A DNA stretch of 64,000 nt from Pelomyxa schiedti (lineage: Eukaryota > Protista > Evosea): positions 1 through 64,000 of the forward strand of contig JAHLWZ010000016.1 in assembly GCA_020536535.1 (NCBI GenBank). Direction: 5' to 3'. The position numbers and the translations under genes were made by a program. The notes beneath the pieces are model-generated. The model worked only from the letters and a program-made list of their open reading frames with translations, was not told the origin of the DNA and made no database searches. Numbering within the stretch: position 1 is the stretch's first letter; each line of letters begins with the position of its first letter. Shown here in pieces: positions 1 through 64,000 of this stretch.

Positions 1-538
1 GTATCAATTCTACTCTTTTGCCACCTCTAACCTTAATGTCATATTCTATGATGGATTTGGACTTTGGTTGCAGAATTACCTTTTACCCTTTGGAAACATT
101 TCTGAATCCCAGAAGAAGTTCTACTCTAATAAATTCCTTTTGACTTACTTCACACTCTGTTTTCTTTATTCATTTCATGTGCAGAACACCACCACCTTTT
201 CTGGGGTCGATTGGTCCCAGAAAGGGTGTTCGAGCAAGAGCGGACTTTGGCGGCTGCATGAAGCACCTTTTCTGGGGTCGATTGGTCCCAGAAAGGGTGT
301 TTTGGCTGGGGCTCTGGCTGGGGCTCTCTCTGGGTTGTGGGTGCGGCTCTCTCCGGCTCTGCAAGATATCCAGTTCAAGAGCGGACTTGTAGTCTTTGAG
401 TGAGACTTCCAGAAAAGGTATCAATTCTACTCTTTTGCCACCTCTAACCTTAATGTCATATTCTATGATGGATTTGGACTTTGGTTGCAGAATTACCTTT
501 TACCCTTTGGAAACATTTCTGAATCCCAGAAGAAGTTC
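1..538. repeat. Direct repeat, period 417 bp (1-121 = 418-538), with two internal ~38-bp hairpin-forming units
   Basis: gtatcaattctactcttttgcc...cccagaagaagttc occurs at 1 and 418. caccttttctggggtcgattggtcccagaaagggtgtt occurs at ~193 and ~265. Confidence 0.9.
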
Positions 539-933
539 GTTTTTTCGACAGAACGGAGGAAAAAATTGAATTCTTTATTATTCAGCATGTACCCTCCACA
601 GACCTCTTCCCTCCCTTTAGGTAAAGTGTCACTTCGCCTTCGCTCCCATTACTTTGCGCAGCTTGGTGTGGCAATGTAAGTGTGTGTGGAGAAAAGCTGT
701 ATGGTAGAAGGCATAAGAATAATAACGGAAAAGGGGAGAGTGGGAGTGCTAGCCGTATACGCCGTGCACCAGACAAGTCCCACTCACTTCACCCCAAGGT
801 TTTTTTTAAGATTGTGACGCAAGGGACACCGCCTATCATCCTGATGCTAAGGTGTAACGTCGTTCACTACACGCAATTTCAACCAAAGACAAGAAAGCAC
901 GGAAGTCCGCTTGTGGTTTTTTGATCCCTTTCT

Positions 934-3900
934 TTACCACTTAGAGTGGGTGCCAGTGGAAATTGGTTGAGGTAAAGTAGGTGCTGTATGGGCCTGGACT
1001 GGGGCTGGTGCCAGTTTAAGGGGAACTGGTGGTGACGGATCAGGACGAGCACATTCCTGTGGAACCAACCATTAGTGCTCAGAGTGGAGTTGTCAACCAT
1101 ACCTGTAGGTTCCATATTTGCTCCGCGTATTGCCGTATTGACCTATCTGAAGAGAACCTGCCCATGCATGCTGTGGTGATTATGCTCATTCTGGCCCACT
1201 GTGGCTTGTCTTGATAGGTTCTGTCGATGGTTGCATGTGCTTCAAGGTCTTTGGGGCCGAACTTTAGGAAATTTCACTTGGAAAAGAAAAACTCACAGGA
1301 CGGGAAGTCGGCACAAGTAATATAGAAATCTCCAGTGCCATGAGACCTGTTGATTAGCTCGACATACTGTCTTGGATCACCAAAGGCTCCAGCTTGAATG
1401 ATGTCAAAAACTGTTTGGAGACGAGGGTCGACTGGAGGTGGGTTCCTCCTACATTGGGTCAAGGCACATCACTAGTGGTCTCTGAAATGTTACCTGAGGT
1501 TGGACACTTCTTGAGCTTTAGCCCCAAAAATGAACATGTTGGAGGAACCAATTTCATCCATGATTTCTTTTTGTTTTAAAGTTAGGTCTCCCTCAGTTAC
1601 AAAGTTGTACCAATATTAGCTCCATCCAATGTTCCTAGGATGAGACCACCATTGCAACAAAATTTCATATTGCTAAGGGCATATTAAATGACTATTATTT
1701 GACTGTGACACGCACCTTGTGCCAGAGGCCTCCATTCCTGTGATGTGATTTAGTACAAAAAGAATGGTCGAGATAAATACCGGCTGTAGAAATATGTTGA
1801 CTTATATCGCTTGCCGGAATCATCATCTCAGCGAGAGAAACACTTCACGGTTTAGGAAAACAGAATGGGGGAAAAAAAGCAAACCAGTAATTTGGTAGGA
1901 AAACAACTTTCATGAGATCCCCAACCTCTTTGGAAAGTGAGAAAAAAAAGAAGGGTAAGAGGGATTGGAAACCAGGGTCGCTGTTCACAACACGTGCAAC
2001 TTGATTCATTAACTTGATGATTAATTTTGCAATTGAATAGCCAGGGGCCTAAGATTCCAGTAAATAATACATTATTACAGATTCCAAAAAACGCAACTGC
2101 TTTTCCGCCAATTATTACTACACGGGGCACAACAGAGAGCCGCTGTGTTGGAGTCATTCCTCGTATTTTGTTCCACCTGTATATGATGTGGTAGCAGTTC
2201 ATCAACTGTCGCTTGTACTGGATTTTTGTTATTAGAAGAAGAAAAAAAGGTGCTGTGGAAACCTCATGGAACCGCTTTGCATGGATGTCAAAGAGAGCGT
2301 TTATATCCAATATAATGTTGAAATGCCGGGCTACGTAGGCTGCGAGGCGCCTCTGACGAAATTAAATATGAAGCAACAGCAGTTAACAAGTGATACCTTG
2401 TTATATTGTTTCACCATGAGCCATCTTTGTTGAACTTCGGGATTGTCTGCATGTTGCGCAATAGTTTTGATCATAGACAATTTTCTACAGGAGAAATAAA
2501 TAAATAAATAAATAAAAAAGAAAGAAGTACCTAATCCACTCTTGAGAGCCCCCCATTAGTTCTGTTATGAACCGCGATAAATCGGGATTGGCCTGATGTA
2601 GCCATCTTCGTGGAGTAACACCATTTGTAATATTATGGAATCTTGTATTGGAAGTGGAAGAGTTAGAAATGACAACAAGTTGGTAAATCGTTTTTACTTG
2701 TGAGGCCAAATTTTGAAGAAGTCCCTGAAGACTATTGTACGCAATAGCTCGGAGTGAATTTGCGCCACACCATTGACACAGTGAGAACCAACAATCGCAA
2801 GATTTGCCATTCTGATCTATTATTGTCAGATGAGGAAATCCGTGGTTGTAGGCATGATAGGCGCATACACTTTTGTTTGGCCCTTCCTCAATGATTGACA
2901 CGTTTCGGATAAGGTCGAAGTCAAGAGGAAATATTTGCTTTGTTTCGGTGAGGAAAATATGATTGATGTCGTAGATAAGGCGAAGATGTCTACAAAAAAT
3001 TTTTGAGTGTCAATTCGGTAATGAGAGGTAAGCTCGACCTTGGAAGGAGTGTCTCGAGCATGGTGACAGGCCACTTCTCGAGAGCTTCAGGCAATACCTT
3101 TAGATTGAAGGTGTGAAAAAAACAAAGTAAAGTGCCACCCAGGCTCTTACAGTGTGGTTAGTGTAGGCAAAAGTTTTTATAGTGATGTTCCATGCATCCG
3201 TCCAAGCTACATCTTTTTCATCGACCAATATTCGCATTAACTCTGCAATTCCGATAGAAGGATGTGTATCATTTAGTTGTATAGCCACCTAACTGCGTCA
3301 ATAACCATGTAAGGTGAATCACAAACATACAAAATTATGGAATTGAGCATATGGCTTATTGGTTGCAGTGAAACGGGATATAATATCTTTTAGTGTTGCA
3401 GCAACGAAGAAGTACTGTTGTTTTAAACGTAGCTCCTTTCCTTTAAGCACCCGTAAGTAGCGGTAACAGAGCGATTGTCATAAGCATACCGCACATGGTG
3501 TTATCGTTTGGGTACAGCACATTTGTGATATTTTCGGCAAGCTGTCTTTTTTCTACAGCCTTGAAGTAGTCACCTCTATTAAACGATTCTAGGGTCGTTG
3601 GTAGGGAAAAATATTTTCGAGAAAGGCACACCTAAATCAAATTGCTGAAGAAAAAGGAGAAATATAAGTGTGAGGACTTAAAAATCGAAATAAAAATACC
3701 GTGCTTGGCTTTGAGCTCCACAATCTCATGTTAATTGTATTGAATGTGTTGAAACCGGGGATTGGGATATCATATGCAACTACAAAAATTAGAGGGGTGG
3801 GAAGGGAAAAAAAAGGACAACCGGCAACAGACCCTTCTGTGGTCGTCCAAGTGCACTGTTTGTGGAAATTAAGCAAAGGAAGACATGTATTATACTATCC

Positions 3901-5221
3901 ATGCCTTTGGAGGCGAGTTCGGAGGTGATGGAAGTGCCGTTACCGTCCCGTAAAAAGGAATACTGTAAGTCAAGTCCAAACGTTGAATTTCCCAAGGATT
4001 TCCAAAGTTTAGCCAGTAGTCAGGAGACTCCACTTGGTTGCCTTGATCATCAAACTACAGGTCTGTAAACAGGTTGCTGCCTCCAAAGAGGGAGAAGATA
4101 CCTTCTGCGCAAACATTCCATATGTGTATCGCAGACCATACCCCCAGGCAGGGTAATTCTGGTCAGACTATTAAGCCAAGTTTATAAAAGTGAGAGTTCA
4201 CCAACCATAGTGGCCAACGAATCCATGAAGCACGAAGCCAATCGTCCTAAACCACCATTTCCCAGGCCAGCATCCATCTCCTGTTCCATGAATAAATATT
4301 GACCCATAAAGTCCTGAAACATTCCTGGTCATACAAGTCTTCAAGACTTAAACCAAGGTAATTCAGTGCTTGAGAGTACTTGTACTTAAGATTCAAATTT
4401 ACTAATGCATTTTGAAGGGACCGTCCCTGAGACCAAATCAGCTTGAACAACCATATGTGAAGAAACTACCATGAGATATTCCAAACTCAAATAGGCGACC
4501 TATGAGTTTTGAATTAGCACTCATTTTTGTTTGTTAAGGCACACATGTTTTACATCTTCTTGTTTGAAGAAAGAATCTGTATCCTATGGAGTTTAGAAAA
4601 GTTCTACATGTGGGAAAAAGGGGATACCTTCCAACGTTCTATAAGCCTATCTCGGATACTAGGTTTGAAGTAAGTAAGTTTTCTAAAATCAGGTAATAGC
4701 TAACCAATAGGAGAGAGCCTGAAGAGCGGAACGTGGGGCAAGTTGGGACCTGCTGAGTGCCAATGTGTGTTCTATATGATTCACAAAGTACTTCTGAAGT
4801 GAGTCGATATCTTAAATAACACCGTTATCCAGCAACAACAAAAATCGGCAAGCAACCATCAGGGAGATAAGAAGCAAAATGCGCCCACAAAAGCATTACT
4901 TGCCTTTCTTCTATACAAGAGTTAGTAACATATATAGATTGTTAAAAGGTGAGGAAAAGTCAGCCAAAAAAACAAACCAGGGGAAGCGCCAGGCGAAATT
5001 CTGTGGGAAGCAAATGACTGGGCGACTTGAGGTTGACTTGGCGGCGACGCGGACGTGGAGGAAGCCATGGGGGGGCGCCGTTTTGGCACGAGGTGACACA
5101 CTCCCTCGAGCGGGAACATCTGCATGTTGCGCGATCGTTTATTAGAACGAGAAAAGTGACAGTATTATGGGCCATGGCGCCGGGCTCTTACTGCGTCCAC
5201 GGTGTCGTCTTCGTCGCCCAT
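934..5221 (-). CDS. Glycogen phosphorylase (multi-exon)
   Basis: Spliced motifs: [118 protein letters not shown]. Stop at 934, or at 836 if a last intron is used. Confidence 0.95.
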
Positions 5222-5390
5222 TTCACCAAACCAATTAAAATTTTGTCCCTTTTTGTTTTCCGGCTACGTTTGTACCCTCAATCTCTACGCAGCCCGGTTC
5301 AGATCTGTAGAAATAGCGGCTTAGAAACGTGATATTGCAGTTGCATCTCTTTAATTAAGCCCAAGGTGCTGCGGCTTTGACACATTAGCG

Positions 5391-6554
5391 ATGGTACCGT
5401 GCCTATGTCGCATTTTTGCATAGTTACTCACTCATTTTTTCTTTTGTATTGGGTAGCCGCAAGGAGACTATATCGACTTGTTCCGGAAGCGACATGGATA
5501 TCGCTTCGATTATTTCGAAAAGAAGTAACTTCACCTACTCACAATTTCTTAGGCATAAGTGTGGGTGTCTCACCATTATTATTATTTTTTTTCTCCTAGG
5601 CGAAAACAAGAGGCCAAAGCTGGCAAACGAACATCACAGCAGGCCAAGAAACTATGGGGTATGAAAGCTAAGCTCTTCCACCAGAAGAGGTTCAAGGAAA
5701 AGGCTGCCCTAAAGAAAACGTATGGGGCTTCCCTCAGGCTTCCTTCTATGTGCTGAATATCCTTCAGTCTCTCCATGCATGAACAAAAGTCGTCAAAGCA
5801 AGCTGCTCAGCCTGATGGAAAGCCCGGAGCTATTCCACCTTATTTGATGGACAGGTCCCAAGTCAATAGAGCCAAGGTTGGAGATGCATTCTTCTAAGTA
5901 CATGTCTGAGCTGTTGCTACAGGTTCTCAGCAACATGATCAAACAAAAAAGAAAAGAAAAAGCAGGGAAATGGGCCGTACCACTTCCCAAAGTGAGGCCA
6001 ATTTCTGAAGCAGAGATGTTTAAGGTGGTGAAGTCCGGCAAAAGAAAGAGTATGTGTAGTGTACAACACCAAGTACTATGATAAATTACTCATAGTCCAA
6101 CAGAAAACGCATGGAAAAGGATGGTCACAAAAGCCACTTTCGTTGGTGAAGGCTTCACACGAAAACCACCGAAATATGAGAGGTTTATAAGACCTATGGG
6201 CATGCGATTTAAGAAGGCACACGTAACTCATCCAGACTTGAAAAGGTTCGAAGGCACTGTATTTAATAGCACAATTAATCACTGGAGTACAGTACATTCT
6301 GCCTGCCCATTTTGGGTGTGAAGAAGAATCCCCAGTCTCCATTATACACACAACTCGGGGTTATGACCAAGGGTACCATCATCGAGGTAACAACAAACAC
6401 ATCCCTCACCATTTTCAGTAACACCTATATCCAGGTAAATGTAAGTGAACTAGGATTGGTTACTCCAAACGGCAAAGTTGTGTGGGGCAAATACGCCCAG
6501 ATAACAAACAATCCTGAGAACGACGGATGCATAAATGCTGTATTGCTTGTCTAA
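5391..6554 (+). CDS. NSA2: Ribosome biogenesis protein NSA2 (first exon is the ATG only)
   Basis: ATG|gt...ag|[19 protein letters not shown]; [14 protein letters not shown]; [30 protein letters not shown]; [27 protein letters not shown]. Confidence 0.97.
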
Positions 6555-6723
6555 AACGAAACCAAAAACAAAAACAAAAATTTTGTTTTCCCCTGTAATA
6601 GCACGTGATGGTTCCGAGCCAAAAACACCCGACAATTTCCAGACTGCCTTTTTTTTTTTCGTCAAGGAAACTGATCAACGGTTGACCGACTGGAAACTTT
6701 ACAGAAAAAGCAGGAAGTCGAAA

Positions 6724-8139
6724 ATGTCGCGGGCAACGAGCACAGCGACCACTACAGCGACAACAACGACTCAACCGTCGTCAGCGGTAACAACTGCAAC
6801 GCCGGCAGGGCCAGGGAGGCCGTTGCAGGGGGCGCCGGTGCCGTGTTGGTGGGCGTGGCACCATACCGCCATCGCCTTGTGCTCCGCTTTCCATCCCCGC
6901 ATGGTGCCCCCTGCCTATCTGCTTTTTCCCTTTCTCGCCTCGTTCTCACCCCCCCCCCCCCCCCCCCCTTTTTTTTTTGTTTGTTTTTTTTGTTTTTTGT
7001 TTTTTGTCATCTTTCTATTGGTTTGGTGCAGGGAAAGGTCAGTCCTCTGAGACACTTGTCTCAAGATACGATGGCTCGTATTCTGTCATATGCTAAATCG
7101 CGGCAACATGCTTTTGTCAGTTTTGGGGATTGCTATCCCACCGAGGTCTTACACTTACACAATAATAAGCAATTAGCTCGAATTTATAACCATGCAGGTG
7201 TGGAACATAAATTCTGGGAGGTTGGTATGCAGGCTTCCATACGCCAGCTTGATGGTTAACTCTGGCAACTCTGACGCGCTCTACGGAGTTATTGGCAAGA
7301 CAGTGTGGTCCTGGGACTCATCGAAAGGGGGCCCAACCCGATCTTTCTCCTGCACAGGCAAGGAGCTGCTGTACTGTGCGCATTCTTGTGCTGCTCAGAC
7401 TCTGCTTGTAGGAGGGACCGAGGGTGTTCTCCGTTTGCATGATTCAGTTACGGGCGGCCTCATATCTACCGCAACTTCGTCGAAGCACTCCAAGTTTATC
7501 AAATGCCTAGCCTCTCCCGCACCGGGTGTGGCTGTAAGTGGGAGCGCTGATTGTACTGTACAAGTCTGGGCGCTTCCCAGAGGCGCTCCATCACCAGGCT
7601 CTACTACGTCTGCCGCAGCTGCCCCAGCATCCTCAGCAGCTGTCAGTGCGACATCAACCGCCTCAAAATCCTCTACCACAACCACTGGGGGTGACAACTC
7701 GCCCAGACCCGTTGTAAGTGCCAGAATGCCTGGCGGCGTAACGGCAATGGCCTGCTTGAGTGCTTCCAATTTGCTTTGTGGTGACAGCACTGGAGCTATG
7801 TCAATCCTCGACGTCGAAACAGGGAAGTCTATCCACGACATCAAAGTCCACACTGATGCCATTGCGTCGGTCGACAGTGCTTGGAACATTCTGGCATCGG
7901 GATCATTTGACCTGACTGCCAAGCTGTGGGATGCCAGGACAGGTATCTGCACAGAAACCATCATCGATGGCAAAGGTTGGGTGCGAGGAACATGCCTGGC
8001 ACCAGAGACAGGCAGATTTGTCTGTGCCAACGCTCTTGGTGTACTGACTATATTTGATTTGAGGAAGCTATCCGCCCCGCTGCACTCGGTGAAGATGTCT
8101 ACACGCAAAGGTGTGTTCTCAATGAGCCTTGGGTGGTAG
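6724..8139 (+). CDS. WD40-repeat protein with N-terminal F-box-like motif
   Basis: WD repeats SGSADCTVQVW and LASGSFDLTAKLWD. Spliced N-terminus ALCSAFHPRMGKVSPLRHLSQDTMARILSY. Confidence 0.85.
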
Positions 8140-8251
8140 AATCTTTGATCCGGCATTTTGGCCAAACCATCCCACTTATGTACCACCATTCATTCACTAA
8201 AAGAGGAGAAAGTAACAGGAAAACAAAAAGTTACTATTTCGTGTACACATT

Positions 8252-9651
8252 TTATGGCTTTTCAGCAAGCATATACCAGGCGCCGTTAATGTAACCACAC
8301 TGTTCCACCTTTAGTCCTGCCCTTCCTGCCATTTCCCGCCACTTCGACTCTGTTGTGAATATAAGGCAAGCAATGTTGGCCAGAAGGAAGGTAACAGTTC
8401 CAGGTACCCAAAGTACAAACAAGAACCTGTTGGTTGGTTTTAGTGGATTACTGGATTGAATTGAGCATGAAGTGCAAACCTGCCACCAGGTTTAAGAACT
8501 CTATGTATTTCCCTTAGAGTCGCTAATTTGCGGGTCTCTGGACCAAGGTGATCCATGGCAAAGGTACTTACCCCACAATCAAAGGTGGAGTCCTTAAATA
8601 GTGGTTTCATGTCCGTCATATCACCTTGTAGCATTGTGACCTTAACGGAGAATCAGATACATTACCAATGTCAAACATAGAGAAAAAAATGGGTGGTATA
8701 TACCTTGCTGGAAATTCCTGCTACTTTCATGTTGTGTTCCATCAGACTCCTGCCACCTCCATCTATGTATCCAGCACTGAACAGGTCCACACCAGTTGAA
8801 GTCGCACCATCAGGCCAACACCTGCTAAGTGCCACAGTGGTGCGTCCACTGCCACACCCCAGGTCCAGAATTGCGGGATTCACCCGGTTGCTTTTGAACA
8901 AATCAACAAGTGGTAGTGTACTCCATTCAACATGCTGGAGGAAGGGTAGGTTTTAGCAGCATTCAGGCACAATGAATTATTGTATGTGTGAGTGATATAG
9001 TGGATGGCATTTAGTGACATTATTACCAATAATATAATAAACGCACTTTACTGATCCTCATGTACGAGTTGTTGCCAAAGGCATTTACAGCGAGCATAAG
9101 CAGCACAAAGGCAGCAACCCACAATCCCCAAATCATCTGCACCACAATAGCGCATCCGAAAAGAGCGAGACTCAGCATCCAGCCATAGTTGAGTGCTGCA
9201 AAAGCCCAGCCAAAGTCATACACAGTCCGCGCCGGGCTGCTCCTACTACGCTTGTACGTAACATAGGCCTCACAGCTGCGCACATGCGTATTTTTGGTGA
9301 GACCAGTAAGAAAGTGGTTTTTAGGCGTGATAACACATATGTGTTGGATATGGGAGGGAAAAGGAGGGGAGCAGTACCAAAATGTGGACGCTATTACAAC
9401 AGGGATGGCTCGGATAAATGCAGCTACATACAGACTTTGAACTCCTGGAGCTAACAGCCACAGCCCAGCACTAAGACCAATGAGAACAATACGGAAAACA
9501 AGTGCTGCACCCGTGTGTGGGTTGTTTTGTATTTGTTGTTTGTTTTCTTTTTTGTTTTTTGTTGTTCTTTTGGCTTCGTTGGGAAACGACCTTTTAAGGG
9601 GCGATAGCCGGTTTTTGTAATAATTTCGTGGCGTATGTATGATGCGGTCAT
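8252..9651 (-). CDS. Membrane-anchored class I SAM-dependent methyltransferase
   Basis: Hydrophobic N-terminal segments followed by ILDLGCGSGR, GDMTDMKPLFKDSTFD and LREIHRVLKPGGRF. Confidence 0.85.
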
Positions 9652-9696
9652 TTCTCGTTGGCGCGTGATTGTTGTTGTAGTTTTGAGGAAGGGGTG

Positions 9697-12178
9697 ATGG
9701 TGTTGCTCAGGACTGGAAAAACGCTGTCTTGGGCTGAGTCCAAGGCCGTTGCTGATCGGGTGAGGAAGGGTGCCGTTCGTCACTTTGTGAGTGTGTGGAA
9801 GAGCATAGGCCCGGTTCCGAGTGACCCTCGTGCGCGCGAAATGCTGTGGGGCGACGAGGTTATACCTGCTCAGAAGTTATGTGTGTGCTTGTTACTTGCC
9901 ATGAGCAGATGGAGTATATGTTGTTGCGAGTTGATCCTCAATCTGGAAGTGTTGCACTGTGGTTGGGTGCTGAGACAATACTTAAAGAGTTCAATGAGCA
10001 GAACGAGTATGTACCTTGAGCTCACGTCAAGCAATGACTGTGTTATAGAGGTTTTTGTCTTTCCCCCGAATATGGTGCCTTTATGATCGAAGGTTCAGCT
10101 TTTTTCTTTTTAACCTCACTTTGGTTTTTTCATCAGGCTGCCCAAAGAAGCCTTGGTCTTTCTCAGTAACAAATCCGTTATCTTCCTTTTCCAATCTTCA
10201 CCAGCATCTGCAGTACAGGTATGATTTCTGCAACTCGAATACCTTTAATCACACAAAGGAGAGAAGCTATACAAGCTCTGTGTAGTAAAGATGTTGTTGT
10301 TGCTACAATGGGGATGTTCCCCATCATGGGAGTTAATATATTCACATATCCTTCTACTGTCCCATTTGGTCCAATTGCCTGTTCTCGGTACACTTCCGAT
10401 GACCTTATATTTCCTCATTGTCGATTCACGTATGTAATGCCCACTCCACCAGGAATTTGATAAGTACCAGCACCCTAACTGCTGCAATACGTGAGCGGAG
10501 AGGTGCGAACGTCTGCATCAATGTTCCATTGTATAAGGTCAAGCTTATCCAAAAAACCCCAGATGAAAACTTCTAGGATAAATTTACTTTGCCTTATACT
10601 GCCGATACAGTAGACGGTTCCCGGCTGTTTTCAACTGCTCCAGTAACTACATCTTTGACCTCAATTATACCCTGGGATGTTGCATGTGACGCCATGGTTT
10701 TTGGCATGGGAGCTTGCTCTCTTCAGGTATGTTTTTGTGCCTGCTTTTCTGCTGCCTCACTAAAGAGATTTCGTGGTAGTGTACTATACAGTGTTCGACA
10801 AAAGATGCCGCGTGCTATTTGTATGATCAATTGATAGTATTGGCGCCGCTAATGGTAAAACCTACCATAAACCAATATCGACTAAAGGAGCTCAGCTTGC
10901 ACTGAGTGCATGTTCTCCAATTGTTCGTGGTTATCTTGTAGAAACTGATGTACGATGGTTTGTCATAGCAGATTCTGTTGATGATAGAACGGAAACTGAA
11001 AGGGAAAAGAAGGTAATTTTAACTGTACCATTTATGTGCTGCTACTAAGTTGTTGCAGCTGCCGGCAAAGCCCAGATTCTCTTCTGCTGACATGTACCTT
11101 GGGGTACAACTAGATTCCCCATTGAACGATGTACATACCCCGTGTCATCATCCATCCTTTTTGGAGCTGTGCTCCTGTGGTAGTACTTATCGCATAATCA
11201 TTATCAACACAACGTAGGAGTAGACCAAGAGTTGTCTGCGCACGTGGCTCACCTTCTTTCCTGTGATCCACTTGTGATTTTTGCCGACAGAATCGAGATC
11301 GATGATAGCGTTAATGATGACCACTTTCAGGTAGTTGTGACACAAGTCTTAGTAGAGTGTAACCTTGCTACAGAACTTCCAATCTACTAATTGGAAGTCA
11401 GTGCGCCTCAAGCCGCCAGATACTGCAGGGCAGTGTGGATGGAGAGTAGAGTTCCGTCCTATGGAAATGCAACTTACAGATTTTGAAAATGCTGCGTATT
11501 TATGTTTTGTTGTATTTCTCTGCAATGCCATGCTACACTTTCGTCCCGATTTCAGAATTCCCATATCTAAGGTATCAACATCATAGTAATTTCATGTGAT
11601 TAAATTAAGTAATAAGGTAGACCAAAATTTTATCAGAGCGGCAACCCGTCACGCTATTACAAACCAGAGGTTCTCCTTTTCAAGTGGTGATCCTAAATAC
11701 CTGCTGCATTGAAGGTTTTTATCAAGGATGTAGGTACCAGCATGCAAGGTACTGATTGTTGCTACTCTGCACATGAAATTTTTAATGGAACGACGGATGT
11801 ATTTCACACTTCTCAATGCCGCGGTAACCACCTTTAGGGAACATTCTTGGGATTAGTTCCACTTCTTCAGAACTATCTTCAGTTTCTTGGGTGCAAAGAG
11901 GATACCACCTCGAGAGTTTTAGAATACCTCGCTTGCATTTCAATGCGTGCATCTGGTATCCAGATATTTTCAGCGGTCTATTAATCACATTTTCCACAGC
12001 CACACTTCCAACAGCAGCAGATTGGATCAGAAAGCAGGTGACTAACCACCCAGGGTACCAATACGACTCTGTTGTCACCCCACAAGTTGCACAACACCTA
12101 CTGGAGCGAATTGTAGCTGTGTCAAGATCTGACCCACACACCGCCGAGGATCTGGTCCACATTTTTGATGGAAAATGA
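9697..12178 (+). CDS. GCLC: Glutamate-cysteine ligase catalytic subunit (eukaryotic type)
   Basis: MVLLRTGKTLSWAE, LWGDE, PEYGAFMIE, DAMVFGMGACSLQ, SVDDRT, QSTNWKSVRLKPP, GWRVEFRPMEMQLTDFENAA, TAADWIRKQVTNHPGY. Confidence 0.95.
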
Positions 12179-12334
12179 CTTCTTCAGAAAGAGAACGAAG
12201 CTCCAGTGACACGCAGGGAAGGAGTGCCATTGTTTTTTCGTACCACTGGAAAATTGCCTTATCCGGGAATGAAGTTATTAGTTCCGAAGCAACAAACGAA
12301 AAAAATAAAAAAAACCAAAAAATCTTTTTAACAG

Positions 12335-15300
12335 ATGTCGGATACCGAAGGCAGCCAGGCGACAACAGCAGAAGCAAACGCGGTGTCGCAAAGTGTTGTT
12401 GCTGATGCGTCGACAGTGCCACAGCAGAGATCTCATACCGCAGGTCAAGATCTGGCACAAGGCGATGTGAAAAACACGCACACTCCGAGAACGTCATCTT
12501 CGAGGTCGGCACACAAAAAATCTCGGTCTACAACCGACGCGCTCTTGAAATCGGCCGACAGTGTTTTGCACACGCAACCACAAATACTGCAGGAATACGC
12601 CCAGCGGCACCTAATGAGACAGCAACAAGCCCAGTTGCTAAAGGAAGAACACGACAAAATAGCACCCGGTGCCAAGCAGAACAGCAATGTTGAGGCTGAG
12701 CAAACCCCTTCTCCATCCCTCCCTGCTTCTTCAGACTTTGCACAGACAGACTCTTCACACTGCCATCACTCTCACAACCACGGCAGCGCCACAAGCAGCA
12801 GCAGTAGCAGCAGTACAAGTGGAGTTGGAAGTGGTGGTAGTGAAAAGAGCGGCGGTAGTACTGGCAGCTCAGGCAGTGCAGATGGCTACCGTGGGGGGGG
12901 TGGGCCTCGCTCTTCCCAGTACTTATCGGTTTCCTCTTGTCTTTTACCGCCACCGTCATCCCTGTCTTGTGCAAGAGCACACTCCAGTTCCCCTGACATG
13001 ATGGGTGCCCCAGGCACACTTGCCTTCACGGCTTCTCATTTGACTTCCTCTTCTACCTCTCCGATACTTTCATCTTTGGCAGGATCTATGCCTCCCCCCC
13101 CGGCATCACGTGCGCCAGTACCACCATCTCTGTCACTTACACCAAGACTTTCCGTAACCCCCACTATCCCACTCTCCATGTCACCCACATATTCTGCCTC
13201 AGGGTCATCAGGATCTGCACTCCCCGAACCAGTCCAATCCGCAAAATTCTCTCTCATTACCCAGGTATCTCAGAGACTCTGTCATTACCCAGGTCAATAT
13301 ATTTACTTTACAAAGATGCTCTTATCCCCGGGTATGGAGCTCACTACTGTAATTGGTCACTATGTACTTTGCAAAGAAAAAACTGCCTCACCACTTGCTT
13401 CCCTTATTCTAAAGGTTGCTTACCACTTCTGCTATCCTTTTTTTTGACTCGTATTAGTTTTACTCAGCACACAATATTTTGCAAAAACTTCTCTGCTGGG
13501 CTATAAACAGAGAAGTGCAGCAAGCAAGTAAACAAGTATACACACCAAGTTTGCATCTAATTTTGGCCATAGTGAATGCAGCAAATCTATTTCGGAGCTC
13601 TGGCATTGCCACCAGACTTCTTGCTTCCTTCTATAAGATTGAAGCACAAAGCTATCTGCAGTATTGTTTGCAACCAACGCTCTCTCAATTAGGCACTCTT
13701 CAAAACCTTGAGGTGCGTCAGAACATGTAGACTTCCCTTTCTCTCTGACTTGCAACAAATCTCCCCCTCAAAGATCGATCCTATCAAAGTGAGTGCAGCA
13801 CAACTCTCAACAAATGTAAGTAAGTTGGTTGAAATTCTTGAACACCTCACAGAGAGGATAGTCAATTCCGTCAATGAATGTCCCATGTAACTGTTTCTTT
13901 ACTTATCTCAGTTTTTTATGGTCACACAACCCAGGCAGTTTAGATGGATATTGAAATCAGCTTATCAAATTATGATGAAAAAATACCCGGAACAATCGAA
14001 GCCAATTGCCGTAGGAGGCTTTGTATTTCTCCGATTCTTTTGTCCAGCCCTTGTCTCCCCCGAATCCAACGGTCTCTTGACAGGTATCAGGTCACCACTG
14101 AGATACTTCTCTTAATTCCTTCAGACCCGCCTTCCCCTGACGCTCGCCGAAATTTAGTGTTAATCTCCAAAACTCTTCAATGGTTGGCATGTCAAACTAC
14201 TAGTGATAACAAAGAAGAATACATGACACTCTTGAGTGATTTTGTTGGCCAGGCAATGACCCCTGTTAGCCAGTTCTTTGACAAAATTACAGTATTACCT
14301 TGTTTTCCTGTGCAAAGGTGACTGTCTTTAGGATGTTATACCGTCGGATGGACCCTTGGAGTTATGTCCAGTACAGCCACTGTCATCTATCCTCTCAGAC
14401 ATATGTGACGTCATAAAGCAGAATTTGCAAGAAATAGTAGCCGGACTGCTAAAAGATTTCCCTCACATGGTAGTACTCATGGTGGTGTTACTACTCTAAA
14501 TCGTCCTAAGGGGATAGCAGACCAATTAAAAAGCATGTTTGAGGGGGAAACGACCTTAGCAAAAAATTTCTTTACTGACCGCTCTGAGGAAGAGAGTAAA
14601 CGATCTGTCCTTTCTGGTATTGACAAATTGGCAAAGGTGTAAGTACTGCACGGAGACAAGCTAACTAACACTCAAAATAGAGCTGGGAAAACAAGGCATC
14701 CCATGTCACAGAGCAAAATCGGATGCTCCAGGAAGAAAAAATTCTTTTAGAAAAATCTGTTGAGGATTTAAAGGCTGCTGTCAAAAGTAAGAATTTTCCT
14801 GTGCAGTGTAATAAGTATTAAAATGCCTCCATTTAGTGAGCAATCTTGAACTTAGTCAACTCAATGTTAAGCTTGATCTTGATGCGCAAACAAAAGTTGC
14901 CCTAAGAGAAGTAAATCGCATACGCAGTGACGATTTGCATTCATTTAAAGAGCAGCTAGCCCAAGAAAGGCAAAAAAGGTTTTCCAAACATTCGAAAATC
15001 CTATTCACACAACAAAGAGAGCATGCCAAGTCTCTCTTAAAGCAGCTTAAAAAGCAATTGGAGTGCTTGAAAGATCCTACTACTTTTGAGGATGAAGAAT
15101 GCAAACAATATTCCTCTCGTAATTCTTCCCCTGCCCTATCTGCAATAACCAACCTACTGGAAAATAAGAAATCACTACACTCATCGAAAGAGGGCTAGCA
15201 CTTTCAAGGGGTCTTGATGATTCAGGCCGCGCAGCTCTAACCACCTCTGACCAGACAGTAATTATACCTGGGAGAGCCGGTAGAGGCACAAACGTTTTCC

Positions 15301-15606
15301 TTTTATTTACCACAGACCATCTAGGTATATCAAACTTGAGGAGTTCCACAACAAGAATTGAGGAGTCTGAGGATCTCGACTTACCGTTGTCTCAAGTAAA
15401 ATTGAAACGTGTTTAATGTCTCCTAGAAAGTTACCTTTAAAGAATTCCACAAGTACTGGCGATTTGACATCTCTTGCCGACGATAGAAGGTAATTCCATC
15501 AAATAAACAAAACCCCAACCAACCCCAAAACAGACCAGTAGACGAGAAGAGAAAGGATAAAGCCTCCTGGTTACAAAGAAACCTGAGGCTGAAAAAACGG
15601 GACTGA
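12335..15606 (+). CDS. RasGAP-domain protein with low-complexity N-terminus and C-terminal coiled coil
   Basis: LFRSSGIATRLL, RIVNSVNECP, AVGGFVFLRFFCPALVSPE, ARRNLVLISKTLQWLA. Confidence 0.9.
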
Positions 15607-15722
15607 AGCTTGCCTCAGTACTCCTATATATGCTGTGAAAATCATCATGTTTATTTTGTTTACTAGTTGTCTGTTTAACAACAACACAAACAAACCATCT
15701 GAGGTGTGTGCATGCACTTGAC

Positions 15723-16721
15723 TTACAAGCGGGTATTTAAGCTTCCTGCATTTAAGGCTCCATAGAGAAGGCCTTGTTGGTTTGTGGTCTGGCTATTTAG
15801 CATTGAGGGGTGGAAATTTGGGGGGCTTATTGAATGGGGCATAGAGGGTGGTTGTGTTTGCCAAGTTGGTTGTTGTGGATTGGGCTGTGTGAGTGTTGAG
15901 GGGTAGTTGCTGTTGTTACTTTGAGGCCAATTTGGCCTTGCTGCAGGAACATGAGATTGAAGGAGGGCGTTATCCTGAAGGTTTTTTTGGTAGTTGGGGT
16001 CAACTATGGAGAATGCAACTTGGGTTCGTATGTCAGATGCTATTTTTAGTGCATATTCTGGTGGTAAGTCCAAATCCACGGCCGTTTGTGTGGCGAAGAT
16101 ATCTACGTTCTTATAATCACAGGGAAAAAGTATCGTCAATCAGATTGGAATAAGGTAACAATCCACTTCATTATGCAATTATCCTTAAAGTTAAGGGAAG
16201 GAACCTGTACCAACATTTTATTTGGGTCCGAGATTATGTGGTTCTTCAAGTTCCATTTGATGAGTTCTTTTGACCCATCTGGTAGAGAAAGCTGAAAAGT
16301 GAAACCTTAGAGAAATCGGAAACAAATGGACATACTGCAATCTCCAGAGGAGTGTCCTCAGGAAAACGGTCCAGCAATTTGGTGAATTCCCCCAACTGCT
16401 TGGTAATTGCTTGTGCTATTGGCTTCTCAAACAAATTCAAAGGAAGAGAGGCATCCAAACAAGTTCTGTGTGCAAACATTTCGGTGGTAACATTTTTCTC
16501 TTCACGACCGATACAAAACAAGGCAAAAAAAAATGATAATAATAAAAAAATTAGCAACAGAAATGGGGAGTCAGTGACTAACCGAGAATGGTCCAGAAGA
16601 AGGAGTCACAGAAGTGAGTGGGTCCAACAATGATATCAACACAAATGGGAACCAACATATCCCACTCTTTGCTCGCTCTGCTGCCAATCACGCCCCCACC
16701 TGGTGGCGCCCCTGGCATCAT
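15723..16721 (-). CDS. SNF5/SMARCB1/INI1-family chromatin remodelling subunit
   Basis: LVPICVDIIVGPTHFCDSFFW...TTEMFAHRTCLDASLP...IAQAITKQL (repeat 1) and VDIFATQTAVDLDLPPEYALKIASDIRTQV (repeat 2). Confidence 0.85.
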
Positions 16722-16791
16722 TTTCCGATTTGATGGAAAACTGTTCCCCCCGAGGTGATTTGGCGGTTCGCAATTTATTCGACGAAACACA

Positions 16792-19383
16792 ATGTCATTG
16801 ACATCGACCGAGAGCGGGGAACCAACCGAGGTGGCGTTCAGGCCTGGCTCCAAGGTGTTTTCACTCAATCCCAAGTACAAAGATGGGACCAGATTGAGGG
16901 TATCGCCGCTGGACCAAGGCGACGGCAACTTTAACGGTGTTTGGCTGCCAAACGATGTCAAGTAGAACCCCGGCTCTGTTGTCAAATTATTACTAGATTT
17001 GTAGAGTTGACAAAAGAAATATATTATTTGTAAGATTACATACGTCCAGTAGACGATGACGAGCCAGGCTGATCTCCTCCTTTTTTTTTTTCTTTTTCCT
17101 CACAGAGTTTTGGTGCTGGAGGTAGAAAACGACTTTGTTCTGATTCAAAAGGACTCAGGGGAGAAAGGATGGATAAGATCTCGTAATCTGACGCACACTG
17201 GAAGAGTCTCTGGAGTAACAAAAGGAGTTCCTACAAATGAAGTCGTTACACCAGACCCAGAGTGCGTCTTCCTTGCTTGACGTTTTTAACGGCTTTCTGC
17301 AAGCTCTTACATAAAAAACCTAGATATGTGAAGGGAGTAAAGCTTTATAACATCGGAATCAAAGAAGATCCTGTAGCTGGTCAAAAGATGGGAAAAGGCG
17401 TCCAACATCTCATATCCTCTCAATGGATAAGTGCCATGAGTGAGTTTGTAGCGGCACATTTCAAGCAGCTACAAGCTTTCGTGGCCCATGCAAAACGGGC
17501 AACTGCCCTCTACCCAGGGTATGACTACCTGTATTTTACAAACACTGCAAATCAACTGTTCCATCGCGCTGATGCTGGTGGCCTGTGCTCTTCTGAATCA
17601 CTGGAGGATTTTTTAGCCGCCACATGGCTGGTCATGGCTGCGGCAGAGGTCGATGATTTTCCGTATAGCCGATACACACGTGAACAGCGTGCCGTTCAGC
17701 GTGAAGAATTTTATGCCTCATACTTATCTCCCAGAAATGGACCTGGCGTTTGCGTTATTGAGCGGGATGATGCTTGTACTTTGGGAAAATTTGCCATTCC
17801 ACTTGCCAGGCGTGACCTTCTCCCTCCTGTAGCAATGGAGCGCTTGGGCATAAATAACGAACTCAGTTCATTGAAGTATTCCGATCCCGAGGAACCCATG
17901 CGTGTTGGCTTCAAACTATCTGCCAGAATAGATTCTCTCAAGAGGCATTTTGAAGCTGTCCACAGGTATCTCTCCAGATAACCGTGCCTGTGTAATTTTC
18001 CACCAGACGAATGACTGATGAAGATCACATAACCCATCTTCTGTGGAATTTCCATGCTATTTACCATGTCCGTGTAGTATTCCCAGAAAAAAATGATCTG
18101 GTAAATTACACTGCCCTTGAAAAGGGACGCACAGGAGCACTTCACCGAGCGGCATACAATCCAACGACATCTCTGGATGCAATAAACTCCGGAAAAGTTC
18201 CTGCATCATCAGTACTGAAACTGGATTGGAACGAAGGCACCATTCCCCCCGCTCCCAGTGTCCGCTCTGCAATAGTTTCTTTTGTGCAAGCTGGAGATGG
18301 TGCCCAATTAAAGTGGTACCCACACCTTGCTGGTGGGGCTGCTTTACGAACCGCCTTAGCTGAGTACTGTGGAGTTATTGCTGAAAACATTATTGTTACC
18401 AATGGGTCTGACGATGCCCTCATTCTGCTGTGTTATTCTTATCTCGGTATAAACGCTTATCTATTTCACTTTCTCTAAGTCCTCACAGGATATGGGCAGA
18501 CAGCTTTGGCCCCAATTCCTACATATGAACACTTTTGCGTTAATGCCGTCAATAGCGGAGCCTCTTTAATCCGCGCTAATATCGGAGAGAATCCATTTGC
18601 AGCTAATCCGGAGGTACTGTGTAAAGCTATTGAGGAGCATCACCCCGTGGTTGTGTACTTGGTTTCTCCAAACAATCCGACCGGTGTCCACTGGACCCCC
18701 ACTGTTGTTAAAGGTCTGGCGACCAGATTCAGGTATGGCTTCGAAAATCCATACAAAGTACTAAGTCTTGCAGTCAGGTTGTTTTTATTGTAGATGAAGC
18801 ATACTACGAATTTGGTTCCATAGACCCTTCAACTGAAAAGCCATATACATGTGTGCAACTTGCTGCTAGCCTCACGAATGTAGTGGTAACCAGAACTTTC
18901 TCAAAGGCTTTCTGCCTTGCCTCTCTGCGATGCGGCTACCTTGTTGCTCACCCTAACGTGATTGAAACTCTGAGGGTCGGGTACAACCCAAAAAGTGTGA
19001 ACCAAATCGCACAAGTTGGCGCTCTGTGTGCTCTACGAGAATTCTCGTCCTACTACGCACCATATGTTGCTGCAACCAACAAAGCCAGAGAAGCCTTCCT
19101 TACATGTATGCGTTCAGTGGGAGTGGAGGCTTCCAATGGGGGAGGTGGAAACTTTGTGTGCATTCGCGTACCTGAAGGCACCAACACTCAAGACCTGTGC
19201 GCCAAATTGGAGCAGCAAGCTATCTTTGTTCGGGACATCAACGCCCGGTTCCCAGGATACATCAGAATCACCATTGGACTTGACATGAGCCGAGTTGAGG
19301 CTGCCATAATCGAGGCTCTTGGCCTCAAACCTACCACACCTCCCTCTATAACCACAACCACATCCAGCACAACACTCTTCTGA
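16792..19383 (+). CDS. Fusion protein: SH3b-like + 2x DUF5664-like (dATP/dGTP diphosphohydrolase-like) + histidinol-phosphate aminotransferase-like PLP domain
   Basis: In-frame GT-AG splicing (introns 16962-17105, 17262-17323, 17966-18006 and two more). HisC motifs LKLDWNE, TNGSDDAL, SPNNPTG, VDEAYYEF, RTFSKAFCLASLRCGY. DUF5664-like RRDLLPP...KY...SARIDSLKRHF...TDEDHITHLLWN. Confidence 0.85.
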
Positions 19384-19496
19384 GACAAAATCTCGTGAGA
19401 TCAAAGAATCGTTTGTTTTGAAAAGGAACTGTTTTTTTTCACCTTTCGCTTAAAAACCTCGAGGGAGTTAGTTCCCACGCCCCAGCACAAACCAAA

Positions 19497-21315
19497 ATGA
19501 CAGGGTTCCATCACCTTCACGACTATTTGGTGCTCCTTCAAGAACGCATTCCTGCCGCCGCTGTAACGGAGCCCGAGACGCCTGAGGCTCAGGATGAAAC
19601 CGCGGCGCAACAACAGCAACCGTGCAGCTGCGCGCAAGGGGAATACGCCAATTTGGGAGCTCTGATTAAGAAAGCGAAGGGAAACAGAGACCTGATGGAG
19701 GAATTGGAAGTGCTGAGGGAACTAGCAAAGGAGACAACAAGATTAAACCTTTTTGTTGGCAAACAGCTGGAACCAAGGCCCAGACCTTCGTCTTCATCAC
19801 CGGAAAATTTATGCTCATGTTTATGTGCTAGTTCAACTTGCTCAACCACTAGTACTCTGGGTACACCGACTTCGGCTTCAGAGGTGCCTGTGCCTGAGAG
19901 CACCAACTCTGAGAATTCTACGATACCTCCATTGCCGTCACTCACGAATGAGAATGCCATTACTGACTCTGCTGTGAAAAAGGCAAGGGCACTGGCTTCC
20001 ATGAGGGGACTGGCAATCGGCGATTCTCTTGGTTCTACATCCGAGTTTCAAGTGAGAACTGTATCCCCGTGTTTTGGAAATTGACCTCGAAAAGATTCCG
20101 TGGTTTGTAGGCAAGTTTACAGCCTTAAATTGGCCGGATGTAATGATAGGCACTGGTTCATGGACTTGCGGAGCTCCCACTGACGATACTGATATGGTTT
20201 GTCTCGAGGTATCTATCACAAAATTCACCTCTGAAGGCCATGGCCCTTCTGAGATCCTTTGGTGGAGTTGGAGACTGCACATTCAATGGCCCTGCAGCAG
20301 CCAAGAACTTCGTTACCTGGCTTTCTTCTGGTCCGGCGGATGTTGGGGCTACTACACGTTTTTCCTTGTCAAGTATCCTAATACCTCACTTTCTCCACCT
20401 TCTGACCGGGAATAGTATTAGAATCCACCAAGAATTTCGATAACTTTTCTTCTGGTGCTGCCAAGTATCATTCGGGAGGTCAGGCGAATGGAAGCCTAAT
20501 GAGGAATGGTGCCATCGCCGCAGGGATGGTAAGTTGCGGTTCCACTAGAGTGAAATATATGATATTGTTCTAGTATGCACGTTCAGAAGCTGAAATAGTG
20601 GAAGCTAGTGTTTTACATGGCATTATCACACATTATGGAGTTGAGGCCGTTCTCTGTTGTGTTATTCACTCCGTACTCATTCACCGAGCACTTAATTCCC
20701 GCCAAACGAGGCCTCCCACACTTGATGATATTAGGTGAGTTGACCTGGAAAATAAACCTCTCACTAACTCAACAGGGCTATACTTGCCGGTCCATGGACA
20801 GAATGGAAGAACTCAATAAGCAAGCACCCAGAAGGACTTGCTTGGTGTCATGCAATGGCTTCCACTCAGGCTGAAGTGGCCTTAATAAATTATTTAGCCG
20901 GCTTTGAGAATCTAGACCCATACCACGCTTACTACAAAGGTATCTTGCCTCACAGATAAAAATACATCAAGTGAACACAAATAATCAGGAATATCCGGGT
21001 ACTGTTCCCTCAGCCTAAAAATTGCTCTGTGGGCCTTGCATTGGAGTTTCAGTCACAGTCTCCCTTCATGCGGAATTCCCCACTGGCTACCACTGTGGCC
21101 CTTCCAACTGCACCACTTTGAGGTAGGTATTTCTCCACCACCCAAATACTAAAAAACTGCAGGTCATAAAATGGGTTGTGTTAATTGGTGCTGATGCAGA
21201 CACATATGGAGCAATTGCAGGCCCTCTTTTGGGTGCCTATCACCCAGAAACAATTCCCCAGTCCCTAATAGCACAATTGGAAGTGAACGAGGAACTACAA
21301 AAACTTTTTGCCTGA
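19497..21315 (+). CDS. ADP-ribosylglycohydrolase (ARH/DraG family)
   Basis: MRGLAIGDSLGSTSEF, PTDDTDM, DVGATT, ANGSLMR, IITH, GADADTYGAIAGPLLGAYH. Confidence 0.92.
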
Positions 21316-21378
21316 AAAAAGTTCAACCAAAATTTTGTTGAAGGACAAATTTTGTTTCTTTTTGTTTGGTCCGTAAAT

Positions 21379-22520
21379 TTAGATCCAATGCAGAGCAATA
21401 GGGCCAAAGTAGCAGAAGGCCAACAAATCCAGCAAGAGGAAGGTAATTGGGATCGTGAGCTTCAACCAGGTATAGGGAATATTGCGCACCCAGGTGGCGA
21501 GGACAAAGAAGTGGAGGTAACCTAGTGGAAGGCTCGTAATTTGGGGGAAAAAAAAGGACTGACATACCAAACAGGAATATGTTGAGAGCTGGCATGTTGC
21601 CGATGTTCCACCTTTGTGAAATGTCAATATAAAATCACGGTCAGTAACTCAAAATACCATTCAAAGTCCCAAGTAAGAGCTTCAAATGGGTGCAAAAGGA
21701 GTAGTTCGACCGCAGTTGCAAAACCAGCCAAGATGCAACAGATAATAAGGTCGACGGGGATGAGCAGGAACTTGGCATGTGATTGTGTTGGCAGAAGCCA
21801 GCTGAGAATAAGGCCACTGATAGAGAATGTAAGAAGAATTTCAGCATTCCAACCAATCTAGGAAGGGTCAGAGAGAATTGAAAAAGAGTGCAATCCTACA
21901 AGAATTTGGAAAATTGTGTTGCCTGGTGTTGCAACCCAGCAAGCACTGTAGTTGCTGAAGTGGTAAAGGAGAGCGTTGACGATCTCATTGAAGAAATCGG
22001 TGGCTAAAACAAGGACAGTGAGCCACAGCAAAATCAAGACAGCAACCTACCCAAGAACATAATAGACGCAGCGATAGCAGACCAATCGCGGCGAGCTATG
22101 GCCTGCGCGTGGAAAGCCACAGAAGCGGTAAGCATGAACACGTAGGAGTACTGGAAGTAAGGTTAGAGTAACCAAACGAAGGTGCGAACGGCCAACGTAC
22201 ATTAAACTTAGAAGGCTTGACAACCCTCAAAGCTTCAATAGCCGCAGCAGCTCTCTTCGTAGGAGTTCGCACTGCGATTTTAGGTAAATAAATAAAAAAA
22301 AAAGGGCGAGAGAGCGCGGCCCACCATTAGTGCCCTCCTGTCTAATGTTTTCAACGAGAAGAACTGTGAACGCGGCGTACACGGCCACAAAGGCAACCCA
22401 CACAGTGTAGTACCACACAACACCCCATCTAATTCCGCCGTGCGAGATCTTCTTCTCTGTTCTCTCTGCTTTCTCCCCTTTCTGTGGGGTCTTTGGAGAT
22501 TGCGTAGCGGTCTTCTTCAT
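21379..22520 (-). CDS. Polytopic membrane protein resembling an uncharacterised prokaryotic family
   Basis: Spliced: FQYSYVF...RRDWSAIAASIMFLATDFFNEIVNALLYHF...ILIGWNAEILLTF...VELLL...ALTWDFEWWN...IFLFGYLHFFVLATWV. Confidence 0.7.
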
Positions 22521-22725
22521 CCCGTGTGTTTTGGTTCTTTATGACAATATTTAATTGCGGAAGTGATGGCTTTTGACTTTGACTGAAATTCCGTACGGAA
22601 ATGGAAGACAGGAAAACAAAGCAAGAACTGATCGAATCCGATTCGGGAAATTGGGTGGACACCTTTGCAGGGGTTTCATTGCCACCTGTCAATCACAAGG
22701 ATTCTCTTACAACCACATTTTGAAT

Positions 22726-24032
22726 CTAATTGTCATCGTTGTTGTGGGAGGTGGATGGGTTTTGTTGGTGGTTGGGCTGGATATCCACACAAACGCCAAC
22801 AGAGGCAGATGAACCACACGGGGGTGCAGGGAATGCCAGTTTGACTACGCCGTTTGTGACTGTGGGGTCGGTATCGCCGTGTGCGGTTGTTTGTGGTGAC
22901 GCGACGAGATCTGACACGGGCTTCAGCGAGAGGAGCACAACCGGTATTTTGTCTTTTGCTTTCCGCTTCACGCACGGTATCTGATGTTTGGCCTTCGTCG
23001 ATATCGATGGACATCCACTAAATGTGTCGAACAGCCTCAACCCAAATATAAAAAGCCCAGCCATCATCATGCTAATATGCCACATTGAGTGCCACACCCA
23101 ATACCCTGCAACAAAATATTAGTTCGGTAAGATAAGTCCCGCATTTCGAGCTCTCTCACATTTGTTATACATGTCACCCATTATCTTGCAAAATAGCCCA
23201 AAGAAGAATAGAGGCAAAGCCACCCATAGTGTCCAGTAAGATAGTCTTGGTTTTTCTTAAAGAACTACGAAGTCAGAATGAAATACTTTGGAAACCCAGG
23301 TGGCACAACAATCCACTTGCAAATATTTATAAGCATCATCAAGAAGGCAGTTCCTAGCACAAAGAGGACTGTAGAAAGTTTGGTTTTTCCATCAAATACA
23401 AGCACCTATGAACTGAGTAAAAAGAGAGAAACAGAATAAGACGCACTTGCACAATGAAAAGGAAAAGGATGTGTACAGCCGGCAAGGCCTCCTTCTTGAT
23501 CAAGTCCATTGGAAACCAAAAGCACACATATATATCTGATTGAGAGGTCACCGACACTAACTAGTAAGGTTCACTTAATACAGTAGTACGAAAAAGTGAA
23601 GTCACTGAAGGCTAATGCACCATAGCTGAACGGCCTGTAACACTTGGTCAAAATCAAGAATTTCCGGCCGAAATACCATTCTCCAAGATTGGCGTCGACA
23701 AAGTGATAGATTGCAGATGCCATCATAAGAAGAAAGCAACATGTACCCTCAAAGTAATAGCCCTTTCTCATTGCAGCACAAACTGTATCCAATAAACACG
23801 AAAAAAGGGGGTGGCAAGAAGTCTGCGTACTGGCTGGAATCATTGCAAAGTTTGACGCCACTAAAAGCCACTTCCCCCACAGTGAATCCGTGCCGATCTC
23901 TGCATACAGTGCAACCAAGGTAAGTTGTTACCATTTTAATCCACCACTAAGAGCAACAGGGAACCAACGGCCTCTCGTTCTCGACATGTATCCAACAAGT
24001 TTCAGACAAGACCTGGCAAACTCCTCCATCAT
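22726..24032 (-). CDS. TMEM8/DUF3522-like (CREST superfamily) 7-TM protein; start uncertain
   Basis: LLVASNFAMIPA, YYFEGTCCFLLMMASAIYHFVD, LAFSDF, YWVWHSMWHI. Confidence 0.75.
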
Positions 24033-24170
24033 TGGATTAGAGCCCGAATCCCAAAAAACCCCATCACCAAAAGTATTACCGGTGTCTTACCAACGCGATG
24101 CGGAATTGAAAAATGCCAATATCTCTCCGTAATGCTAGGTTCTCCCCTAAATTTGCGCGTGACGCAATCA

Positions 24171-27100
24171 ATGAGGATCTGGATGCCAAAAATTGAATCT
24201 CCGGGCTCTTCGTGTAAAACTCTTCTCATGGCGTTGGGTGCTGTTGTGTACTACTCTCGTTATGTGGGGAAACAACCATGTGGTCCCTCAATTTCCGTAC
24301 TGCTGGTACTCTTTATGTGCGGTCTGGCACTTACGGATCCGGGGCCACCAGCAAAGTACCGGCCACTAGCCTCCCATAATCCCACACCTGGCACGAGCAA
24401 CCGCCCAGATACGACGACGGCGCTTCCGGCCGTCACCGCATGCGACGCCTATGGGATTGACTGGTACCACAACGAGCTGGACTATTTCCAGGGCCTGGAC
24501 TGGGACAATAGGCAGGCCCTGTGCTCTTTCGACAGCACCAAGAAATTCTACGCCGGTTCCCTGCGCGACGGCAACTCGAGTGCCATGTACGTTGTCGACT
24601 ACGACACCGGCGAGCTGTTTTCTATGTCTACGACAGACTGCACATTGACCGATTTGGGACGGGCAATCCCGATGATGACTGGCATGGCTTGGTCGAGGGT
24701 GGACCAGGTCATGTACGGGGTCGTCTCGGACTGCAATTATGGGTCGGAACTCCTTGTCGTGGATCTGAATTCTGCCGTTGTAACACTTGTTACTGAGGTT
24801 ATTTCTTCTTTTTTCCGACTCCAAAAACACAGGAACAAACTTAAACATCATATCCTAGTGGTTGCAATAACAAATGTATGTTCCATAAGAAGCTTGGCTG
24901 AATATGTTTTTTCCCTCAGATAGATTCTGTTTGCGTTATGGATATTGCTGATGTGAACGGGGTACTGTATGGAATTGACAATACATTGAATGCTGGGATA
25001 AGGATAAACAAGTCAGATGGTTCGACAGAGGCACATTCTACTCGTTTCCCTGGTGAAGCTAATTTGCGTAGAATGTCTACCAAATGGGCTACGACATCAA
25101 CAGCCCGCAGGGCATGGACTATAGCCCCTGTGACAATTTTCTTTATTATTCCTCTTACAGCAATACCGGCATGTGGATTGCAATTTATCTGTATATGATT
25201 GACATGTCCACTAAGGAGAATTCTTTTTCTCCTTTACTCTACCCTCTTGATTCCTTTACTATCAGCTGGAAGCTTGCTGGTTACTTCTCTTCCTTTTAGA
25301 CTGTCTTGTAATATCCAACCCAAGAGAGCTCTTCACAATCTGTCAGTGATTCAATGTCATACTCCGATTCGTCTGTTGTTAGACCTTCAGGATGCAAGGC
25401 ATACATGCTCGCTTTCAACTCATATTCTCTTGTCAAATATATACCAGAAACACGTGAATACCAATCCGTCTGTTATTATGCCCCAGCGGAGTTCGCTTGT
25501 GGCGAATTTGCCTATGAAGACACAAGCGTAATGTATGTGATCGACTCAAGGACCTCAGTCTTCTCAGCGATGGATATGGCAGATTGCCATTTGACTTTCA
25601 TTGCTCGTTGTGATGTTCCTTCGAATTTGAAAGCCACGGGAATGACATGGGATCCTGTTTCCCAACAAATGTTTGTGGTTTTTACTGACTGCTGGTTCTC
25701 TTCACTCCTATATCGCATTGACTTGCACACTGGCACTCTGTCCTTGGTTGGGATTATTTCAATAGGCATTGGCGACTGTGTCGATGATATTGCCATAGGG
25801 CATGGTCTGAAGCTTTATGGATATTCTTCTGGCCCACTTTACCAATTCTTTGAAATTGATAAATACAATGCCAGTACTACTGTAATATTTTCCACCACAG
25901 ATACATATATGTTTGGTTTTGGGTTGGATTATAACCCTTGTGATGGACTTCTCTATTGCACAGTTCAGAACGGATACAACTGGTATTTTTATAACTCCAC
26001 TGGGGTTCTCTAACGCCGCATTGCAGGGCTTATGAGCTTTATTCCATTGACCCAATAGACGGGTCTCTCACCCTTCAACAAACCCTGCTGGATCCTTATG
26101 ATGCGCTTTCATTCTCTCTATCAACTGGTTTATTACAAGCTTACTTTGTCCCACTTATTTTAACTTAGATCCCTCAAGTGGTTCCACTCAAGCAAGTCCG
26201 TTGTCAGACCCTTCCGGGGGAGTACCCTCTCACTGCCTTGGATATGTCTACAGCCTCACGCAATACCAACTCCTACAATTTTCAGCTGACAGTATGGATT
26301 TCGTTCCACTGTGCGTGTATTTGGGCTATGATGTCAGCGCGGCTGAGATCGTTGGGGACGATTACTGGGTCCTTGTTTCAGATGTGAATTTATATACAAT
26401 TGACCCGAAGACATGTGTGATGTCTCCACTCGCCACTATTAACACAACTGGTCCAACCTGTGGCATGTCTTACTCAAAGAACGATCTCCTATTGTATGTT
26501 GTTACTTCAGACTGCTGGTCCTTTTCGTCCCTCTACTCCATTGACAACAATTTCACCACCACCCATGTCTGCGATTTTCAAAAGGCACTGTGCATTCTAG
26601 ACATTGCAGTTGATGAGGCGGGAGTTATGTATGCGTTAGACAGTGCTTCAGAAAGACTTCTCATAGTGGACACATCCAACTGTGAAACATGGACACTCGG
26701 GAACATTGGGTTTACCACTGGTGATGGCGGAGCTTCCCTGGATTGGGATCCCTGTTCGAGTCTTTTATACCTGACGGCCTATAATGTGAACAAGTAAACC
26801 ACCTTTTCGGCTGAATTTAGCTAACGGAGTTTTAAGGCAAATATACCAACTATCTTATTTGAGCTATCAAGATGGACATGCAACGGTCTTAGAAGAGTTA
26901 CAAGACAGCGTTATAGGACTATCATTCCAGGACATACTTCCTTCTGGTAACTCTTTTACATGGGGTTCGTAGTGATACCAAAAACCCAGAGTCTTTCTCT
27001 GCCCTTGCCGAGAGTTCCTCAGAAAGTAAAACATCCAGTAATGATAATAGCACTCTATGGCTTGCAATTGGGATCTCAGCAGCCTTCGGAGTATTTGCAA

Positions 27101-27432
27101 TAGCATGTGTTTTCATACTGGTAGTTATCTACTGGAAGAAAAAAGTGAAATTCCACCATGGTAAATGTTTATGATTTTTCTTTCACAGCTATGACTACTG
27201 ACCTACGTGCATATCCTACATCACACTTACCCTTTTTATAGAAGAGACATCCCTTCTAGTGCCCACCGAGACCCCACCTCCCTACACCTCTCAACCAATA
27301 AACGAGCACGGCAAGTCCCCACAAACCTACACATACATATCCTACATCACACCAGGCTCTGGCTCTGGATACACAGATGCACCTGGTGCAACAACAGCAG
27401 CCCCACCAGGGGTGCCTCCTACTCTTTCATGA
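24171..27432 (+). CDS. Type I membrane protein with three tandem Cys-containing beta-propeller-like ectodomains and a cytoplasmic PPPY motif
   Basis: Hydrophobic N-terminus. Three copies of (T/C)GM.(W/Y)...SDC/TDC...C..DIA...LY...(G/S).D(Y/W).PC. TM segment LWLAIGISAAFGVFAIACVFILVVIYWKKK. Spliced tail ETPPPYTS. Confidence 0.8.
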
Positions 27433-27537
27433 TGAAAGAAAAAAAGAGGACACTATGTATTTGTAGTAACAGAAAATTGGTGAATGGAATTCATAGACAC
27501 AAGTCTGGTTTTTTTTTTTTTTTTTTGAACAATAAGA

Positions 27538-28377
27538 TTAAAACAGCAACCATCTGTGTGTGGTTGCGGCATAGACTAAATATTCTTCATTGTAGGTCAA
27601 GGCAAGTGCTCTCTCCTCACCGGGTATCACAAAGTTGTGCATGTAGAACCACCATAGTGACGTAAGTACCAGCAAAAGCAGGGAATCAGAGCAAAATGAT
27701 ACGCCAAGGCTAACCAAGACAGCACCCATATAAATAGGGTTGCGTGTCATTGCAAATACTCCACCAGTAACCAGTTTACTCACATGTTCACCTGCCCACT
27801 TCGTTTGTGAGGATAGATAAAGGGGGTAAAGGCAAACTAAAATGGAGCAAATACCAGGCTAGATAATACTTACTTATTCTATTTTCATGTTGCAGGAGAA
27901 AAGCTTACCGTTTCTTACAACGAATGCAGTAGACTCGAAAGCACTCTCGGCAGCCAGAGATAAAGATAATCCAGCACAAGCCATAGAAGCTCCGAGCAAG
28001 GTCTGAGCATTGAAGCAATGCAAAATGCACGCGGCCTTGCACTTGAGCCACGCCGCGCGTCTCCAGCCTATCTCCTCACGCTTGGCTCGGCGCGACATGG
28101 CGTCAGCGCGCAACTGCAGTACGGAGGTCGCTGTTTTGAGCGCACGGGGAAGAGGGATGGGGCACGCCACAGCGCGCGCTATACGAAGTCGCTGGGCCAC
28201 TTGGTGGTCGTGCTCGGCGCATCGCTGGCACGACGAGGATGATGTCGAAGAGGGCGGCTGAGTCACGGGCAGCCGCTGGAGGGCCGAACGGTGCGTGGAG
28301 ATGTAACACCGAGCAATAAGAACGGGAAACAGGCCAAGTACAACACTCCCACACCACAGGCCGTTCGGCGTAACCAT
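27538..28377 (-). CDS. ICMT/PEMT-family isoprenylcysteine methyltransferase-like membrane protein
   Basis: LVTGGVFAMTRNPIYMG...VIPGEERALALTYNEEYLVYAATTHRW. Confidence 0.85.
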
Positions 28378-28625
28378 TGCTGTTTATTGTAGTTAAAGTG
28401 CTCAGAAGATCTGCTCAAAAGATGCTGTGCCATGGCAGAACAACCGTTCTTGTGCTTGTCTTGGAGTGAGCAGACAAGCAGCGTTGTAGAGGAGATCTTG
28501 AAATAATTCGATTTATGCAATCTAAACTGCCATTCTGAAAAAGGATAATCCGGGCAATTACTGCGCCCTTTAAAAAATCAACCGCAGCAAGTTGACTACA
28601 TAAATTAAAAACAAACTGCAACAGG

Positions 28626-31600
28626 ATGTTGTCGTTCGGATCAAAGTTCGCGTACGTGCCACGGCAGCGTCAACCTGACCAAGTGGCTGTAGAATACTGT
28701 GTGTTACTGCGTTATTGGTGTTGTGTTGAGATCTAACTGGAAAAAACCACAGCCGAGGAGGCGCTTGTCGATAACCTCAATGACGTCGCCCCCGACTTAG
28801 ATGATGACTTGTTTCAAGCAGCTTCGATGCCGCCACCTCCGCCACAACAAACACCGCTGACGGCGCCACCACCGCCGCCGTCTACTACTTCACCGTCGAG
28901 CACGACTACTTCTACTAACTCTGATCTCGACTCGCTGCTCTCTACGTTGGACAGCATGCCCTCGCCTCCTCCAGTTTCTGATTTACCACCACCCCCTACT
29001 TCTTCTTTTGCACCTCCTCCCCTTCCTCCGACTCGCATGAATTCAGCTCCACCCAGAGCAAACGCTTCCAGTGCCAAACCTCGCGCATTTCTCCTTCAAA
29101 AGCGACTGCCCAGTCAACCACCTCAAATGCAACAGCAGCAAATGCAAATGCAACAGCAGCAAATGCAAATGCAGCAACAACAACTTCAACCGCAAATGCA
29201 ACCACAAATGCAACAGCAACAGCAAATGCAACAACCAGCACGAAAGGTGAAACACGTGAGAGCTGTTGATACAAACGTTTTTACTGTCAAGTTTGGATTT
29301 CTTTCTCAGAATGTTGAGCTGGCAACTGGTTTACAGCTTTTTTTTCTACTTGCCTGGCTCATAGAGTTCAAAAAGGTGACCCTGTGTTTTGTACGGCCTG
29401 TGGATCTTGCCTGAGCTCCGTTGACAAGGTCACTACACCGTATGCTCCTCCTTTCGTCCAATTCACTATTCACCATCTGTAGTGAGGGCATAGCTCAGTA
29501 TGATATACGAACTGCTGGAGGGGCACAAACTTGGAAGTGCACCTTTTGTGGTCACGATAATAATGTACATGTATCTCCTGAGGAGCTTCCCAAGGGCGAC
29601 ATCGTTGACTATGTATTGCAAGCACCAACTGGGACTGCTGCTGCATCACCAGAGGCTACATCTCTCGTTTTTTGTGTTGGTGTGCTTTTTTTTCCCTCTC
29701 TCCCATTAGTGCATGTTATTCAAACATAAAATTAGATACTTCTGGCTCCATGTGTGTTTCCTATGAGATGCCTGGCAAGTTTAAATTAAAAGGAGATCAC
29801 ATGACAAAGCTAAGTGGACTAAATACAGAACGTGCTGACCAGTGAGTTTTTTTTTTTTTGTTTTACATTAACTCTCACAAGATACCTTCCTGGCCAGCGA
29901 CGTGAGACTACCTGGGTGTCACGCCTTCAAACCCTACAAGCAGCCATAAGCACTCAACTCGAGACTCTCGCTAGAGAACGACCAGAGAGAACTGTGGGAC
30001 TAGGTAGAACTTGGAGGTGAAGCGAAATCTAACAAACTTTTGTGCAGTTTCCTTCAACAATGACGTGACAGTTTTTGGAGATGGCACCGCAACACCCATT
30101 ACAGTTGCTGGTGATAAGCTTGACAATTATGATGAACTTGTGAGGCAAAGTGCAGAACTCACTTTAACAACCCCTATAGCACGAGCGAAGGAAGCGTTAT
30201 CCCGAAAGTTATTTGAACTTGAAGAAAATGGACAAACTGCTCTTGGTTTTGACTCGCTCATCAACTAAACCTAGCCTAATTGGAACCAATTAAGGACCTG
30301 CTCTTGTCCTCGCTGCCGGTATTGCGGCACAAAAACGTGGGTCGGAAGTTGTCATATGCACAGACGGGCTGGCTAACAAAGGTTCAATATTTGTAAAGAA
30401 GTCTTCTTCATTCTCACAATCAACAAATAGGAATTGGATGTAAGGACTATTGTTCTTTCTAAAAAAGACTCACCTCACAATTATTAGCAATGGAATTCAT
30501 TGAGGTTCCCGACCAACGGGAAGCAATTGAACGATTTTACGAGAACGTTGGCCTCACTGCAAAGACAAATGGTGTTGTTGTATCTGTTTTAAGTATTAAA
30601 GGATCAGAGGCAGGTTAGCTGCGCGCACAATTTTGTTACTGTTCCAACTATTGAAAATAGGGGTTGAACATCTTGGAACAGTCGCTGACGCAACAGGCGG
30701 GGCTGTGTCCATGATCGAGCCCACGGAGCTTACTAAAAACTTTTCCTCTATTTTAGCAAATCCCGTGATTGCAACACATGTCAAGTTGCACCCCCTTTTT
30801 TTCTTGGTCTCACATCACCAGAGCAAAGATTATCCTTCACCAGGGTATGTATGTCAGAACCGATGACGCAAAGAATGCGAGCCAATCCACTGAAGAAATT
30901 GGAAATGTGACTGTAAGTTTCCCTTGTGCCAGGGCCACTTTCTCATAGCTGAAACTTAGGCCGAAAGTGAGTGTACTTTTGAGTATGGAACAAAGCCATC
31001 AGAGGAAATTCCCGGTTATGATTCACTGGAATTTCTGCCCTTCCAAGTACAGATTGAGTACACGAAATTAGATGGGATGAAGGTAAAACCCGTGCCTTTC
31101 TGCCTCTTATAATCTTTCGGCAGTGCGTAAGAATTATTTCTCATAAGCAGCCTATCACGCACGATCTTGACCATGCAGTGCAAGATGCCAATATTGAAGT
31201 TGCAACGATGTCTTGTTTTCCAAAACTGACATTATAATTAGGTTCTAGGTGTGAATGCAGTAAGACAAGCTGCCAAGACAGCGCGCTCTGGAGACTATAC
31301 AGCTGCCAGATTCACAAATTTGGCACACAGACAGCTCATTCAAAAAGCAGCCAAACCGCAACAAAGTGGTACGTGAGCATCCACTTAGTTCCGCTATTCT
31401 TACACTTTAATAGAACAAGTGCAAGCCTACATGGCACAAAACTGTGTCTTTGAAGAGAATTTGTTACACGCCCAACAACGAGAGGTTGCTGATGTTGGTG
31501 CTTTGTTTGATGACAACGATGAGGGTGCCGTCGAGGCCGAAATTGCTGTCCGCAAGGCAAGCAACATGTGCCGGGTATGTTATCCCAAAAAGCGCCGCCA

Positions 31601-31709
31601 CTTCACTCTTACAAACACACAGAGGAAAGCCGCCCGTCAGGACTCCGAAAGTGCCGCAATTTGGTCGGCGAAGAACATGAATGCCAAGGCGCTTTACAAG
31701 AAGAGCTAA
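28626..31709 (+). CDS. Sec23/24-type Zn finger + vWA protein (circularly permuted Ras protein 1-like, no Ras domain seen)
   Basis: MLSFGSKFAYV, VDTNVFTVKF, ATGDPVFCTACG, WKCTFCGHDN, FCVDTSGSM, LEENGQTALGPAL, ICTDGLANKG, LANPVIAT. Pro/Gln-rich linker. Confidence 0.85.
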
Positions 31710-31833
31710 CAGAGTGCTTGCCTTTCCGTAAAAGCAAAAAACAACAGATTTTTACACAAAAAAACAACACCCTGTTACATTTTTCACAAGCCTTGGGTTT
31801 ATTTACACCCTTGTATGCAAACTAGCGTTTGAT

Positions 31834-34800
31834 TTAGAAACGCCGTTTGAAAGGGTTACTTGGTGGTGCCGCTTTGGGTGTTGGCCTCAGTCTTATACAC
31901 TAAATAATTTTAGTTTGGGGGAATTATGAAGGGGGATTAGCACACATGAATTTGTTCAGCGAGTGTGAGTTCAGCAACGCCCGCCTTTGATGCTGGTTCA
32001 AGTTCCGGCTGTGATTGTTGTGGTTGTGGAGAGGAAGCCTTTATTGGTCGGGAGTCTTCATCATCCTCGCCGTCGTTCTCTGCATTACTAGAAGCTGCTT
32101 GCTTCTCAGCGGCAAGGGCCTCAGCTTGCTATTTTGACATAATGAGTGAATGAGGTTTGTTGTGGTGTTGTTGTGATCGTTATTGTTTGTTACATCACAT
32201 ACAGCTTTCTCTTGCTGCCGTAGTATTAAGCTTACATGTTGCTGCGGAATCTAGTAATATGTTGAGCTATGGAAAGGAGAGTTATGCCATAAACCTTGAG
32301 AGAAGCATATTTCGAAGGTGGTCTTTTATTTTGTAGTGGTTTTGTCGACACTGGGGATTGCTTTTTTTTTTTTTATGTTGTGTTATTGTGTTTTATTTGT
32401 AGTTAGATTTCCCCTACAGTGGAGCCAAAGAATGGAAATGAATACCAATCGGTGTGTTGTCTGAAAAAAAGTAAGTGTCACAGGACTAATAATATTAGCA
32501 ACTTACAGTGACTGGCACGCTTGCTAATATACTTTGCGGAGCAGAACTAGTGGGTACAGGAGTTTGAACAGGAGCCTTAATGTGTGGGGAAAAGAGAACT
32601 GTAGGATGGGCATACCGCAGCTGTTTTGGTAACACTGGAGACCTTATTCACATTATTCGCTGTTTGTGTGTTTGCTATCACAGGAGTCTTGGCAGACACC
32701 AGATTATTTACAATAGCAGGAGTAGGAATATTCGCAGGAGTAGGAATATTCACAGGAGTTGGTTGGGGAATTGGCTGACTGGCCTTCCGTTTGGCCTCCT
32801 CCAGTTCCTTTTGAAGCTGCTTCTCTGAACCTTCAAGCCTTTGACATTTCGCTTCTAGATCTGCTGTCGATTGTTGAAGCCGGGCAACCACCTGTTCCAG
32901 TTGAGAGGTTTGCTGCTGACTTGCAGAGTATTTTTGTGATAGTTCGGAATCGCGTTGAACTATTTCCGAATTCTTCTGAAGGGATTCCTGTAACTTTTGA
33001 CTTGCCAGGGTAAATTTCTGCTGTATATCGTCATTTTGCTTTTGGAGCTCAACACAATTACTCTGGAGTTGAGTAGCTTTCTTTGTCAACTCCGACATAA
33101 TTTGTGTTGTTTCAACTGACCTTTGTTGGCTGGTTTCCATTTGCTTTGTTAGGGTTGACTGGTCAAGTTTTATTTGTGCTATCAGCTCTTTTAATTCAAC
33201 ATTTTTTTGCTTTAAGCCTGAAACTTTTTTCTTCAGCTTGGAATTAGAGGTTTCTAGTTTTTGACTTTTTTCCTCATAAGCAGGTATTTGTTGCTGCAGC
33301 TCCAGATCCCTTTGTTTCAATTCAGACAACTCTACTTGAATCGTGGAGTTGGCTTTTTCTGCCTTCTGGCATCTATCATGAAGAACAGAATTCTTGAGCG
33401 TGATTTCCTTCAGTTGTTGTTCAGTTACTTTAAGCTTGGCATCACTCTCTTGTATGCGTTGTTCAAGTTTCTCAGACTTTTTGTTAGAGACAGACATGTT
33501 ACTTGCTAATTTCTCCTGCAGTTCTGTGCTCTGAGTCTTAAGTCTGGTGACAACTTCTTCAGTTTTTTGCAGCTTTTCTTCCAAGCCAGAAACTTGATCC
33601 TGTGATTGTCGATATTGTAATTCAGTGTCTTTGTTCCGTTCCCGCTGTTCTGTATACGCTTTCTGCAAAGTGGCAAGTTCTCCTGCCATGTTGTTGTAAT
33701 TTTGCTGAAGCTCCATAGCGTCTTGCTGTAGTTTTTCATAGTGTTTCTTTAAACTGCTACCCTTTTTCTGTAGGGATATGACAGTTGCTTCAGCTTTCTC
33801 GCATCGTTGAACTACTTCATCACGTTCCTGCTTCAGGGTATGTACTTCTTTTTGTAGGCATGCATTTTCTTGTTGTAGGCTTCCACAAGCTTGATCTAAC
33901 TCCGAAGTCTTCTTTTTTTCGGACTCCATTACCGCTTCAACGGACTGCAGTTGTTTTTGTAAGTCTGCATTTGCTTGAGTTAGATGCTGCAGTGTTGTTT
34001 CAGATTTCACCAGTTTTTCTTCTAAATCTCCTTTCTGTTGCCGGAGGGATACCATTTCAGCTTCGAGCTGGTTTAGATCTTTATGCTGAAGTATCGCATT
34101 GTACTTCTCATTGAGATCAGCATTTTGGTGTTGCAGAAGGGTATTCGTGGCTTCAGTACGGTTGCAGTGCTCTTCCATCACTTGGAGTTGCTTTTTTGTC
34201 AGCTCGAGCTGCTCTTGGGCAGAGAGGAGTTCATTCACCTTTTGCTGTAGGGATTCTTTGAAGGAGGTTGATTGTGCATCCAAATTGGACTGTGACACTG
34301 TAAGACTGTCCTGTAATTTCTTCCTTTCTTGCTCAGCGAGCCTCAGTGATGTCTCAAGTTCTGTACTCTTGGTTTCTTCTTCGTCCAGTTTTACCTTTAC
34401 CATGTCATTTTCTTCTTTGACGTGTTGGAGGCGAAGATCGAGTTCACTACATCTTTGCTTCGCTTGTGCATTCTCATCTCTAAGGTTGTTGCACTGCTCT
34501 TTCATCTCATCACTGTCTCGTTTGAGGGCATCATTGTCTCGTTTGAGGGCTGTATTTTTTGCATCTAATTTGCTGTTTTCTTTTCTTAGGTTATCAGTTG
34601 CTTCTTCAAGTTCGTGTATGCGTGCTTGATCTGCTTGATCTCTGTGAGTGTTTTCTGGGGGAGGCTCTACTTTTCTATGAGCCTGTACCAGCTCAGCTTC
34701 TAGCTGGGACACCTTGGAGCTCAAAGCAGTAGCATTACTTTTGACAACCTTGAGCTTTTCCTTATACTTCTGGCTGTCATTAAGGACAGTTGTCCTCTCA

Positions 34801-36130
34801 CTTTCTACTTGTACAAGTCGCTGACGCAATTCCAAGTTATCTTTTTGTAGAGCAGAGTTTGTTGCTTTAAGAGCAGTAATCTCTGTGTTGGGAATTGAGC
34901 TGGCAGTATTAGGTCCATGTTTGGCTTTGTAGTTCTGATACTTGACATCCAGAGCGGTTTTCTGTTGCTGAAGGGCAGCCCTCTCTGCTTCTAAGTCCTT
35001 TATCTGGGTTTTTTTGTTTCAGAACGATTCACAAAATAAATAAATGCAACCAGGTTTTCTTGTTCCGCTGCTTGGTTGCTCTTTGCTTGTATATCTTTTT
35101 CCATTTCTTCCATTGTCTTAGAAAGGGCCCGTATGTTTGCTGACAGAGAGTCATTTTGTGAAGAAAGCATTTTTATCCTTGCTTCACAGTTTGTATGGTC
35201 AGCTTGAAGGTTCTTTGGAGCCGGGGAGGAAGAAAGTCTGTTGACGTTTGGCTGTGTTGACGCAGCAAAGTTACTGTGTAATCTTTTAAGCATTGCGTTA
35301 GGTCTCTGTAACAAATGCACAATGAAACCTAGGTACTCCTTTCTTTACAAGCAAACGACAAATGTTCATAGTAGTTGCGGAATGCTCTATTTTTGCTCCC
35401 TTATGTGGTGAACTAAAGATGCAAGAGTGCAGCCAGGTAGCCATTGGAGTTAACTGAAGGCGTTGAGACATCACTGGAAAGCAGTGAAACGAAGCATACA
35501 GTTGATCTGTTCGCATGAATAATTCCCCTGCAAATTGACACAATAGTCTTGAGCAACGTGACATGTTGTGCATCAAGCAACTCAATTCTCTCAACTACTT
35601 CCTCCCAGAGTGTTTCAACATTTTCTAAAGTAGAATGATGCACGTAATGTAAGGGCACTTTAATACAATAAATAAAAGGTGCATCACATACCAGACGGGC
35701 TGAATAATGAAGGAGTGAAAACTGGGTCAGGAAGTGACTGCACATACAGTTTCAACACCCTCATTACAGAGGCCACTCCTGCCCTCCATAGTTCAGAATC
35801 ACTAACTTCCCCACCTGAATTCCAACCTATAGTATTCATTCACACTTAGTGGGGGGGAAAAACAAAAAAAGAAACCCATAAGTAGGTGTTGGCGGACGAC
35901 GAACATTGTTCAAACAGAGCGACGAGCCTCTGGTCAGTCGTCGCCGGAGATTCCTCCCTCGTAGCGGCACTTTTGTTGCGTGTATGTTGTTGCTGGGCTT
36001 CGGCATCGCCGGTAGCCCATTCTCCCACAATGAAGGATGCGCAGCGTGACACCAAGTAGGGCTCAGCGTCACTACCGGGACCACAGCCTCGCGCCAACGG
36101 CGACCCAAAAAGCTGCCGCGTACCACTCAT
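31834..36130 (-). CDS. Large coiled-coil protein with C-terminal WH2-like and NPF motifs
   Basis: 752-aa heptad-rich ORF at 32577-34835 plus flanking exons. Spliced C-terminus TLAEQIHCIRLRPTPKAAPPSNPFKRRF*. Confidence 0.75.
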
Positions 36131-36387
36131 GCACACACCCCAACTTGGTGGCCTTCGGTTTTCCCTTAACCTGTTTTCCCACCTCTTTTCTCAGCCAAGG
36201 AGGGTCTGTCTGTTGAGTTCCACATTGCTCAGCCCTTCTGACACAATTCAAGCACAGCACCGCCGATCTTGAGGGAAGTTACGGTCTCAGCTAAATTTTC
36301 TTTTGCTGCTCTCTTTCCACTAATTTTCTTCCACTTTTCGTTTAAACACAAACCCAACACAGTCTTATCACGAAATTGGTTGGCTGA

Positions 36388-38786
36388 TTAGGCTGACGTG
36401 GATCCGGGTGTTGTGGTGTATGGTCCTGGTGTATAGTCACACCAGTTGTAAGGTGGCAGCCCATCACATAGTCTTGCAGGTGTTGAGGGGTCGCTGTCCA
36501 GTATTCCTCCTTTTCATTTGCACATTAAACTCATACGTTGAAGTGTATATGGAGCCAACCAGCATAGTTTCTCAATTGCCTGTGAGTATTGGTATCAGCA
36601 GCGTAGACTTTAATTGTGAGGCCACTGTGTGGTTCTGAAGACCCGGTCAAAGCTCCGATCCATGTTTGGCCATGTAGTCTGCCCTCCATAGTTTCGTCAT
36701 TTAGAGTAACCACTACACTTGAAGCTGAAATTCTCCCCCCTGAGTGGTTGGTTACATTCAGGATTGTTGTTTGTGTGTGGGTGGCTTGATTAAATGTCAA
36801 GTAAGCATACCGGCGAATTCCACACGGAGAGAAAGTTGGTTCTCTGTTTCAGTTCCTTCTTGAAAACACTCCCCTCCAATAACCCGCAGTCGATGGATAA
36901 CAGTGGGCAGAGGTGAATCTGCATAGTTTGTTCTCTTGACTCGTTTTGTTATATCAACCCATTCCTCGTGCAGGGCACATATAGTTCCATTCAGCATACT
37001 AAGGGAGCGGACGTATGGAGGTGGATTGACAATTTCCCAGAAGAATTTTAGTAATCCTAGAACTTGCCGTTAGAAAAATGCATACACAAAGGAGAAATCA
37101 CAAACCAGCACTGTAGTTTATGATCTCAGGAAGAAGAAATCTGGGAATTTGTTTAACAAACTAACTAAATGCAAGAATGCAACAAACTGGGAAAATAAAG
37201 AAGCCAATGAAGTGCCTTCAACATTTGTCAGACCTTTGAAATTGGCTGGAACTGCCTCGATAAGATTTCTGAGGTAGAAATAGCCATTTGGTGCCTGAAC
37301 TGCTTCTGCGGAAGTTTCCCAAAATGCCTAAAGCATTTGATATGAAAAATATACGCGAGCTGTGTACCTGGCTGTTGGATCCTATCGCAACAGGCTGCCA
37401 CTCAATGAAAAAGATTCGGAAAAATATTCATACAAACCCGCTCTTTTTGATTGTAGTCATCTGCTTTTAGCACTCCAACTGAGGTGTCTGAAGGAGATGA
37501 CATGTTGGGATAGTTGAACAAGAACCATCTTTCATTCAACCGAAAGAAACCGGATTCAAATGTGACTCTAACACGCAGAGATGAACTCGAAAAAAAAAAT
37601 TTGGAGGAGGCACACCTGAAGGCAGAACGCAATTCAGTTTCGAGAACAGGTTCTTTGTTGTCCTCTTTCAACTTGCCTCCCCAAAACGAGCTTAGATTGT
37701 AGGTGAGAAATGCGAGGGACTGAAGGTGCTCTTCCAGGTCTGGTTGTATTTTTAGACAAAGGGAACATGGGATGACCAAAAAAACCTAATACAACACTCT
37801 TCACTTGCAATGACTGTTTACTCAAGAGAGACTTCAAGAAGCCCGTTTCATGGAAAATCTTTTCTTCGATCCACTGCTCAAACCCTTGCCTGACCACATG
37901 TGGCTCCAGGTGAGTGTGCTCGGGTTGACCCAAATCAGCAAGTAGGTGTTGTGTGTGCCCGAGGCGGCGATATGCCGCCTGTTTCTCCTCTGGTGTGTAG
38001 CCATAACTGAACTGAAGGTAAGTGAGGGTACGCGAAAGAAGAAGTCCAACGCCAAGAGAGCGCCAGTCCATGTTAGACCATTCCCCTCTTGACTGGAAGA
38101 TGAAAAAGGGTTCTTGACTCTGTCATCACGGGCCCAATTTATTGCAGAAAGACAGCTTATATCTATGAGTTTTGGTAAAGGTGTGGCAGGACTTTTCACA
38201 GTAAGAAAAACCTCTCCTCCCCAAAATTCTCTCTGCATTCATTCCAGAGCCACTCCAAGGATGGTGGAAATGATTCAAAGGGCGATTTATTCCACAGATG
38301 TAATCATTCAGCTCGGACCAATGAGGGGATGGGCACGTGCTTTCACTTGATGTAGCATTCAAAACAAAGCAATCCTCCTCCTTAGCTCCCAAAGTCACCT
38401 CAGCCTTAAGTTATCAAGTTAGAGATATATACTTTATTATGAGATTTACAACCCCCCACAAGCACCCAATCCAATAAATGTTCCAACAACAAAGAAATAT
38501 GTCTCAGAACTAATAACAGCAACACCAAAACAAAACGAATCTACTAGTAGCAACTGTATCTCACACAGACCGAGTGCTGTGCTATTTCCAACATCCCAGG
38601 AGTGGAAGTGACCAACAAAGAAATGGACTCAATGGCCAGGGCCTCGTGTGTGGCCACGGTGTACCCCCACGTGCCACCAATTCCCACACCAATTGCCCAC
38701 CAATCCACAACCGAAAGCGTCGTAGTAGTCAATAACATCCACACGGCCGCCGTCGGGCCAACACCTCGTGCGCCTCTTATTCCCAT
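36388..38786 (-). CDS. Secreted zinc-dependent phospholipase C / S1-P1 nuclease-fold protein; start approximate
   Basis: Signal-like N-terminus then WGYTVATHE, LGAKEED, LNHFHHP, AYRRLGHTQHLLADLGQPEHTH. C-terminal beta-rich domain ending ILDSDPSTPA...WCDYTPG. Confidence 0.75.
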
Positions 38787-38927
38787 AACCGCGTCACTTT
38801 GGCACCAACGCTACGCAACAGTAGGCAGTAAAAGAACCATTACACATGCATTTCAGACCCGCTGCTTAGCATTTTTTGATGACCAAAGGGAGCCAATTGA
38901 TTTTTAAAAAACCGTAGTGCCGGTTTA

Positions 38928-41697
38928 ATGGACATTGAAGTGGCGTGCAGGCATTGGAATTGTGGGTTGGACCCTTGGCCCGACGTGAAATCAATAAGGA
39001 GTAAATGGCCAACCAAATTTGTTTTCACTGTTGCTGCCACAATTCACTCAAAGTGGTGCTAACAATTTTTCCTTAGGGAGTTGTATGCAGTGTGGCAATA
39101 GGAGAGAAATTTGGTTGTGTGCCACCTGTTGGACTGTGAGTTGCTTGAGGTTAAGCACCCATGTTCTCTGGGAGTTTCAGTCACACTTACTTGTTCTCAA
39201 AAGGACTGATAAAGAGGGGCATGCTAAGGAGCACTTTCGTACAAGTAACCACTCTGTTGCGATTAGGATATCTGATTGCTGTTGTTCTGTTTGGTGTTTC
39301 TCATGCAATGCAACTGTTCAATCTCCGGAGCTGGATTTTTTCCTTCCTAAGTTGCAGAAACTGGAAGCTGGGAGGCAAACACCTCTCCCAGTTGTAGTCG
39401 AGGAAAAATTCCACGAATCCACCATCTGCAACTCAATGTAAGACAGCTTGTGTGGTAACTAAACTAATGTATCTAAGAACATTTCTGTTACAGATCAGAG
39501 CCCATCACGTTTCAAAACTGTCTCCAGTGTAACGTGACTGTGTGCAGTCCCGAGATTATTTCTATTCGATTTGAAAATTGCATTGAAAGCAAATTCAACG
39601 TTGTGAGTCAAGTGGACAATTCCGCACTTATTGTCAAAGCCTGTTCACGGTGTCATATTGAATCACATGCTTTAATATCCCAAATACATCTCGAGGTCGG
39701 CTTCACTATCTTTTATAGGAAAAAACCATCTAATTTCTCTCAGGACTGCTCTTACTTGAGTCTTTCACTTGAAGACCGTATTTGGAGTTCTGAATTCCAC
39801 AGGCACTGTGAAATACATGTTAAACGCTGCCACAAAATTAGAATTCTTCTTCACAGTGAATGGTTCATTCTTCCACTTGATGATCTACCTTCTCACTCGA
39901 CATTCTTACTTGAAGAAGGTCCTCGCTATCTCTACCCCAACTTCTCTTGACATTTTCTTTAAGGCCAGCTCTCCATTGTTGATTGTGCGGCGCACAGGCA
40001 TGCTGAGCCACCAGAGCTATCAGTTGAGAGCATTCCCCACTTTAAATCCTTTATTTAGTTGTCCCAGGTGATTCTCACAAACTACGGGCACAAGTTCATT
40101 TCTGAACTTACCAAGCATAAAGTTTTCACCTCTGGAGGAGTGCAGATCCCCCAAAGCAAATTTCTATCAGGAAGGAGTCAATCACTGTTGACAAAAGTTT
40201 TTCGTAGGGCAAAGACATCATACCTACTCTCTGACCAAGACAGAAGTGAATATGACCAGCTCGTCCAAATGGGAATGATAAGCCTTGTGCACACAAATGC
40301 AATGAGTGTGGATGATATCCGCCTGTTATACAGGCGCAACCCTCTCGAAAACATATCCGGAGTCATCTTTGAATACACCAGTAAATGCGGGTTTCGTTGT
40401 CACCACTGCTACAACAGCAGAGTGGAACCTGTGACAGAACAAAACGTTGATGCCTTGAAGCGAGTTGTGGAGGCACTTATCCCATTGGGGGTCAATACTT
40501 TTTCCTTCATTGGGGGTGAAGTATCCCAGTTTGGAGATGGATGGCTTGATCTGGTGCGTTACATAAAGTCCTTTGAGGACACAAAAGATACTTCCGATAA
40601 GGCTCTCTCCGTGTCTATAACTACAAGTGGTTGGTTTCTTGGAAAGACGAACTTCATTGCCGCCGGGCAAAGATACAACAATGTAACCGACTTCCTGGGT
40701 CATTTACATGACTGCGGTGTGGACTACATACGATTCAGCTTGGATGGACCTGATGCAGCAGCTCATGACACCAATAGGTATACAGTGTTCAAGATATAAA
40801 CACCTTCTGAGAATAAAAATCAGGCAGCACCCAGGTCTGTTCAATCAAATTATCAACAGCTTCGCAGTCGTGAAGGAGGCAGGCCTGAATCCTCGGGTGT
40901 CTGTTCTTGTTCCTCCTGAAGGTCAAACTCCCAAATTCTTGGAGTTCCTGGAACGCCTCTCTGACTTGATTTACACTTTCCCACCCGAAACGCCTGGCTT
41001 CATCAAGGTGGCTAGACTTTCCGCGGATACCTTCAACACCTTGAGCAATTTCATTGACATTGGCTCAGCCGCCAACAGAGCCCAAGCCTCTCCTCCAACT
41101 GACAAAACAACAGCAACACCAACCACACCAACCACACCAAAATCCACCTGCACCTCTGAGACTGAGACCAATCCATCAGATACAAATGCTGATGGCACAA
41201 CAGAAGCATCATCATCAAACAAATCGGAACCCCTCACAATATCAGAGCTGATGGAAAATGACCTGTACTGCAAAGGATACTTCCGGCCCAGCCCCTACAT
41301 CACCATCAAAGCCAACGGAATGCTCTCACTTTGCCGGATCACGACTGCCGGCGAAGGCTACGGCAACATCCACGACAACCGCAGCGGAACCGGCAGCACC
41401 GCCCCGGCAATTGTGGGACTGCTCAATGGGCTTCACCACAGCTTCACGTTCCGGCTTCACGCGGAACACCAGGTCAACTCGTACCTCCCCTACATGGAAC
41501 CTTCCCTGTTTGGCACGGAATTCACGCACCCGTGCGCGGCCCGTGCGATTCTGACCATGATCGCCAGAATGATGCACGAGCACGGCGTGAGTGCCGCAGA
41601 CGCCGAGGAGATTGCACACATCAACCGGCGAGTGGCGTGGCTCACGGGGCACGCGCCAAGCCCAATTCCACCCTCAGAATCTGCTATTTCTTGGTAG
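38928..41697 (+). CDS. zf-UBP zinc finger + radical SAM (PqqE/SPASM-twitch-like) protein
   Basis: CMQCGNRREIWLCATCWTVSCLR.DKEGHAKEHF...HSVAI...VWCFSC; YTSKCGFRCHHCY (40386-40409), FIGGE, ITTSG, FSLDG...HDTNR, C...ITIKANGMLSLC...YGNI. Exons can be joined in frame by GT-AG introns. Confidence 0.75.
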
Positions 41698-41802
41698 CTT
41701 AGACCACTCCAACAACCCTTGCCAGGAGAGAACCACTTTTTCTGCTCAGGTACCATTAAAAACAACATCGCAGTACTAGAGGCAAAAGAAAAAACCAGTT
41801 CG

Positions 41803-43044
41803 ATGAAGGGAGTTGTGGAGGAAATTCTTGTGTGCCGGTCGTGCTGCGACGCCCATCTAACTACGTTGGAGCGCCTCCACGCCCTTGCCAAGGTCGCCAC
41901 CACCAGTAAGAGTAACAAAAACAGAACCCCGGCTCCCACAATTACTTCCACCACCTCCACTTCTTGTTGTACGCCAACACGCCAACAACAAGGGGGAACT
42001 GGAGCCGTGAGAGCTGCCTTTGCCCTCGACGCGGCGGGGCCAGGCCACGAAGGCCAAGAAGCCAACGCGGCGAGGCATCTTCAGCAGCAGCATGATGAAG
42101 GACAAGATCACCAAAACGAGCGGACGACGTCAGGCACCGTGGGCGGTCCTATTTTTACCCCCACTGGTGGCACCAAACCTCACCTTGCCTCCAATTCTGC
42201 TTCCGCTTCTGCTTCTGCTTCTGCTTCCGCTTCTGCTTCTGGCACAGCCTCGCCCTGTGCATTGTCTCGCAATCGCAATTGTGGGTCAGGGACGCCAAGG
42301 CCAGGGTCACAGCCTGTGGCGTCCAAAGTGACTGCGTCCAGGCTGGCCAAAATAGCGCCTTCAACCGCTGCAGCAGCAGTCAATAACAATAGAAATAGAA
42401 GTAGCAATAGCCCACGGCCCAGACCGGGTTCAACGCCGGCCGCCATTTCGTATCATCACTCCCCTGCTTTGCAAAGAATTGGGGGACTGGCCAGTGGCAG
42501 GTTGATTTCTGCACGTAACCCAACCCCACTGAGGACATCGTCTTCGCGGAAACCAACCTCTACAACTAACACACCGAGGAGTGGAACCAGCACCGCCGCA
42601 GCGGATTATGGGAAGACTTGCGCCCAGACACAAGGTGTGACTCCAAAGGGGGCGCAACATAAGCCTATGTATGTGGGACAGAACCCCGTGGTGGCTGTGA
42701 CACAAGTGACCCCTCCACAACCGCAAAGCGAAGTTGAGGTACGGGGAACATTTCAGCCTGTTGTGACTCAAGAAACTTTGGCTGCGCCAAGCAACCCCTC
42801 TGTAGTATCTTCAGCCTCAAACGTGATACTCATGGCAGAATGCCAGAAATCTGCTGAAGGTCCTGTGCATTCCAAGTCTTGTCCTATACTCAACAAAGAA
42901 GGTGTGCCCTTTCCTCTTGCTCATACTACAACAACCCCCCCCCNNNNNNNNNNNNNNNNNNNNNNNNNNNNNNNNNNNNNNNNNNNNNNNNNNNNNNNNN
43001 NNNNNNNNNNNNNNNNNNNNNNNNNNNNNNNNNNNNNNNNNNNC

Positions 43045-43075
<31 letters not shown>

Positions 43076-44300
43076 AAAAAAACCCACAAATTGATGTCAT
43101 GCAGACAATCGCTCTTCAATCTCGTTGGTAACACTCCTGTACTAAGGGCGAATTGAATAATGGTCCACAGGCACCAATGCAAAAAGTATCAGTCTTATCC
43201 TCTCCCCAAGACAACCTCAATGCTGAAGCCAATCCGCAAGCACACTATAGTTCCGCCTTTTTGAAATATCTGTGCTATAAAGGGACTCAAAAGTCTACTG
43301 TAGGTTGAGTCTGTATCAACTCCGCATTCAGCGTTAACAGTTTGAACATAGAACACTCGCCTAGCAGTATGCTACCGAAATATAAAAAGAATCTAGAAGT
43401 GCGGTTAGCCACAGCAAAGAGACTTGTAGAAACTCTCAATGGTTCAAAAGTAATTGCACTGAGAGAAATTGACCAACCATCCAGGAGAACATTTTACCAC
43501 CAATTCGGAGAACCTCTTGCTGTTGTATGAAATCAAACAACAACTGGCCTGTGCCATCAAATTATACCAGGCAGTAAGAGTAAAAGTACCACAAGACCCA
43601 AAACCCATTGTGCAGCATGAAAGTGAGGCTATCAATTACACACAAGGCATCCTTTCATTCCTTGCCAAAAGTGGGAAAAAAGTCAATTCAACTGTAGTAC
43701 CGGGTGCAGTCAACACAAATGAATCCAATGCATACAATTCATGGGGATGGTGGATTCCAAGGCACATTGGCGATTCCCCTGGTAACGCATCCTTTTCTTA
43801 TATTTTTTTTTTCGTTTAATTGGATTTTAGATACACTATTTCTTCCAACAAGACTGTGTGGTCTAAATAGCATCCGGATCTCGTATAGTAATCCCAAGGC
43901 ACTCTTTCCCTTTTATCAAGTGAAAACCCTTACATCCTCAAGGAAATTACTCTTCTCTACAAAATGTTGCATGAATACCAATGTACTTCACTTTCTCTAC
44001 ACTTGGAAAAGCAAATAGAACTCCTATTTACAAAAGAAGGCCTTTTTGACTCTTCCGCATTTGATTGGTATTTCCTCTCCCTGAACTACGACTCCCAACA
44101 ACATGTTTCCTCATATTATCAAAAGGGGTGCAGCAGAAATTGTCAAACACTGCAAAGTGGCACACAACCTGCTGTGTAATAATACTGTTGATGGTTGTTG
44201 TTGCTCCAAGGGCACCAATTTTGCATAATTCCCTTTGGAATCAAAAGATTTCGTTCTATTGGATAGAATCGGGCCACCTGAGGTGTCAAACGTAGTTTGA
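41803..44300 (+). CDS. Hypothetical protein with S/T/P/R-rich N-terminus, interrupted by an assembly gap
   Basis: Long ORF 41719-43131 and short downstream exons with GT-AG-like breaks. No recognisable domain. Confidence 0.5.
42944..43043. other. Scaffold gap (100 N) flanked by poly-C
   Basis: Run of N. Confidence 1.
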
Positions 44301-44402
44301 CACCATAAAACCAAAAAAGAAGTTGTTCACCCGGCAATCATAAAAATTGGTTTGATCGCTGTTTATTTCTTTTTCACAACTTAATAATTTAACAAACAAG
44401 AA

Positions 44403-46056
44403 ATGGGTAACACTGAGATGCGGCCCGTATACGACCCTACGTTGGAAGATGAGCAACGCGATTCGTCAGGGAGTGGTGGCGGTACAGCGGCGTCGGAGCC
44501 TATTCATTGCCCCAAAGAAATAACCAAGACCTACGAGACAGCCGACGGCACGATAACGATTTCCTCTACGCCTCCATTTACACAAGTTCCGGCGCCTGTG
44601 TTGCCGATGTATGTGCCACCAGCTCGTTCTACGAAGCCCGGCTGTACTTTAACCGAGGGGTCCAAGCCTGTTACGCCCCCACTTTCTTCTGGAAATCAAA
44701 CTGATTCCACAAACACTGACACGGGCACGAGCCCCTCGCGCACCCCGCCGATTCCTTCCCGTACACCCTCACCTACAGAAACACCAATAAGCACAACGCC
44801 AACGCCAACAACTTCTCCAGTTACTCCAACAACCACACCACCAACACCAACCACTCCACCCCAGACACCTCCAACTCAAACAACTCCAACAACACCAGCC
44901 TCTTCTCTCACACTGCCTACAACTCCTCTCTCTCCAATTCCAAATCCACGTCCGCTTCAACGTCCTCGCGGTGTTGTTTGCCCCCCGTTTAGTCGGGAAG
45001 CCATCCTCCGAAGCGGTGCACGACCACCAGAGTCATCCCTAGCTAGACGTGAAGCATCATTTTTTTCCCGCTTGGACAAGTGGGATGGCAATGCTAGCAA
45101 TGCCCGCTTTTTATTCAAGGATTTGCCAGATACACTACGAGCATACGCATGGCGAACAGTCACTGGAAGTGCTACCCTTGAGCGGAAAAACACTGGTGTA
45201 TTTGATTGCCTCGTTCAACTAGGATGTAAGCCAGAGGTCGAGTCTCAAATTCAGAAGGATATTTCTAGGACACTCCCAGGCAATGAATACTTCAAGGAGG
45301 GGATGGATGGTCACATAGGCCTCTGTAATGTTTTAAGGTATACCCTTATTAGCCATTTTCAGTCTTTTATACCGATACACTTGTCTTAAACCCTAAAAAC
45401 ACTGCACATTCCCCTCAACGCCCCAACCAGAAATACAGAGCATATGCAACGTTAGATCCTGTAGTTGGGTACTGCCAGGGCATGAGCTATCTGGCAGCAC
45501 ATTTACTCCTTTTTCTGGAAGAAGAGCGAGCGTTTTGGCTACTAGTACAGATGATGAAAGTGCATTGTCTCAGAGGGTTTTTTGATGATAATGTGCCTTT
45601 GCTTCGGCTGTGTTTATACTGTCTCGATAGATTGATTCAGATTATTCTGCCCAAACTCTTTGGTCACTTGAAGTGTATATCGGTATGTGTCTGTGTATCT
45701 CTGATAATCCCTATTTAACACCTACATAGTTAACTCCACTCCTGTTTGCTTCCAACTGGTTTCCTACACTTTTTACATACAACTTCCCCATCGACGTTAC
45801 AAAGAGAGTGTGGGACATGTTTTTCGTGGAAGGTCTCATGTGGCTTTTCAAAGTTGCACTGGCCATTCTGCAGATTCACCAGGATCAGTTGCTGAAAGTA
45901 GGATTTGACCAAGCTGTGGAATTGCTCAAGACCTGTGGCTCCAGAGTTGAAGTGAACACTCTCCTCAAAGCAGCCAGTACCGTTCCTCTCACACCAGAAA
46001 TGATTGCCTCCATCAGAGAGGAAATTACACCTGAGACTGAGCTATCTTACCTGTGA
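44403..46056 (+). CDS. TBC-domain Rab GTPase-activating protein
   Basis: LPDTLRAYAW, QIQKDISRT (IxxDxxR), VGYCQGMSYLAAHLL (YxQ), EEERAFWLL, FASNWFPTLF, RVWDMFFVEG. Confidence 0.93.
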
Positions 46057-46198
46057 GAATAGTTGCAGGTGGACCAACCTCCCTTGCATTTTTGCCTTAA
46101 AAACATCACAATTTTTGTGAATTCATTGGAACACAACCCTCACACAGTGATACAAGCAGTTCCACAAACTCTGAAAGTCCAAAAAATTGCTGGCAAGT

Positions 46199-46843
46199 CA
46201 ATTATATCAAGATCAGGTATCTCTCCGATTTAGCTACCAGATCTTGAATTAATACATATACGGTTCCAGCTAGTACCCGGGTGCTGGGTTTTGCTGACGC
46301 AGTTGTTGTTTTCCACACCCCACACAAAAGGTACCACCAGTTCGTGGTACCCCCCCACCATTGGCTGGGTGCTGGGCTGGGGCACCACAAACTGCAAATT
46401 GATGTGCCCTTGTTATGGCCTACAACCATTGACATGTTTTTAACCCAACTGCTCACAAAAATGACATGAACCACCACCACGCAGCACCATGTATGTATGT
46501 GTAAAAAAGAAATAAAATAGCATAAAAAAGTAACCCCATTGCTGCTAGTCCTTTCGGGATGTGCCTGCGCTGGGAATTGAACTCGCGTCCAATTATATCA
46601 AGATCAGGTATCTCTCCGATTTAGCTACCAGATCTTGAATTAATACATATACGGTTCCAGCTAGTACCCGGGTGCTGGGTTTTGCTGACGCAGTTGTTGT
46701 TTTCCACACCNNNNNNNNNNNNNNNNNNNNNNNNNNNNNNNNNNNNNNNNNNNNNNNNNNNNNNNNNNNNNNNNNNNNNNNNNNNNNNNNNNNNNNNNNN
46801 NNNNNNNNNNCCACACAAAAGGTACCTGGTACCTTTTGTGTGG
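46199..46843. repeat. Duplicated ~135-bp hairpin-containing element (46199-46335 and 46590-46826 across the gap) ending in palindromes
   Basis: 46199-46319 is identical to 46590-46710. Sequence after the gap resumes with ccacacaaaaggtacc as in copy 1. Perfect 16-bp-arm palindrome at 46811-46843. Confidence 0.85.
46711..46810. other. Scaffold gap (100 N)
   Basis: Run of N. Confidence 1.
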
Positions 46844-48378
46844 TTACCTCTTTTATCGTTTTTTTTTTTTTTTGGTTTTGCCCTGGCTGGGTGTTGTTTT
46901 TGTTGTGGTATTTATGGGGTGCTGCTTATGTTCCAATAAAGGGGCATGGGTGGTGAAACTTGTGAGAACACCTTTTTTTTGATACTTTAGAAATGCCAAT
47001 TCACACTCACAATATGTTAAGTTTATTATTGTAAATTCATTCCTCCATTCCTTCTATATCATTCCACAGTGGCTTAGCCACCACAAAGAGAACCCAGTAT
47101 GCAAAGCTGTGGGCTTAGTTGTGCCCTTTGAAAGGGTTTTCCCTTCCACCAAAGTTTCCCAAGTGGTATGACCTACTCACTTTAGTAAAATAATTAAATA
47201 ACAAAAAGAATAAGCTATCCAAAATGTTGTATAACAATAGAATATGGAGTTTTGTGTAGTTGGTTGTCTTAAAGACAGCATTATTTATTCTTGTTGAAAA
47301 TAAAAAAAAATAGCTTAAAACATAAGGTATCTTTACATTACTGACTGTCAAACTAAGATCATGAATACAAATGGCTCTCAGAACTGCAATGAATGCGTTT
47401 TCATGCCTTGTTTATTGGTAAAAAAAAAGAATTACAAACTGAAACTTACTTGGTTTTCTTGTATTAGTCAAGTATGGCCAGTGTTGTGGTACTGCTTGGT
47501 CTAAGCTTTGAATTGTCGCCATTGTCATTACCAACAAATGTCACCTGCACCACTGATGTCGCCACCAAAATCCCCAATATCATTACCAGTGTCACCGATA
47601 TTGCGTTCTTGCCATAGGTTGCATGCCCGTTTCACCCGTGTCCGTTCCCCTCGACACGATTTCCCCCCACTCATACCACCACTGTTGCCATGGTTGTCAC
47701 AGCAATCACAGTAACTACCATCGCTGTCGTGGATGTATTGCACTCACAGCGGCTGTTTTCGACCTCAAAAACTGAATCAGAGCCGTTAGGTAAAAAGGAA
47801 AGCGGGAGGTGCCTTGTCCAAGGGGGCTTCGACTTCCATCAGACTTGGAGATCAGTCTATAAAGAAGGCCGAGCTGCTGAGGTGTGGATCTGGATCGTCA
47901 AGGCAGGCATTGTCCTCAAGCATTATTGGATGTGTCCTGCGTGTACAGAGTGACCCTGGTGCTCCAGTGTGCAGTGCCGTGGAGGCCGCTCACCACACAG
48001 TTGTGGGAAGGTGCATTGTAGGTTTGCTCATGTGTGACGCGGACTCATAGAATGTTACACACCCAGCCCCATCGGCTGGACAGTGGCCATTAATCCTCAA
48101 ACACGGGAGGCACCTCGATATTGTGGGACATCGCCACTACGGGGCCGATCGGTGCCCTTGAATTTCTCACCAACCCCCGTCATCCAGCGAGGTAGTCCCA
48201 TCATTGCACGTTTCCCGTCCCTCGCCTTGCCATAAATCTACGTTGTTGCAATCGCGGTTGCACCAACATCATGATGGGGTTTTCAAAATGTAGGATGGCA
48301 AAAACTCCACAATTTTTCTGAATTCATTCGGTTACTTAATGTTAAAAGGACACTCTTGTTTCTGTTTCTTTTTTTTGT

Positions 48379-49789
48379 TCAGGAGTGTAGCCAGAGAGAC
48401 ATTTTGTGGTCATAGAAAGAGCAGCTAGAGATGAGGTGTTGGCCCTCGTGCTGCTGCGGGCACCAGTCGACGCCATAGGCCAGGGAGGTGTGGGGCAGGC
48501 GGTACTCGGCCACGCACGAGAGGGTGTTGTTGCTCTCGCGGAGCTGCCACATGGAGTAGCCGTTGCCGGTGCACGCGGCCAGCAGCAGGTCGGGGTTCGT
48601 GGGGTGCCACTTGAGCCGCCATAGCCCGCCCCCGGCCCCGGTCGACGACGCCAGGGGGATGGAGTTGTGCCGCTGGTCCCACAATTCAATCGTCTCGTCG
48701 TAGCTGTGGTGGGTGGGTGGGTGTGGTTCGTTGGTTTTTTTTCGGCGGGGGAGGGGTTTGGAATGGGAGTAGAGTACCTGCCTACCGCAAGAAGTGGCAG
48801 GGTCGGGTGGGCTCTGATGGATGTCACTCCCATATCTTTCCTGGGTTTGTTTTGTTGGTGAAAACTCATTAGGGGACGAGAGTACTTCTTTGTAAAGACC
48901 ATTTGTTGGCGGGGACCTCTAATATCCCAGCACTTTAGTTTGCAATCGTCACCGCCTTGTGTTGTCTTTAGAGGGGCCGTGGGGGGCAAGTGTCATACCA
49001 GTATAAACAATATTCTTGTCTGTGGCATGGCTGGCAACAATCCATGCTTGCCAGTCGTGAGCATTCCACTCCACCAACTTGGTTGGTCCCGTGTCTGTAA
49101 GCTTGTGGATTGACACAAACCCATTCCCTTGACTGCAAGTCAAAGTAATGTCATCTCTGTGAAGAATATGACGAAGAGAACACAGGCTTGAAAGCCATTT
49201 ACCCACTCTTAGGGGGAAGACAATCTACGGAAAGCAACATATCCACAGGTTGGCTCTCTGTCTTGTGCACTATTTCCATGGTGTGTGTCTCGGTGTTGGG
49301 GCCAAGCACAACCAAACTTCCATCTGAACAGCCAGAAACTAATATCCACTTCTGCGTTGTCTTTATCCTTGATCCATAAAATGAAGTTGGTATTATATAT
49401 ATTACAACTTCTCGACATTTATAGGATTTGGGGAAGAAAAAAACCAAAAAAAAAATGAAAAGGAAGAAACGAAAAGGGAAGGGTGCAATTGCACACCATT
49501 TCATATCCAGAATGGCAGGCGTGGTGACTCGTTGCACTTCCCTTACCGCGCACGTGCTTGGGCACACTTCGTAAAACAACACTCGGCCAACTTTACCCCT
49601 GTCACCATCCAACAGCATATACGTCCCACAAGCCAAATAGGCATTCTCACCGCCGCCTGCTCTTAGTCAGGCCATTCCAAAAAAAAACCAACAAATACCT
49701 ATGCAAGAAGCCCCTTCAGGACAAAACTCGACGCAGTCGGCCGGCATGTCCGTGTCGTGCTCCGACACCACCCTGCTGTGTGAGTTCAT
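48379..49789 (-). CDS. DPH7: Diphthine methylesterase DPH7/WDR85
   Basis: PADCVEFCP, LACGTY, AILDMKW, AHDWQAWI, YTGGDDCKLKCWDIR, MGVTSI, GGGLWRLKWHP, SLAYGVDW, SCSFYDH. Confidence 0.92.
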
Positions 49790-49960
49790 GGTCGAGTTTT
49801 AGATCAAAACTGCTTCGGTGAACTGTTCTCGTTGTTGAGTTCCGGGGAGTTCATGGTGTGGGCACGTGCTCTAGCAGTGCGAAATCTCTCTGTGTGGTGA
49901 AATTTCCAGGTTCCCTGTGGGTCGTTTGGACAATCTGAAGAAATCAAACGTCGTTTGGTG

Positions 49961-52900
49961 ATGAATCTGGTGGTAGGGTGCGGAGAGCCGTTGTACCACG
50001 GGGCAAGTGCTGCCTCCCCGAAATCAATTGTGGGTGTTGGCTCACCTATGCTCTCGCCCATTGCCGTGTCCATGTCGGTAGTCATCAAGGGTTTCCTCTG
50101 CGAAACAACAATCACCTCAGAATTTGTCCCACTTTCGAGTTTAAGTCAAGCCACCTCCTGGGATCCAACAGCAAAAACATCACCAAACACAACAACATTG
50201 AGAACTGCGAATGGAGATGGGACTGCAACTGCAAATGCAATTGGAGATGGAATTAAAATTGGGACTGGGGAAGAAGATGCAGCAGAGGGTGTTGTTATGA
50301 TGAACTTACCAAGGCGTGGGACTGTGTGTGGTTTCTCGTTGGATGTTGGTGGTGGCACTTTTTTGGATGCTGTTCCAGTAGAGAAGGTTTGTATTGACTG
50401 GACTAATTTTAGGTGTTGAGGACTTTTTTCTTTTTTTTTTTTTTTTGACAGGATAGAGCAAGGGTATCTTTTGAGTCAGAGTTGAGAGCAAAGTCACAAC
50501 AAACGCAAGGTGTGGCAGAACATGTTAGGGGAAACGTTTTCCGCATGAGAATCAGTCCTATTCCACGTGACAGACCTTTCATTGTTAAGGTTGTCAGATT
50601 CAGGGGAATCAGGGAAGAATGTTCTCACATTCTATTTTCACAAGGTCGTCATTGCTTCGGAATTGGAAGAAGGGAACGAAAGAGACACTTTCAACTTCCC
50701 ATTTGATACACATACTCCCTGTCAGTCGTTTTACTTGAAAGTCGTCCTACTTACTATTGTTTTCAGCACTTATTAGAACAGGTTTGCACCGATGTGGACT
50801 CCAAATTCTATTTACAACCTCTTGTGGAACCAACTATGGCAACACTACTCCACGGAGACATGACATTCAAGCTCATTACAACCGAGAGTTGGTCTTCTTT
50901 CTTCAATGCCTTTGCAGCTCATCCATACAAGATTCAATCACCCGATACGAAGCAATGGTTATAGCGAACAATATCCAACTACCTCGGCTCTTTTCAATTG
51001 ATTTCCCGAGAGCAATGCAGCAAAGTACAGCTGTTGTGGGAGGGTCAAGCTCCCAGGAAGAGGAATCAAGTTTCTTCTGCGTGAAAATTCAAATGCCTTT
51101 TTCTTCCTGTGTAAGGCCAAAGGTACAACCGGTGATCAATCCATATCATCGACAACTACTACAGGCATCCAGTGTTGGGATCATATGGGATAAATCTCTG
51201 AGCAGACAATATTTCACTCAAATAAGGTCAGTACCCTCTCATGCCATTTTTTTACAGCTCCCTAGATCACTCGAGCTTCTGAGAGAGATATTCCGTTACG
51301 AAAGAAATGTCACCAAGTGGCTGCTGCACTTCCTTGACACGACAGTGCATTCTCCAATTATTGTGACAGTAACTTCAACTACAGTTTAACACATGGGACT
51401 CACCCTGTTGCAGGACAGCAGTGATTTAGAAAAAAAAATTTCGAATGCAGTGTTCGAAGGTGCCACAAATTTGGCCTCCATCCAAAATATCTCCCCAGTT
51501 ATCTGCGACTATTACGTTCTGTTTTCAGATGGGTTTTCCACCTGGGGTGAAACAGTACTTTTCTTAATTTCAGTATGTTCAAGTTGACCCTTTCCAAGAA
51601 CTGGTCTTGTGCCAGCTTTTCCAAGCCAATATTCACTGTAACTTGTGAGACACAATCAGACCATAATATGTTGGAGAAGATTGCCCAGTCTACCGGAGGG
51701 GTCTTCTTTGATTTTACTGGCAGCAAAACATATCTGTCTGCTAAGTCAATCCTTTCCTAGAACTAACAACCTCAAAGGGAATTCTTGCCCCTTATTCGAA
51801 ATGTACAGTACCGATTTGTTGGGTGCCAATACAACACAAACCAAATAGTCGATGTTATTCCTGAGGAGCCATCTTCTTTCAGCAAGTCTTTTGTCATTGC
51901 AGGACAACTGCCAATGCACAGAGATGCTGGTTTAACCCTTTCTTAATTTGGATGTGTTCAACGCGCGGTAGTGTCTATTAAAATCGATATCTTGGACCCG
52001 ACAACCCAAAGTGTGATATCGAAAGAGGCCATTTTACTCCCAACTCAAGATAGAAGTGGAATTGGTGTGTATTCCAAATGAAGGGTACTGCAGTTCATTT
52101 CCACAAGTTTCAAGATTTTGGGCCACAAAAAAGGCACACTGTCTTTTACTTCACAGTGCCTCTGCCAGTACAGAGACAGACATAGTTGCACTCGCAAGAA
52201 AATACCAGTCAATCCTTCTCGCCATCCCATAAGATAACCCACTTATAGTTTTGTCTCTTCCACTGTTTCACTTCTTCTGCTCACAACATTGGACCAAGTA
52301 GTCCTTCAAGGTTTCATCCTATTTCACAAAATGGAATAGTTTTTGAGATATAATGTCGAACCTCCTGCCCAGTACACGCAGTTACGTGCACAATTTCATT
52401 TGAAGATTGCACAACAGCAAGTGAAGAGAGTCTTGGGTTCACTCACGTTTTTACAACTCCTAGGCTCTAAATCTAAAAAAATCCGAATTGAAATTTGCCA
52501 ATACTTTAAACATGTGGAAGCGCAAACACCAACTGTGGTGGACTAAAGCATACAATACTTTGACGCCTGTATCTCGCTACACTGCACAGTTATCTTCTAA
52601 GAATAACAATAGCAACCAATCTGGCGTAGTTTCTTGAAGTATGAGTATACAGAAGATCAGTGGGGAGACCCCCAACTTTCCTGTTTCCCTGAAGTTCTGA
52701 AAATCAATGAGGACACCGAGGGAGCACAGCTCGCATCCTGCAATGCTAATGGTCTTGTATTGCAGGGGGCTAACCGGCAACCTTCCTTTCTTAGTTTTCT
52801 CCGACACCATTCCAGTGTGCAAAAGCTGCGCTTCCAGGAACCAGCACATTTTGTACATCGATCACACATAGGCTGGGACCCTGAGCCCGAACACCACATT

Positions 52901-54951
52901 TCAAATAATGAGGATGATAACGAGGAAGTCAATGATGAGGGTACTCAATCCTGGGCTAATCTTGAAACCGATGAAGCAGAGGGCAGCGATATGGCACAGT
53001 CTGGTGCAGATTTTGAATTGTGCTCCTCAGATAGAATATTTCCTGAAGGAGATTCCCTGGGTACTTATGAAGAGGAAAGAGGTGATGAACTTGTGCAGCT
53101 TGAGCCTGGAGGAGAACCATTTGGCTGTGAAGACAGTGAAATAGGTACAACTCCAGAAGTCTCTATTGCCTCAAGTGATTTTCCTGTGCTCGAAAATGTA
53201 TGAGAAACCGCATGTCCAAGTTCAAATATCGAAAATAGGCTCCCATTTGGGCGGCTGACTCTGCTTCTCCAAGTTGTACTATTTGCTTCAAAAACTTTAG
53301 CATCATGCACCGAGTAAGCTCATAATGCCACATATTAAAGATATCTAACTATGAATGTAGAGACATCACTGCAGAGCTTGTGGTCTTTTTTCCCGTTGTA
53401 TTCCAACTTGATTTTACCCATTCTCAACAGGTTGTTTGGTATGTACTGCATGCACAGCTCGGACAACAGGGGAACGCATTTGCCTTAACTGCATACCCAA
53501 GCAAGCCGAAAAACATATACCACCACTTGCTTTCTCTGTAGATCTTTCTTCTCAACCCACAACCCTTGGCGTCTCTAACTGTGATCAAACTTACTTGAAA
53601 CTTTTACAAGTGCATAAACTTTTTATATAAGCTGTGTACTTAGGTGACCAATAGGAACAAAAACCAGTTGTTGCACCTATCTTTTTTGTAAATGCCGCTC
53701 TGTCCGTTGTAAAAGATCAACAATTAGCAGTAAGGTGTTCCAACTTACTGTACTAATGCCTTTAATATCTAACTTTTGTAAGGATAATAAGTAACCTTGC
53801 CGACATTGAGCTTGATAATTCATGTCTACTACGTGTTAGTGCGGCTATTTGTGAACAAATAGGAGATATTAAGTGCCTCGCCCAATATCACTCTTCTTCT
53901 TACAAATTCTAGTTGTGCTGTTCACCTTTACGAAAGGGCGATGACACTTAGATCAGAAGAACCCCAGGTACATGGATCGTGTAAATGTTATTTACCCCGA
54001 GAAGACATATCGTGATCTTGCATTGGCACTATGCCAGCTTAAGCCGATTTGTAGTGGTATGTTTTATTTGCACTTTCACCCCTTAATGCATTGAAGAAAA
54101 CTTGGGAAGGGCGCTACGCCTCTTGAATACTATTTTGGAGAAAGGTGAAGTCTCCTTTACATCAATGTACTCAACCACTGATATCAATCGACAGAATGGG
54201 ACACAAGGTTTTCTGGAATTGAGGCCGTTATCTTTATGGTTGACCTACTGGCAAGTATCATTTTCCAAACATAAAATACAGGATCTCAACGCCATTTGGA
54301 TGCAAGTTTTACAAAACCAGTATGAGATTCCCATTTATTTGCTCTTCTCTAAAATTCATAGCATGGAGGCTACGGTGTCCCATTCAGTTTTCCCGCAGTT
54401 CCTCTGGGAACCTATGGATGTTGACATAAGAATTGTATTGACCTGGTGAGGCTTATCCCTACTGACTAGAACTCAAAATATTAGGGATTGTGATAACACC
54501 AACGTGGTATTTTTCTTTAGTGATACACAACTGAGTTTACAAGTGACACCTAAAGGAATTGTTGGTTGAAGAACCGAGTGGTGAGCGGTGCTATTGCTTT
54601 AACAATCAAACCAAATCAGGAGGTCCCTCAGTATTCCCTCTTATAGAATCCAACACACTTGCAGGAATACTCAGCCGAGACTCCAGTTGTTACGGACCAG
54701 TGGAGTATGCATGCCGCCAAGCACTGCCCGGGTCATACAAGATTTCTTCCAAACTTTTTCACACTCCACTTCCGTGTGTCCCACATCCGATATTATCTTG
54801 CTCACTTTTTATCCAAAGGGGCAAACAAGTAGTCGCCACTGTCCACCTCTATGTCGATTTTGCTCGCCCCAAACAACAGTTGTGGGTTACATCGTGTGTT
54901 TTATCGCAACCCGGCAAAGAATTCCTTATGGCCACTCTATCACACTTCTAA
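49961..54951 (+). CDS. VIT + vWA-like + FYVE + TPR + DUF2135(YfaP)-like protein
   Basis: VIT: EG..MNLP..GTVCGFSLDV...DAVPVEK.RARVSFE...GNVFRMRISPIP. vWA-like: IIWDKSLSR, FEGATN, LFSDG. FYVE: WAAD..CTIC..RRHHCRACG..VCTAC..RICLNC. C-terminus: [29 protein letters not shown]...YGPVEY...ALPGSYKI. Confidence 0.85.
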
Positions 54952-54997
54952 ATTCTATTTGATACACCTGAATTTAACAAAACATTTTGTAATTTTC

Positions 54998-57900
54998 CTA
55001 TAATTTACAAGCAGTTTGCACCACCTTTGCTCTCTCCTCTTCTCTGTTTGCTGATGATTTCCCCAGCAAGCCAGTGAAGTTCAAGTTGGGAACAAAACGG
55101 CGTGAGAGTTTTGAAGGTGATGAGGGGATAACGATGGTTGCGTTTGGCCCCCTTGAGGCAGCTGGTGGTGAGAGTCTGCCGGGTGATGGTGATGGCGATG
55201 GGGATGTTGCCGGTGGTGAGGAGGAGCCGAGGATTGGATTGGGTGCTAAGGTGGTGGAAGTGGAGTCACAGGTGGGTGATGTGGTGTGGGTGTGCTTGGT
55301 TGTGGATGATAGTGACCAAACTCTCAAACGCTTGTCCCTTCCTCCGCTGTAAATTGCTCCATGGTCAGACTGAACACACAAAACAGAACTTTCAGACTCA
55401 AGGCGGCGGAGGCAGCGCTCACTGTGTATGTCCCAGAGCTTAAGGACCTTGGCGTGTGTTATTGGTGGGTATATATTACTTTGATTGACTACCTTGTCTT
55501 TCCCACAAGAAACGACTTTGACATCGTCAAATGATAATCCGTAGACGGGAGCGCCAGAGTAGAAAGTTTTGGTGCACTGAGTATGCTTGAGATCCCACCT
55601 GTGGATGAAGCCATCAAGTCCTCCACTTATGAGAACATTGTCCCCGGCAACATGTTGGAGGGTTGTCACATCACCCTGGTGTCCTAGTTGATATTAGAAG
55701 GGAATCAACCCGCCGGTTATCAACCTGTGAGTTGCGATATTTGTTGTAAGTTTGGGGTTCGAGGGTCCCAAAGTCTTATCAACCCATCTCGGTAACCAGC
55801 TGCAATTACATCACTGTGGAATGTAACGCTAAGAGGAGCAGTCTCCAGTTTTGTTCCAAGCGTAGAAAGGGCAGTTAGAGTCTGCAAATCCCAGAGCACA
55901 AGCGTGGTATCTAGGGATCCTGTTACCAACCTAGTGCCATCCACAGAGAGACAGGTAACACTTCCTTTGTGTTTACCAATAATCTGAATTGGTGAGATAA
56001 AGAATTAAAGTAACAAAATATTTAAGGTATTTACCTGGGAGTCTCTCTTTGTCTGGCAATCTGCATTTAAGTACCAGATTCTTATAGTTTTATCTTCGGA
56101 GCCACTACGCAGCAAGTTAGTGATAAAGGGAGGTTCAAACTGATACCTCAAGAGTGAATAGCCTGAACTCTCTGATGTAACAAAATCAAGACATGTAACG
56201 GTACCCCGATGTCCGGTTATAGTATTAACACTCCGAGTTTTTTTCAAATCCCAAATCTTGGAGTTGTGATGACGTGTATGAAGATGAAATAGATACCTTA
56301 ATATTTTTATCTCTACTGCCAGTGAATACACGGGGATCGCGGGTGTAATTGCACCGTATAGCAGTGATGGATTTTGTATGACCCTTGAACACAAAAGGTA
56401 TTATTTCCTTTGCAGCCCATGCATGCTGGTTGCAGACATAATTTGTAAACATAGCTTTCCAGGAATTATCTACAAGAGTTACTTACTGGCATAAAAGATA
56501 TGGAAAGAAATACCTTTTACAATTACTGTATTCCAATAATCAAGGCAAACAAGTTGCCAGATATTGTCGTCCTTAAGGACTTGAGCCCATGTACGACAAA
56601 CCTTATTAGTTGTAAAAAGGTGGGTAATAAGCACAAACTCACCTGGGGAAGCCGACGTAAGTCTGCAACCGATAAAAACTTAAGTATTGCTACGATAACC
56701 CGAGGTGGGAGGTTTTCCAGAAGGAACAGTGGATGAGCAAGTACCATGACAGGTGATGGTGCTACAGACACAGACAACTGTGAGGGTGATGGAAGTTTTG
56801 GGAAGGAAAGTTGCATTACATCTAGTTGATGGGAGTGCGAATGCTGCCGCTGATGTGAGTGCGAGTGTTGGTGCATGTGGGTATGCTGATGCTGATGGAC
56901 GGTGGAATGTTGTTGGTGTTGCATGGGAGAAACGGAAACCAGGACTGTTGAGGGGGCAGAAAGATCTGTTGGGACTTCTGGGGTTGGAATACTTGCAGAA
57001 GCAATGGACAGCTCTAGATTGGACAGAGAAAGAGTAGATTTTATCCTCTCCATGGTAAGAAACGGGTGTTTGAGAAGTTGCTGTGCGGTCGGCCTTTGGG
57101 TTGGATCTCTGTAAGTAGTTTTAATACAAGAAAAAGAAGTTGGGAAAAGGAAAAAGACCGTTGAAGGCAGGTATCCAGAAGCTGCTGCAATTGAGGCGAC
57201 AAGTGGGAAGGTATATGCAGAGGGGTGTTTGTATTGCATATGAAGTGCATTGCCTGTGTAGGATCTTTTTCCCCATCATTAAGTAAACAGGGAAAAATCG
57301 GGAATAACAAACTTGGGTATTGCTGACTCCAAGGTGGCTTCCCCGTTACCATTTCTACAATCGTACACGCTAGACTCCATATGTCAGCAGACCTAGAGAG
57401 GTAAGGAAGTTGAAAAATTTAAAATGCCTCATACGGCCCATGGCCTTCTGCAAGCATAACTTCTGGTGCCTAAAATAGCTTAAATAGGAAAAAAAATGAA
57501 ACACAAAAGTACCATCCAAAAAGGGGTTCCGCGGACACTGTTTGGTTGGGACTGTGCAATAGTGTCTACAAAATGATTACGGTAAAAGAAGGTATGGAAC
57601 AGAAATACCAGTAATGTTCCTGGAGCATCCAAAGTCAGACAACTTAACATTTTCCCTCCCAACACCGGTGTCAAGTAGGATATTGGCACACTGCAGAGAA
57701 GTGAGTTCAATGGAGACTACAGAAAACAGAGAAATAGCACCTTGATATCTCGGTGAAGTATGTTATTCTGATGGAGATATGATAGTCCATGTAACAGTTG
57801 TTTTGTATATGATCGCACCATATTTTCAGAGAAAGGACCAAATTTAGAAAGAATCGAGCTCAGTGAACCACCACCCACATACCTTGAGAAGTTAAGACTA

Positions 57901-60436
57901 ACAACCTTCACACTTAACATACTCCATGAAAATGTTCAACATCAAGCCATCAATTGTAGCCCCAAGGTATTTAACAATATTTGGGTGATCCAGGGTCTTC
58001 ATCAACTGAATCTCGTGATCATAGGATTTCAGGAGCTTTTTTTTTTAGGGAAAAAAGATGTTGCTGACTGAAGAAAACCTGTTGTGCATTTTCATCAGAG
58101 ATGTTTTCCATTTCAATCTGTTTCACAGCGAAAATCTCACCAGTATCTTTGTTCATACCCAGATAAACCGTGCCAAAGCCACCTCTTCCTATTCTGTCCA
58201 TTTTTTTCCAGTTTTGTAGTGCTGTTGCACACTTGGGTACAACAAGGTTTCGTATCTAAAAAGGAAAGTAAGCTTTTGAAAAAAGGTAAAGGTGCCTAGT
58301 ACCTCAGTTGGGTTTCTTTGGGGGTGAGTAGGCGGAGTGAGAGGCGAAACTGGTGGTGGAGGGGAAGGAGAGGAGGTTGGTGAAGGTGATAAAGATGGTG
58401 TTGGAAGAGGAGATGGTTGTGGAGAGGGCATTGAAGAAAGTTCAGTGTTATCAGTCAGTGCCTCTTGGTGCTTTGGGGAAGATGGGGGTGTCTTTTCTGC
58501 CCCTCTATTGGGTTTCTCAAGTCTGGGTGGGGTCCTTGTATATTCTGGTCTTATCGGACTTTCATCAAATGGGAAGTCCGAAGACTCGGCACTTCCATCA
58601 GTCTCAGCTTCTCTTTCGTCATTCTCAGTTTCTCTTTCCTCCGTTTCTGGATCACTTGTTGACGGAAAATCTTTGTTGTTTTCACTTTCACTTGAGTCAG
58701 TACTTCCTTCATCATTGCTGTCATCACTACTCAGCCTTTTCGCGGCAGAATCACTCAGGTCACTGTGCCTAGCTTTGCCACATTCTCTTCTTTGCTGCCA
58801 GTTTTTATCTGGAGATGCAAAATTCGGATAGCCGGAGGGGGGAGTGAACAGAGCAGAAGTACAAGATGCCGCATGTGTGTGAGATCGCCTGCGTGAAAAA
58901 TGTGCGGCAGTTGTTTGAAAAGGTACTGGCAGTACAGAACTTTGTAGTTGCTGAACTGTCTGATTTTGGGAGTTTTCATTGGACATTTCACTTCTGTATG
59001 GCCGGATAAACGAAAATCTATCTGGGGGTGTCCACATTCTCTTTGCAGGTGTATTATCAATAATTTGGACTGCGGAAAGGGAAGGGTGCATTTCACTGCT
59101 ATCATTGATGTTTACCCCTGCTACTCTGGGGCTATTTTCTTCTCGGGAGGATTTTCGGTGAGGTTTCTTTTGCCGAGGTGATTCTCGTGGAGAATGGTGC
59201 GACGTTGTTGGGAAAGGCTGAATTGCAATAGGAGTTGGCAATGACGCTCTGGAATACTTGTTGTGCGTATGGTGTGAATGTGGGTGATGCTCGTGGGTGA
59301 GTTGTTGTGGTGTAGAAGACCGGTTAGAATGATATTCAATTTGAGAAGTCTGGGATGTGAAGTGTGTTAGTATTTGAGGTTGCGATTTTGCCTGAAGAAG
59401 GGGTTGAAGTGAGATTGATGCTTGTTGATTCTGGGGGAGCGGTAGTGGTGGAGGTGGGATTTGTACTGGTGGTTGTATTAGTAAAGTTGGGAATTGTTGG
59501 TGATGTTGGTCAGAGGCTTGGTGCCCATGGGTATGGTGGGTGTGAGAGTGATGTTTTGACGAGTGTCCAGTATGCTGGTGATGGTGATGCTTGGACCCAC
59601 TTTCACGTACTGAGGATGTAGACGTGAGTGATACGGCTGGTGCCCGTGGCTGCGAGCTGCGCAACAGGTTTTGCTGTTGGATGGCCTGAGAGGGGGAAAT
59701 GACAGAAGCGAACGCACTCCCTCTCGCATCTCTGCTCACAGATTCATCCCCCACAAGCTCAATTTGTTCCACACCTCCTTCACTGCCCTCAGACGAATTT
59801 AACTGTTCCAGTGTGGAGTCACGATGAACCGACTGCGACATGGAGGTGGGAAGAGGTGCACGTCTATAAAACTCGGCTGGATCCGACTCAGAACGTGTCC
59901 TATTGTGAAAAGAATAAAAACCCAACGAGGTGAGCTCTCGAAATCATTAAATGTGTAATCGTTCTCACCTCATTGGTGTTCGCTTGAGATACACCTTTAA
60001 GGCAGACACATCATTTTTTCTTCTTCTAGCCTTCTGGTGAAGGTATACCAAGATGGCTTCCTCCAGCCATGAACTCCCAGTGCCAACAGTTACAATGTCG
60101 TGTTCATTATCCTCATACCTTTCATGCACAAAAAAAAAAGTCAAAACAAGACAGAGAAAGAAAATAATGGCATACTGGTACACGATAACGGCTTCCCCAA
60201 AAACGCGGCACATTTGATTAACAACAGACGCCTCCGAGGCGTCACGTCGTACGTGTATTACGTGAATGACGTTATCGAGGTAACATTTCAGCCGCACCTA
60301 CAGAGAAAAAAAAGGGGGGGAGGGAACGCGCACTTGCGTTATTTCGTTTCGGAGGGTGTGTTACAGTGTCGCGTAGGTGGTTGATGAGTGATGTGCCAGT
60401 GTGGGTTGTAGATCTCACTGCCTTTTCATTTGCCAT
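54998..60436 (-). CDS. STE11/MEKK kinase with N-terminal PB1-like domain, F-box and C-terminal WD40 (Dictyostelium MEKKalpha architecture)
   Basis: VRLKCYLD...[11 protein letters not shown]; [26 protein letters not shown]; HRDIKCANILL; DFG; RGTPFWM; [21 protein letters not shown]; multiple WD repeats. Confidence 0.92.
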
Positions 60437-60602
60437 CTCGTTACGGTGCCGTGTACCTCGTGGGTTTTTTTTTTTTTCTTTTTGTTTGCTTTTTTTTGAT
60501 CTTCTTGTTCCACTTCGCCTTTCGCGAACGTGGAGGCACGAACGACACAGGCAGAAGTGATCCAAAAAATCCGCCGGCACTCAGTGCCAATCTAATAATC
60601 AA

Positions 60603-63600
60603 ATGGCATCAACCCCCGGCACGCGGGCTCGCCGTGCCAGCGTGGACAAGTTGGCTCCTTCCCTGCCACCAATGGGGATGTCGTCCAACGCCGGTCCCAC
60701 AATTGCCACGCCAGCGGGCCCCGTCCCCGCCCCTTTGGCCGCCACCAACGCCGACGTCGGGCTCGGCGGCGCCATCCCCGCCGTAGTCTCCGCCGTCGTA
60801 GACAGGGCGGACCAAGTTGGTACGCTGGTGATGTACTACGTGAGGCAAGGGATGCACACGCACGCGGGGAGGGCGTGCGTCGATGGCGTGAGAGCCCACT
60901 TGGACGAACCCACAATGTCGTTTTGGAAGTCCTTCGCGATGCTTTTTGAAGGTATTTTTTTCACTGTGTCTTTTTTGTTTTTTTTTTTTTTCCCCCTGGG
61001 GTAGAATTTTTTTGTCTGGAGTATTAAATTTTAAAAATGTAATTATCTAATTAAAACTGCCTTGCCCTTTTGGTTTGAATGTGTAGGGAGAATAACAGAG
61101 GCTATACGAGAGTTGCAGGGAATTCAAGGAAAATTGGGTGTCAGAATGCAAGCCACTGCTGCTTTGCTGTATGCTCATAACCAGTGCACTGATACTGGTA
61201 TCCAGTTAGTGTCCATACCCACCACCTAACTTTTATCCTTGAAAGATGGAGAAGCTATCTCCTCTCTCTCAGCTCAACTGGAGGAATTCACCAAGTCGGC
61301 CAGCTTCAAATCGTGCGAACTTCCCTCCTAAATAGTATTGATATTGACTTGTAATGTTTAGAGTTACAGATGCAGCTTATTTTTTTTTGTACACCAAGCA
61401 ATATGACAAAGCAAGGGATATGGTCAAAAAGGTACCCCATCAGAGAACATTCACAGTGCAATCTAAAATCATGAAAGGCGGAGTCAATGCAACCTGGATC
61501 AGTCCAGGGCCTTGTAATTCATGGTTGGGTTGATCTACTCTGTGGCAGAGAAGCTATAGCCAATAAAAGTCACAGATTTTTCGATGAAGCTCTTGCCAAA
61601 TCATCCTCCCCAGATCTAGAAGTAGGAATGAAACAAATTTCATTGTACTAACTGTTGTGGAACAGGCCCTCCTTGGGTTGGCAAAATACATGGACATGAA
61701 CAAAAAATATACCCAAGCTCTAGATTACTTAAACAAGGCTATAGCTTTGCACACTTGGTTTGCACCTGCCCTTTTAGAAAAAGCCAGAGTAGTACAACTC
61801 TTTAATGGCCTCTCTTACAACTATAAGGTTTTAATCGCAATGGATGATTGGGATCAGGCTATGGAGACTCTGCGTAGAATCATGGCAAAAGTGAGAAATT
61901 TATTCTTAGAGTCTTATAATAGGTGATAGGAGCCCCAAAACACTGAAGCTCTTCAATTGATAATCATGCAGTTGCTATGCAGGGAAGGAAATTACCAAGC
62001 AGCCGTCACAAAAATATCGGACCTTACTTCTGTATCCTTGCTATTTCATGATAAAACACTTAAAAAAAAAAATTAGGCACTCGACAGACTTGAGTCACAA
62101 AATGCTGCTCTGTATCATACTTGTGGGAAAGCATTCTCTCGTATTGCAGGGCGATCTGCCATGTACAACCCTTACCCACGAATTGTATCTAAAAAAAAAA
62201 GTAATTTTTGATCAATTTCTAGAGTCCTCAAGGCAGCACAAGTCCTTATTGAAAGAGCTATTTCCCTCCAGCCCAAGAATAGCGACTTCATCACAGAAGC
62301 TGGGCATATTCAGTATCTACAGGGAAACTTCACCAACGGTCTTACACAATTTAAGGCTGCCCTCAAATTGAATGAAAGTAACATTGAGGCTATGTATGGT
62401 TGGTTGCACTCTTATGTCTTAGGGTTAAACTGATAAATTCAGGACTGATAAAATGCCAACTCTATCTGAAGAATGTGTCAGAGGCAGAGAAACAAATTGA
62501 ATTCCTACTTGAGATTCAGTCCTCCCTTGGTGATAATAATAAAAAGGCTGTACACACCTCATCAACCTCTAGATACCAGTGTAGAGCTCACATATATTAC
62601 GGGACTCTTGAAGTGGATTAAATCAACTGACATGGAAGAATCAGCCCGGCTTTTCACGTCGGCAGTTGATTTGCACTTCAAAACTCTCTGCAATATACCA
62701 CCAGGGTATTCTTTTAGTAGTGATGGTATGTGAAAAGTAATCAATCACAATAGGATGGATTTCTTTGTGAAGTTCAATGCTGATATGCTTCTCGATATTG
62801 CGAAGCAATATCTGCAACATTATGCAGACGAGCCGCTAGATGCAGGTGCATATAATATTATCTCGAATATTTCATGAAGTTGAAGTTAACTTGAGTTTTA
62901 CTTAGCGGCACCTATTCCACCTGTAATGAAAAAAGCAACTGAGCTTCTGGAAATTGTTTCAAAAACTATACCAGGACAATTGGAGTGCCTATACCTTTTA
63001 GCAAAGACAAGGTATATCATGAATGACTTAGAGAGTGCACAGTCATCCCTGGATCAGTGTCTCAGACTGGATCCTTCCTATGCTGATGTACTTTGACTCC
63101 ATCTTTGTTAAAGAAAAATTTGTAAATATTTCCCTAGGGCTTTTTACTATTATCACAGCTGCACCTTGCACACGGGCTCTTCAAACAGGCCCTGCAAGCT
63201 GTAGGGGATGCATTTACCCGCGAATTTAACATGAGATCAAATTCCTTGTACTACCTTCTACGCGCAAAAGCTCACTTTGGAATGGGAAGTGTCATGGAAG
63301 CTATTAAAGATTGTAATAATGGTGGGTTAGAACTATGATACTCTTCCTCTTACACACTTTTCCTAGGTTTGGATCTACCTGGCATTAGGAAGCCAATGCC
63401 AGCAGATACAACAAAGATAACCCTACAAGGACGCGAATTTGTCTTAGCACCACACACAACTGTTTCATTGTATATTCAACTCGCAAATTGTTATGCCGCC
63501 AACAGTCAACTGGTATGTAATAGTTGTACTTCTTCTTCTCATAGTACAATAGCCTTTAGCAAACCAAACCCTAACGCAATGTCTTGAAGCCTTTCGTGGT

Positions 63601-64000
63601 ACTGCAGAGGAGGTTCTCATGACAAGTCTGTAGTTATGTGTTAACATGTTGTAGATACGCATTATCATTGCTCAGAGTGATTTGTTGGCAAAAAATGGAG
63701 ATACAACAGGAGCACTCACCCTTCTGGGAAGAGTGGATGAAAGCAACGTGTATGCACCATTTTGGAACTTTTCTTGCTTAATCCAGAGTGTAGGTATTAT
63801 ATTCGTGCACAATGCGTAATGGCGAATATTTATCTTGTACATAACAATGACCGTGTCAATTACATACACTGCTTTGAACGTTTAACAGCATTACCCACAA
63901 AATCAACGCATTCTCTTTTGTTACTGGCCGACGCTTTCACTAGAGTACAAGAGGTAAAGTTTACATTAATAAGCAAATACGATAATCAACTTGAAACCTT
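60603..64000 (+). CDS. TTC21B: TPR protein TTC21B/IFT139 (IFT-A), truncated by the window end
   Basis: LVMYYVRQG...DEPTMSFWKSFAMLFEG.ITEAIRELQ...ALLYAH.QC; EALLGLAKY; WFAPALLEK...DWDQAMET; GLIKCQL...AEKQIEFL; DFFVKFNADMLLDIAK.YL. Confidence 0.88.

What the first reader, a model, noticed from the sequence alone, without database searches (positions are those of the whole stretch)
16792..19383. SH3b - tandem phage-type DUF5664 nucleotide diphosphohydrolase - HisC-type aminotransferase fusion in a eukaryote
Seen: one spliced ORF joins (i) GTRLRVSP...WLPNDVKVLVLEVENDFVLIQKDSGEKGWIRSRNL, (ii) RRDLLPPVAMERLG...LKYS...GFKLSARIDSLKRHFEAVHRRMTDEDHITHLLWNFHAIYH...PEKNDL (17808-18100), and (iii) a complete PLP aminotransferase (Schiff-base Lys codon 18904, in TFSKA). 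Known: (i) fits the bacterial SH3b pattern; (ii) fits the mostly phage-encoded DUF5664 / dATP-dGTP diphosphohydrolase family (R.DLLP, KY, DS..RH, DEDH...WN); (iii) belongs to the HisC/CobC-CobD group. Inference: a laterally acquired, intron-colonised multi-enzyme coupling NTP pyrophosphohydrolysis to transamination. It could be a non-orthologous HisE-like step fused to HisC (HisE is also an all-alpha NTP-PPase) or an undescribed modified-nucleotide or amino-nucleotide pathway. I know of no described protein with this architecture.
Basis: partly seen in the sequence, partly recalled or inferred. Interest (0 to 1): 0.9.

Follow-up and report, generated by a model that had tools for sequence, protein, structure and literature searches.

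The report
Amoeba gene fusing nucleotide hydrolase and aminotransferase
An expressed, intron-containing gene of the amoeba Pelomyxa schiedti joins a bacterial SH3-like domain, a distant relative of a phage dNTP-splitting enzyme and a HisC-type aminotransferase; the same fusion occurs in Myxococcota bacteria and other protists, it is not for making histidine, and its substrate is unknown.

Summary
The window is Pelomyxa schiedti. The locus is a six-exon gene (16792-19383, +) whose 753-aa product is identical to a deposited NCBI protein named only "histidinol-phosphate transaminase". RNA contigs show four of the five introns removed, including the decisive 17966-18006 junction.

- **SH3b-like domain:** weak in this protein, at the Pfam cut-off in an orthologue.
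- **DUF5664/PF18909 domain:** one divergent copy is supported by profile, tblastn, shared motifs and fold search against phage models.
- **HisC-family aminotransferase:** complete, with all PLP and phosphate-binding residues, but below the hisC equivalog cut-off.

"Tandem DUF5664" is not shown: the 140 residues before the DUF5664 part form a family-specific helical subdomain with no significant likeness to it. The HisE-HisC idea is contradicted, because this genome and a bacterial carrier lack IGPD, HisA/F and HisI.

The fusion is conserved in Myxococcota MAGs, Balamuthia, a prokinetoplastid and uncultured eukaryotes. Trees place the bacterial forms basally, which suggests bacterium-to-eukaryote transfer. 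Context ties the hydrolase-like module to purine genes in Chlamydiales. It ties the nearest stand-alone aminotransferases to CDP-alcohol gene clusters in Myxococcota.

Best reading: a bifunctional enzyme acting on a phosphorylated, probably nucleotide-linked, amine. It is a new architecture of known families and is uncharacterised.

The parts
16792..16961 (+). Exon 1: start codon and first half of the SH3b-like domain (residues 1-57 plus two bases of codon 58)
   Evidence: ORF and sequence; identical to P0112 residues 1-56. The junction is supported by gap-free alignment with intronless orthologues. There is no RNA contig here.
16962..17105 (+). Intron 1 (144 nt, GT..AG), splitting the SH3b-like domain
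   Evidence: Read and needed to bypass the TAG at 16963-16965. It agrees with the deposited protein P0112. It is not covered by RNA contigs.
17106..17261 (+). Exon 2: second half of the SH3b-like domain and the conserved linker (R..GVTKGV..E.VTPDPEYV)
   Evidence: Pfam SH3_3 E 5.8e-4 on the exon. The linker is invariant in 15 orthologues. RNA contig X2 joins 17261 to 17324.
17262..17323 (+). Intron 2 (62 nt, GT..AG)
   Evidence: Skipped in RNA contig X2 record 3.
17324..17965 (+). Exon 3: family-specific helical N-half (about 17325-17747) and the first two thirds of the DUF5664-like C-half (from about 17790)
   Evidence: phmmer finds 103 relatives covering the whole 213 aa as one unit. Pfam dGTP_diPhyd_N hits residues 155-212 of the exon. 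AlphaFold2 of the orthologous double domain gives pLDDT 91, all-alpha.
17966..18006 (+). Intron 3 (41 nt, GT..AG), inside the DUF5664-like domain; it contains the in-frame stop at 17979-17981
   Evidence: Skipped in RNA contig X1 record 1, which has 185 and 157 bases on either side.
18007..18446 (+). Exon 4: end of the DUF5664-like domain (DEDH...WN...PEKNDL, to about 18103), the linker, and the start of the aminotransferase (from about 18194)
   Evidence: Translation; motif alignment with phage DUF5664 proteins; Aminotran_1_2 and hisC hits.
18447..18488 (+). Intron 4 (42 nt, GT..AG)
   Evidence: Skipped in RNA contigs of X1 and X2.
18489..18732 (+). Exon 5: middle of the aminotransferase (PTYEHF, SPNNPTG)
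   Evidence: Y110 and N157 equivalents are invariant against E. coli HisC.
18733..18773 (+). Intron 5 (41 nt, GT..AG)
   Evidence: Skipped in RNA contigs of X1, X2 and X3.
18774..19383 (+). Exon 6: C-terminal half of the aminotransferase (DEAY, Schiff-base Lys codon 18904-18906, two phosphate-binding Arg) and stop TGA at 19381-19383
   Evidence: hisC 121 bits on the exon; 100% identical to P0112 552-753; invariant D184, Y187, K214, R222, R322 and R335 equivalents. RNA contigs end at 19380-19386.

Best explanation
This is a real, transcribed, six-exon nuclear gene of Pelomyxa schiedti. It encodes a 753-aa protein with no signal peptide, so probably cytosolic, in three parts. Part 1 is an SH3b-like beta domain joined by a tightly conserved linker. 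Part 2 is a roughly 250-residue all-alpha module: its C-terminal 90-100 residues are a divergent member of the phage DUF5664/PF18909 dNTP pyrophosphohydrolase family, and its N-terminal 140 residues are a helical subdomain found only in this protist/Chlamydiales/Myxococcota branch. Part 3 is a HisC-family, PLP-dependent aminotransferase that keeps the Schiff-base lysine, the PLP ligands and both arginines that hold a substrate phosphate in HisC. The whole architecture pre-exists in Myxococcota and was most likely transferred to eukaryotes, where it gained introns. The following is inferred, not shown. The protein does not serve histidine synthesis. The all-alpha module binds a nucleoside triphosphate or nucleoside-diphospho compound and cleaves it at the alpha-beta bond. 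The aminotransferase acts on a phosphorylated amine/keto partner of the same pathway, such as a phospho-amino-alcohol or phosphorylated nucleoside intermediate.
For: Gene and expression. Organism: the assembly size of 52,367,397 bases in 5337 contigs matches PMC8887013, and P0112 is named Pelomyxa schiedti. Eukaryotic setting: an SNF5-like gene lies upstream and GC content matches the rest of the window. DUF5664 homology. Enzymatic activity of phage DUF5664 (dATP/dGTP/dUTP to dNMP plus PPi): PMC12884076. Motif residues R-x-D-L-L-P, N-E-L, K-Y, D-S-x-x-R-H, D-E-D-H and W-N are retained here and nearly invariant in 15 fused orthologues. Aminotransferase active site: Y55, D85, Y110, N157, D184, Y187, S213, K214, R222, R322 and R335 (E. 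coli HisC numbering) are invariant. No histidine pathway. Conserved architecture: Myxococcota MAGs with sigma-54, TetR, ABC and DsrE neighbours; Balamuthia, Apiculatamorpha and eukaryotic environmental contigs. Trees: fused forms plus myxobacterial stand-alone aminotransferases form one clade (SH-aLRT 97). All known eukaryotic forms fall in one clade (91/84) with bacterial forms outside it. Nucleotide link: in Chlamydiales MAGs the stand-alone double domain lies 14 bp after purB and near purA, or overlaps a PNP_UDP_1 gene. Phospho-alcohol/nucleotide link for the aminotransferase clade: stand-alone relatives at 56-60% identity sit among IPCT/DIPPS-like cytidylyltransferase and CDP-alcohol transferase genes.
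Against: No activity was measured, and no substrate can be named. The window's own protein scores below the Pfam cut-offs for PF18909 and SH3_3. One eukaryotic subclade (P0121-P0124) has replaced the Asp of R-x-D-L-L-P and the Glu of N-E-L, so hydrolysis may not be essential to the fusion. The fused genes have no conserved bacterial neighbourhood. P. schiedti shows no IPCT/DIPPS-like gene. Stand-alone chlamydial forms carry signal peptides, so their setting may differ from the cytosolic fusion. The direction of transfer rests on modest support (80-91) and on roots that use only the aminotransferase part. The stand-alone outgroup may itself derive from a fused ancestor.
Confidence: 0.55

Rival explanations
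1. The two enzymes are fused but have no shared pathway. The DUF5664-like module is a house-cleaning or pool-balancing (d)NTP pyrophosphohydrolase. The HisC-like domain is a general aminotransferase (aromatic amino acids, or histidinol phosphate taken up from prey) used in amino-acid catabolism.
For: HisC-family enzymes with broad aromatic specificity are established knowledge, not tested here. Phage DUF5664 alone is a dNTPase. The double domain also occurs alone and fused to unrelated partners, Peptidase_M23 and EF-hand. This shows that it is a portable module.
Against: The fusion and its linker are conserved nearly residue for residue across Myxococcota and at least two eukaryotic supergroups, which argues for functional coupling. 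Both phosphate-binding Arg and Tyr110 are kept; from memory of the E. coli HisC structure papers, broad-specificity relatives replace Tyr110 by Phe.
Confidence: 0.22
2. The DUF5664-like module is a non-catalytic nucleotide sensor or scaffold that regulates or localises the aminotransferase, with the SH3b-like domain as a binding module.
For: The P0121-P0124 subclade lost two acidic motif residues yet keeps the whole architecture. The N-half has no recognisable catalytic family.
Against: Most orthologues, including the window's, keep every motif shared with active phage enzymes. The purine-gene context in Chlamydiales fits an enzyme.
Confidence: 0.13
3. One reading: a non-orthologous HisE-like pyrophosphohydrolase fused to HisC, serving histidine biosynthesis.
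For: HisE is an all-alpha NTP pyrophosphohydrolase (established knowledge). hisC is the best-scoring NCBIfam model.
Against: The P. schiedti genome has no IGPD, Histidinol_dh, PRA-PH, PRA-CH or His_biosynth. The bacterial carrier G001 has no IGPD, His_biosynth or PRA-CH. The hisC score is below the equivalog cut-off.
Confidence: 0.03
4. An artefact: bacterial contamination or a chimeric gene model.
For: All domains are of bacterial or phage type. The assembly comes from single amplified cells that carry bacterial symbionts.
Against: Five spliceosomal GT..AG introns, four of them seen removed in RNA contigs. Eukaryotic neighbours on a 290-kb scaffold. The same architecture occurs independently in many genomes.
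Confidence: 0.02

Closest known systems
Phage DUF5664 / PF18909 (dGTP_diPhyd_N) dNTP pyrophosphohydrolases, such as the Arthrobacter phage Wayne DUF5664 and the DUF5664-DUF550 enzyme of Acinetobacter phage SH-Ab 15497
   Same: The C-half shares the motifs R-x-D-L-L-P, H/N-x-E, K-Y, D-S-x-x-R-H, D-E-D-H and W-N. tblastn gives E 2e-7. Phage DUF5664 models are the top structural matches.
   Different: It is preceded by a roughly 140-residue helical subdomain absent from the phage proteins aligned. It scores below the Pfam cut-off in this protein. It sits in a cellular, mostly eukaryotic/Chlamydiales/Myxococcota branch and is fused to SH3b and an aminotransferase. Its activity is untested.
HisC, histidinol-phosphate aminotransferase (TIGR01141), and its relatives CobD/CobC
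   Same: Same fold-type I family. All PLP-binding and phosphate-binding residues of E. coli HisC are invariant. hisC is the best model at 218 bits.
   Different: It scores below the equivalog cut-off of 276.55. The host lacks the rest of the histidine pathway. It has an extra conserved N-terminal arm (Y-x-P-T-T-S-L) and forms its own clade together with myxobacterial enzymes encoded in CDP-alcohol gene clusters.
All-alpha NTP pyrophosphohydrolase superfamily (MazG, HisE, dimeric dUTPases)
   Same: All-alpha predicted fold. Weak structural matches to dimeric dUTPases: 1w2y Z 5.3 with 125 aligned, 5myd Z 5.2 with 124 aligned, 2yay Z 4.6. The MazG-like 2p06 matches both halves (Z 4.4 and 5.0).
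   Different: The Z scores lie within the noise for helical bundles, so superfamily membership beyond the DUF5664 link is not established.
Bacterial SH3b domains (PF08239/PF06347)
   Same: A profile match at the gathering threshold in orthologue P0002, and sub-threshold matches in the window's protein and other orthologues.
   Different: There is no signal peptide and no cell-wall hydrolase partner in this protein. A peptidoglycan-binding role is unlikely in the cytosol.

Membership tests
PF18909 dGTP_diPhyd_N (DUF5664) | Profile score at or above Pfam's gathering cut-off (27 bits) | tested here: inconclusive
   The window's protein P0112 scores 20.3 bits, E 5.5e-4. Orthologues P0002 and P0114 score 28.2 and 28.6. 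Stand-alone relatives P0006 and P0014 score 34 and 39.1.
PF18909 dGTP_diPhyd_N (DUF5664) | Conserved sequence motifs shared with phage members | tested here: met
   Alignment A3 with four phage proteins shows R, D and P of R-x-D-L-L-P, G, R-H and the D of the DEDH region as nearly invariant. tblastn gives E 2e-7.
PF18909 dGTP_diPhyd_N (DUF5664) | Fold like that of phage members | tested here: met
   Foldseek against BFVD: most of the top-ranked hits are dATP/dGTP diphosphohydrolase N-terminal domain proteins, probability 0.94-1.0, best E 1.9e-3. The model has pLDDT 91.
PF18909 dGTP_diPhyd_N (DUF5664) | dNTP to dNMP plus PPi activity | not testable with these tools
   Shown only for phage enzymes (PMC12884076).
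Tandem (duplicated) DUF5664 | A second recognisable DUF5664 copy in residues 110-250 | tested here: not met
   No Pfam or PHROG hit. hhalign of N-half against C-half gives E 0.11, probability 0.5%. The N-half model finds DUF5664/MazZ models only at ranks 34 and 36, E 1.9, probability 0.12-0.14. Against PDB, Z is at most 6.5 with generic helical matches.
HisC equivalog (TIGR01141) | Score at or above the curated cut-off of 276.55 bits | tested here: not met
   218.2 bits for P0112 and 217.4 for P0002.
HisC equivalog (TIGR01141) | Schiff-base Lys, PLP ligands and the phosphate-binding Arg pair | tested here: met
   Y55, N157, D184, Y187, S213, K214, R222, R322 and R335 are invariant against E. 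coli HisC. The residue roles are from my memory of the E. coli HisC structure papers.
HisC equivalog (TIGR01141) | Operates within a histidine biosynthesis pathway | tested here: not met
   No IGPD, Histidinol_dh, PRA-PH, PRA-CH or His_biosynth in G000; controls were positive in 14 of 14 genomes. The assembly is about 82% BUSCO-complete.
PF00155 Aminotran_1_2 | Profile score above the cut-off over the full domain | tested here: met
   134.6 bits, profile positions 4-358 of 361.
SH3b (PF08239 SH3_3) | Profile score at or above 27 bits | tested here: inconclusive
   P0112 scores 18.8 bits (E 1.8e-3), P0002 27.2 bits, and P0114 23.4 bits plus SH3_4 at 22.2.
All-alpha NTP-PPase superfamily (MazG / dimeric dUTPase) | Significant structural similarity to solved members | tested here: inconclusive
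   1w2y Z 5.3, 5myd Z 5.2, 2yay Z 4.6 and 2p06 Z 4.4-5.0. Foldseek against PDB finds nothing at E <= 0.001.

The most novel reading that the evidence does not exclude
The fusion defines an undescribed two-step route. A single-chain, pseudo-dimeric DUF5664-type enzyme acts on a nucleotide-linked phospho-amine, either hydrolysing an NDP-amino-alcohol or nucleotide precursor or running the reverse nucleotidyl transfer. A HisC-like enzyme then interconverts the phosphorylated amine and keto forms. On this reading it is a metabolic module invented in Myxococcota and spread by lateral transfer to bacterivorous protists (Amoebozoa, prokinetoplastids).
Probability: 0.25. Interest if true: 0.75.

Novelty: new variant of a known kind. 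Interest (0 to 1): 0.55.

Why it matters
A protein family known only from phage nucleotide-pool manipulation turns out to have a cellular branch in protists, Chlamydiales and Myxococcota. In that branch it carries an extra subdomain, and in the fused members it is permanently joined to a phosphate-ester aminotransferase. Databases label the product "histidinol-phosphate transaminase" in organisms that cannot make histidine, so that annotation is misleading. The conserved fusion gives a concrete, expressible target for finding a new nucleotide-linked amine reaction. It is also a clean case of a multi-domain bacterial gene gaining introns after transfer to eukaryotes.

Tried and rejected
- **Spliced product.** Exons were searched one by one by reference. 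The full-length product was taken from database entry P0112, which search for homologous proteins returned and which is identical to the exons.
- **PHROGs on the exons:** no hit.
- **PDB by sequence.** With exon 3, the only hit was a chance-level match to the N-terminus of uracil-DNA glycosylase (E 1.3). With the family profile, there was only a low-complexity-like hit at E 0.14.
- **Foldseek against PDB** with the double-domain model: nothing at E <= 0.001.
- **ESM Atlas** by features and by shape: nothing usable.
- **Tandem duplication test.** The N-half folded alone finds no DUF5664 match.
A six-sequence alignment worked but used only two peptide patterns, so the three bacterial loci it found are a lower bound.
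- **Pathway partners.** No IPCT/DIPPS-like gene was seen in P. schiedti. The fused genes in Myxococcota share no conserved neighbourhood.
- **Histidine pathway reading:** rejected on gene absence.
- **Literature.** DUF5664 and PF18909 occur only in phage papers. There is no paper on the eukaryotic fusion, and the P. schiedti genome paper does not mention histidine.
Full report
**1. What is in the sequence**

Reading 16000-20200 against the six-frame ORF list gives one plus-strand gene of six exons:
- 16792-16961
- 17106-17261
- 17324-17965
- 18007-18446
- 18489-18732
- 18774-19383 (TGA at 19381-19383)

The introns are 144, 62, 41, 42 and 41 nt, all GT..AG. The CDS is 2262 nt, giving 753 aa.

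They were searched one at a time by reference. A later homology search returned a public protein, P0112. It is 753 aa, named "histidinol-phosphate transaminase [Pelomyxa schiedti]", and lies on a 290,924-bp contig. Its sequence is 100% identical to the exon translations at the expected positions:
- exon 3 matches residues 110-322
- exon 6 matches residues 552-753
- all junction residues fit

The assembly holding the window has 52,367,397 bases in 5337 contigs. That matches the published P. schiedti single-cell assembly, "52.4 Mb ... 5337 scaffolds" (PMC8887013). The upstream neighbour on the minus strand is an SNF5/SMARCB1-like gene in pieces. GC content is uniform across the window. The gene therefore sits in a eukaryotic chromosome.

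**2. Is it one transcript?**

Public single-cell RNA-seq runs labelled "protist metagenome" hold the locus. Their contigs, laid on 16500-19700, skip four stretches:
- 17262-17323
- 17966-18006
- 18447-18488
- 18733-18773

The contig that matters most covers 17778-17962 and continues at 18004-18160. The stop at 17979-17981 is therefore intronic, and the DUF5664-like domain is read through into the exon that also starts the aminotransferase.

Intron 1 and the stretches 17526-17777 and 18161-18322 have no RNA contig. The last two lie inside single exons. Intron 1 is supported by the deposited model and by a gap-free alignment with intronless orthologues. Contigs cannot show transcript ends, so a long-read cDNA would still be worthwhile.

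**3. The three parts**

Pfam scores on the complete protein P0112:

| Family | Bits | E-value | Residues | Cut-off |
|---|---|---|---|---|
| Aminotran_1_2 | 134.6 | 6.1e-39 | 393-729 | 19.7 |
| dGTP_diPhyd_N (PF18909, formerly DUF5664) | 20.3 | 5.5e-4 | 265-344 | 27 |
| SH3_3 | 18.8 | 1.8e-3 | 52-85 | 27 |

The two weak calls are real homology, because relatives pass:
- P0002, a 724-aa orthologue, scores 28.2 for PF18909 and 27.2 for SH3_3.
- P0114 scores 28.6 for PF18909.
- Stand-alone relatives P0006 and P0014 score 34 and 39.1.

Further support for the DUF5664 link:
- The C-half of the family finds phage DUF5664 genes by tblastn (E 2e-7, 37% identity; 117 phage records).
- An alignment with four phage proteins shows the shared motifs R-x-D-L-L-P, H/N-x-E, K-Y, D-S-x-x-R-H, D-E-D-H and W-N.
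- An AlphaFold2 model of the orthologous 256-residue module is confident (pLDDT 91, pTM 0.88, all-alpha).
- Against predicted viral structures, most of the top hits are "dATP/dGTP diphosphohydrolase N-terminal domain" proteins (probability about 1, best E 1.9e-3).

Phage DUF5664 has measured activity. The Arthrobacter phage Wayne protein converts dATP, dGTP and dUTP to dNMP (PMC12884076).

**4. "Tandem" is not shown**

A phmmer scan of 1.84 billion representatives with exon 3 found 103 relatives. In them the whole 213 residues behave as one unit. The first 140 residues have no Pfam or PHROG hit.

- Profile-profile comparison of the N-half with the C-half gives E 0.11 and probability 0.5%.
- Folded alone (pLDDT 85), the N-half finds no DUF5664 model above noise.
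- Against PDB it finds only generic helical bundles, with Z at most 6.5.
- The whole module gives weak matches to dimeric dUTPases (1w2y Z 5.3, 5myd Z 5.2, 2yay Z 4.6). The MazG-like 2p06 aligns to either half (Z 4.4 and 5.0).

This is compatible with a single-chain pseudo-dimer of the all-alpha NTP-pyrophosphohydrolase type, but it lies within helical-bundle noise. I therefore describe the module as one DUF5664-like domain plus a family-specific helical subdomain.

**5. The aminotransferase**

NCBIfam ranks hisC (TIGR01141) first at 218.2 bits, below its cut-off of 276.55. CobD and other HisC-family models follow.

Aligned with E. coli HisC, the fused proteins and their nearest stand-alone relatives keep Y55, D85, Y110, N157, D184, Y187, S213, K214, R222, R322 and R335 without exception. 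From my memory of the E. coli HisC structures, the last two arginines hold the substrate phosphate. A phosphorylated substrate is therefore likely.

**6. Not histidine biosynthesis**

Six-frame searches of the P. schiedti assembly find none of the following:
- IGPD
- Histidinol_dh
- PRA-PH
- PRA-CH
- His_biosynth

Every control genome was positive. The only substantial hisC-like match in the genome is this gene.

The bacterial carrier G001 also lacks IGPD, His_biosynth and PRA-CH. It does have a Histidinol_dh-family gene and a weak PRA-PH hit. The assembly is about 82% BUSCO-complete, so absence is strong but not absolute. The HisE-HisC reading is rejected.

**7. Relatives and origin**

Carriers of the same three-part architecture:

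| Carrier | Evidence |
|---|---|
| Myxococcota MAGs, uninterrupted ORF (P0110 Kofleriaceae; P0002 in a 7.2-Mb "uncultured bacterium" MAG; P0109) | Neighbours include a sigma-54 activator, TetR, ABC transporter, DsrE/DsrC and monomeric IDH |
| Balamuthia mandrillaris | Annotated "DUF5664 domain-containing protein" |
| Apiculatamorpha spiralis, a prokinetoplastid | EukProt entry |
| Environmental contigs | Eukaryotic neighbours (START, PH, oxysterol-binding, IBR) |

None of the fused proteins has a signal peptide. SH3b, linker, both halves and motifs are highly conserved across 15 of them.

One long-branched eukaryotic subclade (P0121-P0124) has replaced the Asp of R-x-D-L-L-P and the Glu of N-E-L.

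The double domain also occurs in other settings:
- alone in the amoebae Paradermamoeba and Luapelamoeba
- fused to EF-hands in the dinoflagellate Polykrikos, and to Peptidase_M23 in an unnamed environmental protein (P0014)
- with signal peptides in two Chlamydiales MAGs

Trees:
- An aminotransferase tree rooted on distant HisC-like proteins joins fused forms and myxobacterial stand-alone enzymes (SH-aLRT 97). The bacterial fused forms P0002 and P0109 branch first, with weak inner support.
- A full-length tree puts all known eukaryotic forms in one clade (91/84), with bacterial forms outside it.

Together with the gain of five introns, this fits one bacterium-to-eukaryote transfer followed by spread or loss. 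The support is modest, and composition is heterogeneous across the rows. The stand-alone "outgroup" may also derive from a fused ancestor: its N-terminus still aligns with the tail of the DUF5664-like domain.

**8. Clues to function**

- **Purine context.** In one Chlamydiales MAG the double-domain gene starts 14 bp after purB (427 bits) and lies near purA (555 bits). In another it overlaps a PNP_UDP_1-family gene. This fits a nucleotide hydrolase.
- **CDP-alcohol context.** The closest stand-alone aminotransferases (56-60% identity, 400-428 aa) lie in a conserved myxobacterial cluster beside the riboflavin operon. The cluster has two NTP_transferase genes, up to five CDP-alcohol phosphatidyltransferase genes (three or more in every locus read) and two Polysacc_synt genes, and the best named models are IPCT/DIPPS and PIP synthase. 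This machinery activates phosphorylated alcohols with CTP.

The aminotransferase clade therefore probably makes or uses a phosphorylated amino-alcohol-type compound that meets nucleotides. The fused protein brings a nucleotide alpha-beta-cleaving module to the same polypeptide. I infer a coupled reaction on a nucleotide-linked or nucleotide-derived phospho-amine. The substrate is unknown.

P. schiedti shows no IPCT/DIPPS-like gene, and the fused genes have no conserved neighbours. The fused protein therefore appears self-contained.

**9. Verdict**

- **Observation:** confirmed, except for "tandem".
- **Interpretation:** partly supported. It is an intron-bearing, transcribed fusion, and acquisition from bacteria is the most likely origin. 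Histidine link: no. Undescribed nucleotide-amine chemistry: possible.
- **Novelty:** the protein and its orthologues are already in public databases under generic or misleading names. No paper in the searchable library treats the fusion. It is a new architecture of known families, with one subdomain of unknown affinity.
- **Interest:** moderate to good, 0.55.

Noticed in passing
window 15723-16557 (- strand): The upstream neighbour is a split SNF5/SMARCB1-like chromatin-remodelling gene (Pfam SNF5 at 21.9 and 16.3 bits in two ORF pieces). It is divergently oriented from the fusion gene, with about 200 bp between them.
   Followed up: partly
L006:4451-10179 and L007:5911-7496 (Chlamydiales MAGs): The stand-alone double-domain gene carries a signal peptide. 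It lies 14 bp downstream of purB and near purA in one MAG, and overlaps a PNP_UDP_1 phosphorylase-family gene in the other. An exported NTP-hydrolase-like protein in purine-gene context is unexplained.
   Followed up: partly
L021-L025 (Myxococcota contigs), gene at 8001-9239/9287: The closest stand-alone aminotransferases sit in a conserved cluster next to the riboflavin operon. The cluster has two IPCT-like nucleotidyltransferases, three to five CDP-alcohol phosphatidyltransferases and two Polysacc_synt flippase-like genes, and looks like an undescribed CDP-alcohol pathway.
   Followed up: partly
P0141:12-29 vs P0112:343-360: The N-terminus of the stand-alone myxobacterial aminotransferases still aligns with the last helix and tail of the DUF5664-like domain (H-V-x-V-V-x-P-E-x-N-D-L-V). 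This suggests they arose by truncation of a fused ancestor.
   Followed up: partly
P0121-P0124 (environmental eukaryotic contigs L030, L031): A long-branched subclade of the fusion has replaced the Asp of R-x-D-L-L-P and the Glu of N-E-L. In two contigs it lies next to a START-domain gene. The hydrolase activity may have been lost there.
   Followed up: no
P0014 and P0019: The double domain is also fused to a Peptidase_M23 domain (environmental protein) and to EF-hands (the dinoflagellate Polykrikos kofoidii), so it is a mobile module with varied partners.
   Followed up: no
G001:C27:59082-60233: The bacterial MAG carrying the fusion has a Histidinol_dh-family gene (214 bits) but no IGPD, HisA/F or HisI. 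It is either a HisD paralogue with another role or the result of an incomplete MAG.
   Followed up: no
window 17436-17537 (exon 3 residues 38-71): A chance-level resemblance (E 1.3) to the N-terminal helix region of family-1 uracil-DNA glycosylase (1okb). The UDG catalytic motifs do not follow, so I treat it as coincidence.
   Followed up: partly
window 38928-41697 and 49961-54951: Earlier first-reader notes flag two more bacterial-type domain fusions on this same window: zf-UBP with radical SAM, and VIT-vWA-TPR-DUF2135 with FYVE. I did not examine them. The scaffold may be rich in laterally acquired fusions.
   Followed up: no

Follow-up and report, generated by a model that had tools for sequence, protein, structure and literature searches.

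Several radical-SAM enzymes that modify peptides have been solved structurally, including the epimerase EpeE/YydG, SkfB and SuiB, and a SPASM domain, where present, is a seven-Cys motif that holds two auxiliary clusters. The twitch type has one auxiliary cluster, a truncated SPASM hairpin (C..G....C) with one more Cys, and a fold like that of BtrN, MoaA or SkfB. RiPP radical-SAM maturases with an RRE carry this PqqD-like domain at the N-terminus and have a precursor peptide gene next to their own. Viperin and its prokaryotic counterpart pVip provide a precedent for a radical-SAM enzyme occurring in both eukaryotes and prokaryotes. On the ubiquitin side, a reader of this kind is the HDAC6 zinc finger (ZnF-UBP), in which Y1184 hydrogen-bonds the terminal Gly and the R1155A/Y1184A double mutation abolishes binding (PMC10424181). 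A literature search found no radical-SAM enzyme joined to the ubiquitin system in one protein, and the ZnF-UBP domain (PF02148) was absent from all annotated relatives listed for the enzyme described here.

We analyzed a 64,000-nucleotide stretch (the window; positions 1 to 64,000 of contig JAHLWZ010000016.1, forward strand) from Pelomyxa schiedti. An earlier note on this DNA took the host to be a likely anaerobic eukaryote, and P. schiedti is indeed an anaerobic amoeba; its assembly comprises 52.4 Mb in 5337 scaffolds (PMC8887013), and the genome is rich in introns, with 7.43 per gene. At 38928–41697 a zf-UBP finger is followed by a radical-SAM enzyme of bacterial descent, and the two are probably parts of one new fusion protein.

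Gene model and transcript coverage

The frame that starts at ATG 38928 stays open to TAG 41695–41697, and phase arithmetic gives 815 codons for the whole model, with exon lengths of 73+73+234+425+59+710+874 = 2448 nt. Searches used the exons singly, and the frame continuity of the joined model is a matter of arithmetic only. The features are as follows.

Exon 1, 38928–39000, + strand: start ATG and zf-UBP N-terminal Cys-x-His (ACRHW), followed by GTAAAT
Exon 2, 39077–39149, + strand: first half of zf-UBP (SCMQCG..IWLCATC..VSCL); Pfam profile positions 1–21, E 0.005
Exon 3, 39204–39437, + strand: second half of zf-UBP and linker; Pfam profile positions 25–62, E 7.8e-9, 36.1 bits
Exon 4, 39494–39918, + strand: Cys/His-rich middle part of 141 codons, without Met, in an open frame of 152 codons
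Exon 5, 39964–40022, + strand: 59-nt linker exon (GQLSIVDCAAHRHAEPPELS), phase checked by hand
Intron 5, 40023–40067, + strand: 45 nt, GTTGAG..CCCAG, with an in-frame TAG at 40056–40058; the critical join for the fusion reading
Exon 6, 40068–40777, + strand: family N-domain, possibly RRE-like, and first half of the radical-SAM barrel; Pfam Radical_SAM, E 1.1e-10
Exon 6 motifs, + strand, read from the sequence: CX3CX2C at 40386–40409, GGE at 40512–40520
Intron 6, 40778–40823, + strand: 46 nt, spliced in an RNA contig of run X3
Exon 7, 40824–41697, + strand: second half of the barrel, low-complexity insert (about 41071–41230), twitch-like region, helical C-terminus, stop TAG
Exon 7 auxiliary-cluster Cys codons, + strand: 41269, 41332 and 41533, in the twitch-like auxiliary-cluster region

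Five introns had been proposed (39001–39076, 39150–39203, 39438–39493, 39919–39963 and 40023–40067), and all five are GT-AG, have the right borders and keep a single frame; the stop said to lie within the last of them is present and in frame. A further intron, 40778–40823, is needed for the frame and was absent from that list of five; the RNA contig skips it exactly, from GT to AG. In-frame ATGs upstream of the enzyme are confined to exons 1 and 2, exons 3, 4 and 5 having none. Codon usage ranks the coding frame best of three in every exon, a weak signal.

RNA contigs from three single-cell RNA runs cover 40672–41771 and 41908–42279 only, with 38928–40671 outside the coverage. The radical-SAM part is transcribed, and its internal intron 40778–40823 is spliced. 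No public protein record of 160–1172 aa was found for the locus.

Exon 4 has zero Pfam matches even at E 10, zero NCBIfam matches and no paralogue found in the P. schiedti genome; its single-sequence fold (pLDDT 37) is unusable. An Atlas look-alike of exon 4, CAP_C/TBCC (0.92), is a lead only.

The radical-SAM enzyme and the zf-UBP finger

The radical-SAM motifs claimed for the locus are all in place (CGFRCHHC at 40386–40409, GGE at 40512–40520, FSLDG..HDTNR and YCKG...IKANGMLSLC...GNI), and exon 6, with CGFRCHHC and FIGGEV, scores 42.3 bits against the Radical_SAM (PF04055) cut-off of 29.5 (E 1.1e-10). The description as PqqE/SPASM-like was too specific: the PqqE model (TIGR02109, cut-off 381) yields 12.6 bits, SPASM (PF13186) has no match in exon 7 or elsewhere in the window, and in the bacterial relatives it stays below threshold, at 14–15.5 bits vs 21.5 (E 0.02–0.06). 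Because only three auxiliary Cys, C318, C339 and C397, are invariant in the enzyme family, the enzyme is better called twitch-like than full SPASM. In the family model, residues 78–405 align to SkfB, BtrN and MoaA, and residues 1–77 form a small alpha/beta N-terminal domain. As judged from the conserved residues, the enzyme has its [4Fe-4S]/SAM site (CX3CX2C), carries a predicted three-Cys twitch-like auxiliary cluster site and appears intact, with 50 of 52 family-invariant residues kept in the window copy, or 51 when the Arg split by intron 6 is counted.

The enzyme was laterally acquired from bacteria and is encoded by the two 3' exons. Its 93 bacterial relatives are 29–42% identical and mostly ~440 aa long. 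A prokaryotic origin had been claimed, and the trees bear it out: in the N-terminal half a four-gene eukaryotic clade is nested among bacterial sequences (SH-aLRT 99), and in the C-terminal half the eukaryotic copies again form one clade inside the bacterial family. The C-terminal tree pairs the window copy with paralogue C857 and the N-terminal one gives a polytomy; a grouping of the window copy with that of a second eukaryote (contig L007, below) is not rejected by the AU test (p 0.80). Among ORFs of at least 80 aa in 31 bacterial loci there was no conserved neighbour, and 30 of these loci held no precursor peptide or conserved small ORF; clusters of small ORFs at these loci were rejected as overlaps with the enzyme gene's own ends.

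The zf-UBP exons had been recognized correctly. Pfam finds the finger over two exons, exon 3 lying well above the cut-off of 22.7 bits, and a six-frame genome scan that read exons 2 and 3 through (39082–39330) gave 49.7 bits; intron 2 cuts the profile cleanly. Alignment with HDAC6 places the zinc ligands in exon 1 (ACRHW), exon 2 (CMQC, CATC..C) and exon 3 (H..H..H, C..C), the CxH of exon 1 falling at the position of the HDAC6 CPH and of DCPH in the L007 finger. In the binding pocket, the window finger retains equivalents of W1143, R1155 and W1182, the end of exon 2 being the AG of a split Arg codon equivalent to R1155. It has Phe for Y1184, Thr for Y1189 and Thr for Y1156, together with a 2-residue insert (CC) ahead of the WCF motif; the changes at Y1184 and Y1189 mean that Gly-Gly binding may be weakened. 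The L007 finger retains all pocket residues (R1155, W1182 and Y1184 in HDAC6 numbering) plus Y1189.

The junction and its competing readings

Exon 6 begins at the position of residue 3 of the bacterial proteins. The ATG-free stretch of some 65 codons reported after the 40067 acceptor is real, the first in-frame ATG being codon 68, and a start there would cost most of the conserved N-terminal domain. The missing start codon argues for an upstream coding exon, as an in-frame stop (TAG) stands 4 codons ahead of exon 6 and the frame offers no ATG before codon 68. Exon 5, the candidate, also has no ATG and in its frame has a TAA (39960–39962) just upstream, so that it can be coding only if spliced to exon 4, which has no Met and therefore has to be part of the gene for the finger.

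The earlier note had proposed looking for the same architecture in other protists, and the zf-UBP-then-enzyme order does recur, on L007, a metagenome contig from a second, divergent eukaryote (Thg1C 71% and 41% identical). Its zf-UBP exons and, ~260 nt further on, an ORF for this enzyme lie on one strand and can be joined by an in-frame splice model; the enzyme ORF is likewise free of ATG for ~70 codons. Pattern and alignment scans of JGI metagenomes for further eukaryotic examples gave bacterial loci only, contig L062 being bacterial. Two further leads added none, P0096 pointing back to the same ENA sample and P0120 having no recorded contig. Within P. schiedti, the records P0094 and P0095 read 'radical SAM protein [Pelomyxa schiedti]'. 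The two P. schiedti paralogues of the window enzyme are stand-alone in the public models, which splice leader exons of 8–12 residues just ahead of V[IA]LTN and place an intron no more than 1 nt from the position of intron 5; no zf-UBP was found on their contigs.

A possible though less probable arrangement is that the locus holds two genes in tandem: a ~280-residue zf-UBP protein (exons 1–4, intron 4 retained, stop TGA 39948–39950) and a stand-alone enzyme whose short leader, of the kind that both paralogues use, would lie within exon 4 or shortly behind it. Linkage would then reflect neighbourhood, an alternative promoter or nothing. Suitable leaders can be drawn, as ATG 39817 or 39880 splices in frame to 40068 from either of two donors, 39919 (giving a 149-nt intron) or 39985 (83 nt); in L007, ATG 6961 is in frame with the linker exon and could start a separate enzyme gene; and the RNA contigs begin at 40672, downstream of the join. 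Against this, these leaders are read in the +1 frame within the open exon 4, which would make the genes overlap on the same strand and put the stop of gene 1 downstream of the ATGs from which gene 2 would start; the leader matches could be chance; and a divergent eukaryote shows the same close head-to-tail order.

An improbable variant places the fault at the 5' end of the enzyme, which would be decaying, with translation starting at Met 68 and the N-domain cut short, or with no translation, or mis-assembled, with a 1-nt error hiding a leader ATG at 40000 (MLSHQSYQ) like that of C857. The assembly does come from amplified single cells, one added G at the acceptor restores the frame for ATG 40000, and the TAT CA|GT that follows is close to TAC CA|GT at the end of the C857 leader, CAGGCATG being common to both. 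The likeness of exon 5 to the C857 leader exon is an 8-mer whose score was equalled in 236 of 2000 shuffles and is not significant. The gene is moreover transcribed and spliced, and the 50 of 52 invariant residues, those of the N-domain included, are kept at ~50% identity to the nearest paralogue, which implies long purifying selection. Contamination or endosymbiont DNA as the source of the radical-SAM part has next to no probability and is refuted by the RNA: although the family is otherwise bacterial and Pelomyxa carries prokaryotic symbionts (PMC10579272), a spliceosomal intron within the enzyme is removed in RNA, three intron-bearing paralogues sit on long eukaryotic contigs, and GC over the gene is 44–50% in two 2-kb windows, within the 40–51% of the window.

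On balance, we lean towards an 815-residue zf-UBP–radical-SAM protein built from a captured bacterial gene. In this fusion, an intron acceptor would have taken the place of the bacterial start codon; translation would begin at ATG 38928, and the five exons ahead of the enzyme would supply a zf-UBP finger of the HDAC6 type plus ~160 residues of linker. The docking site of the finger might be a free C-terminus (Gly-Gly in ubiquitin or a ubiquitin-like protein, or another tail), and docking would put the radical-SAM domain beside a protein or peptide substrate; the nearest solved relatives of the domain (EpeE/YydG, SkfB, SuiB) modify peptides. The 5'-deoxyadenosyl radical could then take a hydrogen from that substrate. 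Alternatively, the finger may act in localisation or regulation and not in substrate choice. A ubiquitin-directed modification is speculation. Its fullest form appears unlikely: the finger would capture ubiquitin, a ubiquitin-like or a Gly-Gly-ended protein, and the enzyme would modify the captive by radical chemistry (epimerisation, for instance, or cross-linking through a C-C or C-S bond), giving the ubiquitin system a new modification derived from a bacterial gene in anaerobic amoebae and kept by two lineages.

If the fusion is real, the eukaryotic reader domain gives a hint of what sort of substrate is used and so a direct way into a bacterial radical-SAM family that is uncharacterised. 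The gene would also be a clear case of lateral acquisition followed by wiring into eukaryotic signalling, through exon capture at the position of a lost start codon. If the genes are separate, an ordinary lateral transfer with three paralogues remains.

Comparison with described systems

The closest relatives by sequence form the bacterial family of ~440 residues (e.g. P0001 from Chloroflexota, with members in Polyangium, Minicystis and Woesearchaeota), homologues at 35–50% identity over the full length that share the N-domain, core and C-terminal domain with the window enzyme and are uncharacterised. Their genes differ in being single, with their own ATG and without zf-UBP; some members are fused to SIR2 or SH3. 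Their surroundings are variable and often mobile or defence-like (REase-ARP, GIY-YIG, HNH, integrase, T4SS).

Structurally, the family model finds EpeE/YydG (8AI6) as its best match (Z 18.3), and among its best also SkfB (6EFN; Z 17.1), which is a sequence match as well at 2.4e-10, and SuiB (5V1S; Z 16.3); the SkfB and SuiB alignments reach the N-terminal domain, beginning at residues 9–16. BlsE (Z 16.5), viperins (Z 16.4) and anSME (Z 16.0) give values nearly as high; EpeE/YydG, SkfB, BlsE, viperin and SuiB are about equally close. Identity of the family to the twitch/SPASM peptide modifiers EpeE/YydG, SkfB and SuiB is only 12–17%, and the family differs from them in having only three conserved auxiliary Cys and neither a precursor peptide nor a conserved neighbour. 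Viperin and pVip resemble the window enzyme in their distribution and in fold (Z about 16). Viperin has no auxiliary cluster domain, unlike the window enzyme family, and the NCBIfam viperin models score 13–20 bits, far below cut-offs of 180–450. The PADLOC match to pVip covers only the generic cluster-binding third (profile positions 4–68, within roughly the first 87), and assignment to a known defence system was rejected on that ground.

The finger, finally, is of the HDAC6/USP type: it scores above the Pfam cut-off for PF02148 with the Cys/His ligands in place, the N-terminal CxH included, and the L007 finger matches HDAC6 directly (E 3e-10 over 38 residues). The window finger differs from described members of this type in its partner, being joined to a radical-SAM enzyme and not to a deacetylase, USP or RING.

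Layout and domains of the predicted gene

The exon/intron layout proposed in the earlier note can be read directly in the sequence. All five introns listed there (76, 54, 56, 45 and 45 nt) start with GT and end with AG, in a genome with 7.43 introns per gene, 98.4% of them GT-AG (PMC8887013). A sixth intron, absent from that note, is required and interrupts the Arg of the HDTNR motif; with it, the seven exons amount to 2448 nt, or 815 codons plus the stop.

38928-41697 (+): predicted gene under study; zf-UBP exons 1-3, exons 4-5, radical-SAM exons 6-7
40068 (+): GTG opening exon 6 on a codon boundary
40778-40823 (+): sixth intron, 46 nt
41695-41697 (+): stop codon TAG

Domain searches, folds and trees took the exons one by one, and frame continuity was followed by a hand check of the phases at exon ends (1, 2, 2, 1 and 0 for exons 1 to 5). 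Codon usage prefers the proposed frame in every exon, weakly. Both expected Pfam domains were matched: zf-UBP in exon 2 (profile positions 1-21, E 0.005) and exon 3 (positions 25-62, E 7.8e-9, 36.1 bits vs a cut-off of 22.7), divided cleanly by intron 2, and Radical_SAM in exon 6 (E 1.1e-10). A genome-wide six-frame scan gives the finger 49.7 bits. The finger is complete, since exon 1 supplies a Cys-x-His at the site of CPH in HDAC6 and in L007, a 210-kb metagenome contig of a divergent eukaryote (ENA ERZ21831265 ctg81421l). Exon 4 (141 codons, without Met) matched nothing in Pfam or NCBIfam. Language-model features liken this middle exon (window 39495-39917) to beta-helix domains of the CAP_C/TBCC kind (score 0.92, 190-195 features in common).

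Origin, expression and fold of the enzyme

A search with exon 7 retrieved 93 proteins from Chloroflexota and other bacteria, most of ~440 residues and 29-42% identical, and a genome scan added relatives from Polyangium, Minicystis, Spirochaetota, Holophagales and Woesearchaeota. A genome search found two P. schiedti paralogues, on contigs C857 and C1109:

C857:38798-39325: paralogue L005, 53% identical; NCBI 'radical SAM protein', 670 aa
C1109:12091-12699: paralogue L006, 44% identical; NCBI 'radical SAM protein', 522 aa

Both contain introns; in each a short leader exon is spliced directly ahead of V[IA]LTN, and a long insert of low complexity follows the N-terminal motif. A fourth eukaryotic copy lies on L007. 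In the tree of the N-terminal half the four group as one clade (SH-aLRT 99), whose sister is a metagenome protein as long as the bacterial ones; the C-terminal half recovers the same clade with weaker support.

Parts of the gene are present in three single-cell RNA-seq runs, whose contigs cover 40672-41771 only, with none over 38928-40671. One contig skips intron 40778-40823. The enzyme part is therefore expressed as RNA and spliced at its internal intron, which rules out bacterial contamination as its source. The analysis supports the earlier proposal that an anaerobic eukaryote carries a radical-SAM enzyme derived from prokaryotes. RNA and genome differ at window 41195 (G>A) and 42014 (C>T), each in a single contig at low depth; an allele, an error or editing could account for them. 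Template-switch-oligo letters that an RNA contig shows directly before 41908 likely mark the 5' end of the next + strand transcript; this position falls inside a Ser/Thr/Pro-rich ORF (41719-43131) that also holds a run of N.

The window copy keeps 50 of the 52 family-invariant residues, or 51 with the Arg split by intron 6. The invariant cysteines are the CX3CX2C triad plus C318, C339 and C397 (numbering of the Chloroflexota relative P0001), the latter three forming a predicted auxiliary site of twitch-like type rather than a SPASM with its seven Cys. The label 'PqqE/SPASM' goes too far: the conserved extra cysteines number three, exon 7 has no Pfam SPASM match, and NCBIfam matches are weak and generic (MoaA 2e-6; PqqE 12.6 bits vs 381). 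It should read 'twitch-type, uncharacterised family'. A model of P0001 (pLDDT 85.8) best matched EpeE/YydG (Z 18.3), SkfB (17.1), BlsE (16.5), viperins (16.4), SuiB (16.3) and anSME (16.0); being within ~2 Z units of one another, these place the family in the twitch/SPASM group without fixing the substrate. With SkfB and SuiB the alignment extends into the N-terminal domain, and for this reason the modelled fold leans to peptide modifiers.

Bacterial neighbourhoods have no gene and no small ORF in common. The bacterial homologues lie in variable and often mobile- or defence-like surroundings, noted at L011 (4995-5978) and in the flanks of L008 and L009. These include REase-ARP/PDDEXK 23 nt upstream, GIY-YIG, HNH/ScoMcrA, integrase fragments, T4SS and TraG/VirB4-like genes, which hints at a possible conflict-system role. 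Some relatives are fused to SIR2 (twice), bacterial SH3 and a class I methyltransferase (database proteins P0106, P0163, P0104 and P0120), the last an N-terminal domain in a probably eukaryotic protein of 726 aa. The family seems prone to acquiring partner domains. None of the relatives among the matches listed has zf-UBP and the enzyme together, and no paper describing this join was found in the literature.

One fusion protein or two genes

We consider it likely, though unproven, that the zf-UBP and radical-SAM exons encode one fusion protein, judging from the sequence. Bacterial proteins start MK[VI]xL[TS]N.G and exon 6 starts VILTNYGHK, so exon 6 picks up at bacterial residue 3, immediately behind an AG that has a pyrimidine run. 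A TAG lies 4 codons upstream; in the other direction the frame has its first ATG at codon 68, and a start there would cost the enzyme most of its conserved N-domain. Exon 5, with a TAA just before its acceptor, lacks an in-frame ATG, as do exons 3 and 4, and in-frame starts are confined to exons 1 and 2. In both paralogues an intron lies at the exon 6 acceptor position or no more than 1 nt away, preceded by short leader exons (MTSSSDAEEHYQ before VILTN, MDRTTHFS before VALTN). The order of domains recurs on L007 (6542-8669), where the enzyme is preceded, ~260 nt away and in the same orientation, by a clear HDAC6-type zf-UBP (E 8.8e-12). This finger has an intron after C.R, as in the window, the enzyme ORF lacks an ATG for ~70 codons, and removal of introns of 37 and 82 nt joins the two in frame. 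The organism is no close relative of P. schiedti: its Thg1C, compared in two segments, is 71% and 41% identical.

A rival explanation exists, a stand-alone enzyme gene with its own short leader exon, apart from the finger gene. Both paralogues are stand-alone, with such leader exons in the public models, and their contigs are without zf-UBP in the genome scan. In-frame stand-alone leaders are available in the window (ATG 39817 or 39880 with donor 39919 or 39985) and on L007 (ATG 6961); transcript coverage is limited to 40672-41771, and searches at 160-1172 aa found no public protein record from this locus. Trees cannot decide if the two genes linked to a finger form a sister pair (AU p 0.80 for the pairing).

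An intron also interrupts another zf-UBP of the assembly (G000:C939:33516-33751) at that profile position (~24), so the site shared by the window and L007 is not peculiar to this gene. An out-of-frame ATG in exon 5 (40000), with CAGGC before and ..TAT CA|GT after, resembles the C857 leader exon at its start and its end, and may be left over from an earlier start exon; the match of window 39992-40024 to L005 3652-3700 (- strand) is not significant (12% of shuffles).

The finger pocket compared with HDAC6

The window finger was aligned to HDAC6, with residue roles from PMC10424181. The pocket residues are retained in part: the Arg equivalent to R1155, whose codon is formed across the exon 2/3 join, and both Trp (W1143, W1182) are kept, but Phe replaces Y1184, which in HDAC6 hydrogen-bonds the carboxylate of the terminal glycine (PMC10424181), and Thr replaces Y1189 and Y1156. 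Binding of a Gly-Gly tail by the window finger is therefore plausible but uncertain. Ubiquitin-directed modification by the predicted fusion protein is a reasonable but speculative hypothesis. In the L007 finger the Arg, the two Trp, Y1184 and Y1189 of HDAC6 are all conserved, and only the Y1156 equivalent is changed, to His.
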